Assembly: GCA_030390025.1 (NCBI GenBank)
Contig: CM059432.1
Coordinates: forward strand, 13,454,001-13,518,000
From: Squalus acanthias
Lineage: Eukaryota
Direction of reading: 5' to 3'
Length of the DNA: 64,000 nt
The notes beneath the pieces are model-generated. The model did not search any database. It saw only the letters and a list, made by a program, of their open reading frames with translations, and had not been told where the DNA came from. The number at the start of each line of letters is the position of its first letter. Position 1 is the first letter of the stretch. Position numbers and translations under genes: made by a program. Shown in pieces: positions 1 to 64,000 of this stretch.

Positions 1-435
1 GGGATTTCACTGCCACCCCCCTTCCTTCCTTCCCTCCACTAGCACAGAACACTGAGGCCAGTTGCCACCCAAGCTAAGATTAGCTAACTCTGTACTGACT
101 GAGGATTGAACCTGAGACTTTGTTTTCTATGGCTTAACCGCGACCACTTGTTGACTTCAGCCACTGGGGCCAGAGTTGTCAACCTGCAGCTCAGTGGTCA
201 CATGCAGCTCCTGAGCCCTAGTAATCTGGCCCTCAAAGCATAGGAAACTCAGTCTTTCTTACATTTAGATTTCCTATTTGATGGTTTGCCCAGTTTGCAT
301 TTGGTGAGCCTGGAGGTTTGGAAAGAGCTGTTCTTCGGATTTATCCAAGATACCACTGCTAACACAAAGATCTATTGGTTTTAGCAACTTGATATATATT
401 TAAATTAATGGGAAAATTATTTAAACTCCCTGCTC

Positions 436-1519
436 CTGCATCGTTGCCTCTGGTGTCCTCCAAGGATCTATCCTTGGCCCCCTCCTATTTCTCATTTACA
501 TGCTGCCCCTTGGCGACATCATCCGAAAACACAGCGTCAGTTTCCACATGTACGCTGACGACACCCAGCTCTACCTCACCCCCACCTCCCTCGACCCCTC
601 CGTGGTCTCTAAATTGTCAGACTGCTTGTCCGACATCCAGTTCTGGATGAGCAGAGATTTTCTCCAATTAAATATTGGGAAGACCGAAGCCATTGTTTTT
701 CGTCTCTGCCACAAACTCCGTTCCCTGGCCACCAACTCCATCCCTCTCCCTAGCATCTGTCTGAGGCTGAATCAGACTGTTTGCAACCTTGGTGTCATAT
801 TTGACCCTGAAATGAGATTCCGACCACACATCTGTGGCATAACTAAGACCACCTATTTCCACCTCTGTCTCCGCCCCGCCTCAGTTCATCTGTTGAAACC
901 CTCATCCATGCCTTTGTTACCTCTAGACTTGACTATTCCAACGCACTCCTGGCTGGCCTCCCATATTCTACCCTAAGTAAACTTGAGGTCATCCAAAACT
1001 TGGCTGCCCATGTCCTAACTTGCACCAAGTCCCATTCACCTATCACCTCTGTGCTCGCTGACCTACATTGGCTCCCAGTTAAGCAACGCCTCGATTTTTA
1101 ACATTCTCATACTTGATTTCAAATCCCTCCATGGCCTTGCCCCTACCTATTTCTGTAATCTCCTCCAGCCCCACAAACCTCGCCCCCCCCCCCCCCCCCC
1201 CCCCCACCCCAGGAGATCGCTGCACTCCTCTAATTCTGCCCTCTTGAACATCGCTGATTATAATCGCTGAACCATTGGTGGCTGTGCCTTCAGCTGCCTA
1301 GGCCCCAAGCTCTGGAATTCCCTCCCTAAACCTCTCTGCCTCTACCTCTTTCCTCCTTTTTGGAATTCTCCTTAAAACCTACTTCTTTGACCAAGCTTTT
1401 GGTCATCTGCCCTAATTTCTCCTTGTGTGGCTCGATGTCAAAGATTTTTGTCTTGTAACACTCCTGTGAAGCGCCTTGGGATGTTTTACTACATTAAAGG
1501 CGCTATATAAATACAAGTT
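436..1519 (+). mobile_element. L2-clade LINE, 5'-truncated and frameshifted
   Basis: RT motifs (degenerate GVPQGS-LGP; FHMYADDTQLY; FLQLNIGKTEAI) and 3' tail ...aaaggcgctatataaatacaagtt. Poly-C insert at about 1183-1210. Confidence 0.85.
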
Positions 1520-1760
1520 AAAATATCCTTCACTCAAGGCTATATGACCTCCTTGACCCCCTCCCCTGCCAAGGCTCTACGGTATGCACCTATGACTATT
1601 AGATAGAAACTTGGCCACCCCTAGATTAGGCCATTAGAGAGCTTCTGGATGGATTTTAAAACCAATTCAAATTGGAATCACAGGGAAGACTAAAATGTGA
1701 GCTGTCAAATCAAGAGCAGACTGCTTTGCTGGGGAGCTACTAAGCAATTTTCATTCAATA

Positions 1761-2052
1761 TAGAATCATACAATGGTTACAGCACAGAAGGAGGTCATTC
1801 GGCCTGTCGAGCCTGTGCCGGCTCTTTGCAAGAGCACTTCAACTAGTCCCTCTCCCCTGCCCTTTCCCCGTAGCCCTGCAAATTTTTTTCCTTCAGGTAC
1901 TTATCCAATTCCCTTTTGAAAGCCACAATTGAATCTGCCTCCACCACCCTTTCAGGCAGTGCATTTCAGATCCTAACCAGTCGCTGCGTAAAGTTTTTCC
2001 TCATGTCGCCTTTGGTTCTTCTGCCAATCACCTTAAATCTGTGTCCTCTGGT
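1761..2052 (-). mobile_element. CR1 LINE 3' fragment
   Basis: tagaatcat-type tail and near identity to the 3' end of the CR1 at 45472 onward. Confidence 0.8.
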
Positions 2053-2269
2053 TTGTATTTGTTTTAATGATCAGACAGAATTTGCATTGCAGTCCTCATA
2101 ATTAAATTGATAGAATTTGCTTAACTGGGCACTAAACATATGATTTTCTTTTGGTGGTTCTTTTGGTAATAGTGTACAATACTTAGATGTTGAGTTCGGG
2201 TCACCATGCAGTGCTTCCTGCTAACTAAGACTTGAGTTCCTGGATGAAAACTATGCTCGTCAAGTTTGA

Positions 2270-2575
2270 TAAATGAGTAATTGAACCATGCAGAGCAGGA
2301 AAGTCCGAGGTTTAGTTCGCCATCTCTACTGACTTTGCTGATGTCAGCTGAGTCAGCAGGCACTGCAGTTGACAGTAGTCTCTGGGTTAGGGAGGGGAAA
2401 ATGGGTCCGGATACCTGTTTGTTTTTGGGATCCAGTGACTCCTGCTATAAGTTTGCCCGTGTTGACATCAGGTGAGGACAAGATCAGGCTTTGTGTGACA
2501 TCCCTTGCTGTCGAATAGCCTGCTGAGACTTCACTTGCTTTCAGTCATGACCCTGGAGAAGGAGATGAGGGGCAA
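2270..2575 (+). mobile_element. Old tRNA-derived SINE, unassigned family. Other copies at about 1-170(-), 5060-5430(+), 6720-7120(-), 34580-34740(-), 35030-35295(+), 36700-37010(+), 37440-37915(+), 39356-39770(+)
   Basis: Recurring degenerate motif series gaccaggaaggtcccaggtt...ctgagttagctga...ggcctcagtgccc...gggtgaggacaggat...aatagcctgc across these loci. Confidence 0.65.
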
Positions 2576-3103
2576 ACTACATTTCTTCAATTCAGTCATA
2601 TCTTGTAGCAGAAAAAAAGTCAGCATAGTGGAGGTCTCAAGGGAGCACACAAAAATGCAGCAACCAGAGTAATCAAAGAAAAATGGTTTAAGCACTGGTT
2701 TAGATTGCCCATGAACTGTTTGTGTCCAATTTTATTTGAATCTCATCAATTTCTATACAATATTCATTTAACAATTGACTATTTGCTGTTTAACATTCTA
2801 CTAATCCAGTAAATTGGATGGGTATTTCTTAACTTGGTGATGGAATCGTGGGATTGGAGTTTCCACCAAATGAAATAATTGTGTTAAGACATGAAATCCC
2901 TCACGGCCAGTTTAAAAAGTTAATGAATGACTCGACAGAAACACAGCTTTTGTTAAAAAGCATTAGTTTTAAGTTTCTTTCCACTGCTTCCAATCAATCA
3001 GTCAATGAAATAACAACTTTGTAATGCATGTATTCTATTTTAAGCTCTTTCTATTGAGCTGATTGGTTACAGACTACTTCATGCCTTCATTTACTACTTG
3101 TAG

Positions 3104-3250
3104 GTGAGGAAGACAAGCCAGGCAGCGTTACTGGTGGTGTTGGAACAAGAGATAATAGAAAGATATGATGTGGAGACCAAAGTATGTCCTGTTCTACTAG
3201 ATCTAACTGCTCCTGAAAGCAATGATGATCTGAAAACAGAAGCTGTAGCA
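3104..3250 (+). CDS. PPP4R1: PPP4R1 coding exon ([49 protein letters not shown])
   Basis: ttgtag acceptor, gtaagt donor, 147 nt, phase 0-0. Too short for the ORF track; translated by hand. Confidence 0.96.
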
Positions 3251-6200
3251 GTAAGTGAAATGCATATAATTTTTAATTAAATTTAGTTGTACAGATACTA
3301 ATGAGAAGATTGCTAACATACAGTAGGATCTGGATACATTGAGTTCAGGCTAAAAGATGGCAACTGAAGTTTCATGTACAATGTATATAAGGTAATGTGG
3401 TTAGTGTAGGAAATGTGTACATAATGGAAGTATATTAACAGGTGGAAAAGGAAAAAGTTTAGCTGGTGGTAGAAATGGAGTAAATGTGTATGTTCTTAAA
3501 ATTGACTCTTCAAATCAATAGGATTCACAACATTGAATGTCAGATGTCACAGATTTATTAAGTCTGCAATAATTAAACACGCACTTAACAGCAGTACCTA
3601 GGACGAAACCTTGAGCTTTAGCCGGAGAACTCAAACGCGTTAACTGTTCCGAGCTCAGTATATAGGTTGATCAGTCCTTAATTGATTTCTAAAGTATCTG
3701 TTTCAACGCCCACTTTTTAATCCCTTTTTCTCACCCCTTCTACGTGACAATTTGCATGTTTCTTCTTGTGTATCATTCAGCACTGCTTTGATTACGTTCT
3801 GTCCTTGCAGCCACAGATCCGTAACTCCCTTTTACTTGACTCTCATTCCCTAACTTTCAAGCTGTCGTCTTTTTTCAGGCAGCAAAGGGAGTTTTTCCTG
3901 CCTATCCTGTTTCTGTGCCAAACCCTTTCTTACTCATTGCTCCTATTACCTTTTCTCATTTAAGTAGGTGGTTGCAACCTTAGACTAGTTGTATACTTTT
4001 ACTTCCCTACTTTGTTATCTTAGCAATAGTTTCACTCTTGATACTATTCTACCAAATGAAACTTCTAATTATAAATCTGTGCCATTCCATACCAATCTCC
4101 TTCTGAAAAGGATGATGTAGTCACAGATGTTCCCTTCTGCAGAACTTGCTATCAACTAATTAAAGGTCTCTGCAGTATGCACTGGGATGTCTTTTAATTA
4201 GGTTTATGGTCGAAGCTGACTTGCTTTATGGTCAGTCTTCATTCAACAGTTCCTGAGAGGGCCATGAAGGCTGCAGCAATGATGGTCACTTTGTGTGTGC
4301 CAGGAGGAGCGTTAATGCTCCCTAGTCCCACAAAAATAGTTTACAAACCTTTTTTCAGTTTTTGAGACATCCCTTTTTAAAAACTGCTGATAGACTGCTA
4401 AATGCCAGTTACCAATGGGCAGAGCATGCGATGTGCGCACTCTGCTCATTGGTACCTCAAAACTGCCCTAGTCCTGTTGACATCATAGAACCCCTATTCG
4501 GAAGGGCCAATGAGGCTCCCGTCTGTTTCTGCTGACCACTTGGGCCTTCCATTTCAAGGCCCACCACCAAAATCATGGAGACCTGGGCATTAGTAGGAAC
4601 AGTGCAGCAAGTGCTGTGCTGCTTTTTTTAATTGCACTGCCACCCCATACCCAGCCAGTGGAGGGAATGAAAGTTAGCCCTAATGTACGTAAACTGGGTG
4701 TCCCCACCTTCAGGATCTGGATGAATTGGAGATAATTCAGGTCAAAAATGGTTCGCAGACTTGAAACTCTTAGTTTTCTAAGGAGTTGCAGAACTAAAAG
4801 TTTAAGAGGGGACATGTCTTAAATGTAGAAAGGCATGAATAGCACAAATGTAAACGGGCTATTTATATAAAATGGTGACTATGTGGAAGTGGAGGATACA
4901 AGTGTAATCTTGATGAGCGTCAAGCAAGGATAGAAGTATTCCTTCCTATACACCAAGCAGCAGGCATGTGGAATAGACAATAAGTGGTTATTTCTGCATT
5001 GATACTTTTAAAGGAAAAGCTGAAGGGTAGCTCCCCTGATAGTCTGGTGGGTACAGATAATAACTGATGCAGCATTAAACCATACTGATCAGGTATTCCA
5101 GGTTCCACTTACTGGCCTTTGTTGAGTTAGCTGTTCTTGAACAAGAAGCTTTGGTACTACAGTTGGCCTCTGCCCTTGACTAAGAAGAAAAATCAGCCAG
5201 GTTTTGAGCTCCAGATGCACTGTCCAGTGACACTTATGGAAACCTGTGAATGTATGGACACTGGACGAGAATAGGTTTGGGCTCACCGTAATGCCTTCCA
5301 TGGTGGAATAGGCTGCCGATACAGTGCTTAAGCGCAACATGAAGAATGGCCACCTCTTGGATGAGGTTCCAGAGAACCACCTGCACCCACCAAATCGTAC
5401 CCCAATATTCGTATCAACTTTAAGAGGGTGAATAGGTTTCTAGGACATGGAAACAGGAGTCCATATGTGGCACAGCCTCTCTGATGCCTTGAGATTTTTG
5501 TGTTTTTTATACCAATACCAATCGAGTTATGCTTTACTCATCTCATGTGGAGGATGCATGTTATTTTAAGATTGAAGGGGACCAGATCAATACTTTAAAA
5601 TAATCGTGAAGATTTTAACTGCTTTTTCTTCAAGCCAGTTGAGAATAGGACTTTTGGGTCAGTAGTGGGGGTAAGCGCTTGTAGGTTTTGTGTTGTATGT
5701 CCTTAAATAGGTTGTGAATAGTTTTTAATCACAGCAATTGCATGTGTGCCCAATAGGGACAAAACTCTGTTTCACAGAAGTTAGAAAAACTTGCTGCAGT
5801 AGTTTTGATTTCTATTTTACAGGTGATTTTTGGATAAGTAATTTGATTGAGAAATTTATATGAAAGAAAATCCTTTTGTTCTGCCATTACTTCCATTGTT
5901 TGCTTTTTCCCTTCATTGTAGATAATGTGTAAAATGGCTCCCATGGTGGGAAAGGCTATCACAGAAAGATATATACTGCACCGATTCTGTGAGATGTGCT
6001 GTGATTGCCGAATGTTCCACGTTCGCAAGGTTAGTTTGTGATATCACCTGTTGGTTTCTCCCCTCCCCACACCGCCATTTTTTCTTATAATTTGAACGAA
6101 ACATGACTTTCTTCTTCCAGGTGTGTGCTGCCAATATTGGAGATATATCCAGTGTCGTTGGTCGTGAGGCCACCGAAGAATTGCTGGTAGGTATGCATAA

Positions 6201-9200
6201 AATGGTAATCGGCACTCCAGAGCAAATCTTGTCTTCGGCTATCGAGGGCTGCAAAGCGGGGGGGAAAAATCCTTATGTTTTGTTTATACATTTGTTATCT
6301 TGCCATGGCGCATTGTTCTGAACAAATAACATGGTTAATAGTTTTGCTAAGCTTGTCAAGTACTGTACAGCAGTTGATCCTACCCCATGAATAATAATTC
6401 GATCAGAACTTGGTTAATGAAAAAAGTGAGCATGTGTATACATGTGCATTTAATAAACACCATTTTGTTTTCTGGAATTGGAATGCAATTAGCAACGCTT
6501 TATTGTACATCATGTGTTGAATAAGTCTATTGACAAACCCCATCAAAACCGCAGGCACTTGCACTCATGATGAGTGCATGACTCCATTAATATTGGGTCT
6601 GTTGACATTTGTTGCTTTGCCGCTCTCGGATTTCTTTCTGTTCGTTAGTTGGCAATAAAGCTATATTTTTCAACAAGTAGAACTGAGTAGGTCTTAGTGT
6701 TGTTTCCTATTATTTGTTTCCTATTTCCTTCTTTTCCTCCCTTTCCCTAGAAGGCTCATCCTGGGGTAAGGTTCGACAGGTGCCGGCAGCCTTCTGGTAA
6801 TTCACCAAGAACCATTCTTAATGTATGAACCTTGACAGTGAGTGTCGGCAGGCTATTTGACCACGGCATAGCGGGGGGGGTGCGGGCGGGGAAAGGTTAT
6901 TGAAGCTGAGTCTGATCCTATCCCGACACATTCACTTTCCGGCGGGTGGGGGGGTCACTGGATACAAATCAGTGTAGGGACCCTTCCCGCCCAAGTCTAG
7001 AGTCACTGAGACCAATTGTAACTGAAACTACTGTACTCAGATCAAAAAACTCAGACCAGGGTTTGAGTCATGGATCACTTAAATGTATAAAGCTCAGTAT
7101 CGCAGCACTTGAGCATCAGGGGAATTTGTATTTTGCTTTTCACCTATTGCTTCCAATTCTTCTGAAAAAGAGTTCTTAATCTAAAGTAATTTAATGTTGA
7201 ATTTTGAAGCAACAACAATTGAAAGGTGATAAAATGTGGAATTGTATTTGATTTATGTTCAGTGTACTTCTCAAATAAACTCAGTTTTTTCATTTTATAT
7301 TTTGGTTTCTGGAGATCCCATGATTGAAATACAAATGGAAAAAAAATCGCCTCAGGCACTTTACATTGAAATTAGTTTTCAATCCTGTGACTCTTTTGAA
7401 CATTCCTGCTTGTGTTCTGACTTTCATTTTGTGAAGTGCCTTGAGACATTTTGCTGCATTAAATACAAATGCAAGTACTTGAAATTTTATTCACCACTTG
7501 GAATAAAATTAAAAATATTGTAAATATTATTTTGAATTAATATATTGTGTGTTTGTTGCAAAGGCCCAAGAATGCCACAATCCACATTTTAAAAAAAAAA
7601 ACTCACTCCAGTCTGAAATGAAGTGTCAACTATAATTGAAAATCCCATTTTCTTTTTTTTTTTTCCTGTGCAGTTACCCAGGTTCTTCCAGCTCTGCTCT
7701 GATAATGTATGGGGAGTGCGGAAAGCATGTGCCGAATGCTTTATGGGCATTTCTTGTGCAACCTCTCAGGAAGTTCGGAGAACAAAACTGTCTTCACTGT
7801 TCATTAATCTAATCAGCGACCCTTCACGATGGGTGAGTTACCACGTCTTTTCTGTGTGTATGTTCTGAATCTTTAGTAGATGAGCAATGAAATTACCACG
7901 TTTGTATTGCTACCGTAATTCTCTGTAGTGAACTGCACATACATCTAATATGTGCAGTTCACTACAGAGAATTATAGTAGCAATAATAAATCTAATTTAT
8001 GTGGTTAATGAACTCTAAACGATTGCCGTCCTACTCAGTACAGTGTTCTGTTTCTTTTCTGTAGGGTTATGCCTGAGTTTCTAATTGGCACCAAAAAAAT
8101 GTTGTTTTTCTTCCTAACTGGTGCCAGACATTGTCACTTTTTTTCAATGAACCATCAGGCCTCTCTTTATAGTTGCCAAGATATTTCCTACTCCCCAACC
8201 TCAGTCCCAGTCTCTCCCATCATGGTAGCACCTCCCACTGGCCTCCTGTTTTCTCGAAGCTCAGTCTGGCATCTGCATCTCTTGCTTTATCACAGAGTCC
8301 AGCTTCCTTTTTAGATTTACCGCAGATCCCTCAGGCCTCCAGCTTTCTCAGGTACTTGTCCTTTTCTGCTCATTGCCCTGGTCTCTAAATCCAGCATTCT
8401 ATATTCTACTTAAGCGTAAGCATTGTCCTTAGCCTGTGCGCATCGCTGTAGGAGATGTACGTAATCTAGTTCATTTCCTGTGAAGTTTCTCGCAGGCTGC
8501 AAGAGTGGGACTATGCGAGAAGATGTCGATAGATACAATTGTGCATATGGGATTAGGCAGAATTTCAAACAGTAACAGGGAGAGCGCGAAGGGTTCCAGT
8601 AACGGAGAGGAGAGGGTGAAGCATTCCAGTAACCGAGAGAGGCTAGACAAGCATGAGGGAGAAGGGAATAGAGGGTTATGCTGATAGATTTAGATGAGGA
8701 AAGACAGGAGGAGGCTCAAGGGGAGCATAAATGCCAGCGTGGACTGGTTGGGCCGAATGGCCTGTTTCTGTGCTGTATATCCTATGTTTAAAAAAAAATC
8801 TAATTTATGTGGAGAAGAGCAAGCCAAGAACAGAAAAAAATGGTTTTTTTTAAATAACTTGGCATGTAAGGATAGTAGTTTTCCAAGATGTGTCCCAGTG
8901 TGCAGTACCATAGATGCAAATGGATGGGCAACGTTATCTATTTTAGGGCAAATTAACTTTTTTTTAATGAACTTGTGTTTATACAGCTGTATATATTCAG
9001 CTGGGACAAAAAAAATGATGACTGCAACCACTTCAATCAAATAATTATACCAATTTTGATTTGTTAAAATTACAGCCTTTAAGTGTCCACTTTCCTGATC
9101 TCTTTCAGCAAATCGGTATACAAGTTGCTTATTTGAGCTTGTGTTAAGTTGGCTTCTATTCTGCTACAGACAAATTTAATATGCTACCTTAATATTGAAT

Positions 9201-12200
9201 ATTTGACATATGCACAAAACTTCAAATTATATAGATTGGTATCTCTGTCTTATTTGTATATAGCTTAATTCTGATATGTGTCTGTGTGTACTAGTCAATC
9301 TCCTCCCAAGGCATTTTAAACAGTAATTCAGAGAATATGGTCTCTTTGCTGTCTCTGTTTTCATTTTGCTGCCTTGTCTTTCTCTTTTTTTTTCCTCCCC
9401 TCGCCTTTTCTCTATCGCTTTCTCAAGCTTAATCTGTAATTTTCTTTTTTGTTTTGGATAGTGTGCTGAGGAAAGAAGCCACCAAGTGCAAGTTGTATTT
9501 GTGGTGGGCGTTGTAAGGAAAATGCAGTCCTCCGTGTCTCCCTTTCTGTCCCCTCCTCCAATCACTCATGCTTTCTGCCCCCACTACCATCGTATTCCCC
9601 ATCCCCTACCATCCCTTGCACCTGTTACAGCCCCTATCTCTTCCCCTTCGAGCTATCTGCTAAGCCCTTGTATCTTCCTGCCACCCATAGGCTTTCTTCC
9701 ACTTCCCCCAAGGGGCCTGAGGCCGGCTTGCCCTTGATCTTTTTTCCTCCTATCCTTTTTCTTTTAGATGATTTGTTTGCTTTCAAATCTCAACTTGGGG
9801 TTATAACCAGCAATCAAATTAGAATGAGGGAAGTCTCTTCCTTGACCCCATGACTCCTTGGTCACAACAATAGTTCTTTCAAGTCTCCAGTGCTCCCAAA
9901 CCCCATCATTCAAAACTCCCCTCATTACCCCTAGTTTAATGAATCAATGCTTGATATCCCACACCTACCACCCTGTCTCACTGCTTCCAGAACGCTGGAT
10001 CATCAATACTGTTAATCTCCTCTTCCCCCTCCGGCCGTAAAACCCTTTCCCAGTACTGTTGCTTTTGTCCTAACTACAGAGATATGCAATGCTAGGACAA
10101 ATATTTTGTGCAAATGCATGGATGTGTGTATATATTGTACCTTCAGCTCCCACATTTCTGTCTTTATTACTCCCTGGCCACCTGATTACACAATCATTTT
10201 AGAATTGTTTTGAAAGTTTTAACTAAGTATTGTTGAGAATAGTGCACAACATCAGTAAAGAAGATTCTGCTAACATTCATAAACTGTTTGAACTTCACTC
10301 TTATTTATAGACCAAAACTGCTTTTAAACATTGTGAACTTCGCCAAGTTAACTATTCCACACTTGGTTACTAGGATTAGTTTACTTTCCACCTGTAAGAA
10401 TTACTGCAGATTGTGGTGGAAAACTGTATTGAGGGTAGCATTTTAACGTTGAAGTGTTCTGTTGTTTGCAGGTTCGTCAAGCTGCCTTCCAGTCATTAGG
10501 TCCTTTTATCTCAACCTTTGCAAGCTCTTCCGGTGCTGGTCATTACTTCAAAGAGGAAGACGTGTTTTCTTCCAAGAATGTATTGGAGAGTAAAGAGACA
10601 GAAAACAATAACAGGTATGCTCTGGAGTCAATGGTTGATAGTACCTGCATACTTTTTTTTGGACCATACCATTTTATTAATTTTCGGGATGTGGGCATTG
10701 CTAGCAAAGCTAGCTTTCATTATCCATCCCTAATTTCCCTGTACCACTGAGTGGCTTGCTAGGCCACTTCAGAGGGCAGTTCAGAGTCAATCATTTTTGT
10801 GTGGGACTGGAGTCACACATAGGCCAGGATGGGCAACGACAGCAGGTTTCTTTCCCTAAAGGACATAAGTGAACCACTTGGGATTTTACGACCGTTCAAA
10901 TTCTCAAAGTGCAATGGTGTGATTTGAGCTTGCGTACTCTGGCTCATTAGTCCAGTCCTCCTAGCTTGCTAGTTCAATAGCATAACCATTACACTACCAT
11001 ACCACGATCTATTTTGTTGCTGCAGGGTAATAATTTGGTCTGCACATGTTACATTTGTTTCTCACTATTTTCCCCTCTGCTGCCTTTCTGTGACACTTTC
11101 CCTTGCTAGCTGAGATCAGTTTCAGGCCTTTTGCAATTGAAGTGTAGCCAGCCATGAATGTGAAATCTGTGGGTTTTTTTTTTACAGTAATTAAAAGCAT
11201 GCTTCATAAACAAATATGCTATTCATTAAACAATCCATGATAATTCTCTAGAATGGCCTTGTCCTTGGGAATCATTTTCACTAGTATTGTTACGTGTTCC
11301 TCGGTGATATCCATGCTGGGCAATGGAACTTTGAAAACTAGCACTTTGAAAATCGAGTATTTGGATTAAACACTTCCAGGTTAAGTAGAATGAGTTAGAT
11401 GCAGATTTTAAAACCTCCCCATCTGTTCTTCCCAATAGTCTGTTGCAACCTTAGCATTGGATAGGATAGTATGATCAACACAATGCATATATCCTGTGTT
11501 TATATTTAAACTTTGTTCTATAAACAAAAGCAATATTTTAGATCATTACAGCTACGATTTCTGTGGTGTTTATGTATCCCAATATCCACAGCATCCTGCT
11601 ATGTTCAGTGAAGCGACTTTCTCGTACTAATTGATGGCTTCATAATGTTAAAACCATCATATTTGTTATGTAATCCTTGAAATGAGGATCCCTCTATAAT
11701 TGCACAGGAAACTCTTTGGTGGCCGGGATGGTGCCGGTTTATTAAAAATTCCGGATAACGGAGATGTATACCTACCAAGGTATGAGAGCCCCGTTACACA
11801 GGTGCAGGAGTCCCGGTTACACGGCCACAGGTGCAGAACCCCGGTTACACGGCCACTAATATACAGTAAAACTTAGCTGAACCGACTCCTGAATTTTGCC
11901 GGTTAATAGAGAATTCCGGTTATTTAGGTGCTGTTTAAACGAGAGTTTCCTGCACATGGTTTTAAAAAGTTGTCCTCTATTGAATATCAATACGGTGTAG
12001 TATATACATATTATTCAGCATTGACGCAGTGCTCGGCTATTAAAACATGCTTCGTCACTCTGAGCCTAATGAAATCAGGGAAATGGTGTCCAAGTGGCAG
12101 ATCCAATTGAGATCTAATTTTATTATAAAAGAACTGCAGTGCTATGATTTTACAAGGAATACCCTTGTTTAAGATCATTGCAGGAAAAGTTGTGGAGTAT

Positions 12201-15200
12201 TAAGAAAAACACTTTAATTTATGTTGCCTTAATGATGGCCCGAACACTTTACAATTGCTGGATTACTTTTGAAGTTTGCACATTCTCCCCGTGTCTGCGT
12301 GGGTTTCCTCCGGGTGCTCCGGTTTCCTCCCACAGTCCAAAAATGTGCGGGTTCGGTTAATTTGGCTATGATAAATTGACCCTTAGTGTTAGGGGGGGAT
12401 TAAATATGTGGGGTTATGGGGATAGGATGGGATATGTTAGGGGGAATTAAATACGTGGGGTTACGGGGATAGCGTGGGATAGGTGCAGGCTCGATGTGGG
12501 GATTCGGTGTGAGAAAGCAGGGACAGGGTACTGGATTTGGATGATCAGCCATGATCGTATTGAATGGTGGAGCAGGCTCGATGGGCCGAATGGCCTACTC
12601 CTGCTCCTAGTTTCTATGTTTCTATGAAATACAGTCAAAATATGTAGACAAACGCGGCAGACGGTTTTGTGCACAGCAAGGTCCTACAGACAGTGAATAG
12701 TCTGTTTTTGGTGGTATTGGGTGAGGAAGAACCATGTCCTCTACTTTGAACAGTACCATGGGATTTCTTGTGTACATCTGAGCAGACAACTGCTGCTTCA
12801 GTTTACCAATGTCTCGTCCAAAAGACAGCATCTCCTGAATACTGCACTCGACGACAACTTGCGTGTCTGTAGCACCTTTTTAAATGTAGGAGGCGCTTCC
12901 CACAGGCCTAATCAAAAAATGGACGATTACCTAAAGAACTTGGTCAAAGGGGGAAGTTTTAAAGAGGGTCTTAAAGGGGGAGAGGGAGGTGGAAAGGCAG
13001 AGGGATTTAAGGCGGAAATTCCAGAGCATCAGACCTAGGCGGCTGAAGGCACGGCTGCCAATCGTGCGACGAAAGGAGGAATGCACAGGAGTTAGAGGAG
13101 CGTAGAAATGGGGGAGGGTAGTTGCAGGGCTGTAGAAAGTTGCTGGGGGGTTGTGGCGAGGCCATGAATGGATTTAAAGAGTCAGTCATAACGGCACAGA
13201 AGGAGGCCATTTGGCCCATCGAGTCCGTGCCGGCTCTCTGTAGAGCAATCCAGTCAGTCCCATTCCCCTGCTCTATCCCCGTAGCCCTGCAAGTTTATTT
13301 CCCTCAAGTGCCTATCCAGTCTCCCCTTGAAAACATTGAGTGTCTCCGCTTCCACCACTTCTGTCGGCAGCGAGTTCCAGGTCCTCGCCACTCGCTGCAT
13401 AAAATTTTTTTTCCTCACGTCCCCTCTGTTTCACTTGCCCAAAACCTTAAATCTGTGTCCCCTAGTCCTTGTATCATCAACTAGTGGGAACAGCCATTCC
13501 CTGTCTAACCTATCCAAACCCGTCATAATCTTGTACACCTCTGTCAAATCACCCCTCAACCTCCTTTGCTCTAATGAAAACAAATCCAGCTTCTCCAACC
13601 TGTCCTTGTAGTTAAGATTCCCCATCCCCGGAACCATTCTGGTAAATCTCCTCTGCACCCTCTCAAGTGCCTTCACATCCTTCCTAAAGTGTGCTGACCA
13701 GAACTGGACGCAATACTCCAGTTGTGGCCTAACTAGCGCTTTATAAAGGTTCAGCATAACTTCTCTACTTTTGTACTCCACCTCTATTTGTAAAGCCCAA
13801 GATCCCATATGCTTTGCTAACCACTCTCAGTATGTTCCGCCACCTTCAGGGACCTATGCACATTAACTCCCAGGTCCCTCTGTCCCTGCGCACTCTTTAA
13901 AACTGTGCCATTAAGTGTATATTGCCTCTCCCTGTTCCTTCTGCCAAAATGCATCACCTCACACTTCTCTATTAAATTCCATCTGCCACTTGTCTGCCCA
14001 TTCTGCTAGCCTTTCTATGTCCTGTTGCAGTCGATTGGTATCATCCTCACTGTTTGCCACACCCCCCCCCCAAGTTTGGTGTCATCGGCAAATTTAGAAA
14101 TTCTACTCTGTATTCCAATATCCAGGTCATTTATTTATATATCTCCAAAAAAAAGCAGTGGCCCCAGCACTGACCCTTGGGGAACACCACTGTCTACCAT
14201 CCTCCAGTCTGAAAAACAGCCATTTATCACAACTTGCTGTTTTCTGTCCTTAAGCCAATTCCTTATCCAAGTTGCCACTGACCCACCTATTCCATGAGCC
14301 TCAGGATGAGAATTTTACATTTGAGGCATTTGGGGAGCCGGGAGCCAGTGATGACGTGGGTAATGGACGAGTGCAGGAAAGGAAACTGGCACAAGAGTTG
14401 TGGATGAGCTAAAGTTAGAAGGTGGAAGATGAAAAGCTGGCCAGAAGAGCATTGGATTAGTTGAGTCTGGAGGTGCCCAAGTCATGGATGAGGTTTTCTG
14501 CAGCAGATTGGCTGTTGGAAGAAGTAGGTGCTGTTTATGAAGGCTGGACCTGAAACTGAAGATGGGTGATGAGTGAATTTGGCCTTTCACCACATGACTT
14601 TCCAAGGCTTTCACCCCCAAAAAAAACCAAAACAAGAAAAGCCTGCCTCACTCAATGATCACAACCCTTTGTTTATGGATAGCTGTAGTGACCAACACAG
14701 AATTGTGTAGTGTTAGCTAGGTGCAATAATGTACCCATCTATTTCAAACTAAAGCAGTGTGGCCCTCAATCCATTGCACAGAGTATCATGATTAAATAAG
14801 CCAGTGTGCAGTGCCACTGAATAGTAGACTGGGTTTATGTCCAGATTTCCTTGCTCAGAGTTCATTATCTAAGCAGTGCTGTCTTGGCTGCAGGAGCAAA
14901 AAAACTCATGGGTAAAATGTCCCAGATTGCTTTAAGAAATTTTGCCACTTAATCAAAACTAGCGTATTGCTTGAAAAACCTAAACTGAAGGAAGACTGGC
15001 AATACTAAAAATGCATGTCAACTACAGATATTTAATAACTTCATTACTCATTCTACAAGAAACTAAGTGGTGAGCACATCTTTACTGACTTTCAAATGGC
15101 GGATTTAAATTCCAGGACTGGAAGGAGTACTTTTGCCTCAAATTTTGACTTGTAGGCTAGAAATTCAATTTAATCTCTCAGCAGCCAGCATTATTAGTGA

Positions 15201-18200
15201 GTTGATTTGTAAATCCAAAAGTTTTTTTTCCCCCTACAATGACTTTTTGATTATTTAATGCTTTCAAACTGGCCTTAAACTTAAGAGCTTAAAATTCTAG
15301 GGTGTGCTGCATTGATTTTTTTTTTTTTTTTTTTGAAGGATTTAAGCATTGAATTAACACTTCTATATTTGACTTACTTAGGTTTTGGCTATTGTTGATG
15401 AAATAAAATAGCTGTTATGTTTCATCTTAGTGCAAAATGTGCAGCAGAACCAGAAAAAGTGGCAGATGGAGTTGTGGAACTTGTTGAAATGGAACAACAA
15501 ACTACAGGCTTTAGCTGTCGTACTATGGAATCAGTAAATGTAGCTGCTGAACTCTCTCCAAAAGATGAACTAAACCATGACAATGAATGTAGAAGTGATG
15601 CCAGTTATGCCCAAGCAACATCATTACAGTCGCACTCTGATTCTTATGTATGTACTAAATCTGGATCATCTGAAGCAAACACAGTTTTCAGTGAAAGTCA
15701 GTTGCCAAATTCAGACCGCACAAATACACCACCGTCTTCACAAGAATCTGGGTCCAGTTCAGAAAAGGCTGCCATTCCGGAGGACATGTACAACTCATTC
15801 CATTACTGGAGGACTCCTATTCCTACAATAGATATTGATTTGGAACTGGAGCAGCCACAATATCCAGATAAGCAAGGAAGCAAAGATCTGACGCAGGCAG
15901 AAGCGCCATCAGGCTGTCCAAGCATTAGCACAGCTACCAGAAGAGAACTGGAAGAGATGCTGGAAAACTTAGAACCGCACATAGATGACCCGGATGTAAA
16001 AGGTACAGTGACTTTGTTAAACATCAGTCCTTTCAAACCTCTAGTGATACAATAACTTGAACATTTCTGCTCCAGTCGTTTACCAACTTGTGTGGTAAAC
16101 ATAAAATCGTAGGTGAAGTTAGTTTGTTGAACTTGTTGTTTTCTTCAAAATAAAATTATTAGCCAGCTCGCCCCAGTTTGAAATTGAGGTTTGCAATTTA
16201 ATATGATGGGGAGAAATGTTACAAGTTGTTAGCATGCAACCAAAACAGTTTAACAAAAACAAAACCCCTCTCCCCACCTGCAGAACAACCCCATCACTTA
16301 AATATCTGATGCTACCTTTGTCGGCCAAGCCTTTTTATTTGCCAGCCATACAGTTACCAAGGTGGCCTTCCAGTGCTTTTTGCACCATGACCTAATAGAA
16401 GCCACTTCTATAAAGAAAGGGCAAACCTTTGTAGTGAAAAGTTGCAGTTTAGCTGTGATCAGTTACAAGTATATTAAGGCTTGTTTTTTTATTTTACTCA
16501 ACACCTCTCCTCCACCCAAAACTATTTGAAAATTATTTCATTTGGGTAGAATATAAAAATTGTGACATTTAATGGGAGTCAAGCAATTGACTTTTTTAAA
16601 AACTAACTGACTCGCAACAAATTTTAAATGAAATATGGTAAATTTATGCATCTCATTCTGTGAAATCTTGACAGTCATGAGGGTCTGACCTGCAATATTT
16701 GCCACTATAGAAATGTGTTATGATTAACAGTTAGAAATGATGAATAGAGGAGGACAATGAGGGTCATGCATGTAGATTTTTAAAATGTATTTCATAAGGT
16801 GCTGCATAAGAGATTGAGGGGTGTGGAGATGCAGCTAGGCTTGTGCCGTAGATATACTCACAAACTAAACTAGAAGGCAAGAATATGCATTTATATCATG
16901 TTTTATTGCATTCTCAGGATGTCTTGAGTGCTTCACAACCAATAGAAGTTCAGTCACTATTATGTAGGCAAACATAGCAACCACTTGTGCACAGCATGGG
17001 CACACAAGTGGCAAATCAGAGAATCATAGAAATTTACGGCATAGAAGGACGCCATTCAGCCCGTTGTGTCTGTGCCGGTCAAAAGAGCTATCCAGTCTAA
17101 TCCCGCTTTCCAGCTCTTGGTCCCTAGCCCTGTAGGTTGCGGCACTTCAAGTACTCTTTAAATGCGATGAGGGTTTCTGCCTCCACCACCCTTTCAGGCA
17201 GTGCGTTCCAGACCCCCACCACCCTCTGGGTGAAAGAGGTTCTCCTCGACTCCTCTCTAATCCTTCTACCAATTACTTTAAATCTATGCCCCCTGGTTGT
17301 TGACCCCTCTGCTAAGGGAAATAGGTCCTTCCTATCCACTCAGTCTGGGGCCCCTCATAATTTTATGCACCTCCAATTAAGTCTCCCCTCTGCCTTCTCT
17401 GTTCCAAAGAAAACAACCCAGCCTATCCACTCTTTCCTCATAGCTAAAATTCTCCAGTCCTGGCAACATCCTCGTAAATCTCCTCTGTACCCTCTCTAGT
17501 GCAATCACATCTTTCCTGTAATGTGGTGACCAGAACTGTATGCAGGACTCTAGCTGTGGCCTAACTAGTTTTTTATACCGTTCAAGCATAACCTCCCTGC
17601 TCTTGTATTCTATGCCTCAGCTAATAAAAGAAAGTATGCCGCCTTAACCACCTTATCTACCTGTCCTGCTACCTTCAGGGATCTGTGGGCATGCACTCCA
17701 AGGTCCCTCTGTTCCTCTACATTTCTCAGTACCCTACCATTTATACTGTATTCCCTTGCCTTGTTAGCCTTCCCCAAATGCATTACCTCACACTTCACCG
17801 GATTGAATTCTATTTGCCACTTTTCTGCCCATCTGACCAGCCCATTGATATCGTCCTGCAGTCTAAAGCTTTCTTCCTCGCTATCAACCACACGGCCAAT
17901 TTTTTGTATCGTCTGCAAACTTCCTAATCATGCCCCCTACATTGAAGTCTAAATCTGATGTATTCCACGAGAAGCAAGGGACCTAGTACTGAGCCCTAGG
18001 GAACGCCACTGGAAACTGCCTTCCAGTCACAAACATTTGTTGACTATTACCCTTTGCTTCCTGCCACTGAGCTAATTTTGGATCCAACTTGCCACTTTCC
18101 CTTTGATCCCATGGGCTCTTACTTTTCTGACCAGTCTGCCATGTTGGAACTTGTCAAAAGCCTTGCTAAAATCCATGTTGACTACATCAAACGTGTTGCC

Positions 18201-21200
18201 CTCATCGACCCTCCTTGTTAGCTCCTCAAACAATTCATGAAATGAGTGACCGATTATTTTATCATTTTGTCGATGTTGACTGAGGAAGGAATGTTTTTTT
18301 ATTCAATCATGGGATGTGGGCATCGCTGGTAAGGCCAGCATTTTTGCCCATCCCCGAGTGCCCTTGAGAAGGTCGTGCTGAGCTGCCATTTCAGAGGGCA
18401 GTTAAGAGCCAACCACATTGCTGTGGGTCTGGAGTCACATTTAGGCCAGACCGGGTAAGGACGGCAGATTTCCTTCCCTAAGGACATTAGTGAACCAGCT
18501 GGGTTTTTACGACAATCTGGTAGTTTCATGGTCATCATTACTGATACTAGCTTTTTATTCCAGATTTATTAGTTAACTAAATTTAAATTCCCCAGCTGAT
18601 TTGAACTCCAAGTCTCCGGATCATTAGTTCAGGCTTCTGGATTACTAGTCCAGTAACATAACAGCAATGCTACTGTACCCCCTAGGACTCCAGGAGAATC
18701 ATAGAATGATATAGCACAGAAGGAGGCTATTCGAATCATTGTGCCTGTGCTGGCTCCCCCTCCTCTTTTGAATAGTCTTCACCTGACGAAGGGGCAGCAG
18801 CTCCGAAAGCTTGTGATTTCAAATAAAACTGTTGGACTATAACCTGGCGTTGTGCGACTTCTCACTTTTGAATAGTGGCATGGATCTTTTATAGGAACAT
18901 AAGAACAGGAGTAGGCCATTTGCCCCTCGAGCCTGCTCTGCCATTCAGTGAGATCATGATTGATCTGCGACCTAACTCCATATAACTGCCTTTGGCCCAT
19001 ATCCCTTAATACCTTTGTTGAACAAAAATCTATCAATCTCAATTTAAAATTAACAATTGATCTAGCATCAATTGCCATTTGCGGAAGAGAGTTCTAAACT
19101 TCTACCACCCTTTGTGTGTAGAAGTGTTTCCTAATTTCACTCCTGAAAGGTCTGGCTCTAATTTTTAGACTATGCCCCCTAGTCCGAGAATCCCCAACCA
19201 GTGGGAATAGTTTTTCCCAATCTACCCTATCTGTTCCCCTTTTAATATCTTGAAAATGTCAATCAGATCACCCCTTAGTCTTCTAAATTCTAGGAACTAC
19301 ATCCTAATTTGTGTAATCTCTCCTCATACCTTGGAGTCCGGGTATCATTCTAGTAAACCTACGCTGCACTCCCTCCAAGGCCAATATAATCTTCCTAAGG
19401 TGTGGTGCCCAGAACTGCTCTCCGTACTCCAGGTGTGGTCTAACATTGTATAACTGCAGCATAACTTCTACCCCTTTTATATTCTACTCCTCTAGATATA
19501 AAGGCCAGCATTCCATTAGCCTTTTTGATTATTTTCTGTACCTGTTCATGACATTTTACTGATCTATGTACTTGGACCGCCACTGTTTTTAGCTTTTCAC
19601 CATTTAGAAAGTAACCTGTTCTATCCCTTTTAGGTCCAAAGAGGATGACCTCACATTTGCTACATTGAAATCCATTTGCCACAGTTTTGCCCATTCACTT
19701 AATCTATCAATATCCCTTTGTAATTTTATGCTTTCATCTACAATGCCGCCTATCTTTGTGTTGTTGGCAAATTTGGATATGTGGCTTTCTATCCCATTCC
19801 CATCATCTAAGTCGTTAACAAATACAGTGAATAGTTGAGGCCCAGCACAGATCCTTGCGGGACACCACTAGTCACCTCCTGCCAATTTGAGTACCTGCCC
19901 ATTATCCCTACTCTGTTTCCTGCCACTCAACCAATTTCCGAACCAGGTCAATAATTTGCCTTCAATTCCATGAGCTTCAACTTTAGCTAACAGTCTCTTA
20001 TGAGGGACTTTATCAAATGCCTTCTGGAAGTCCATATAAATAACATCCATAGACATTTCCCCCATCCATCACTTTAGTCACCTCTTCAAAAACTGCAATC
20101 AGGTTCGTCAGGTGTGACAAACCTGCCCATCTGATCAAGTAAATGGCACCACTTTAACATCTTGTCCTGCACAGAAACCTGCAAGCAGTGCAGCAGTCCC
20201 TCACTGAAAGTGTAATGAATTTTGAAAGCAGAAAATTCAAAAGCAGATGGAGAGTTGAAGCAAACGAGTGGAACGATGATGGCCCATGCAGATCAACATG
20301 TGTATGATAGTATACTTTGAACATAAGAATTGCAGTTGGTAGTTTAATCTAAATGACAATCCCTGAGGGGGTGGATGAACAAAATTATTATGGTTCCAGG
20401 TAGATAAGTCATGAAAATCAAACTCCTCGGAACAGGATTAGGCCATTCCGTCCCGCAATCCTGTTCCACCATTCAATGAAATCATGGCTGATCTGTGACC
20501 TAACTCCATATACCCACCTTTGCCCCATATCACTTAATACCTCATAAGTGCAGAAAGTGGTGAAAAAGGCTAATGGGATGTTGTACTCTTATTATATTTT
20601 AGAATATATCAGCAAGAAGGAGTGTTGCAGTTATGCAAAGTGATAGTGAGACAGCATTTAGAATATTCAGTTTTGATACCTTGGAAGATAGGACTGAGTT
20701 ATGATAAATTGGGTAAACTTGAGTTGTATTCGCTTGAGTTGAGAGGGTTAAGGGGTGATTTGATTACTGTTTAATGAAGGGATTTGCTTGGGTAGAGTGC
20801 GAACAGCGCTTCCCTTTTTAGTAGGGGAATTCAGAACAAGGGGACAAAATCTTGGAATTTGAGCTAATGACAAATCCAGGGGAAACTTGTTTACGGGTGG
20901 AAATATATGGAATGCAGTGCCTCAAAGCCACGGATGCAAAGCCCACTGAAGTGTTTAAGAGCGAGATGGATACTCAACTGAACAAAAATTTAAACATGCG
21001 CTAAATAGTGTATGCAATGTTCAAATTTATGTATTTTTATTGGCACTAGGAAAAATTGCATCTTCAAATTGTGTAATTTGTTCTTTAAAAGGTGTGCCTT
21101 GAACTATGTGTTAAAGATTAAATTGTAAGCATGCACGTGCTGTACATGAACTTTGAAGTTTGTCCTATGCTTTCAAAGTGCAGTGTCCCATAAATACGTA

Positions 21201-24200
21201 CCCCTAGCCAAGCTGTTCCTGTACAATTGCAACACTGGCATGTACTGGAAAATGTGGAAAATTGCCCCGATATGTCCTGTCAGCAAAAAATAGGTCAAAT
21301 CCAACCAGGTCAATTACCACCTACTCTCAATCAGCAGTGAAATGGAAGGTGTCATCAACAGTGCTATCAGCAGCACTTATTCACCAATAATTGCTTCACC
21401 AATGCTCTATTTGGGTTCTGCTAGAACCTCTTGGCTAAAGACCTCCTTACAGCCTTATTCCAAACATGGACAAAAGAGCTGAATTTCAGAGGTGACTGCA
21501 TTTGATAACAAGGCAGCATTCAACTGAGTGTGGCACCAAGGAGCTGTAGTATAGCTGAAATAATGGGGATCAGGGGCAAAACTCTCCAGTGCCTGGAGTC
21601 GTACCGAACACAAAGGAAGATGGTTATGACTATTGGAGGTCAGTCATCTCAGCCCCAAAACATTGCTGCAGGAATTCCTCAGCGCAGTTTCCTCGTGTTC
21701 CATTATCTTCAACTGCTTCATGAATTACCTTCCTCCAACATAAGGTTAGAAGCGGAGTGTTTGCGCAGTGTTCAGCTTCATTCATAATTCCTCAGATAAT
21801 GAAGCAGTCTATGCCCGCATGCAGCAAGACCTGGACAACCTGCAGACTTGGGCTGATCTATAGCGAGTAACATTCATGGCACGAGTGCCAGGCAATGACC
21901 ATCTCCAACAAGAGATAGCCGAACCACCTCCCCCTGACATTCAATGGCATTACCATTGCCGAGTCCCCCAGCATCAACATCCTGGGCATCACCATTGACC
22001 AGAATCTCAACTGGACCAGCCACATAAATATCGTGGCTACTAGACAAGGTCAAAGCCTAGGTATTCTAGGCAAGGGGCTCACCCTGCCTCACCAAAGCCT
22101 CACGTCATCAACAAGGCACAAGTTAGGAGTATAATGGAATGCTCTCCACTTGCTTGGATGGGTGCAGCTCCAACAACACTCAAGAAGCTGGACAGCATCC
22201 AGGGCATAGCAGTTTGCTTGATCTGCACCTCATCCACTAATCTAAATGTCCACCATCATTGTACCATGGCTGCAGTGTGTACTATTTACAGGATGCACTG
22301 CAGCAACTCGCCAAGGCTTCTTCAGCACCTCCCAAAACCATGACATGGTTAGCAGGTGTATGGGAACATCATATTTTCCAGTTCACACACCATCCTGATG
22401 TGGACATGTGTATCGCGATTCCTTCAACATCACTGTGACAAAATCCTGGAGTTCCTAACAGCTTTTTAAAATTTGTTTATGGGGTGTGGGCATTGCTGGC
22501 AAGGCTCGAAGGTGGTGGTGAGCCGCCGCCTTGAACCGCTGCAGTCCGTGTAGTGAAGGTACTTCCACAGTGCTGTTAGGTAGGGAGTTCCAGGATTTTG
22601 GCCCAGCAACGACGTCGGTGGCGGGTCCAGCCCGCTGTCCAAAATGATTTTCCCCTGATTGGGCTTGTTGAGCCCCGCCCAGCGCGCTTGCCGGCCAATT
22701 GAATGAAGTGGGTCTGATGATGTCATTTGATTATGGCTTTATTAGGCCAAAGCGAACTGAGCACGCTCATACTAAACCATGTGACAAACCATGTGATAAT
22801 ACATTACACTGCAGTCCCCCTTAAAAGAAATGTACGTGTTCCCCTCTCAAATACAACAAAACTATGGTTCCCATCTTCCCCAGCATTACATGTACCATAG
22901 AACAAAAACTCCTGGCTTTTTTTCTTTTAAATGAACTACAAATCCAGTTTAATAACAGGTTTGGCAGAGCCTTTTTTTTAAATTCGTTTTTTTATGGGAT
23001 GTGGGTGTCGCTGGCAAGGCCAGTATTTATTGCCCATCCCTAATTGCCCTTGAGAAGGTGGTGGTGAGCTGCCTTCTTGAACCGCTGCAGTTCGTGTGGT
23101 GAAGGTGCTCCCACAGTGCTGTTAGGGAGGGAGTTCCAGGGTTTTGACCCAGTGACTATGAAGGATCAGCAATATACTTCCAAGTCAGGATGGTGAGTGA
23201 CTTGGAGGGGAACTTGGAGGTGGTGGTGCGCTTGCTGCCCTTGTCCTTCTAGGTGGAAGAGGTCATGAGTTTGGGAGGTGCTGCCGAAGAAGCCTTGGCG
23301 TGTTGCTGCAGTGCATCTTGTAGATGGTACACAATGTAGCCACGGTACACCGGTGGTGGAGGGAGTGAATGTTTAAGGTGGTGGATGGGGTGCCAATCAA
23401 GCGGACTGCTTTGTCCTGGATGGTGTCGAGCTTCTTGAGTGTTGTTGGAGCTGCACTCATTCAGGCAAGTGGAGAGTATTCCATCACACTCCTTACTTGT
23501 GCCTTGTAGATGGTGGAAAGGCTTTGGGGAGTCGGGAGGTGAGACACTCGCCGCAGAATACCCAGCCTCTGACCTCTTGGTGCCACAGTATTTATGTGGC
23601 TGGTCCAGTTAAGTTTCTGTTCAATGGTGACCCCCAGGATGTTGATGGTGGGGGATTCGGCGATGGTAATGCCGTTGAATGTCAAGGGGCGGTGGTTAGA
23701 CTCACGCTTGTTGGAAATAGTCATTGCCTGGCACGAATGTTACCTGCCATTTATCAGCCCAAGCCTGAACGTTGTCCAGGCCTTGTTGCATGCGGGCATG
23801 GACTGCTTCATTATCTGAGGAGTTGTGAATGGCGCTGAACACTGTGCAGTCATCAGCGGACATCCCCATTTCTGACCTTCTGTTGGAGGGAAGGTCATTG
23901 ATGAAGCAGCTGAAGATGGTTGGGCTGAGGACACTGCCCTGAGGAACTCCTGCAGCGATGTCCTGGTGCTGTGATTGACATTCAACCACCACAACCATCT
24001 TCCTTTATGCTAGGTATGACTCCAGCCAGTGGAGAGTTTTCTCCCCGATTCCCATTGACTTCAGTTTTACGATTGTCGAAGCTCCTTTACCACATGAACT
24101 GCAGCAGTTCAAGAAGGCAGCCGACTAGCAACTTCTTGGGTGAACTAGGGATGGGCAACAAATGCCAGCCTTGCTAGTGATGCCCACATCCTGAGAATGA

Positions 24201-27200
24201 ATTGGAAAAGAAAGGCCCAAGCCTATGCTTTTTGTGAGATGTCACTCAATACTACACAATATAGTGAATATTTGAATTTTTGCAGCTGAGATTTTCTTCC
24301 TTTGGAACTGCAGCTTCCAACTATATAGTGCCTTTGAGTTGTATTTAAAAAGCACAGCCCAAGGTGCTTCACTGACGTATGGGAAGTGGATACTAAGCCA
24401 GAAAGGAGAGGTGACCAAAAGCTTGAACGAATAATTGGGTTTTGAGGTTTCTAGAAAAGAGACTTTTTTTTGAGGGGGGAAAAAGGCAGAGGTTTAAGGA
24501 GGCAGTTCCAGAGAGCAGGGCAGCTGAAGGTTGTGATGGATGAAAGGAAGAGAGGCTGCACAAGACACAAGTCAGAGAAATAGGTATAGAGCTGGAGAAG
24601 AGTCTGGCGATAGGGTGTGTTGAGGCCAAAGAGGGATTAAAATTTTCAAGTTGTTACTGGGGGTATCCAATGTAGCAGATAGGTGCAGCAGAGTTTTGAA
24701 CAAGTTGGAGTTTATGAAGGGTAGAGGATGGGTACCCAACAAGTTGAGCATTTGAATAGTCAAGTCTGGAGGTGATAGAAGGCATGTATAAGGGTTTGTT
24801 GTGGAGGTGAAAGTAAGTGGTCCTTGTGATGCAGTGTATATGGAGACTAAAGTTCAGCTCTGGATCAGAACAGGACATAAAGGTTGTGAATATTCTGGTT
24901 GAGCCTGAGCTTGTGCTGAGTTAGGAAGGTGGTCAATTATGGAATCCTATTTTGAGGGGGCAGTGGTTTCACAGACCAGGATGTTAAAGTTGTCACACCA
25001 GTCGCACTGTGGTGTGCCTCCTAGCAGCTTGTTACAGAGCAGTGCCATGGGAGCAAGTCACCTGCCTGCCTTTAATATATCACAGGAACAGGAGTAGGCC
25101 ATTATGCCCCTCAAGCCTGTTTTGCCATTCAATTAGATCATGGCTGATCTGTATCTTAACTCCATCTACCTGCTTTGATTCTGTATCCCTTAATACCCTT
25201 GCCTATCTATCAATATTATCTTTGAACTTGTATTTCACAAATATTTGTCAGTAAATATATTTTTACGGATTATGAAATTAACACAACCATTGACTTAAAA
25301 ATTCAGCACTTCAGTCTGTCTAAAGATTATGTTGACATGAATCTTTTAATCACAAATTATTTCGAAAGTGGGAAAGTGACCTGTATTGTTTTGTCCAACA
25401 GCACAAGTGGATGTTCTAACTGCTGCTCTCAGAGCTTCCACTCTTGAATTTGAGGAAGAAACATCTGTGGAACCGCTGTATGACCGAACAGAGTCACAAG
25501 CAGATCCTGCGATAGTTGACCCCATCAATGTTGAGCCAGACAATGTTCCTTTAACTGCTGAAATTTCAGCTACTCTTGAGGTAGGCTCGCCTAGGACTTT
25601 ATACACTTCGTCAAGAATGCTATTGGCTAAATCTACCAGTTGACCAAAGCTTAATTGCCATTAGTATGCAGCTGTTTTGTGTGTTAAGTAAAAAGAAATC
25701 AACAAAGAGAAAGTTTAAGAATTTGCTTATTAAAACTGGCATTAAATCTGACTCGGTTTGGGAGCATGCAGTAAACAATAAATTCACAGGTAATCACAAG
25801 ATAAATATGCACGAGGGAGGCCACTCTTCGATCATCCATCCAGAACCAACCTGCGGTTCCCTCCAGAAACCCATTTCACCTGTTGATCATAGTGTGAAGA
25901 ACTTCCAGATATCTGTAACAATAACAGAAAATGCTGGAGGTATGCAGATCCCGCCGCATCTGAAGAGGGGGTACTGTTTTGAGTTCAGATCCTTCGTCCG
26001 ACTGATTCAGATGAGTTCTAACACCGTGCTTACGCCCAAAATCACAACCCCTCCTCCTTCTGATACTGATGGACCTGCTGTGTATTTCCAACATTTTTCT
26101 GTTTTTATTACAAATTTCCAGCATTTGTAGGTTTCTTTTCTCATTTGACATCAATCCCAAATTTGCCTTTCACTAGTTTGATCCTGTGTCCCCTTGTCCT
26201 ACTGTTGCAGGTTAACCAAGTATTGTTCTGTGTTTTCTTTTCTATAATGATTCCCAAGTCATACACACATGGGGATTCCTCTTGGAACTCTTTTCAAGGA
26301 GAGCAGCCAAGTTTCTTCAGTCCTTCCTCATAAATGAGTCCTGTGATGCTAAGAGTCAGCCTTCTCTGAGCCACTTCCAGTGCTTGAATGTTTTCTTTGT
26401 GTCTGTGACCAAAATTGGATGCAGTACTCGAGGTGCTGTCTGCAGAGCACTGTAATTTTAGCATGACATTCTCTGCCTAATGTTTTGGGTATGCAGTTCA
26501 AAATTTGTTTTGGTTGCTGTTTCGCAGTGACTGAATATGTTGAACGCCAAGTCTAGTGGATTTGCTCACCCATTTTGATGTGGTACATATGGTACCTGTT
26601 TTCCTTTGTGTGCAGTAGTTTACACTAGTCTACATTGAATTTCAGTTGAAAGGAGCCTGGTTGAGAAACTAATTCAGAATATCGGGCAGTTTTTTTAATC
26701 AATTCGAAATGCTGTATGTGATCTAGACTTGTCAAAGCGCTCAGTGATTTGCACGCTCATCATTTTGGATGAGACTGCTTTACTAGAAGTTTAAAATGTT
26801 CTGGATCTTGCAGTAAGCTGATTCATTGATCAAAAAGCAGTATCTGTTCCGAATAAAGATGCACTGATCAATGTTTCTGTAAACCGTTCTTTCTCCTCGC
26901 TCTACACCTCCCCATCAAAAAAAAATGTATTGGGTACTTTGTAAGACTGATACCAATTTGAATACTTGAATAGACTTGAGTTTTGTAAGTTTAGAAATGG
27001 TTATTAAGGCCTCTTTATCACACTTGTTGGATATTTCCCTGTACTTGCAGGAAGACTGTGTGAGTGATGCAGTGTATGATACCAATCAATCACAGAATGC
27101 GTCTCCCTTTTCAACAATGGTACCAGATGACCGGGTGTTCACTTATTTTGAGACGGTGAGGTTATGAAAAATAGTTCTAAATGCGGGGCGGTTTATGAAA

Positions 27201-30200
27201 ACCTTGAGGTATGTGTTGAAGGAAAGGATTTTTAAATAAGTGCCACATTGACAACTTGGTAACCAAGTAGCAAGTCGTGCTTGAGTTCAATTTACCAAAG
27301 TCATATATATTGCTCAAATCCAGGTGCTCAGTGAGATTGGTAGTTCCCTCTCTCGGCACCTAATGGAGTACCTTGCTAAATCAAACTGCATCATATTGAA
27401 GCAAGAAAGAATTGTCTTCAGCAGCCAGAGGAGCATCAGTGTGGGCAGGCAGTTAATATCCAAGTGGATGAAATTGGGCTGATCCTGTGGCACTCGGTGA
27501 TACTGTCAGGAGTGATACTGTCACTCCAGCCTCAAACAATCCCTGTCCCGAGTCCCAATGGGCGACAAGCTGATCCTCCTTGGCGACTTTAACGCCAGAG
27601 TTGGAAAGGACACAGACCTCTGGGGAGGTGTGATTGGCAGAGAGGGGGTAGGGAAAGCCAACTCCAATGGTACCCTCCTGACGAAATGCTTAGAACATGG
27701 CCTTGTCATAACCAACACCTTGTTCCGTCAGAGAGACAAGTACAAGGCTTCATGGCAGCACCCTCTCCAAGCATTGGCATCTGCTGGACTATGTCATCGT
27801 TCGAGCGAGGGACCGCAAGAATGTCCGCATCACCCGCGCCATGACAGGAGCAGACGACTGCTGGACAGACCACCGCCTAATCCGCTCTGTCATCTCCATC
27901 AATGTAGCCCCAAGACAGCGGCGGCAACAGAAACAATGCCGCAGGAAAATCAACACTGGAGCACTCAAAGACCCCGCTAAGAGAGCCCTATTCAGCCTGC
28001 ACCTCACAAACAACCTGACGACTCCCAGTGATGCAGAGACACAGAGTGTCCACAGCGCCTGGTCTGCACTCATGGCCTCCATAATCAGCACCTGTGAAGA
28101 GACGCTCGGTCACTCGACCAGGAAACACCAAGACTGGTTCGACGAGAACGACCAGGAGATTCAGGAGCTAATGAGCCGCAAGCGCAAGGCATTCCTGATC
28201 TGGAAACAGCAACACAACTTGAGAGCAAGAAAGCAGCTCTACAGATGCCTGAAGGCCGAGGTCCAACAAAAAACTCTCAACCTAAAGAACAGGTGGTGGG
28301 TGGAGAAAGCGCAGGAGATCCAGCAGCTAGCCGACAACCACGACGTGCGTGGATTCTTTAGTGCAGTCAAGACCATCTACGGCCCAAGCACCCAAGGCCC
28401 TACCCTACTGCAGGCCAAGAACGGAGAGGTACTCATCAAGGACAGAGAGGCAGTCAGTGCCCGCTGGAAGGAGCACTTCGAAGATCTCCTTAACCGAGAC
28501 TATCTTCGACGCGAGTGTCCTCAACTCCATCTCGCAGCATGCTACCCACCACCACCTCAGCACAACCCCAGCCCAGCAAGAGGTTGAAAAGGCCATCCGA
28601 CAACTGAAGAACAATAAGGCCTTGAGCAGATGGAATCCCTGCAGAGGCACTAAAGCATAGCTGAGAAGCACTACTGGCGCGAATTCATGAACTCATTTCT
28701 CTTATCTGGAAGGAGGAGAGCATGCCAGGGGATCTCGGACGCCGTAATTGTGACCATCTTCAAGAAAGGTGATGAGTCAGATTGCCACAGGGAAAGTCAT
28801 CGCAAGAATCCTCCTCAGTCGCCTTCTCCCAGTGGCTGAAGAGCTCCTCCCAGAGTCGCAATGCGGATTCCGCCCACTAAGGGGCACAATGGACATGATC
28901 TTCACCGCACGTCAGTTACAAGAGAAATGCAGGGAACAGCACCAACCGCTGTACATGGCCGCCTTTGACCTCACAAAGGCCTTCGACACTGTCAACCGTG
29001 AGGGATTATGGAGTGTCCTCCTCCACTTCGGCTGCCCTCAAGTTTGTCACCATCCTCTGCCTGCTTCACGACAACATGCAAGCCGTGATCCTGACCAACG
29101 GTTCCACCACAGACCCAATTCACGTACGGACTGGGGTCAAGCAAGGCTGTGTCATCGCACCAACGCTCTTCTCGATCTTCCTTGCTGCAATCCTCCATCT
29201 CGCCCTCAGTAAGCTCCCTGCTGGAATGGAGCTAATTTACAGAACAAGCGGGAAACTGTTCAACCTCTCACCTCCAGTCCAGATCCAACATCGTCCCATC
29301 CTCTGTCGTCGAATTACAGTATGCAGACGACGCTTGCATCTGCGCAGACTCGGAGGTCGAACTCCAAACCATCAGCAACACCTTCACCGAATCGTACGAG
29401 AGCATAGGCCTTACACTAAACATCCGTAAGACAAAGGTCCTCTACCAACCTACCCCCCCCCTGATTATCACAATCCACGACAAAACCTTGGACAACGTGG
29501 ACCACTTTCCATACCTCGGCAGCCTACTATCAACAAGGGCAGATGTCGATGACCAAGTCGAACACCGCCTTCAGTGTGCCAGTGCAGCCTTCGGTCACCT
29601 GAGGGAGAGTGTGTTTGAAGACCAGGACCTCAAACCCGGAATCAAGCTTATGGTCTACAGAGCAGTAGTGATACCCGCCCTCCTGTATGCCTCAGACATG
29701 GACCATTTACAGCAGGCACCTCAGCACTGGAGAGGTACCACCAACGCTGCCTCCGCAAGATCCTGCAAATCCATTGGCAGGATAGGTGCACCAACGTCTG
29801 TGTTCTCACTCGGGCCAACATCCCGCTCATCGAAGCTTTGGCCACGCTCGATCAGCTCCGATGGACGGATCACATCGTCTGCATGCCCGATACGCGACTC
29901 CCAAAACAAGCTCTCTACTCTGAGCTCCGACACGGCAAGAGAGCCCCAGGTGGGCAGAGAAAACTATTCAAGGACACCCTCAAAGCCTCCTTGGAAAAAG
30001 TGCAACATCCCTGGCCCAATACCGCACAAAGTGGAGGAGAAGCATCCGGGAAGGCACCGAACACCTCGAGTCTCTTCACCGGGAGCAAGCGCAAGGAGCG
30101 CATGTCACCCAAGCTCCCCACCCACCGTCTGCCCCACCTGTGACAGAGACTGTAGGTCCCGCATTGGACTCATCAGTCACCTGAGAACTCATTTTTAATG

Positions 30201-33200
30201 TGGAAGCAAGTCATCCTTGGTTCCGAGGGACTGCCTAAGAGAGTTGCCTACCATTCTTCTTCGTCCAGTGTTGCTGCAAGGAATGTAAAGTGCGGTGAAA
30301 AGTATGAAGAAACTATTTTCTTTATAGTTATCCTTTTGCTAGAGACTATAGCTTTCACTTTTTAAATGCATCTTATTGAATGCATTGTAATTTAAGCTTC
30401 ATAAAATGCAGAGGTATTGAATTTATTCTAATATATATTGTATGCGGACCACATCTGAGAAACAACACCCCTTACCTACAGATTTAAAATTAGGCAACAT
30501 GCAGCCATCTTGTTGTGGAACGCTTGCTTGCAACATTTATTTAACTTTTTTTTAAATCCTGAATTTTTTGTGCAACATTGAGTCACTCCTCACTTTGGTA
30601 AATGGGTAGCTGAGGTCTTGGAGAGCCAGGAATGGGATAGCTCTGTGGTTTGAGTGGTTCTATGAAACGAATTTAAAACTAAACTGCTTGGTGTAGTACC
30701 TGCAGACTTTTTTATAATGTCCTGTCCTTTGTGCTAATGTGTACAGCATGTTGAATCCTGCTTCAAATTCAAATTTGTTTCACTGTGTTGCTTCCCTCAA
30801 CAGAACCTGGAGGGCAGGCTTCAGTTCATCCAAGATAATTCGTGTCGGAGGCAAAGCAGTTTTGATGACGATAAAAAATCTAAAATTCAGGTAATTAAAA
30901 GCAACAGGTTAACCAATTCCTAACCGTAACACTGAATGAGATACTAAATCAGTGTAATTTATTTTCATTCACCTAGTCTGGCATATTATACCCCTGTTTT
31001 ACAATGGGCATATTCAGTATTCAAAGGTTGCAACTTGTTCCCTTCTTGGGATGTATATGACAACAAACTGTGCAGTTGTGACCTGTGCAGCAGCTGTTGC
31101 AGAAATACATAGAAGGTACAACATGGAAACAGACCATTTGGCCCAACCATATTGGATTTTATGTTGGGCCAGGCCAAGTACTCTAGCTCCTACTCCTTAT
31201 TTCTTATCCTTTATTTAAGTAACAGATTTGAAAACCCATGAGATAACTATGTATCTGACAGATGTTTATTAGTTAAAGAGAGCGCACTGAGTAGAACATG
31301 CAAACTAGGAACAGGAGTAGGTCATTCAGCCCCTCGAGCCTGCTCCGCCATTCAATGAGATCATGGCTGATCTGTGACCTCACTCCGTATACCCACCTTT
31401 GGCCCATATCACTTAATACCTTTTGGTTAACAAAAAGCTATCAATCTCAGATTTAAAATTAACAATTGATCCAGCATCAATTGCTGTTTTCGGAAGAGAG
31501 TTCCAAACTTCTACCACCCTTTGTGTGTGGAAGTGTTTCCTAATTTCACTCCTGAAAGGCCTGGCTCTAATTTTTAGACTATGCCCCCTAGTCCTAGAAT
31601 CCCCAACCAGCGGAAATAGTTTCTCTCTATCTACCCTATCTGTTCCCCTTAATATTGTGAAAACTTCGATCAGATCACCCCTTAACCTTCTAAATTCATG
31701 GGAATACAACCCTAATTTGTGCAATCTTTCCTCGTAACTTGACACTTGAAGACTGGGTATCATTCTGGTAAACCTATGCTGCACTCCCTCCAAGGCCAGT
31801 ATATCCTTCCTAAGGTGTGGTGCCCAGACCTGCTTGCAGTACTCCAGGTGTGGGCTAACCAGGGCTTTGTATAGCTGCAGCATAACTTCTACCCCCTTGT
31901 ATTCTAGTCCTCCAGATATAAAGGCCAGTATTCCATTAGCCTTTTTGATTTATTTTCTGTACCTGTTCTGACATTTTAATGATCTATGTACCAGGAACTC
32001 CCAAGGGGGAAAAATTCAGTTGGTTGCGCCTCCCGTTTTGCCTTAAGAGGGCGCTAATGGGGCGTTAAGCCGCTAACGCCCGGGCGCAGCGATGTTTGCG
32101 CCGCTCGAGAACTTAACTTGAGATTGTGCGGCGGCGCTAAAACTTACCGCTGCGACCACCTGCGCGCGCAGATTGTGACGTCATTCCATGGTGCAACGCC
32201 CTTGGGGCGCCCCGTAGCGGAAATTGAGTGGCGCCCCCTGCCTTACCGCCTGGCGCTTCCAACGACCAGAAGACTGGAACGCTATCAATCGCTGTGGGGC
32301 TGGGGGGGGCGCTATTTAAAGGGGGCCTCTTCCTGTCTTTTATTGTTGGTGGCATTTTTGAACTACGCATTCTGAGAGAGAGAGGGAGAGACTTCTGGAG
32401 AGATTCAACGTTGTGTGAAGGAGTTTTGGGTACTGAGCAGCACTTTGCAGGTTCATTTTGATTTGCCATTCCTTGTATCTATTTAGCAGAGACCGTGGGA
32501 GCTGCACTCTGAGCTCTTTGCCTGGTGCTCTCCATTGTTCTTTCCAGCACATTTGATGTGCAAGTTTCTCCAGGTCGAGATTCAAGGCAGCAATGAACAG
32601 GATGTGGATGGAAAGCAAGATTAACCATCCCCTTTAAGAACTGGCCCGTGCCATTGTGTGTGTGTTCCATTGCTGACTGACATTACATGAGCTTCGCCAG
32701 CGCTCCGAGTTAGCGCCTCACTGCTCGGCCTTTGCGCCTTAAGAGAGGTGTGCAGCGCCTGCTTTAGCGCTCCACTCACCTCCCGGGGCAGTAAAAGTGA
32801 AGTTTCCCGTCAGTGCCGATAATTAGCGCCAGGCGCTAATATTTGCGTCCGGACGATATTTGCGCCCCAAATGGGGCGCGACCTAATTTCTACCCCCAAG
32901 TCTCTTTGGACCTCCACTGTTTCTAGCTTTTGACCATTTAGAAAGTACCCAGTTCTATCCTTTTTTAGGTCCAAAGTGGATGACCTCACATTTGCTTACA
33001 TTGAAATCCATTTGCCACAGTTTTGCCCATTCACTTAATCTGTGTGTGTGTGTGCGCTCATCAGTGGTAGATAAGATAGACTTGCATGATTGTAAACACC
33101 CATACTTTCAGAATATTAGCAACCCAGTCCAGATCTACTGTCTCCAAAGAAAGCCATAATTTTTCCCATGATGTTTTGTACCTATTCCTGGCTGTTGGAC

Positions 33201-36200
33201 CTATTCTATTATTCACTGTCCCACAAACCAGTCCGCGTCGGAACTTCCCCTCCATGTAGGCTAATAGTTCGAATCACATTTGCCTATCCTGGTGCCATAT
33301 CCCTTCAACCCCTTTTCCTTCATCCACCTATCCATTCTAAGCTTGACCTGGTTTCTGCCTCAACCACCAACCTTGGAAGTGAGTTCCACAGCCTCAACTC
33401 TGTTTATCTATTTTTAAAGTTTCCCTCTGTTATAAATCTCTTGTATCAAGACCTCCTCAACTATTGGAAACCGTCCGCTTCTCTCTACCCACCCTTTCAC
33501 AATTTTAAATGCTTCTATCGTATTGCACTGTAATCTAGTCTAACGAGAAAAGCCCCAATTTTTCAAGACTTCCTTAATATCGGGCAGCATCTTCACGTAG
33601 CTGTGTTTAAACCCTCTAAAGCCTCAATGTTCTTCCTATAGTGTGGAGCTCAATATTGCACACAGTACTTTAACTGATGACCTATTAAGGTTTTACATAG
33701 AATTTAATTAGCTTTGTTTTTACAGCCTCATCGCTGCCTTTAATATCCTGTGAGCCCGTAGTCCTAAATACCTCCTTTCTTCCACAGCATTGAACCTATT
33801 CTAGTGTATGGTTACTGCTATTTTTTAAAACTAAAATGCATTACCCTTCACTTACTGACATTGAATTCCATCTGCCACTTTTTAGCCATTCCCTCCCCAT
33901 CTTACCAATATCCCTTTGCTGTTTCCTTTGTTGTAAAGAATTAACTACACCTCCTATTTTGGTATTATCTGCAAATTTTAACATTTCTTCCTCGAAGACC
34001 TGCATCCAAATTATTAAGTGAACAGAAGTCGTCCCAAAATTGAACCCTATGTGACACCACTTCCCATTTCCAACCACTCTGAAAAATGTCCGTTAACTCC
34101 AACTCCGTTTGCTCCCTTCTAACTAATTTTAATCCAGTTTGCTATTCTCCCCCTAATTACATAGTGAATGATCAGAGTCACTACAGGCAGAGCTATGCCA
34201 AGTCAGTGCAATTTTGCTAATTTCTCAAACTCTTAATAAAATGATAAACCACAAAAGCCCAGATAAACTTCAAGTATTTCTCATCAGACTCCTTTTTGGT
34301 AAAGTCAGCAATGTCTCTTCCAGTGTTGTATTTCTTCATTGTTCCAATTGCACGGTGTGCTGCACAATACTGCGTCTCTTGCATGTTGGTAGTTTTGATC
34401 CTGTCAGAAGTTGTGCCTTCCTGATACTAATCTGAAAATCTCTTTCTCTGCCACGTTCCTGACACAATTTATAATCACAGAATAATTATGGATGAGAAAG
34501 GCTATTTGGTCCATCTTAATTCATCTATCCAGAAATTAGCCCAGTTACTGGTGTGATGTGGCTTGTGGGGGACACAAATCTTTTATTCACTTTTCTCCCC
34601 TAATCTCCAGAAGGCAGTTATGGTAGGTTAATGGTCCACAGGTGCTGACAGTCTTCTGGTGTCTCGTCCAAGTGACCATTCTTAATGTATGAGCCAGCAG
34701 GCTATTTGACAATGAAGGAATCCCATCTGAAACCAGCGCGCTCAAACAATATTAATGCAGAATTCATGCAGCATAACCAAGACTACATCAACAGACTCTC
34801 ATCTAGAATGGGAGTACCCGAGTACTCTGCAATTTAAAATGTGCATGCTGGGACAGAAGTGCTGCATTAGTGCAGTTTAGATTATCTATGCATGTTGCTA
34901 CTATCAAAGATAATTCTAATGAAGGAAGAAGTTCTGTTTTGATGAACTTCTGCTATCTATAGATTTTAATTTCTAATTCGCACTTTTTTTTGGAAAGTCT
35001 TAATTCTGGGCTTCCCCGAATGCTCTACAAGTTGATTCAGTGAGTAGCTCAGCCATACAGGCCAGTAAGGTCCCAGATTCGCTTCCTGGTCTGTGCTGGG
35101 TTAGCTGACTTCAACTGGAGTAGAGATGGGGACACTACAATCTAAGTCCCTGGATAAGGGAGTGAAAAATCAGCAATTCCTGTCCAACAATCCCTGCTGA
35201 AGGTGTATGTGGCCACTTGGGTGAGGTACTAAAGGGAGCTCATAGACCCAGCAAAGCAATCAATGCTTTCAGGAAGGAAAGGGAGAAATTGGCAGGATAA
35301 ACTTTTTTCAATTCTTTTGAACAGGTCCCTGTTAATGAGAATCTTCTTTGGAGTAAGCCCTACTGCTTTTGTTCTCGTCTGGCTTTTTTATTGGTTTAAT
35401 AAGTTTGGCATTGCACATGAGGTTATTAAAAAATAATGTCTAGCTTCCATCCAGCACTGGATATTATTTCTACAAAATTGAGCGCATTTCTGATACTGTG
35501 AACATTTTACATCCATGAGAAGTGATGAACCACCTATTTTAGTCTTTTTGACATGCTCATTGCCTTTCAAAAGGCAAGTTAGGAACTGTTAACAAGTTGG
35601 GTGGTAAGCCCTGAAACAACATATTTTTGAATAGTAGTTGGAGTTTTTTAATTAAAACTGGAAATTTTCCATTGTACACATGCATTCATTTAAAGTTAGT
35701 AATCATGTATTTTTCACCAAGTTTGCACATCAGCAAGCATGCCAAAAGCAAGGTAGAATAATTTCCATACACTAAAATAATACAAAAATAGTGGCATTTA
35801 TTTGTTTTCATCATGTAACTCTTTCTCTTCCCATATCGTGCATCACTCTCTTCTCTGAGCAGTTTGCCAATGCCCTCCATGGAGGTGGTTGCAGGAGCAT
35901 CCCAGCATGATTCGCCTCCCTAGTCTATCTCCTAGTAATGGCAAGCTGATGTCAGAAACGTGTTGTGTGCAACATTGTGGTTCCTGTGACAATTTGACTG
36001 CTTCTGATTTCTAGCCACGGCTTTCACAGTGGAATCATTGTGAGCATAGTGCTCATTTCCTGCTAATTGACTGTTTTTGAATTACAAAGACGGGATTTAA
36101 TGCTTGCTCTGGTTTTCTAATGCTCTACTTAACATTTTGAGCAAATGCAGTTTGTTTATAAAGGTAGCTTTTGTTGAATATACTGCCATGTTCACCCTAC

Positions 36201-39200
36201 CTACATAAGCTCTCTTCTTTAACTAAAACAATTCCACTCAGTTAGTTCTTCTAGGTATCAAAGACCGAAGGAAACTTGAATGCCAATCAAGTCAAACCTT
36301 CTGTAGAGATTTGAAATTTGTCCAATATTTCTGCACTGGTGCTTTGCAATACTGCATTGCTTCTGTAAATGCATCTGTAAAAAGGAACTGTTTTATATGT
36401 TCAATAGGGAGGTAGTCCAGTAGCAGTGTTTCACATGTTTTGAAAGTAGTCCAGGAACAGTGCTTTGCGCATTTAAAAATCTGTGTAGTCTCTGGGTGGT
36501 TTTGCAAAGAGATGTGGTCATAGCCACTGTCTAAGGTTTTGTGGTAGACAGCTATGGAGTGGGTACAGTAAATAATTCACTGCATCCCTTTTAAAATGGA
36601 AATTTAATTCCAAATAAAAATTCTGTGGTGAAGAGAATAGATGTTTCAACTAATTCAGAAAACATTTTAATATAAAGTTAGCTTTTTATTGTGGATCATG
36701 AAGGCCCTGGGTTTTGTTTCTAGTCTCTGCTGAGTTAGTCAGTGTCCTTGGCTTGGATAGTGATTAGGGACTGCTGGTACCATCAATACCTCATGCTGAA
36801 AGTGTGCATGTTTACACACCAGTGAAGATGAGATCAAGTTTAGCTGTGATGCCACTGCAGTCAAATAATGCTCACCATCTGGCTTCATATATGAACTCTG
36901 GCCAATTGGATAAAGTACCAGGAAGCTAACGGGTACCTGTGGAACTGTACACCAGCATGTGGAACTGCCTTCAGGAAAGGAATGGTGAAGGGAGAGTTGG
37001 GAGGGTAGGGAGAGGCTAAAATTGGAAATGAGGCATAAATGGTGAGTGTTTTAAAAAATCGGTCTTGAGCTTTATTGCACAATAACTTTATTATTGTATT
37101 AAAAGATTTTTGATTTTTAAAAATTTCTGTTCCTCAATACTTTCAGGACGTCGTCCCTCAAGCATTGCTGGATCAATACCTTTCCATGACTGATCCTTCG
37201 CGTGCCCAGACTGTTGATACAGAGATCGCAAAGCACTGTGCTTACAGTCTCCCTGGTGTGGCCTTCACTTTGGGCAGGCAAAACTGGCACTGCCTGAAAA
37301 ATACGTATGAGACATTAGCCTCAGATATGCAGGTATGCATTCCTGAAAATAGATGATTATATATGCTTCTACATTCACAGCTGTTTTGATAGAATAAAAA
37401 CTTGCAATCAAAGTTATTTCTATTCAACTCTTAATGAGCTAACCAGTACCAGGACCACCCTGAAGGTCTGTGCTGATAATTTCATCTGGGTATTTGCAGC
37501 TTTAGGGCATTGCACTTGGCCTCAGTGCCCTGGGCTAGAGATGTGAAAAGTACAAATGTGGACATTGGGTGAGAGCAGGATTGAGTTTGGCTATGATATC
37601 CTCCACAGCACAGTACCCAGCTGCAATGTTCCCCCTTAGCTGCGCGACCACGCAGTAATCTCAAAGGTCCCCGCGCAGGCCGCTCACCGGCTTTTGCATT
37701 GTAAATACCGCACATGCACAGAAATTTAAAGGGACCACGCATTAAAAGAAACAGGCCGCGCAGAACAAAGCACAGCTTACAGGGAACATTGCCCAGCTGA
37801 TGCTCACTGGCTGAACTCACACGTGAAGAAGGCCAAAAGTGGATAAGTATCAGCGGGCTGCTAGTGCCTTTGGAACCATATCCCAGCACGTGTCCCCTTT
37901 ACTTGTGATGGGGAGGATTATTCTTTTGGTTGCATAATGCAACTCCATGCATTACATTGAGTGTTCAGGCGTATCATTAAAGAAAATTGGAAATGGTGTG
38001 TGTTTATAAAGTGTTTTTTACATTTAAACTGAAACTTGGGCTTTTCTTTTCATTGAACGTGTATGATTTGAGCTTAGAATCTGTCGTAGCATTAAGGAAA
38101 ATATTTGATATTGGGCTGGGTGGCGCAGTGAGTTAGACACTTGCTTTTCGCTTCTGGGGCCTGGGTTTGGATACAAGGTCAGATTGGTGGGCTGAAATTT
38201 CCCTTTTCTGCTGCCTGGAGATAAAAAATAATATTCAGGCTGTTTCAAACTGGTTTCGAGTGTTTGTGAACCCTCAGCCCCAAATTTTGGCATTAAATTG
38301 CAATGTAAAGAAATAGTAAGTGTTGGAAAATTCTAAAAGTTTTGAATCTCGGGCGAAAGTATTTTGTTAGCGAAGAGTAAAAGCTGACTTGTGTGCAGCT
38401 CTGTGTGGTGTACCTGATATGAAATACTTGATCCTGATACCAGGTTAGAAAATTGGCATCGTGTTTCAATCTCTAGCATTGATATCTTTCACGGCGAATG
38501 AGAACAAAATTCATCTGTTTAATGGTTCCAACTTTGATTTAAGTGCATAAAATGTAAGGATTTACTTTTTAAACATCCAAATTGATCACTTTTTGAGGGA
38601 AAACCAAATGCAGAAAGACGGTTTTTGTACTGTGTATAGAAGTGATCATCTTTGAGAAACAGAACCTTGTGTGTCGAGGAGTAGTCTCCTCGTGCATTGT
38701 TCGGCTCCTCTGGTTTCAACGTTCCCCCGCCTTAGTTTTGGAAGAGAAACAGTAAATTTAGCAATACATCTGATATGCGGGGGGGGGGGACTGGAAATGC
38801 ACACCAGGTTGATTAGCATCTGGAAGATTTGTGTAGTGAGTTAAATATGCATACGTTAATGTTTAGTACTGTGTTCAGTGTCTGCTTGCTTTGCTTCAAG
38901 TATTCCTGCTTTACTTTTTCCAGTGGAAAGTTCGAAGGACTCTTGCATTCTCCATTCATGAGCTGGCAGTCATTCTCGGAGACCAGCTAACTGCAGCAGA
39001 TCTGGTTCCTGTTTTTAATGGTTTTTTAAAAGATCTTGATGAAGTAAGGATAGGAGTCCTGAAACACTTGTATGACTTCTTAAAGGTAATTTCTGAATTG
39101 GAGTGATCGCAATCTGTTAAACTCACAGGAACTAGAAAGTGACTGGGTGATGCAAGGTTTTAGCACCCTGTCCTTATACATCTGGGACTTGGATTCACAT

Positions 39201-42200
39201 ACAGCCTATATGGATGGGATGGAAGTCTTCTCTTTATGGCTGCAGGGATCCTTCCTGAAATTAGTTTGTACAGTGTCTTTCTCGTGGGTACAAGACCACA
39301 GTACAAAACTGACCATAATTTGACACTGAAGTGACAATCTCAGTCAGAGGCCAGAAGAGCTCAGTGAATTTAGAGTAAGTAGCTGAGTATTAAAGACCAG
39401 GAAGGTCGCAGGTTTGATCCTTGGTCTACTGAATCAGTGATCTTCACCTGGGGTGGCAGTAGGGGCATTGCAATCTGTCTCCGTGCCTGTGGTTTAAAGA
39501 AGGGAATATCAGCCACGGTTCCTGCTCCTAATGTCTGTTGAGCTCCCCCTGTTTATATTGTGCATATGTGAACAGCGAGTGATGATAGAATAGTGTTGCC
39601 TACTATGTCAAGCAGCCTCCCAACACTAACTGAAAAGGCCCACACATGATTGTTGGCCAGAGTTATCAGAGTTCCCAATGCTTTGGGAACTGTACCCTCC
39701 CCTCCCCCAGCAAGGAGACAATCCCTTCAAAAGATGGGAAGAGAAAACTTGTGGAAAAATTGGCCACGGGTGGAAAAAGAAACCATAAGGACAGAGGTGT
39801 AGGATGTGAAAAAATTGAAACTACTGAAGTACGGGGGTGTTTTTCTCAGACCTTGGGTCAAAGCCATACTGGAGTATCTTAGGAGCTTTACTCCACATGT
39901 GGCTCACGTTGTACCTGAGCTGGAAGTGCGTGCCATGGGCACTGGGTCACTAAGGTGGAAAAGTATTCCACTCTCCAGTGAACTGATCGCACAAAAGCTC
40001 ACTAACTATTTAAGTAGATATCAGTAAGTATAGAAAGTAGGAAAAGTCAGCTTAGAAACCGTAATTAACTATTTTGAACTAGGACACGGATGTGGTTGTG
40101 AACATTGATATCTGACACATTAAATTCTAAAAGTTAATTCTGAAAACTTGAATATTTTATTACAGCTTAATCTAGTCTGCAGTAATCAAATTTGTGCCAA
40201 TTGCTTTTTTTTTTAATGTTCCTGTATACCCACAATGCAAGTTAGATCGTCCTTTTTAAAAGTGTCTGCCTTCAGATCATGTTTTTTTTTCCCCCCACAG
40301 TTGCTTCAAACAGAAAAGAGAAGGGAGTACCTCTCTCAGCTCCAAGAATTTATGGTAACAGATAACAGCAGGAATTGGCGCTTCAGAGCTGAGCTTTCTG
40401 AGTATGTGCTTGAACCAGCAAATATTTGAACATTCAGTAGCTTTGTTCAAGACCCATATTTTCCTTTTTTTTGTTGACTTAAGTGGACTGATTTTAAAAA
40501 ACATCAATAACTTTCCCATATAATTAATTCATCCCTCAAATTATTCTAGGATTTAGCTCTGGACAAACTTACAGCAGTCTTATTTTTCTTTACTATTCAG
40601 TTAAAATAGCAACTTAATTGCTTGATGCTTAAAGAAACTTGAAGGAACGATTGCATTTTTTTGATCATGTAATCCAATTCTCCGCAATACTTGGCTGTAT
40701 AAAAACATAAAACTCAACTCCACTTTCCTGCCCGATCCCTATATCCCTTGATTTTCCCCATGAGTCCAAAAATCTATCTATCTCCGCTTTGAATATACTC
40801 AACAATTCCACATCCACAGCCCTTTCGGGTAGCGAATGCCAAAGATTCACAACCCTCAGTGAAGAAATTCCTCCTCATCTCAGTCTAAAATAGCCGACCC
40901 CTTATCCTGAGACTATGCCCCCTAGTTCTGGACTATCCAGCCAGAGAAAACAACCTCACAGCATCTACCTCGTCAATCCCCCTCAGAACCTTATGTTTCA
41001 ATGAGATCACCTCTTATTCTTCTAAACTCCAGAGAGTATAGGCCCATTCTACACAATCTCTCCTCATAGGACAACCCTCTCATCCCAGGAATCAATCTAG
41101 TGAATCTTCATTGCACCGCCTCTTGTTATGCTCCAACCCTGTCTTTCTTTTTAAGCTTGTTTTCTCCCCAGACCACGCTCCATCTGAAACTTGAACAACA
41201 GGTGAGAGACCCTCTCACAGGCCTCTTCCAACGTCACTTTGTGTTGGTCACTAGCTGCTGTGCAGGAGCAGCCCAGTGAAGCGTGCGTCATCTCTCCCTT
41301 CCTGGTACTTAAATTATTCCAGTCATTTGAGATTTTGTAATTGGAAACTGATAGCAAATTCTCTCGCCAGCCGTGGTCTGAATGATGTGAACTGTTGCTC
41401 AGAGTTTGTACTGAGAGCAACCTCTGGGTGATGCAGTGCTTGCCTGAATTGTGGATTGATGGTTCTCCAAGATAAATCTGGTATATAAGCTTCACATCAG
41501 TCTGTTTACACAAGCCTGACCTGCCGGAGGGCAGAACATTATAGTTTTTAACATTGCCCATAAGTGAGTAACACAGGATGATTTGAGGCTACATTGGCTA
41601 CAAATTTACAGCTGCAGTAAAAATTACAGAAGGAATTTGGCCAATCATGCTGGTGCTAGTTCTTCAACAGGAACTATATTTTAATCCCATTTCCCTGCCC
41701 TTTTTCCATAACCTTTTATATTTGTCTTTTCACATACTGTACTTTTAGGGGCATTCTGGTCTTTTGCAATCGTTCGTGGTAAAGCATTCAGTGTTCTAAT
41801 AACCCTTTGTGAAATAAATTCTAATTTCCCCTTCATTCTTCTACTGAGAATCCTGGCTTTATGCCCCCTTATTGCCAATTTATCCCCTCATAATTTTGAA
41901 AACCTTTTTTGGATTGCCCCTTAACCTTTGCTGTTTCATTGGGGGAGAAACAGGTTTTTTTGAGCTTTTCTTTGTAATAACTTTTCAAACCTATACAATT
42001 CTACTGAATCTTCACTGTACCTTTTCTATGACTTTAATATTCTTACTATGATGGTATTCCCAGAGCTGCATGCAATACTCCAACTGCGGTCTAATGAATT
42101 TCAAAATAAGTTTCTTGCTTTTGTATTCTGTGTTGCCAGACAGAGAATTGCATTTGTGTTTTTACGGTCTTTTTTTAAAGATCGATATATCTGCACCACT

Positions 42201-45200
42201 AGAGATCTCTCTCGCCATTCTTGCTGTTTAGGGTATACTGCCTTTCACTTATTTCTCAAGTATTAGTTCACATTTATCTGCATTCAGCAGTTTCTGCCCA
42301 CTCTGCTGACCTAGTCTAGTCTACTGGGGCCCCCAAACTCATAGAATCCATAACTCTATATTATTCCTGTGTTCAAATCCAGAAGGATACACTGGATAAC
42401 TACAGACCAGCGAGTCTAACAGTTTAACATCAGTTGGTTAACTCTTCGAGTCCATAATATAAAATAAAACTTAAAAATGCATGTTAATCAAGGGCATCCA
42501 GTACATATTTGTTAAAAGCAAGTCTGTTTAACAAATTTAATAATTTTTGACAAAGGGACTAGATTGTTAAAGGGAGTGCCATAGATGATGTGTATGGATT
42601 TTTAGAATGTGATGAGCTGTCTGAAGAGGTTTGTTAAGAGAAATTCAGGTATATATAGCAGTATGGATGGAAAGTTGGTTGACTGACAGGACACAGCTAA
42701 CGACCTATAATTAGGGGTCTGGCAAACCGCCTGGAGGGTTGTAAAAGACTTCAAGATGATGTAGAAAGGGACTGACTGGATTGCTCTAGAGAGCCAGCAC
42801 GGACTCGATGGGCCGAATGGCGGCCTCCTGTGCCGTATGACTCTGACTATATGACTATGAAAGGTTAGCAGAATGGACTGAAAGGTGGACGATATATTTT
42901 AATGTTGATAAATGTGAGGTAATACATTTTGAGGAAAAGCAAGAAATGGGAGTATACGCCTAATGAGAAGACACCTAGGGTGTGGTTGAACCGAGACCCA
43001 AAGGTTCAAATACGCAATTCCCTGAAAAGTATGAGTGAAAATAGATAAAGATATTTTAAAAAGGCAACCAGCATTTTGGGATTTATAAATAGGAGAATAA
43101 AGTACAAGAGTAAAGTAATAAATTTGAACCAAACATTGTACGGCCACAACTAGTACTTTTATGCAGCTTTGTCCATCCATTATAGAAAGGACATTAAAAC
43201 GATAGAGAGCATGCAGAGTAGATTGACCATGATATTGTGGGGCTAGCGAACTACAATTATGAAGAGAGGCTTAAGGTACTAGGATAATTTCTGCTGGACC
43301 ATAGAACTCTAAAAGGAGGTTTAAGAGGTTTTTAAAATTATGAAGGGTTTTAATCGAATAAATACAGAAACTATTTCCTCTGGCTAGGAGTCTGGGCAGA
43401 GATTATTGGACATCATGGGTCGGAGAGGAATTTTCCAGGTTATATTCCCCTTAATTGGTCTGGGGTTTTTATCTGGTATTTTGCATCTCTGAGGGTGTCA
43501 CATGGCTCTGGATGGGGTAGGTGTGTATATATTGTGATGCACAGGGCATCACAAATGTATAGGATAGGCTGGATGGACCAGTAGGTCTCTTCCTGACTGT
43601 CATTTTCTATATGGGTTGCACATTAGTTCTGAGAGTGAGGAGAGGTTAGAAGAAATTTCTTCATACAGAGGACTGTTGAGCAGAGAATCCTTTGGAATAC
43701 AGGAACAGGCCATTCAGCCTTGAGCCTGTTCCGCCATTCAAATGAGCTCATGGCTGATCTGTGACCTAACTCCATATACCCACCTTTGGCCCATATCCCC
43801 TAATACCTTTGGTTAACAAAAAGCTATCAATCTTGCATTTAAAATTAACAATTGATCTAGCATCAACTGCCTTCTGCGGAAGAGAGTGCCAAACTTCTAC
43901 CACCTTTTGTGTGTAGAGGTGTTTCCTAATTTCACTCCTGAAAAGTCTGGTTCTAATTTTTAGACTATGCCTCCTAGTCCTAGAATACCCAACCAGTGGA
44001 AATAGTTTCTCTATCTACCCTATCTGGTTCCCCTTAATATCGTGAAAACTTTGATCAGATCACCCCAAGGCCACTATATCCTTCCTAAAGTGTGGTGCCC
44101 AGAACTGCACTCCGTACTCCAGGTGTGGTCTAACTAGGGTTTTGTATTCAGCCCCTGCAGCTTCTCTTTTATACCCTTGACCAGCAAAAATCTATTGATC
44201 TTCAATTTAAAATGACTAATTGAGCTAGTATCTACTGCTTTTTGTGAGTGCCACCCTTTGTGTGAAGTAGTGTTTCCTAACCCCTCTCCTGAATGGTCTG
44301 GCTCTGATTTTAACATGATGTCCCCTTGTCCTAGACTCCCTCACCAGCAGAAAAAAATTCTCTCTATCTACCCTATCAATTCCTTTGAAAATCCTAAAAA
44401 CCTCAGTCAAATCACCCCTTAACCTTCTATATTCCAGGGAATGCAAGCCTAGTTTATATAATCTCTTCTAATAATCTAACCCTTGGAGCCCTGGTAACAT
44501 TCTGCCACAGGGAATGCTTGAGGTTGAAATAACTACATCTTTTAAGGGAAAATTGGATAAATATTTGGAACAGAGGAAGATGCAGGATTAGGGAGACAGA
44601 GTAATAGCGTTAATTATGGATTGCTTTAGCAAAGAGTCAGCACAGACATGGTGGGAAGAATGGCCTGCTTGTGCTGCAAATGTCTATGGTTCTATGTACC
44701 TAGTGTAGGTTTTGGTATTCATACTGATCTCCCTAATTAGTCTACATGGTGTGGGTGGGTGAAGGTGAAGTCATTGGAAAGCAGTTCTGCCTCTTATTTG
44801 ATTTCAGTATTGAATTTAAATTAAAGGTCATTTGAGAGATTGAAAACCAATCTTTTGGAAGAATTTTGCTGACATTAGAAGAAATAAGCCTGGGAACTCT
44901 TGTAAGTTTTAAATGTTATGTTGCAAGTAAACTGTGCCTCATGGCAGTATTGCAACTATAAATATGACACTTCATATCTTGGTGATTACAAGTGTTGGGT
45001 TTAGTTAAATAATAGTATTGAAGTGTAAATTGTAGCAGTAGAGTTACATAGCCTCAAAGTCCATAACAAATTTAAGTATCCTCCTTGTCCCTAATAAAAG
45101 CACTGAGTCAATGGGTAGTCTAAAAACCTAAGCTTTGTTGCATTTTTGGAGACTCTAAAGAATACGCTGTTAATTAAACAAAAGCAAAATACTGTGGATG

Positions 45201-48200
45201 CTGGAAATTGGAAATAAAAACAGAAAATGCTGGAAATACTCAGCAGGTCAGGCAGCATCTGTGGTGAGAGAAACAGAGTTAACGTTGCCAGTCGATGACC
45301 TGACCAGCTGTTAATTGGCCTGTCTTGGTAATTTGTATACACCTCGTATCTAATGTGTTGATTGTAGTTGTGAAACGAGCGTGATTAAAAACACGTTCAG
45401 TCAGGTGATAAAACATTGCGAGAGCTAGCATTGTCTAAGCTCAGAAATTTAACATGCAGGAGGGTAGTTTGGAATCATAGAATGGTTACAGCACGGAAGA
45501 AGGCCATCGAGCCCGTGCCAGCTCTCTGCAAGAGCACTTCAGCTAGTCCCACTCCCCCGCCCTTTCCCTGTAGCCCTACAAATTTTTTTCTTTCATGTAC
45601 TTATCCAACTTCCTTTTGAAAGCTGTGATTGAGTCTGCTTTCACTACCCTTTCAGGCAGTGCATTCCAGATCCTAACCACTCGCTGCATAAAAAAGTTTT
45701 TTCTTGTCACCTTTGGTTCTTTTGCCAATCACATTAAATCTGTGTCCTCTGGTTCTCGACCCCTCTGCTAATGGGAACAGTTTCGCTCTCTCTACTCTGT
45801 CCAGACCCCTCATGATTTTGAACACCTCTATCAAATCTCCTCTCAACCTCCTCTGCTCTAAGGAGAACAACTCCAGCTTCTCCGGTCTATCCACGTAACT
45901 GAATTCCCTCATCCCTGGAATCATTCTTGTAATTCTTTTCTGCACCCTCTCTAAGGCCTTCACATCCTTCCGAAAGTGCGGTGCCCAGAATTGGACACTA
46001 TACTGCAGTTGAGGCCGAACCAGCGTTTTATACAGGTGGTTTATCATTTCCATGCTTTTGTACTCTATACCCCTATTCATGAAGCCCAGGATCCCGTAAG
46101 CTTTTTTAACTGCTTTCTCAGCCTGCCCTGCCACCTTCAACGATTTGTGCATATGTACCCCCAGGACACTCTGTTCATGCACCCCCTTTAGTATTGTACC
46201 CTTTAGTTTATATTTCCTCTCCTCATTCTTTCTACCATAATGTATGACTTCGCATTTTTCTGCGTTAAATTTCATCTGCCATGTGTCCGCCCATTCCACC
46301 AGCCTGTCTATGTCCTCTTGAAGTCTATCACGATCCTCCTCACTGTTCACTATACTTCCAATTTTTGTGTCATCTGCAAATTTTGAAATTGTGCCCTGTA
46401 CACCCACATCCAAGTCATCAATATATATCAAGAAAAGCAGTGGTCCTAGAACCTACCCCTGGGGAACACCACTATACCTTCCTCCAGTCCGAAAAACAAC
46501 CGTTCACTGCTACTGTTTCCTGCACTGAGCCAGTTTCGTATCCATGCCGCCACTGTCCCTTTTATTCCATGGGTTTCAACTTTGCTGGCAAGCCTATTAT
46601 GTGGTACTTTGTCGAACCCTCTCTGTTACCTCATCAAAAAAACTTGATCAAGTTGGTTAAACATGATTTGCCTTTAACAGATCTGTGTTGGCTTTCCTTA
46701 ATTAATCCACACTTGTCCAAGTCCCTGATTATTGTTTCTAAAAGCTTCCCCACTACTGAGATTAAACTGACTGGCCTGTAGTTGCTGGGTTTATCTTTAC
46801 ACACTTTTTTGAACAAGGGTGTAACATTTGCAGTTCTCCAGTCCTCTGGCACCACCCCTGTTTCTAAGGAGGATTAGAAGATTATGGCCAGTACCTCCAC
46901 GATTTCTTCTTTCACTTCCCTCTACATCCTAGGATGCATCCTATCCGGTCCTGGTGACTTATCTACTTTAAGTACAGCCAACCTTTCTAGTGCCTCAACT
47001 TTATCAATTTTTATCCCATCCAGTATCTCCTCTACCTCCTCCTTCACTATGTCTATGGCAGCATCTTTTTCCTTGGTGAAGACAGATGCAAAGTACTCAT
47101 TTAGTACCTCAGCCATGCCCTCTGCCTCCATGCGTAGGTCTTTTTGGTCCCTAATTGGCCTCTTCCCCCTTCTTCCCCCCCCCCTCCTTTTACTACCCGT
47201 TTACTATGTATATGTCTATATAAGACTTTTGGATTACCTTTTATATGTTAGCTGCCATTCTATTCTCATACCCTCTCTTTGCCCCTCTTCTTTTTTCACT
47301 TCTCTTATAAATGTGAAGTTATCCACTTTGGTAGAAAAAACAGAAAGGCAGAGTATTTCCTAAATGGTGAAAGATTGGGGAATGCAGATGCTCAAAGGGA
47401 CCTGGGTGTCCTTGTACATGAGTCACTGAAAGTGAATCTGCAGGTGCAGCAAGCCATTAGGAAGGCAAATGGTATGCTGGCCTTCATTACAAGAGGATTT
47501 TGAGTACAGGAGTAAAGAAGTCTTACTCCAATTATATAGGGCCTTGGTGAGACCACACCTGGAGTACTGTGTACAATTTTGGTCTCCTTACCTAAGGAAG
47601 GATACACTTGCCATAGAGGGAGTGCCACGAAGGTTCACGAGATTGATTCCTGGGATGGCGGGACTGTCGTATGAGAAGAGATTGAGTAAACTAGGCCTGT
47701 ATTCTCTTGAATTCAGAAGAATGAGAGGGGATCTCATTGAAGCATACAAAATTATTACAGGGCTTGATAGGATGGATGCTGGGAGAATGTTTCCCTTGGC
47801 TGGGGAGTCTAGAACCAGGGGTCCACAGCCTCAAGATAAAGGGTAGGGCATTCAGGACTGAGATGAGAAGAAATTTCTTCACACAGAGGGTGGTGAATCT
47901 TTGGAATTCTCTACCCCAGAGGGCTGTGGAGGCTCAGTCATTGGGTATATTCAAAACAGAAGTCGATAGATTTCTGACTAGTAAGGGTATCAAGGGATAT
48001 GGCGATAGGGCCGGTGAATGGAGTTGAGGCAGAAGATCAGCCATGATCTCATTGAATGGCGGAGCAGGCTTGAAGGGCCTAATGGCCTACTCCTCCTATT
48101 TCTTATGTTCTTATGAACTTTCTATATTCCGCCTGATTCTCAGATGTATTCTCGACCTGTCATACGCCCCCATTTTCTGCTTCATCTTACTCTCTCTTTC

Positions 48201-51200
48201 GTTATCCAGGGAGCTCTGACTTTAGTTGCCCTACCTTTCCCCCTAGTGGGAATGTACTGTGACTGTACCTGGACTATTTCCTCTTTAAAGGCAGCCCATT
48301 GTTCCACTACAGTTTTCCATGCCAATCTTTGATTCCAATTTACCCGGTTCAGATCCATTCTCATCCCACTTAAATTGGCCTTCCTCCAATTAAGTATTTT
48401 TACTCTCGATTGCTCCCTGTCCTTTTCCATAGCTAATCTAAACCTTATGATATGATCACTGTTCCCTAAATGTTCTCCTACTGACACTTGCTCCACTTGA
48501 CCTACCTCATTTCCCAGGACCAGATCCAGCAATGCCTCCTTCCTTGTTGGGACGGAAACATACTGATCCAGAAAGTTCTCCTGAACACACTTCAGAAATT
48601 CTTCCCCCTCTCTGCCCTTTATACTATTACTATCCCAGTCTATATTGGGATAGTTGAAGTCCCCCATTATCACTACTCTATAGTTCTTGCATCTCTCTGT
48701 AATTTCTCTGCAAATTTGCCCCTCCATCGTTTTCCTGCTAGTTGGTGGCCTGTAGAATACACCTAGTACAGGAAACTCTTTCGTATCCGGCACCTATGGG
48801 ACCGGGATGGTGTCGGTTGATTAAAAATTCCAGATAACGGAGAGGTATACCTACCAAGGCAATTTATATATCGGCCGACCTCAGACCAGAAGAAGGGACA
48901 TGGAGTGACAATGGCCCAAGGTACGAGAGCCCTGGTCACCTGGCCGCAGGTGCAGGAGCCCCGGCCACAGGTGCAGGAGCCCCGATCACCAATATACAGT
49001 ATACGGAAGCCTCAAAACCTACTCCTGAATTTTGCCGGTTATTAGAGAATTCCGGATAATTAGGTGCCGTTTAAACAAGAGTTTCCTGTAGTGTAATGGC
49101 ACCTCTATTATTTCTTAACTCTAGCCATATAGATTCTGTCCTTGACTCCTCCAGGACATCCTCTCTCTCCAGCACTAACATTCTCCTTAATCAATACTGC
49201 CACACCACCTCCTATCTTTCCTGAACACCCTATATCCAGGATTATTTAATACGCAATGCTGCCCTTTTTTGAGCCAGGTCTCCGTTATTGCCACATCATA
49301 TTCCCATGTGGCTATTTGCGCCTGCAGCTCACCAACCTTGTTTACTATGCTAATCTAAACCATAGGAATTGTTTTGTTTTCAAGTAAGATAACCCACTGA
49401 TGTAGGGAATTGTAGTATATTCCTTATTTTGTGTTGAAGTGAAGAAAAGCTGTTTGTATGATGTGAATCCAATCTTAATTGTTCACTTGCTGTGCAGTAA
49501 AACAGCCGAATGATTCGTAACTGGCCTCATCTCAGTGTTTTCTTGTCTGCCTTCAAAGAAATTGAAGATGCACATGTGCATGTCATATCCAGTTCAGATC
49601 ATCCTGAGTTCTGCTAGAATAGCTGTGCAGCATTTGTCATCCTCCAGGCCTTTAGCATAATTCCAATTGTATAGAATTTTGGGGAAAATCATGCTTTGTG
49701 CCTCTGCTAGCTCCTCCCCTGCTGGCTTTTTTTTAAATCGCATTAACTTTTGTAATACAATTGAATATTTATCTCCAGTGGTGGCTTATCCACATCCCCT
49801 TCAGTCGCTCCTATTGTCCCCCTCTGTAAAACTAAGGAAAAATACTTACGTAACACCTCGACCTTTTCTCACTGAAGTGCAAGGTGGCACCTTTCACCTC
49901 CAGGTGGTCCCACCACTTTTTTTGACTGTCCTTTTACTGACGAGACGTTAAACAAAGGCCCCGTCTGACTGTTCAGGTGGATGTAAAGAATCTCCCCGCC
50001 CTATCCAGTGATGAGTAGGGAGGTTTCCCAGTGTGATGCCCAACATTCTTCCCTGAACCACCAACACCAAAAATGATCTCATCAGTCTTTAATGTTTGTC
50101 GGGTCTTGATCTGCGCAAATTAGCTGCTGCATTTGCCTACATAAAAGCAGTAACTACAGTTCAACAAAAAAAGTCCATTGATTGTGAAGTGTTTTGGGCA
50201 ATCCTGAAGGCGTGATAAGGCACTATCTGAGTGCAAGTTCTTATAATGTACTTCCAATATGGTTTATCCCTTTACTATGAAAGGGTGGTAGAGACAGAAA
50301 CCCTCATCGTATTCAAAAAGTACTTGGCTGTGCACTTGAAGTGCCGTAACCTATAAAGCTACGGACCAAGAGCTGGAAAGTGGGATTAGGCTGGATAGCT
50401 CTTTAGCACCGACACGATGGGCCGAATGGCTTCCTTCTGTGCCGTAAATTTTGATGATTTCTTAATTTGACCCCAACAGACTGAGCATATCCATCATTTT
50501 AAAACATTCCTGTCTGACATTGTAATTTAATAATGCACCTTTCATCTCTCTTTTTAACTGCTCTCCTGAATTTTATAGCAGAGAATATTTAGTTTCTAAT
50601 CTTGGCCCAGCTGAAGCAAGGTTTTTGTCTCGAACTTGTCCTACTGCCGTAGCAGCCTGCAAGTTTCCTTTTTTACACCATGATGTGTCTAATCCGCTTC
50701 TCCCTTACTGGCCAAGTACATAGCACTGGGAGTAATTCCATGAAAATTAAGTCTTTGGTATTGCAATTTACATTGATTTGATTCTATAAAATGAATAAAA
50801 TATCAAAGTTCAAGCTGCTCCACCCTTCGAGTGGCATATTGGTACTCCCTGAGTGAGTTTCTCATTTTGTTCATGATATCAGTCAAAGGTGATGGCTGGG
50901 TGTTTCCCCTAGTGAGAGGTGAATCTGTTATGGGTGAGGCACCCCTTTAGCTGATCATGCATCTCCTTGTGGTCACAGAACAGCTTTGGCGGAGAGCATA
51001 TTGTCTGTTTGCACAACCTGTTGGTCAAGGCGTGGGTCATGGTAGAGGGGAAAAACATTTCGAAATGGATCTCATTGAAGAATGAATGTGGCCTAAAACA
51101 ATATGCAATTGTATTCTCATTTTCTCTTTCTCTCCCCTTGCTGTCTTTCTCCTGTTAGTTCTCTCTCTCCCTCGTATGTCACTCGCGTGCCATTCATTCT

Positions 51201-54200
51201 TTGCTCACGTTTTATTGCCGACATTCATTTTCTTCTTGCTTCCTCTCTCATCTCTCCCCTCCCCACTAGATTAGCATGCAGTGGATTAAGTGTTTTGCAT
51301 AACTAGTGTAGGTTTTGACTCTTTCCAATCTTTTTATTTTAGGCAACTGATTTTGCTGTTAGAACTGTACAACCCCAAAGATGTGTATGACTACCTACGA
51401 CCCATATCACTCAGTCTCTGTGCCGATAAGGTTTCTTCGGTCCGATGGATTGCCTACCGACTGGTAAGCTTAACAATTGCTGATGGGAATAACAGAGGGT
51501 CTCCTTGGCAATGCAGTGAGTAAATGCACTTTCCTCGTGTGCACACAGGCTGGGAAGGCACCAGGTTTTATTCCCGGTCTCTGCTGAGCGCAGTGATTCA
51601 TGTTGGCGAGGGTTCGTGTGCGAGCATGAAACGAAGACGGAATCGGACCCAGCAGTGGTGATTCCCCCATAGAATCAGAGAAATTTACGGCACAGAAGGA
51701 GGCCATTCGGCCCATCGTGTCTGCGCCAGCCGAAAGAGAGATCCACCCTAATCCCACTTTCCAGCTCTTGGTCCGTAGCCTTGTAGGTTACAGCACTTCA
51801 AGTGCATATCCAAGTACTTTTTAAATGTGAAGAGGGTTTCTGCCTTCACCACCCTTTCAGGCTGAGTTCCAGACCCCCACAACCCCCTGGGTGAAAAAAG
51901 TTGTCCTCAACTCCCCTCGAATCACAGAATCACAGAATCAGAATCACAGAATCACCACAGTGCAGATAGAGGCCATTTCGGCCCATCGAGCCTGCACCGA
52001 CACATCCCACCCTACCCCCGTAACCCCACGTATTTAATCCCCCCTAACACTAAGGGTCAATTTATCATGGCCAAATCAACCTAACCCGCACATCTTTGGA
52101 CTGTGGGAGGAAACCGGAGCACCCGGAGGAAACCCACACAGACACGGGGAGAGTGTGCAAACTCCACACAGACAGTCACCCGAGGCCGGATTCGAACCCG
52201 GGTCCCTGGCGCTGTGAGGCAACAGTGCCAACCACTATGCCACCGTGTTGCCTCCTTCTACCAATTACTTTAAATCTATGACCCCTGCTTATGACCTCTG
52301 CTAAGGGAAATAGGTCCTTCCTGTCCACTCTATTGAGGCCCCTCATAATTTTATACACCTCAATTAAGTCTCCCCTCAGCCTCCTCTGTTCCAAAGAAAA
52401 CAACCCCAGCCTCTCCAATCTTTCCTCATCGCTAAAATTCTCCAGCCCAGGCAACATCCTCGTAAATCTCCTCTCTACCCTCCCTAGTGCAATCGTATCT
52501 TTCCTGTAATGGAGCACTCGCTGTTTAGACTCTCACAGGAAGAGTGGCCACCTGAATGATGCTGTAGAGCAGCCAGTGGAACCACGTTCTAGTATGTGGA
52601 AAAAGAAAGGCCTTGCACTTGTATAGTGCCTGGTTGTGACCTCGGGATGACGTTTTCGTTATTATGTAGACAAACACTGCTACCATTTGCACACAGCTAG
52701 ATCCCACAAACAGTAACGGTGACTGCCCAGAAATGTTTTGGTTTTGGTAGTATCAGTTGAGGTAAAAACGTTAACCAGGACTCCAAAAGAATTTGCTGCT
52801 CCTTTTTTGAATAGTGCCATGGGATCTTTATGTCCATCAGAACAGCCAGTAACAGCCTCAGTTTAACATCTCATCCAAAAGATTGCATCTCTGATAATGC
52901 TGCACTCACTCAGTATTGCACTGAAGTGTCAGCCTAGTTTATGTGCTCAAGTGTTGGACCAGGGTTTGAACTCACAACCCTCTGACTCTGAGGTAAGTGC
53001 TGCCAACTGAGACTAACTCGAGGGGCAGAAATGAAGGGAGGGATAGAGCAATAAATAAGTAATTTGCCCTGCTGTGAAACCGTTACATTTGTTGCACAGT
53101 TGGAAGGTTTTAGAGTGTCGAGGCTGCCTGAATCTCAAATGTACCAATTGTACTTACTGCTAGTTTAAGCAGTGCATTACCCAGTGGCTAGACGCCTAAT
53201 AGACGCAAAATCTCTCGTACTGAGAAATGGAAACCGAATCTCTGCAGTAAATATGCATCACTCTCTGGGTGGGGGCCGCCTCCTCTCCCCACCGCCGCCA
53301 CCTCACCAATGCTCCCTAGTTTCCAGGGAACCTGCGCAGCCGGCTTTTCAATACAAAAACCACGCGTGCGGGGTATTTTGAATGGCCCATGTCGCCCCTT
53401 AAAGGGGCTGCGCGGCGCCAAACACAATTAGAGGGAACATTGCTCCTCACCCAGCCGCCTCGTCTAGTGTGTTTGCAACCCCATGGCTTTAGAAAACGTT
53501 TGAAAAATATTTGCTTCTTGCAAGAAAAGTGACACTAATAATTGAGTATACCTGTGTTCTTTGCAGGTGGGTGAGATGATTAGAAAATTCTATGCAGCTT
53601 CAACTCCCGCATTAGCAGTGGACTTTATTAACGAGCTTGTTGATAAGTTTTGCCATTGTGCAAAATGGTCAGGTCGTCAAACCTTTGTCTTTGTCTGTCA
53701 GGTAAGAGACTCCAGAAGCGACCTACATAGTACTGTTACTGTAAATTGAGCCCCACCCTAATTGCCTGCTATTTCTCTTATCTGTGTGTGTATGGCATTT
53801 GCAGTGCAGCCTACACAATTATTTGTAATTACTGTATAAATATACAGTTGAGATTTTGCCCTTGTATTCATAGCATTTTGCAGCACAGAAGGATGACATT
53901 TGGCCCATCATGCCTGTGCAGAATCTTTGAAAATGCTATCCAGTTAGTATTGGGAGCTTACACAAAGCTAGTTTCAAATGTGAGCAGAGTGTCACTATAA
54001 AGATTTTCTAAAATCCTCCTGTTACTGAAACCTGGGAGTACCATTTTCCAGGTACAAGGAGTGTTTTCTGTAACTTACAGGGCTACCCACACTGGTTGAG
54101 CATGTATGAGAGGGGTAAGTGCCCCCAAGTGCTGTTGTAAAATTATAATTTGGTGCTATTTCCTATAGAACTAGAAAGCTTCCAGCTGTTAATTGTCAGT

Positions 54201-57200
54201 TTTGCTTTGTGCACACAAACATTGCATATTAAAGGATCCATTTTTCTACATATAATTCTCTTTTTAAATACAGGCTGTGATTGAAGATGATTATATCCCT
54301 ATAGAGCAGTTTGCTGAGCACTTGATGCCGCACTTGCTACAGTTGGCATCTGATCCTGTTCCAAACGTCAGAGTGTTACTAGCAAAAACTTTAAGACAAA
54401 CCCTATTGGAAAAAGGTGAGGTCTTTTGGTGTCTGTTTCTATGCCAGTAGCATCAGTATTCTCACTAGTTGCATTTCTCTCTTTTTTCAAATGGAAAATT
54501 TTATTCGGAATTCTTGCTTTGGTATTAGAAACACTTGAGGTTTACCTGAACATTATCATCTTGATGGATTAATCGTGATGTGTCAGCCGTGGCTCAGTTG
54601 GTAGCACCCTTGCTTCGGCGTCAGAAGGTTGTGGGTTCAAATCCCACTCCAGAGACTTGAGCGCACAAATCTAGGCTGACACTCCAGTGGAGTGCTGCAC
54701 TGTCGGAGGTGCCGTCTTTCGGATGCGACCTTCAACAGAGGGTCCCGTCTGCGCTCTCAGGTGGACATAAAAGATCCTATGGCACTATTTCGAAGAAGAG
54801 CAGGGTAGTTAACCCCAGTGTCTGAGCCAATGTTTATCCCTCAATCCATATCAATAAAACAGATTATCGTATTGCTGTTTGTGGGAGCTTGCTGTCTGCA
54901 AATTGGCTGCCAAGTTTCCTACATTACAACAGTGACTACACTTCAAAAAGTACTTCATTGGCTGTAAAGCGTTTTGGGACGTCCGGTGGTCGTGAAAGGT
55001 GCGATATAAATGCAAGTCTTTTTTCTTAATTTGCTTTTGCATTTTGGTAACCACGAATGATCAGCCTCAAACGTTGTCTATTTTTGTCAAATTTTGTCCC
55101 CTCTTGCTACTCCTTCCAAAAAATAATTCTGATAAATAAATCCATCTCAATAGACACTGAGCTTGGATGGAATGACAGTGTTAATAAGAACATGGAGCAG
55201 GCCATTCGAGCCTACTCCGCCATTCAATGAGATCATGGCTGATCTTCTGCCTCAACTCCGTTCACCGGCCCTATCGCCATATCCCTTGATGCCCTTACTA
55301 GTCAGAAATCTATCGACTTCTGTTTTGAATATACCCAATGACAGCCTCCACAGCCCTCTGGGGTAGAGAATTCCAAAGATTCACCACCCTCTGAAGAAAT
55401 TTCTTCTCACCTCTGTCCTGAATGGCCTACCCTTTATCCTGAGGCTGTGGCCCCTGGTTCTAGACTCCCCAGCCAAGGGAAACATTCTCCCAGCATCCAT
55501 CCTATCAAGCCCTGTAATAATTTTATATGCTTCAATGAGATCCCCTCTCATTCTTCTGAATTCAAGAGAATACAGGCCTAGTTTACTCAATCTCTTCTCA
55601 TACGACAGTCCCGCCATCCCAGGAATCAATCTCGTGAACCTTCGTTGCACTCCTACTATGGCAAGTATATCCTTCCTTAGGTAAGGAGACCAAAATTGTA
55701 CACAGTACTCCAGGTGTGGTCTCACCAAGGCCCTATATAATTGGAGTAAGACTTCTTTACTCCTGTACTCAAAATCCTCTTGTAATGAAGGCCAGCATAC
55801 CATTTGCCTTCCTAATGGCTTGCTGCACCTGCAGATTCACTTTCAGTGACTCATGTACAAGGACACCCAGGTCCCTTTGAGCATCTGCATTCCCCAATCT
55901 TTCTGCCTTTTGTTTTTTCTACCAAAGTGGATAACTTCACATTTATCCACATTATATTCCATCTGCCAGGTTCTCGCCCACTCACTGAGCCTGTCGAGAT
56001 CCCCTTGAAGCCTCTTCACATCCTCATCGCAACTGACGCTGCCACCTAGCTTTGTCTCATCAGCAAATTTGGAAATGTTACATTTAGTCCCCCTCATCCA
56101 AATCATTGAAATAGATTGTGAATAGCTGGGGCCCAAGCACCGATCCTTGCGGTACCCCACTAGTCACAGCCTGCCATCCTGAAAAAGACCCTGTTGTGGA
56201 GTATTTTAAATCAACACTCGACACAAGGTTTTAGATCGTTATTCAAATGGTCTTTATTACACTGGTGGGGAGACGATCTCTACTGGCACACCAGGCGACT
56301 TCTCCGCTGTTACAAATTTTAAGCAATCTTTTATACACTTAATCATACAAACTCAACCTCGTGCACAATCCCGTTACACTCTTTTAATTGGCCTACGGCC
56401 CGCGTGCACAGTTGCTGATTGGCTAATTCCCTATCTCGCGTCACACAACCGTTCACCTATATTTATTGTCACATGATCTTTATGACATGACCTGTTATAA
56501 TTTTGTAACCTTTAGTAAAACCACATGTCTGCATTTCTGTCTCGCTGTGCCCTGTGGTTTTACTTATCTCTAGGTTTCATAGTTTGTGATTAATCATAGA
56601 TGGTGCTTCTGAGCTAATTTCATCTAATCTTGAAAAGCATCAAGACCTTGTGGTCAGTATGTCTGAGCTGTCTCCGCCGGTCTCTGTCTCAACCGTTTCT
56701 AGTGTGCAAGCTGCATTGTTAACCCCTTAATTCCTGAAGGAAGCCGATGTCCCACTTCAGACCCGTTTATCCCTACTCTTTGTTTTCTGTCTGTTAACCA
56801 ATTCTCAATCTATGCTAGTATATTACCCCCAATTCCATGTGCCATAATTTTGTTCACCAACCTCTTGTGTGGGACCTTATCGAAGGCCTTCTGAAAATCC
56901 AAATACACCACATCTACCGGTTCCCCTTTGTCTACTCCACCAGTTACATCCTCAAAGAACTCCAATAGGTTTGTCAAACAGGACTTCCCTTTCATAAATC
57001 CATGTTGACTCTGCCCAATCTAAGTGCCCAGTTATTGCCTCCTTTATAATAGATTCCAGCATTTTCCTAACTACTGATGTGAGGCTAACAGGACTGTAGT
57101 TCCCTGTTTTCTCTCTCCCTCCTTTCTTAAATAGCAGGGTTACATTTGCTATTCTCCAATCTGCAGGAATCGTTCCAGAATCTATAGAATTTTGGAAGAT

Positions 57201-57846
57201 GACAACCAATGTGTTCACTATCCCAATGGCCACCTCTTTCAAAACCCTAGGATGTAGGTCATCCGGTCCTTGGGATTTATTGACTTTTAGTCCCATTAAT
57301 TTTACTAGTACTGTTTTTTTACTAATCATAATCTCTAAGTTCCTCATTCTTGCCACACCCTTGGTTTTCTCGTATTTCTGGGTGGTTTTTTGTGTCTTCC
57401 TCCGTGAAGACAGAAACCAAGTATTTATTTACTTTCTCTGCCATTTCCTCATTTCCCCATTATAAATTCTCCTGTCTCTGACTGTAAAGGACCTACATTT
57501 ACCTTTGCCAGTCTTTTCCTTTTCACATACCTATAGAAGCTTTTACAATCTGTTTTTATATTTTTTGCTAGTTTGTGGTCATATTCCATTTTCCCTTTAT
57601 CAATTTCTTGGTCCCCCTTTGCTGATTTCTAAAAAGATCCCAATCCTCAGGCTGACTGCTTTTTCTCCTTATTTTCTTGCAGAATACTTTGTGAACTCGG
57701 GCAGCTCTCACCAGGAAGCCATAGAGCAAATCACTCTGGCACTGCAGGCTGATCAAGACCGGGATGTCCGATACTTTGCCAGCATATACCCCAGTAGCAC
57801 AAAGCTCGGTGACGATGCCATGAGCACTGCTTCTTCCACTTATTAA
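3104..57846 (+). CDS. PPP4R1: Serine/threonine-protein phosphatase 4 regulatory subunit 1, 5'-partial multi-exon gene: join(3104-3250,5922-6029,6121-6186,7674-7832,10472-10614,15431-16002,25402-25580,[27051-27155],30804-30890,37147-37332,38924-39085,40301-40401,51343-51463,53567-53701,54274-54415,57683-57846)
   Basis: Exons join with GT-AG boundaries and matching phases into one open frame (2577 nt with the optional exon, 858 aa plus stop). Peptides match recalled vertebrate PP4R1, e.g. [62 protein letters not shown] and C-terminal [10 protein letters not shown]. Confidence 0.97.
5922..6029 (+). CDS. PPP4R1: PPP4R1 coding exon ([36 protein letters not shown])
   Basis: Pyrimidine tract plus tgtag acceptor, gttagt donor, 108 nt, phase 0-0. 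Confidence 0.96.
6121..6186 (+). CDS. PPP4R1: PPP4R1 coding exon ([22 protein letters not shown])
   Basis: ttcttccag acceptor after a 91-nt intron, gtaggt donor, 66 nt. Confidence 0.94.
7674..7832 (+). CDS. PPP4R1: PPP4R1 coding exon ([23 protein letters not shown]...ISDPSRW)
   Basis: T-rich tract plus tgcag acceptor, gtgagt donor, 159 nt; lies within ORF 7623..7868. Confidence 0.97.
7905..7985. repeat. Near-perfect inverted repeat (37-bp arms, 7-nt loop)
   Basis: tattgctaccgtaattctctgtagtgaactgcacata / tatgtgcagttcactacagagaattatagtagcaata; 35 of 37 positions are Watson-Crick. Confidence 0.95.
8005..8795 (+). mobile_element. Composite insertion ending in a CR1 3' tail plus A-run, flanked by a 17-bp direct repeat
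   Basis: aaatctaatttatgtgg at 7988-8004 and 8796-8812; CR1-type tail gggccgaatggcctgtttctgtgctgtat at about 8750-8785. Confidence 0.7.
10472..10614 (+). CDS. PPP4R1: PPP4R1 coding exon ([17 protein letters not shown]...ENNN)
   Basis: ttgcag acceptor, gtatgc donor, 143 nt ending in phase 2, matching the next exon. Confidence 0.95.
10678..11005 (-). mobile_element. SINE sharing its 3' tail with the LINE at 21195-24205; second copy at 18296-18681
   Basis: gggatgtgggcattgctagcaaagc...agagggcagtt...ggagtcacac...ttccctaaaggacat..gtgaacca, also seen at 18296-18681. Confidence 0.75.
11705..11952. mobile_element. Tc1/mariner (Tigger-like) MITE
   Basis: TIR CAGGAAACTC...GAGTTTCCTG, same family as 48769-49088, with internal short tandem repeats. 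Confidence 0.85.
12272..12625 (+). mobile_element. HE1/V-SINE-like SINE, 5'-truncated, nested in a minus-strand SacSINE1-like copy (about 12200-12860)
   Basis: V-domain gtttgcacattctccccgtgtctgcgtgggtttcctccgggtgctccggtttcctcccacagtcc and CR1-type tail gggccgaatggcctactcctgctcct. Confidence 0.85.
13181..14300 (-). mobile_element. CR1 LINE, 5'-truncated
   Basis: ORF 13431..13808 encodes [18 protein letters not shown]...[10 protein letters not shown]...RTRGH, typical of the CR1 ORF2 C-terminus. Confidence 0.92.
15431..16002 (+). CDS. PPP4R1: PPP4R1 large exon: acidic/Ser-rich linker plus [12 protein letters not shown] motif, ending [11 protein letters not shown]
   Basis: catcttag acceptor (phase 2), g|gtacag donor (phase 1), 572 nt; ORF 15417..16055. 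Confidence 0.93.
17018..18236 (-). mobile_element. CR1 LINE, 5'-truncated
   Basis: ORFs 17124..17918 give RT C-terminal peptides ([30 protein letters not shown]). Confidence 0.92.
18296..18681 (-). mobile_element. SINE, same family as 10678-11005
   Basis: Collinear with the 10678-11005 copy; 3' tail matches the LINE tail at about 22990-23060. Confidence 0.8.
18777..18864 (+). mobile_element. Penelope-like element terminal fragment carrying a minimal hammerhead ribozyme motif
   Basis: 12-bp TSD cttttgaatagt (18765-18776 and 18865-18876); ctgacgaaggggcagcagctccgaaagcttgtg followed by aataaa. Confidence 0.8.
18779..18816 (+). ncRNA. Minimal type I hammerhead ribozyme motif
   Basis: Stem I TCAC/GTGA, core CTGACGA, stem II GGGGC-AGCA-GCTCC, GAAA, palindromic AAGCTT in place of stem III. 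Confidence 0.65.
18891..20119 (-). mobile_element. CR1 LINE, 5'-truncated with internal deletions
   Basis: [21 protein letters not shown] (ORF 19868..20065); same subfamily as 31303-33040 and about 43700-44140. Confidence 0.9.
21195..24205 (+). mobile_element. Decayed CR1-group LINE distinct from classic vertebrate CR1. Body 21195-22462, 3' tail resumes at 24069-24205 after nested insertions
   Basis: Peptides [23 protein letters not shown] and AGIPQRS. Sequence breaks at cctaacagc (22462) and continues collinearly at about 24075. Confidence 0.8.
22985..24068 (-). mobile_element. Younger copy of the same CR1-group LINE, nested antisense in the older copy; a further short copy at about 22470-22610
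   Basis: ORFs 23263..23998 give [29 protein letters not shown] and [15 protein letters not shown]. Confidence 0.88.
24320..24990 (-). mobile_element. L2-clade LINE 3' fragment, decayed
   Basis: [10 protein letters not shown]...[12 protein letters not shown] peptide; homologous to 436-1519. Confidence 0.8.
25402..25580 (+). CDS. PPP4R1: PPP4R1 coding exon ([15 protein letters not shown]...EISATLE)
   Basis: ccaacag acceptor in phase 1 completes DPDVK-A-QVDVL; gtaggc donor; 179 nt. Confidence 0.94.
25915..26130. mobile_element. Penelope-derived inverted-repeat remnant; related fragment at about 45175-45305 (-)
   Basis: Arms aacagaaaatgctgga... / ...tttccaacatttttctgtttttatt match the cagaaaatgctggaaatactcagcaggtcaggcagcatctg motif at 45220-45260. 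Confidence 0.6.
27051..27155 (+). CDS. PPP4R1: Candidate additional symmetric PPP4R1 exon ([35 protein letters not shown])
   Basis: tttccctgtacttgcag acceptor, acg|gtgagg donor, 105 nt, stop-free, phase 0-0 like both neighbours. No recalled human counterpart. Confidence 0.6.
27524..30243 (+). mobile_element. RTE-clade LINE, 5'-truncated, multiply frameshifted
   Basis: APE endonuclease ([20 protein letters not shown]), RT ([37 protein letters not shown] at about 29320), C-terminal [21 protein letters not shown] and a very short 3' UTR. Confidence 0.92.
30804..30890 (+). CDS. PPP4R1: PPP4R1 coding exon ([29 protein letters not shown])
   Basis: cttccctcaacag acceptor, cag|gtaatt donor, 87 nt. 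The KSKIQ end leads into DVVPQ as in recalled orthologues (RTKVQ-DVVPQ). Confidence 0.9.
31303..33040 (-). mobile_element. CR1 LINE, 5'-truncated, interrupted by a MITE
   Basis: ORF 31413..31883 is the CR1 ORF2 C-terminus; sequence resumes at 32897. Confidence 0.92.
32005..32896. mobile_element. PIF/Harbinger-like non-autonomous DNA transposon
   Basis: TIRs gggggaaaaatt / aatttctacccc (10 of 12 match), 3-bp TSD caa (32002-32004 and 32897-32899), GC-rich subterminal repeats. Removal restores the CR1. Confidence 0.75.
37147..37332 (+). CDS. PPP4R1: PPP4R1 coding exon ([19 protein letters not shown]...LASDMQ)
   Basis: tttcag acceptor, gtatgc donor, 186 nt. Confidence 0.97.
37624..37791. mobile_element. 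hAT-type MITE nested in a SINE
   Basis: TIR caatgttccc...gggaacattg and perfect 8-bp TSD cccagctg (37616-37623 and 37792-37799). Confidence 0.9.
38113..38515 (+). mobile_element. LF-SINE-like ancient SINE, degenerate
   Basis: tRNA-like head tggcgcagtgag, tgtacctg motif and tail caatctctagcattgatatctttcacg...aaattca resemble the recalled LF-SINE consensus. Confidence 0.45.
38924..39085 (+). CDS. PPP4R1: PPP4R1 coding exon ([19 protein letters not shown]...LYDFLK)
   Basis: tttttccag acceptor, gtaatt donor, 162 nt. Confidence 0.97.
39140..40010 (+). mobile_element. LF-SINE-like ancient SINE split by another SINE (about 39356-39770)
   Basis: Ordered motifs atggctg...tgaaattagtt...ccacagtacaaaac...caatctcagtcagaggcca, then tgaaactact...gttgtacctg, are collinear with the recalled LF-SINE. 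Confidence 0.55.
40301..40401 (+). CDS. PPP4R1: PPP4R1 coding exon ([33 protein letters not shown])
   Basis: ccccacag acceptor, ga|gtatgt donor (phase 2), 101 nt. Confidence 0.96.
40710..41122 (-). mobile_element. CR1 LINE 3' fragment
   Basis: [11 protein letters not shown]...[10 protein letters not shown] peptide (ORF 40665..40850). Confidence 0.85.
41640..44695. mobile_element. Cluster of decayed CR1 fragments on both strands, with younger minus-strand CR1 pieces at about 43700-44500
   Basis: Degenerate CR1 ORF2 nucleotide motifs and [14 protein letters not shown] (ORF 44225..44446). Internal boundaries uncertain. Confidence 0.7.
47307..48115 (+). mobile_element. Young CR1 3' fragment nested in the older CR1
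   Basis: ORFs 47469..48027 and ttcttatg tail repeats; nearly identical to the reverse complement of 55184-55950. Confidence 0.92.
48769..49088. mobile_element. Tc1/mariner (Tigger-like) MITE
   Basis: TA|CAGGAAACTCTT...AAGAGTTTCCTG|TA: 12-bp TIR and TA TSD, inserted into the CR1 endonuclease region. Confidence 0.92.
49880..50240 (+). mobile_element. SacSINE1/DeuSINE-like copy, partial
   Basis: gagacgttaaacaaaggccccgtctgactgttcaggtggatgtaaaga, collinear with 54581-55025. Confidence 0.75.
51343..51463 (+). CDS. PPP4R1: PPP4R1 coding exon ([20 protein letters not shown]...WIAYRL)
   Basis: ttttag acceptor (phase 2, GA+G = Glu), gtaagc donor, 121 nt. Confidence 0.96.
51668..52511 (-). mobile_element. 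CR1 3' fragment with nested HE1-like SINE
   Basis: ORF 52176..52517 is the CR1 C-terminus; same subfamily as 17018-18236 and the + tail at about 50280-50460. Confidence 0.9.
51919..52252 (-). mobile_element. HE1/V-SINE-like SINE, near full length
   Basis: On the minus strand: tRNA-like head (ggttcgaatcc B-box), V-domain and (ttctgtga)n-type tail. Confidence 0.88.
52600..53015 (-). mobile_element. SacSINE1/DeuSINE-like copy
   Basis: Reverse complement is collinear with 54581-55025 (gaatagtgccatgggatcttt; tgtcagcctag; tttgaactcacaacc). Confidence 0.8.
53307..53442. mobile_element. hAT-type MITE related to 37624-37791
   Basis: caatgctccct...agagggaacattg termini; 8-bp flanks cacctcac / ctcctcac (7 of 8 match). 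Confidence 0.75.
53567..53701 (+). CDS. PPP4R1: PPP4R1 coding exon ([14 protein letters not shown]...[12 protein letters not shown])
   Basis: tttgcag acceptor, gtaaga donor, 135 nt. Confidence 0.96.
54274..54415 (+). CDS. PPP4R1: PPP4R1 coding exon ([47 protein letters not shown])
   Basis: atacag acceptor, g|gtgagg donor (phase 1), 142 nt; HEAT-type D-P-V-P-N-V-R motif. Confidence 0.96.
54581..55025 (+). mobile_element. SacSINE1-like DeuSINE, full length
   Basis: Pol III A box tggctcagttgg, B box ggttcaaatcc, Deu-domain gtgctgcactgtcggaggtgccgtctttcggatg...ggcactatttcgaagaagagcaggg, and L2-like tail ataaatgcaagtc. Confidence 0.88.
55184..57666 (-). mobile_element. Young CR1 LINE, 5'-truncated, filling most of the last PPP4R1 intron; contains a solo LTR
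   Basis: ORF2 peptides: [61 protein letters not shown]. Confidence 0.95.
56192..56759 (-). mobile_element. Solo LTR (568 bp) of an LTR retrotransposon or endogenous retrovirus
   Basis: TG...CA termini; 5-bp TSD gaccc (56187-56191 and 56760-56764). On the minus strand, two CCAAT boxes, TATAAAA and AATAAA occur in U3-R order. Confidence 0.88.
57683..57846 (+). CDS. PPP4R1: PPP4R1 terminal coding exon ([15 protein letters not shown]...[10 protein letters not shown])
   Basis: ttttcttgcag acceptor in phase 1, TAA at 57844-57846. Confidence 0.96.
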
Positions 57847-60590
57847 AATGGGCTGACGTTCTTCGCACCATTGGACTGATCAAACTTTAAGTCACTGATG
57901 AGTGCTTTAAATGTGTGTGTCAGCTGGAATGTACTGGGTGAGTGCTCCAGAATACGGCGAGATATCTGTTCTGTAGACTGAACGATGGGGTTTTGCGAAT
58001 GTGGTGACCTGCCTAGTGGCCCTTGATTACACTGAGATTCAGTTTAGACCATTACTAGTCGTGTGGCCGTGACTTTTGTTTTTCGTATTTTGACCACTGA
58101 AAATTTCTCAGAGGATCTTACCACCGAAGCCTTAAACTCCTGTATTCTAAAACTAACAAACTTGAACACCTGGAGCCGCCTTAATGGAGGAGGGATTATC
58201 CATTTCGGACCTAATCATTCCTTCCAGAAAAAGTTAAAAAGAATGTTACTGACAATTCTTGTCTATAAGCAACAATTAACTGCATTTGCAAAGAATAAGA
58301 ACTAGTAAAGTTAACGTGTATTTATCTTAATGCTGTACAAGAAGTTTCATGTACTGATTCAGAAAAGTTCTTTTTCAACTGTGCTAGTTATGTAAAGGGG
58401 TTTTACCTAAAATGGATTAGTTATACCTCATTTAGTTTGAACATGGACAGTGGAGTTGCTTTGGGTCATTGAAGCTACCCCATTCATACTACAGCAAATT
58501 TCAGTCTAGCGGGTATGCAAAATGGCTGCCACTGTTCCGCTTTGACTCCCTTCTTTACCCAACTCATTCATCCCTTCCTGTGGGTTTTGTTCTACCTACC
58601 TTGGCTGTTGCACAGGAATTGACAGAAGAAATATGGAAGGTAAAGGAAAAAGAAAAACACACATACGACATGCTCGTGTTTTTTTTTTTTTACAAATTCC
58701 TCATAACTACTCAGAGGCGATAATCTGCTGTGTAAGGGGTAGTGGTAGCTGTTTTTTTATAGTTGTGTGCGCCCTGCCAAATTGATCTAGATTTCATACC
58801 TCAGGCTGAGATGGATCTGATTAAATTCAGATGTATGGAATTTTGCACTGTTTGGTGTGAAAATCAGGTGTCAGATCTATCTAAATTTACATACAAATCT
58901 GACTCCCCTTGTAAATCAAACAAGGTATCTCACTCACTCTACATATAAACAGGATTATCCACCATATTGCTTGGGATGGGGGGGGGCGGGGAAAGAGAGG
59001 CTGGATAATTAGCATGGGACAGCTGGCCTTCAAAGATCTTTGTCATGTGAGGCCATTTTGATCACCTGACTTTCTACCATTTATAAGGCCTTGTTCTTCT
59101 GAGTTCACACTCCCACCATCATGTTCAAGCTGATGGTCTTTGTGCCTTAGTGGCAGCCTACCAAGGTCTGTCTCAGTTAACTTAGTTCTTTGACCGCTGG
59201 TCATTGTCTGTTCGGTTTTAAAGCCTGCAATGAATATCATGGATGGCTTCCAATAACTAGCATGTGTGGCACCTGTCTTCCATCATTGCATGTATGTCTT
59301 TTCACAGTTTCAGGCCTGTTTTAAATTCAACATAATTAAACCATCATATTGATTGAAAGGTTATCCTGGCTACAAGCTGTAGATGGGACGATAGATTCTC
59401 GTCAGACCGGGAAATTAGACCATTGGTTAAACAAGTTTCTGAAGAGAGAGTGGCAAATTATGCAGTGGATTTTGTCATTTTGAACTACTCCTTGGTGAAG
59501 TGGGAGCTGAATTCTACTTGTACAGTGGCCATCTCGAGCTATCATATGGCAGGTTCTCTAGCATCTACCTGAAGAATTGACATGTTTACCCCCCCCCCCC
59601 CCCCCCCCCCCCCAGCATTACTGTTATGACCTGAAAGTGTAATATGGTAAGTGATCTGGCATTGCTGTGCTCCAGATCAGCCTACAGTTGTAAGTCTTCA
59701 GAGTTCCACTGTCAGTACTGGCACTAGTGGTGTATTTCTGTTTGTGGAGGTTGGATATATAAAGACAAATGATGGATTACCTCTGGTCTCCCTTATTCTT
59801 TGGAAGAAGTTCAACCTCCACCTATAAATCTCCTACCTGGCCTACCCAGTCTCTCTCTTTCTTTAACCTCATGTTGATTATGCTGCTTAGTTTCTGTTTC
59901 TGGGTCTTGCCACATTTTAGTTAATGAAGTCTCCTTGCTGTCTCGGACAAACAGATCTCATTCCAGGCAATAGTTTTGTATGTATGGCAGAGCAGGGAGT
60001 GTTTACCTGGTTAACTCCACACCATTAACAATCTTATTTAGACTAGTTGACTTGCTTCCCCCCCCCCCCCCCCCCCTCCCCCTTTCCACCACCAAGATAA
60101 AATGAGAGATGATCCATTGCATATGTGGACTTTGGACTTTTTTCAGAAAATGAGGTGTTGCCTATGGCAGGTAATCTAATATTACATGCTGCAAAGTGCA
60201 GAAAAACGGTCAGATTTCTGTGTGAGTTTAAATGTGTGCAGTGGGAACTCTCTTAAGGGCTCAGGCTCAGCACTAACACTACAAAGTAGTCAAATGATTT
60301 TAAAGTACAGCACATTTCTGTGTTTGTTATGCAGAATTCTGCTGTGTCTGTTTCATGCTGGTCATGTCCTGCGGAGTAAGTTTGAATTGGAATAGCACAC
60401 TAGCTTTAAGTCTGAAAATTCAGGTATTTTAACTTTTTATCATGATCGGCTGAATGCTGCACCTTTTTTTATATGTACATATCTGTGAGCACTCTGAGTG
60501 CCCGTTGTTGATCATGTCATAAAAAGCAGTTGTGATACAAGTTGTTCTGTACTTGTCCAAATAAAAATAAATATGCAACTATATTTCTTC
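57847..60590 (+). other. PPP4R1: Putative PPP4R1 3' UTR (about 2.7 kb)
   Basis: Follows the stop codon, has no TE I can recognise (unlike the introns), and ends at tandem AATAAA. The end point is inferred. Confidence 0.6.
60560..60571 (+). terminator. Tandem polyadenylation signals AATAAA-AATAAA
   Basis: AATAAA at 60560-60565 and 60566-60571, TGTA at 60548-60551 upstream, T-rich sequence downstream. Confidence 0.7.
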
Positions 60591-61443
60591 CTGTACAGAG
60601 CTTACTGCTATTCAAGTTTTATTTCAAGTATGTTATTTTGAATCTTCTCCATAGAGATGAACGCAAGCAAACCATCTGGGATTTTGTTACCTATCTGGCA
60701 ACTCAAATTTAGTACATGTTGGTCAGTGGTCACTGTCGAGGCTCGAGCTCCTGATTGTGAAACTAGTGCTGAGTTTGAGCATTAGTGGAATTAGTGGATT
60801 CCAGTTGGGGTGGGGTATCATCCGCATAATGCTGATTCATCTGAGGTTGGGTTTAAGGTGTGTTGGGCATGTAACCTGCACTATCGCTAAGCCAGGTGTA
60901 CTGGTGATACCACTGGATGTAACAAGACGACCTATTGTTAAGCCCTGATATGACTCAATTTGATGTGGATGAAAATCTAACCACCACCGCACTCCAAACA
61001 AAAAAAAAGGTGCCAAAGCAATAGTTTGTGGTTTGCTATAGCCCTTCAGATTGTACCAGTGATCAATGAGCTCCTGCAAAATGTAAAAATAAAAACTGAG
61101 GTGCATCCACTTATGTACCGTTTCTGGTATCAAGGTAATATTCTTTTAACCATAGAAGTGCACAATACAAAGTGGCATTGATCCTGTTGTCTATGCTGGC
61201 TTTTTCCTGGAGCAACTGAAAATTAATCTTTTTTTCTGCTCTGTTCCCATTGATGTATCTTGCTCTCCTTCAATAATTTATCCTACCCAATGTAATAATG
61301 ACAACCTTTGTTGGTTTGGAGCAAAATATAATTTTGTTTTAAAGATTTTACATAATCTATGATGCAGAGAAAAAGACTACTTATGAAAGCCAGAAGAGCC
61401 CATGGGGAATGTTTAAACCGCTGATTTCTTATGCACGTTACAT

Positions 61444-62480
61444 CGGAACAGGAGTAGGCCATTCAGCCTCTGCCATTTAATTAAATTATGGCTGATCTGT
61501 ACCTCCACTCCATTTACCCACCTTTGATCCATATCCCTTGATATTTTTTCTAACAAAAATCTATCAATCTCGGTCTTCAAAATTTCAATTGACCCTGAAT
61601 TCACAATGTTTTGGGGAAGAGTGTTCCAGAAACCCACTCCTATAAATGGCCTAGCTCGAATTTTAAAATTGTGCCCCCTTATACTGGATTCTCCCAACAG
61701 AGGAAATAGTTTCTTTGTATCTACTCTTATCGAATCTCTTTAGCATTTTAAACACCTCAATTAGACCACTCCTCAATCTTTTAAACTCAAAGGAATGCAT
61801 GCCAAATTATGCAGCCTGTCCTCCATTTAACCCTTTTAGTCTTGGTATCATTCTGGTGGGTCTGCGCTGTACCCATCCAAGGCCAATATATCCTTCCTAA
61901 GGTGCGATGACAAAAACTGAACACAGTACTCGAGATGAAATCTACAAATGAGGTGTAACTTCCCCCCCCCCACCCCTCCTGTATTCCAGCCCCCTTGAGA
62001 TAAGGGCTAATGTTCAATTTTGTACCTGTGCATTAGCTTTTATAGATTTCTATACGATACCCAAATCACTTTTTTGCTCTGCAGTTCCTTGTCTCTTTCC
62101 ATTAAGAAGATACTCTGATTTTGTCTTTCTTGGATCTAGAGTAGATGGCCTCTGAGTTCTCAAAGTTGAACTCCATCTGCCATTGTTTTGCTCGTTCTTA
62201 ATCTTTCTTTGTCCATTTGTAACTTCCTGATTGCTGAGGCCCCAGTAAAGATACCTGGAGAATACCAGGTCACATCCTGCCAAACAGAGAATGTACCATT
62301 TATCACTACTCCTTGTCTCCTACCTCCCAATTAATTGCCAACCCATGTTACAAGCTTACCTCCAATTCCACGGACTTTTATTTTCACAAACTCTTGTGTG
62401 GAACATTACCAAATGCCTTCTGAAAGTCCATTATAGGCAACATCCAGTGACCTCAACAACTTCCAACTAGATTAGTCCGA
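61444..62480 (-). mobile_element. Decayed CR1 LINE downstream of PPP4R1
   Basis: ggaacaggagtaggccattcagcc tail and RGHNFKIRARPF peptide. Confidence 0.8.
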
Positions 62481-64000
62481 CATACTTTCATCTTGGACAT
62501 GTTTCCTAAGACAGACTATTGTCCACTCAATCAGTAAATTTGATTGTCTTTTTCAATTCTTCAACCAAGTCGGTGTTTACTGCACTAGGTGGCAGTGTTT
62601 CATAAGTCAGCCACTCGCAGCAGCAAGTTACTTATTTAATTTACCTTGTGGCTTTCTGAGCTTATGCGCTCTCTAAATTCTTGGTAATGACAATAGATCC
62701 AGATCGCTTGTGTTGTCTTATTGCAGTATCTTTAACATGTTATCCTCTGAATCTATTCCAGTGGTTCTGTCTTTAAGTACAGAGAAAGTATACAACAAGC
62801 TGTCAGTTTGCACCCACTTAGGATGATGCAGTGTTGCAAGTAAAAATGCATCTTTTCTGGGGAGCAACCTCCATGCACTGCTCTTTTTTATATAGTGACC
62901 CACAGAAAACAAAGGACAGGACTGACTCTCATATTTACATAACTAAAACTGGTTTCCTTATCCCAGTGATGCAATTCTTGAGGTACATTTTTATGGGTCT
63001 ACAATGCCATCAGTTCCTGGAATCTGGGCTTGTTTCTACTTTGGAATATCCTTGGCCTGGCTTTGTTATTAAAGGTAAATGCCTGACTTTTGAAGTGCAG
63101 CACTAATGGTGAACTTGCCCAATTTCCCTGGTTCCTTCTGACCCAGTGCTGGAAAGCAGCAGTGCTCCCAAAGTGTGCTACATCTTTTCAGGCCCAGCGG
63201 TGCTGTTATTTATAGTTCTGGACCTTTTAAATATGGCCTGAGGGATTCCATTGAGGGCCCATGCCCTGCTGAGGCCTAGTATTAGCAAAGGTTTAGGCAG
63301 TTTGCTGTGTTTCTGGCGACCAGCATCAGGGCCTCCTGGCTGCTGCCCTGAAGCCCAAAGATTAGGAGACGTGGAACATTGAAGTAAATAAAAGAACTGG
63401 CTTCCACGCACGGTGCGTGCTACGATCAGTCGCAAGCCAATTTCTCAGAGGCCTGAAACAGGTGGTAGGCTCCTAATTTGCATATGCATTGGGCCTAACT
63501 CCAATTTCAGGCAAGCGCCCTGGATGCCTCAGCCCAATAGGGTAAGCGGTGTAGTTCCAGCACCGAGTGAGTGCGCACACCGCCCTGCCATATTGGACCC
63601 TTTGGTTCCCATTTTATGCCTGTAAAATTAGTGCAGTGCAATCCAATTTCTAGGCCTAGACCTTTTTTAAATATGCTGAGTCTGTCTTCATTGTTCAGGT
63701 CTTGACATGAAGCGCAAGACATTATAAACAGCTGTTATTGATATTGTGATCTGTCACAAGTGCAGTGTTCAGTATCCGTCATCTATGCATGCATTGGGTT
63801 TCAGATGTAGAAGTAGGCCGACATGGAGGCTGCACTCCACATAAATATAGGAAAATAGCATGCTTGGGTTGCTATACAACGGTCTGCATATAATGTTAAG
63901 CCTGCCGAAGGTTGCTTTCTTTATCTTGTGTTCTAAAGACCTACTTATATATTTTATTTTACTTTACAGCTTGCAAGGGCTATGGATGGAATGAAAAGTT

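Follow-up and report, generated by a model that had tools for sequence, protein, structure and literature searches.

A CR1-type LINE as the likely source of the branch point of the last PPP4R1 exon in Squalus acanthias

In the 64,000-nucleotide stretch of Squalus acanthias DNA analysed here (the window), the branch point of the last exon of PPP4R1, an evolutionarily old housekeeping gene, is very likely derived from a LINE lying antisense in the last intron, since LINE sequence occupies the interval from -19 to -37, where about 90% of human branch points are found. The best explanation, and a probable one, is that U2 branching takes place at A57655 following arrival of the LINE, with the protein unchanged. 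A preliminary description had proposed the LINE as the source of the branch point; that proposal is sustained insofar as the usual zone is taken up by the LINE, an RNA-type contig uses the acceptor and A57655 scores best, and the exact nucleotide is a prediction. The features of the locus are as follows.

54274..54415, + strand: PPP4R1 penultimate exon (tblastn with shark PPP4R1 P0030, 48/48 identical; RNA-type contig piece 54271-54413)
54416-54417, + strand: donor GT of the PPP4R1 last intron
54416..57682, + strand: PPP4R1 last intron, 3267 nt, GT..AG, its two sides joined in X6 record 24
54580..55025, + strand: high-copy SINE with a tRNA-like head, ends approximate (self-match 52796-53011; very high depth)
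55026..55183, + strand: host intron, 158 nt, no repeat detected; contains A55175, the old branch site proposed earlier
55184..57666, - strand: CR1-type LINE, 5' part missing, antisense to PPP4R1 (tblastn with ORF2 proteins P0004 and P0154; sister-copy alignment)
56192..56759, - strand: solo LTR of 568 nt with TG..CA ends and a target duplication of 5 nt, nested in the LINE (LINE paralogues show joints 56185-56759)
57683..57846, + strand: PPP4R1 last exon, coding part to the stop, then 3' UTR (P0030 match; X6 record 24)
47307..48080, + strand: inverted sister copy of the LINE 3' part, with 14 mismatches over 748 aligned nt; it served for dating, and the branch site is outside its span

The LINE and its boundary at the last acceptor

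P0030 was matched by all 16 PPP4R1 exons in the window (tblastn), and the C-terminal end of the shark protein corresponds to the exon from 57683. The last acceptor AG is 57681-57682. It is used in mRNA: an RNA-type contig from the near-identical organism B (X6 record 24) joins 54413 to 57681 with 0 differences, which is equivalent to 54415/57683, and the depth over the last exon (32.7-33.2) equals the depth of this contig alone (33.2). This is one contig of one run, its RNA status is a guess, and its sample differs from that of X2 and was assumed to carry the LINE. None of the 24 runs listed, all of them sets of contigs, is on record as RNA. As contigs drop rare isoforms, the splice reading rests on the joints listed. 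In the spliced contig the two host exons are directly joined and LINE sequence is absent, which ruled out exonisation of the transposable element (TE) as the main outcome.

The LINE carries stops, frameshifts and deletions, has its 3' tail at about 55184, and compares with P0004 and P0154 at 56-76% over the aligned blocks. Pfam RVT_1 and Exo_endo_phos were found on P0004 and P0154, i.e., an AP-endonuclease and then a reverse transcriptase; the endonuclease part is absent from the LINE copy, and a Pfam scan of two window LINE fragments alone matched no family. The named protein matches are reverse transcriptase proteins of shark, ray, coelacanth and turtle that bear no clade labels. At the 3' end the sister copy has a short tandem tail and the intron copy a deleted form of it; such a short tandem (8-nt) tail with no poly(A) is what we take to be the mark of CR1. 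Together, the ORF2 architecture of the homologues and the tandem 3' tail would place the LINE in the CR1 clade, and the CR1 label is one that we presume, alongside the report on shark introns cited in the last section.

ORF2 homology is solid up to 57666, as the preliminary description had read it, and a weak tblastn extension goes on to 57675. An end at 57675 was ruled out, as a LINE-free contig of organism D aligns from 57669. A CR1 paralogue contig (X22 record 22) stops aligning at 57666 and runs on for 50 letters, and the orthologous LINE-free contigs align from 57669 (X17 record 8, organism D) and from 57660 (X22 record 23, organism F). Because of where these paralogue and LINE-free alignments end, the LINE/host boundary was placed at 57660-57668, with a host tail of 14-23 nt, most simply read as 16 nt. 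The earlier figure of about 16 nt lies within this range, and the other prospect raised with it, a CR1 end more than 40 nt upstream of the AG, does not. The segment 57660-57666, in the pyrimidine tract, may be microhomology between LINE and host.

The same junction is present in a genomic contig of organism B (X2 record 16; depth 9.6), which matches 57637-58050 with 0 differences; it includes 30-31 LINE letters, borderline where 31 letters are required for bridging, and the window may itself come from the X2 sample. Organisms D and F, which are more distant, have no LINE at this position. Upstream contigs of X2, X17 and X22 all stop at 54604-54609, in the SINE, which is apparently common to organisms B, D and F and which we take to be DeuSINE/SacSINE-like. 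For 55026-55183 no piece was among those listed for any run, B included, so that absence in D and F is uninformative there. No Rfam family reached its gathering score in 54400-59400. Since no repeat was detected within 200 nt at the other 15 of the 16 PPP4R1 acceptors (by self-similarity and ORF2 matches only), the proximity of the LINE to the last acceptor is the unusual part.

Splice signals in the LINE end and the site of branching

The signals near the acceptor are listed below.

57621..57626, + strand: second CURAY-type candidate in the LINE, A57625 at -58, with two AGs before the acceptor
57649..57650, + strand: LINE-derived AG at -34/-33; as an acceptor it would add 32 nt and an immediate stop
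57652-57656, + strand: CTGAC, predicted main branch site, LINE-derived, A57655 at -28; identical in X2 record 16
57657..57679, + strand: polypyrimidine tract, 20/23 pyrimidines, the LINE side contributing the first 10 nt; contains host A57671 (-12, yUnAy)

Reading of the positions confirmed the CTGAC with its A at -28 and no AG before the acceptor: the nearest AG upstream of the acceptor, 57649-57650, is itself upstream of A57655. The minus strand over CTGAC reads RKSSQPEDW, the peptide named earlier. Use of 57649-57650 as an acceptor was not seen among the contig joints listed. A57655 lies in a motif able to pair with U2 snRNA and inside the 19-37 nt zone, which contains just two A's: 57655, in a CURAY with a pairing score of 10, and 57649, which belongs to an AG and scores 7. 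It is also the top-scoring candidate at -18..-40, in a U2-pairing score built on the motif yUnAy/CURAY. In human, not shark, the interval 19-37 nt upstream takes in 90% of branch points, A makes up 78.4% of them, and CUGAC is the commonest predicted human B-box and is enriched in vertebrates (PMC4315302). Folding gave no stable structure that hides CTGAC (z +1.15; unpaired in the centroid). The preliminary description had overlooked that the LINE side also contributes 10 nt to the 23-nt pyrimidine tract.

The branch nucleotide, the order of events and their neutrality we infer as follows. In the lineage to which the window and organism B belong, an antisense CR1-type LINE would have come to end about 16 nt before the conserved acceptor, removing or displacing the native branch site but sparing the AG with the final 14-23 nt of the intron. 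CR1 in antisense orientation has many pyrimidines and few AGs, and the LINE end offers CUGAC at -28 and then a U-rich stretch that passes into the host tract. U2 would most likely branch at A57655, and scanning would reach the original AG to give the same protein. The allele may have been kept since splicing was preserved, a passive co-option by a survivor for which later selection would be unnecessary.

Chance would largely suffice to explain the motif at the LINE end. An AG-free CURAY at -18..-40 was found for 429 of 6277 antisense CR1 end-points (6.8%) vs 56 (0.9%) in the sense orientation, and an AG-free yUnAy for 1843 of 6277 (29.4%) vs 535 (8.5%), the end-point positions overlapping and hence not being independent. 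By itself the CTGAC motif is only modestly unusual.

It is unlikely, though the strongest of the competing readings of the site used, that the branch point is LINE-derived but not mainly A57655, the work being done by A57649, A57642/57643, A57625, a non-A nucleotide or several sites, with CTGAC dispensable. The score of A57625 equals that of A57655, but AGs 10 and 24 nt downstream of A57625 would compete as acceptors, and A57649 and A57642/57643 fit the consensus poorly. Several branch points occur in 32.4% of human exons, and 21.6% of human branch points are non-A (PMC4315302). A CURAY at -18..-40 is present at 2 of 16 PPP4R1 acceptors, and 6 of 16 have not even a yUnAy; because so few carry CURAY, motif score predicts branch use poorly in this gene.

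A host branch point is very unlikely, whether it be A57671 in the host tail or a site far off on the upstream side of the LINE. A57671 fits yUnAy, with a score of 8, in host sequence common to D and F, but its position at -12 falls outside the 19-37 nt zone reported for human (PMC4315302), while for a site upstream of the LINE 111 AGs intervene between 55184 and 57680. In addition, a branch point at -12 leaves U2AF little room. Last, the misassembly that had been raised earlier, or an inactive duplicate gene, is most improbable: the X2 contig has few LINE letters and a possible source-sample origin, as noted above, but it was separately assembled with the same junction, the spliced contig from another study matched both exons with 0 differences, and 16 of 16 exons match P0030.

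Origin of the juxtaposition and of the CTGAC motif

How the LINE came to lie next to the tract is a separate matter. The chances are nearly even that it inserted further upstream and that about 120-200 host bases, the old branch site among them, were then lost by a later microhomology-mediated deletion or by a deletion at the target site. Such a deletion may explain the juxtaposition because the contigs of the relatives suggest that this many host bases were lost: the D contig continues 388 nt upstream from 57669 and the F contig 303 nt upstream from 57660, vs about 190 nt expected for an intact empty site with both contigs stopping at the shared SINE, their end points being assumed. The F contig also aligns 7 nt into the T-rich LINE end, a target-site duplication of 5-10 nt was not found between 55140-55190 and 57655-57700, and in the alignment with the sister copy each of the 5 gaps is a deletion from the intron copy. 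For the ZfL2-2 element, long target-site alterations are reported as rare in wild-type cells (1/25; PMC2666801). On the other side, the run-ons of D and F are known by their length, from a listing of 8 pieces per run, the two differ by about 76 nt, and 5' microhomology is also frequent at plain LINE insertions (about 50% for ZfL2-2; PMC2666801). The preliminary description had placed the original branch site, possibly as aatgac or gttaat, near 55170-55185. That placement is unsupported, as the A's of gttaat overlap the LINE 3' tail, and the relatives' contigs hint that the old site was deleted rather than displaced.

The preliminary description had also suggested that CTGAC may be a later improving substitution, giving Lys as the usual residue; this is half supported. 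Lys is indeed the commonest residue at the codon (20 of 53 aligned ORF2 homologues), followed by Arg (15), and Gln, the residue here, occurs in 0 of 53; the count began from 188 proteins examined, of which 111 aligned at the Trp and 53 were kept (score >=45). One change from a Lys codon yields the observed motif. Even so, it is doubtful that a point change after insertion made CUGAC and then spread under selection because it restored splicing. Codons beside the Gln are atypical too, and in a 28-nt stretch the 5 differences from the family loose-end consensus are all shared with the sister copy. Because this 98%-identical copy shares them, departures from the family majority can be subfamily traits. 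Divergence since insertion is about 1-2% per site, and with Lys at the codon the site would already have been a yUnAy, provided that the Ser codon was identical.

The evidence on selected conservation of the LINE end is the Gln count, from proteins only, and the identity seen in organism B only. DNA copies covering 57640-57666 were sought in several collections: a metagenome pattern scan gave 0 matches and a peptide scan 0 of 147 stretches confirmed; genome contigs gave 0 of 58 and 0 of 390; viral contigs gave 0 of 17 confirmed by peptide and one pattern match (L001); and there were none in plasmids and no second copy in the window. The 40 rows listed from the contig comparison did not include the paralogue letter at 57654. 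The fullest selective account, in which a young LINE and a deletion erased the native branch site, CUGAC arose as a selected compensation and splicing depends on one LINE adenosine, is doubtful to the same degree as the point change.

Relation to known transposon-derived splice signals

TE-supplied branch points are already known, and PPP4R1 would be a candidate example of known co-option, not of a new mechanism. As here, exonised inverted Alu elements are antisense retroelements that give a branch point and a pyrimidine tract; there 154 branch points were lariat-mapped, whereas the PPP4R1 site is predicted, and there the exon and AG are new and Alu-derived, whereas in PPP4R1 the exon and AG are ancient and the upstream signals LINE-derived (PMC4315302). 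In OGDH intron 4a reporters, MIR insertions upstream of an authentic acceptor likewise shift branch-point use by adding or removing competitors, as mapped in MIR15 transcripts (PMC7969005); those are engineered human minigenes with a SINE in a distant-branch-point intron, in contrast to a natural allele with a LINE. The MIR/AluSp exon of BLOC1S2 has a TE-borne, lineage-specific branch point that is also a prediction, in a new alternative exon (PMC6822395). Polymorphic human Alu elements within 100 bp of exons likewise fall in the branch-point zone; splicing was altered by 5 of 23, while one that lay in the same region left it unaltered, but these lie near alternatively used exons and are described as disruptive or neutral rather than as branch-point suppliers (PMC6326789).

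Genome-wide statistics for mammals describe zones close to exons in which TEs are under-represented (PMC3088655), and a scarcity of young antisense L1 around constitutive exons (PMC6108849); in view of both, a young antisense LINE of 2.5 kb that lies about 16 nt away from an acceptor would be a rare survivor. Our literature search found no shark equivalent of these zone statistics and no described case of a natural TE-supplied branch point at an ancient exon. TE splice signals are usually described for TE-born exons or disease alleles, and the PPP4R1 locus looks like the opposite case, an old exon for which TE sequence seemingly took the place of a core splicing signal with the protein unchanged. 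If lariats confirm the site, it would be a clean natural example of branch-point turnover. Shark introns are reported to be CR1-rich (10.1101/443036), and in such genomes we would expect LINE ends within about 40 nt of acceptors to be strongly biased to the antisense orientation and to be enriched in AG-free yUnAy beyond the 29% background.

The last PPP4R1 intron and its LINE

On its + strand the window covers the 3' portion of PPP4R1, in which tblastn with the shark PPP4R1 protein P0030 located 16 exons. For the long exon the nearest named proteins are those of Pristiophorus (85%) and Heptranchias (83%), which points to a squalomorph shark as the most likely host. At 57718-57729 the last exon has ITLALQ, where most shark proteins retrieved have IAVALQ or similar, small lineage-specific changes within an otherwise conserved tail.

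Features of the last intron
54416-57682, + strand: last PPP4R1 intron, GT..AG, 3267 nt
about 55184 (short-repeat tail) to 57666, - strand: CR1-type LINE with stops, frameshifts and deletions
56192-56759, antisense to the gene: solo LTR interrupting the LINE, 568 nt

Around the candidate branch site the minus strand encodes RKSSQPEDW, which can be aligned to LINE ORF2 proteins bearing endonuclease and RT domains; on such ORF2 and tail features the element is provisionally assigned to CR1. A LINE this near an acceptor is locally unusual: at none of the other 15 of the 16 PPP4R1 acceptors was a repeat detected within 200 nt. The solo LTR, on its own strand, has two CCAAT motifs, a TATA-like box and AATAAA; its family is low-copy by depth, and at about 10 listed positions the window's letter is found in almost no contig, those of the near-identical organism B included. 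A very high-copy SINE (54580-55025) lies in the same intron and is apparently common to organism B and the more distant relatives D and F, and is therefore older than the acceptor-adjoining LINE. Two + strand AATAAA hexamers (54853 and 55135) would make intronic polyadenylation possible if splicing were slowed. Elsewhere in the window, an older CR1-type element (45673-49351, minus strand, endonuclease to past the RT) is split by a young copy at 47307-48080, and a long, presumably RTE-like LINE (27516-30198, plus strand) has several open stretches over endonuclease and RT, sense within a PPP4R1 intron.

Branch-point geometry

The preliminary description proposed that the LINE supplies the branch point of the last exon. 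CTGAC does lie at 57652-57656. This puts A57655 at -28 and leaves no AG to compete on the way to the acceptor, as the closest preceding AG (57649-57650) is 5' of this A. Human lariat mapping places 90% of branch points 19-37 nt upstream; 78.4% are A, and a third of exons have several (PMC4315302). That zone, a human statistic, maps to 57646-57664 on the LINE side, where the only A's are 57655, a CURAY match with pairing score 10, and 57649, which is part of an AG and scores 7. Beyond it, A57625 (-58, CURAY) has two AGs downstream, host A57671 (-12) is a yUnAy match, and a host branch site 5' of the LINE would have 111 AGs ahead of it. The pyrimidine tract, 23 nt long, has 10 nt on the LINE side as well, and RNA folding gave no notable fold in the region (z +1.15). 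From this geometry the branch point is very probably LINE-derived, and A57655 is the favoured candidate for the main site. The feature itself is real, and the core proposal, a prediction from geometry, is probably right. CURAY occurs at -18 to -40 in only 2 of the 16 acceptors, eight of which were picked by eye from AG lists, and 6 of 16 have no yUnAy; both counts, like the several branch points of many human exons, caution against over-reading the CTGAC motif. Use of AG 57650 as acceptor would give an immediate stop, and was not seen among the contig joints listed.

Public contigs and the history of the insertion

Four of 24 listed public runs were compared with the window, all as contigs. 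X2, presumably a DNA run of organism B, has a contig of depth 9.6 that is identical to the window over 57637-58050 (0 differences). A separate assembly thus places the LINE end, CTGAC and the exon side by side, albeit with only 30-31 LINE letters and possibly from the window's source sample. In X6, presumably an RNA run from another study of organism B, a single 5807-nt contig holds 54271-54413 and 57681-58050 with 0 differences, at adjacent record positions equivalent to a 54415/57683 splice. Depth across the last exon equals that of the spliced contig, in which rare isoforms would be dropped; carrier status of the animal is assumed.

The X17 contig (organism D) aligns over 57669-58044 and continues upstream for 388 letters that do not resemble the window, and that of X22 (organism F) aligns over 57660-58044 and continues upstream for 303 letters. 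Judged from these contigs, the LINE is absent at the acceptor-adjoining position in both relatives, and its boundary with host DNA lies within 57660-57668; in X22 the alignment of a LINE paralogue breaks off at 57666, its contig extending a further 50 letters. The low divergence of the sister copy at 47307-48080 (14 of 748 letters differ) suggests that the LINE inserted once the lineage had separated from D and F, although gene conversion between these inverted copies could lower their apparent age. These copies (47307-48080, +; 55199-55946, -) are 98% identical, about 7 kb apart, have a frameshift in common, and bracket three PPP4R1 exons (starts 51343, 53567 and 54274). Pairing in pre-mRNA could favour back-splicing, skipping or A-to-I editing; gene conversion is another possible outcome.

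There is reason to doubt the old branch site proposed at 55170-55185: gttaat has its A's within the overlap with the LINE tail, and A55175 would be at about -25 only given a clean insertion site. In B, D and F alike, contigs terminate about 25-30 nt into the upstream SINE (54604-54609), so a clean empty site predicts a run-on of about 190 letters, versus 388 (D) and about 312 (F) observed, both counted from 57669. If the D and F contigs reach only as far as the SINE, the window lineage would have lost 120-200 host bases and, with them, probably the old branch site. In their upstream flank, D and F show 11 differences from the window over about 358 letters. A later deletion bringing the LINE next to the acceptor is about as plausible as direct insertion, if a shade short of an even chance: a search found no TSD, the F contig aligns 7 nt into the T-rich LINE end, and each of the 5 gaps relative to the sister copy is a deletion in the acceptor-adjoining LINE. 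For ZfL2-2, microhomology is reported at about 50% of 5' junctions, and long target-site changes as rare (PMC2666801).

Precedents, a possible later change, and chance

The LINE at this acceptor would work like known TE-supplied branch points, and is not an exonisation. In exonised Alus, 154 TE-borne branch points were mapped (PMC4315302); others were predicted, in BLOC1S2 for an exon of MIR/Alu origin (PMC6822395) and in another case for an LTR pseudoexon (PMC7951965), and reporters with MIR insertions demonstrated further ones (PMC7969005). Of 23 loci with an Alu inserted close to an exon, 5 had altered splicing (PMC6326789). In the literature covered, mostly titles and abstracts with main texts in part, we found neither a natural LINE replacing an ancient exon's branch site nor the PPP4R1 locus; supplementary branch-point tables could contain similar cases. 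We would expect such overlaps to be present, unremarked, in repeat annotations.

The CTGAC had also been read as a possible later improving substitution. From a set of 188 proteins, 111 could be aligned at the Trp, of which 53 had a score of 45 or more; at the codon concerned these 53 include Lys (20), Arg (15) and no Gln. Gln is therefore atypical, in line with the preliminary description. The codons beside it are atypical too, and one 28-nt stretch has five differences from the family consensus, all common to the sister copy. That selection favoured the change seems unlikely. No DNA copies of the LINE covering the candidate branch site were found in metagenomes, genome contigs, viral contigs, plasmids or the window; a degenerate LINE pattern had a single match in a viral contig (L001:601-625), probably by chance.

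To gauge chance, every position in seven CR1-type stretches of the window was taken as a LINE end at -17. Among these overlapping, non-independent positions, the antisense orientation gave an AG-free CURAY at -18 to -40 for 429 of 6277 (6.8%), yUnAy for 1843 (29.4%), and CURAY plus a pyrimidine-rich end for 114 (1.8%); the sense counts were 56, 535 and 20. In a CR1-rich genome (10.1101/443036) from which harmful insertions near acceptors are removed (PMC3088655; PMC6108849), an insertion of this kind could have survived with no later adaptation.
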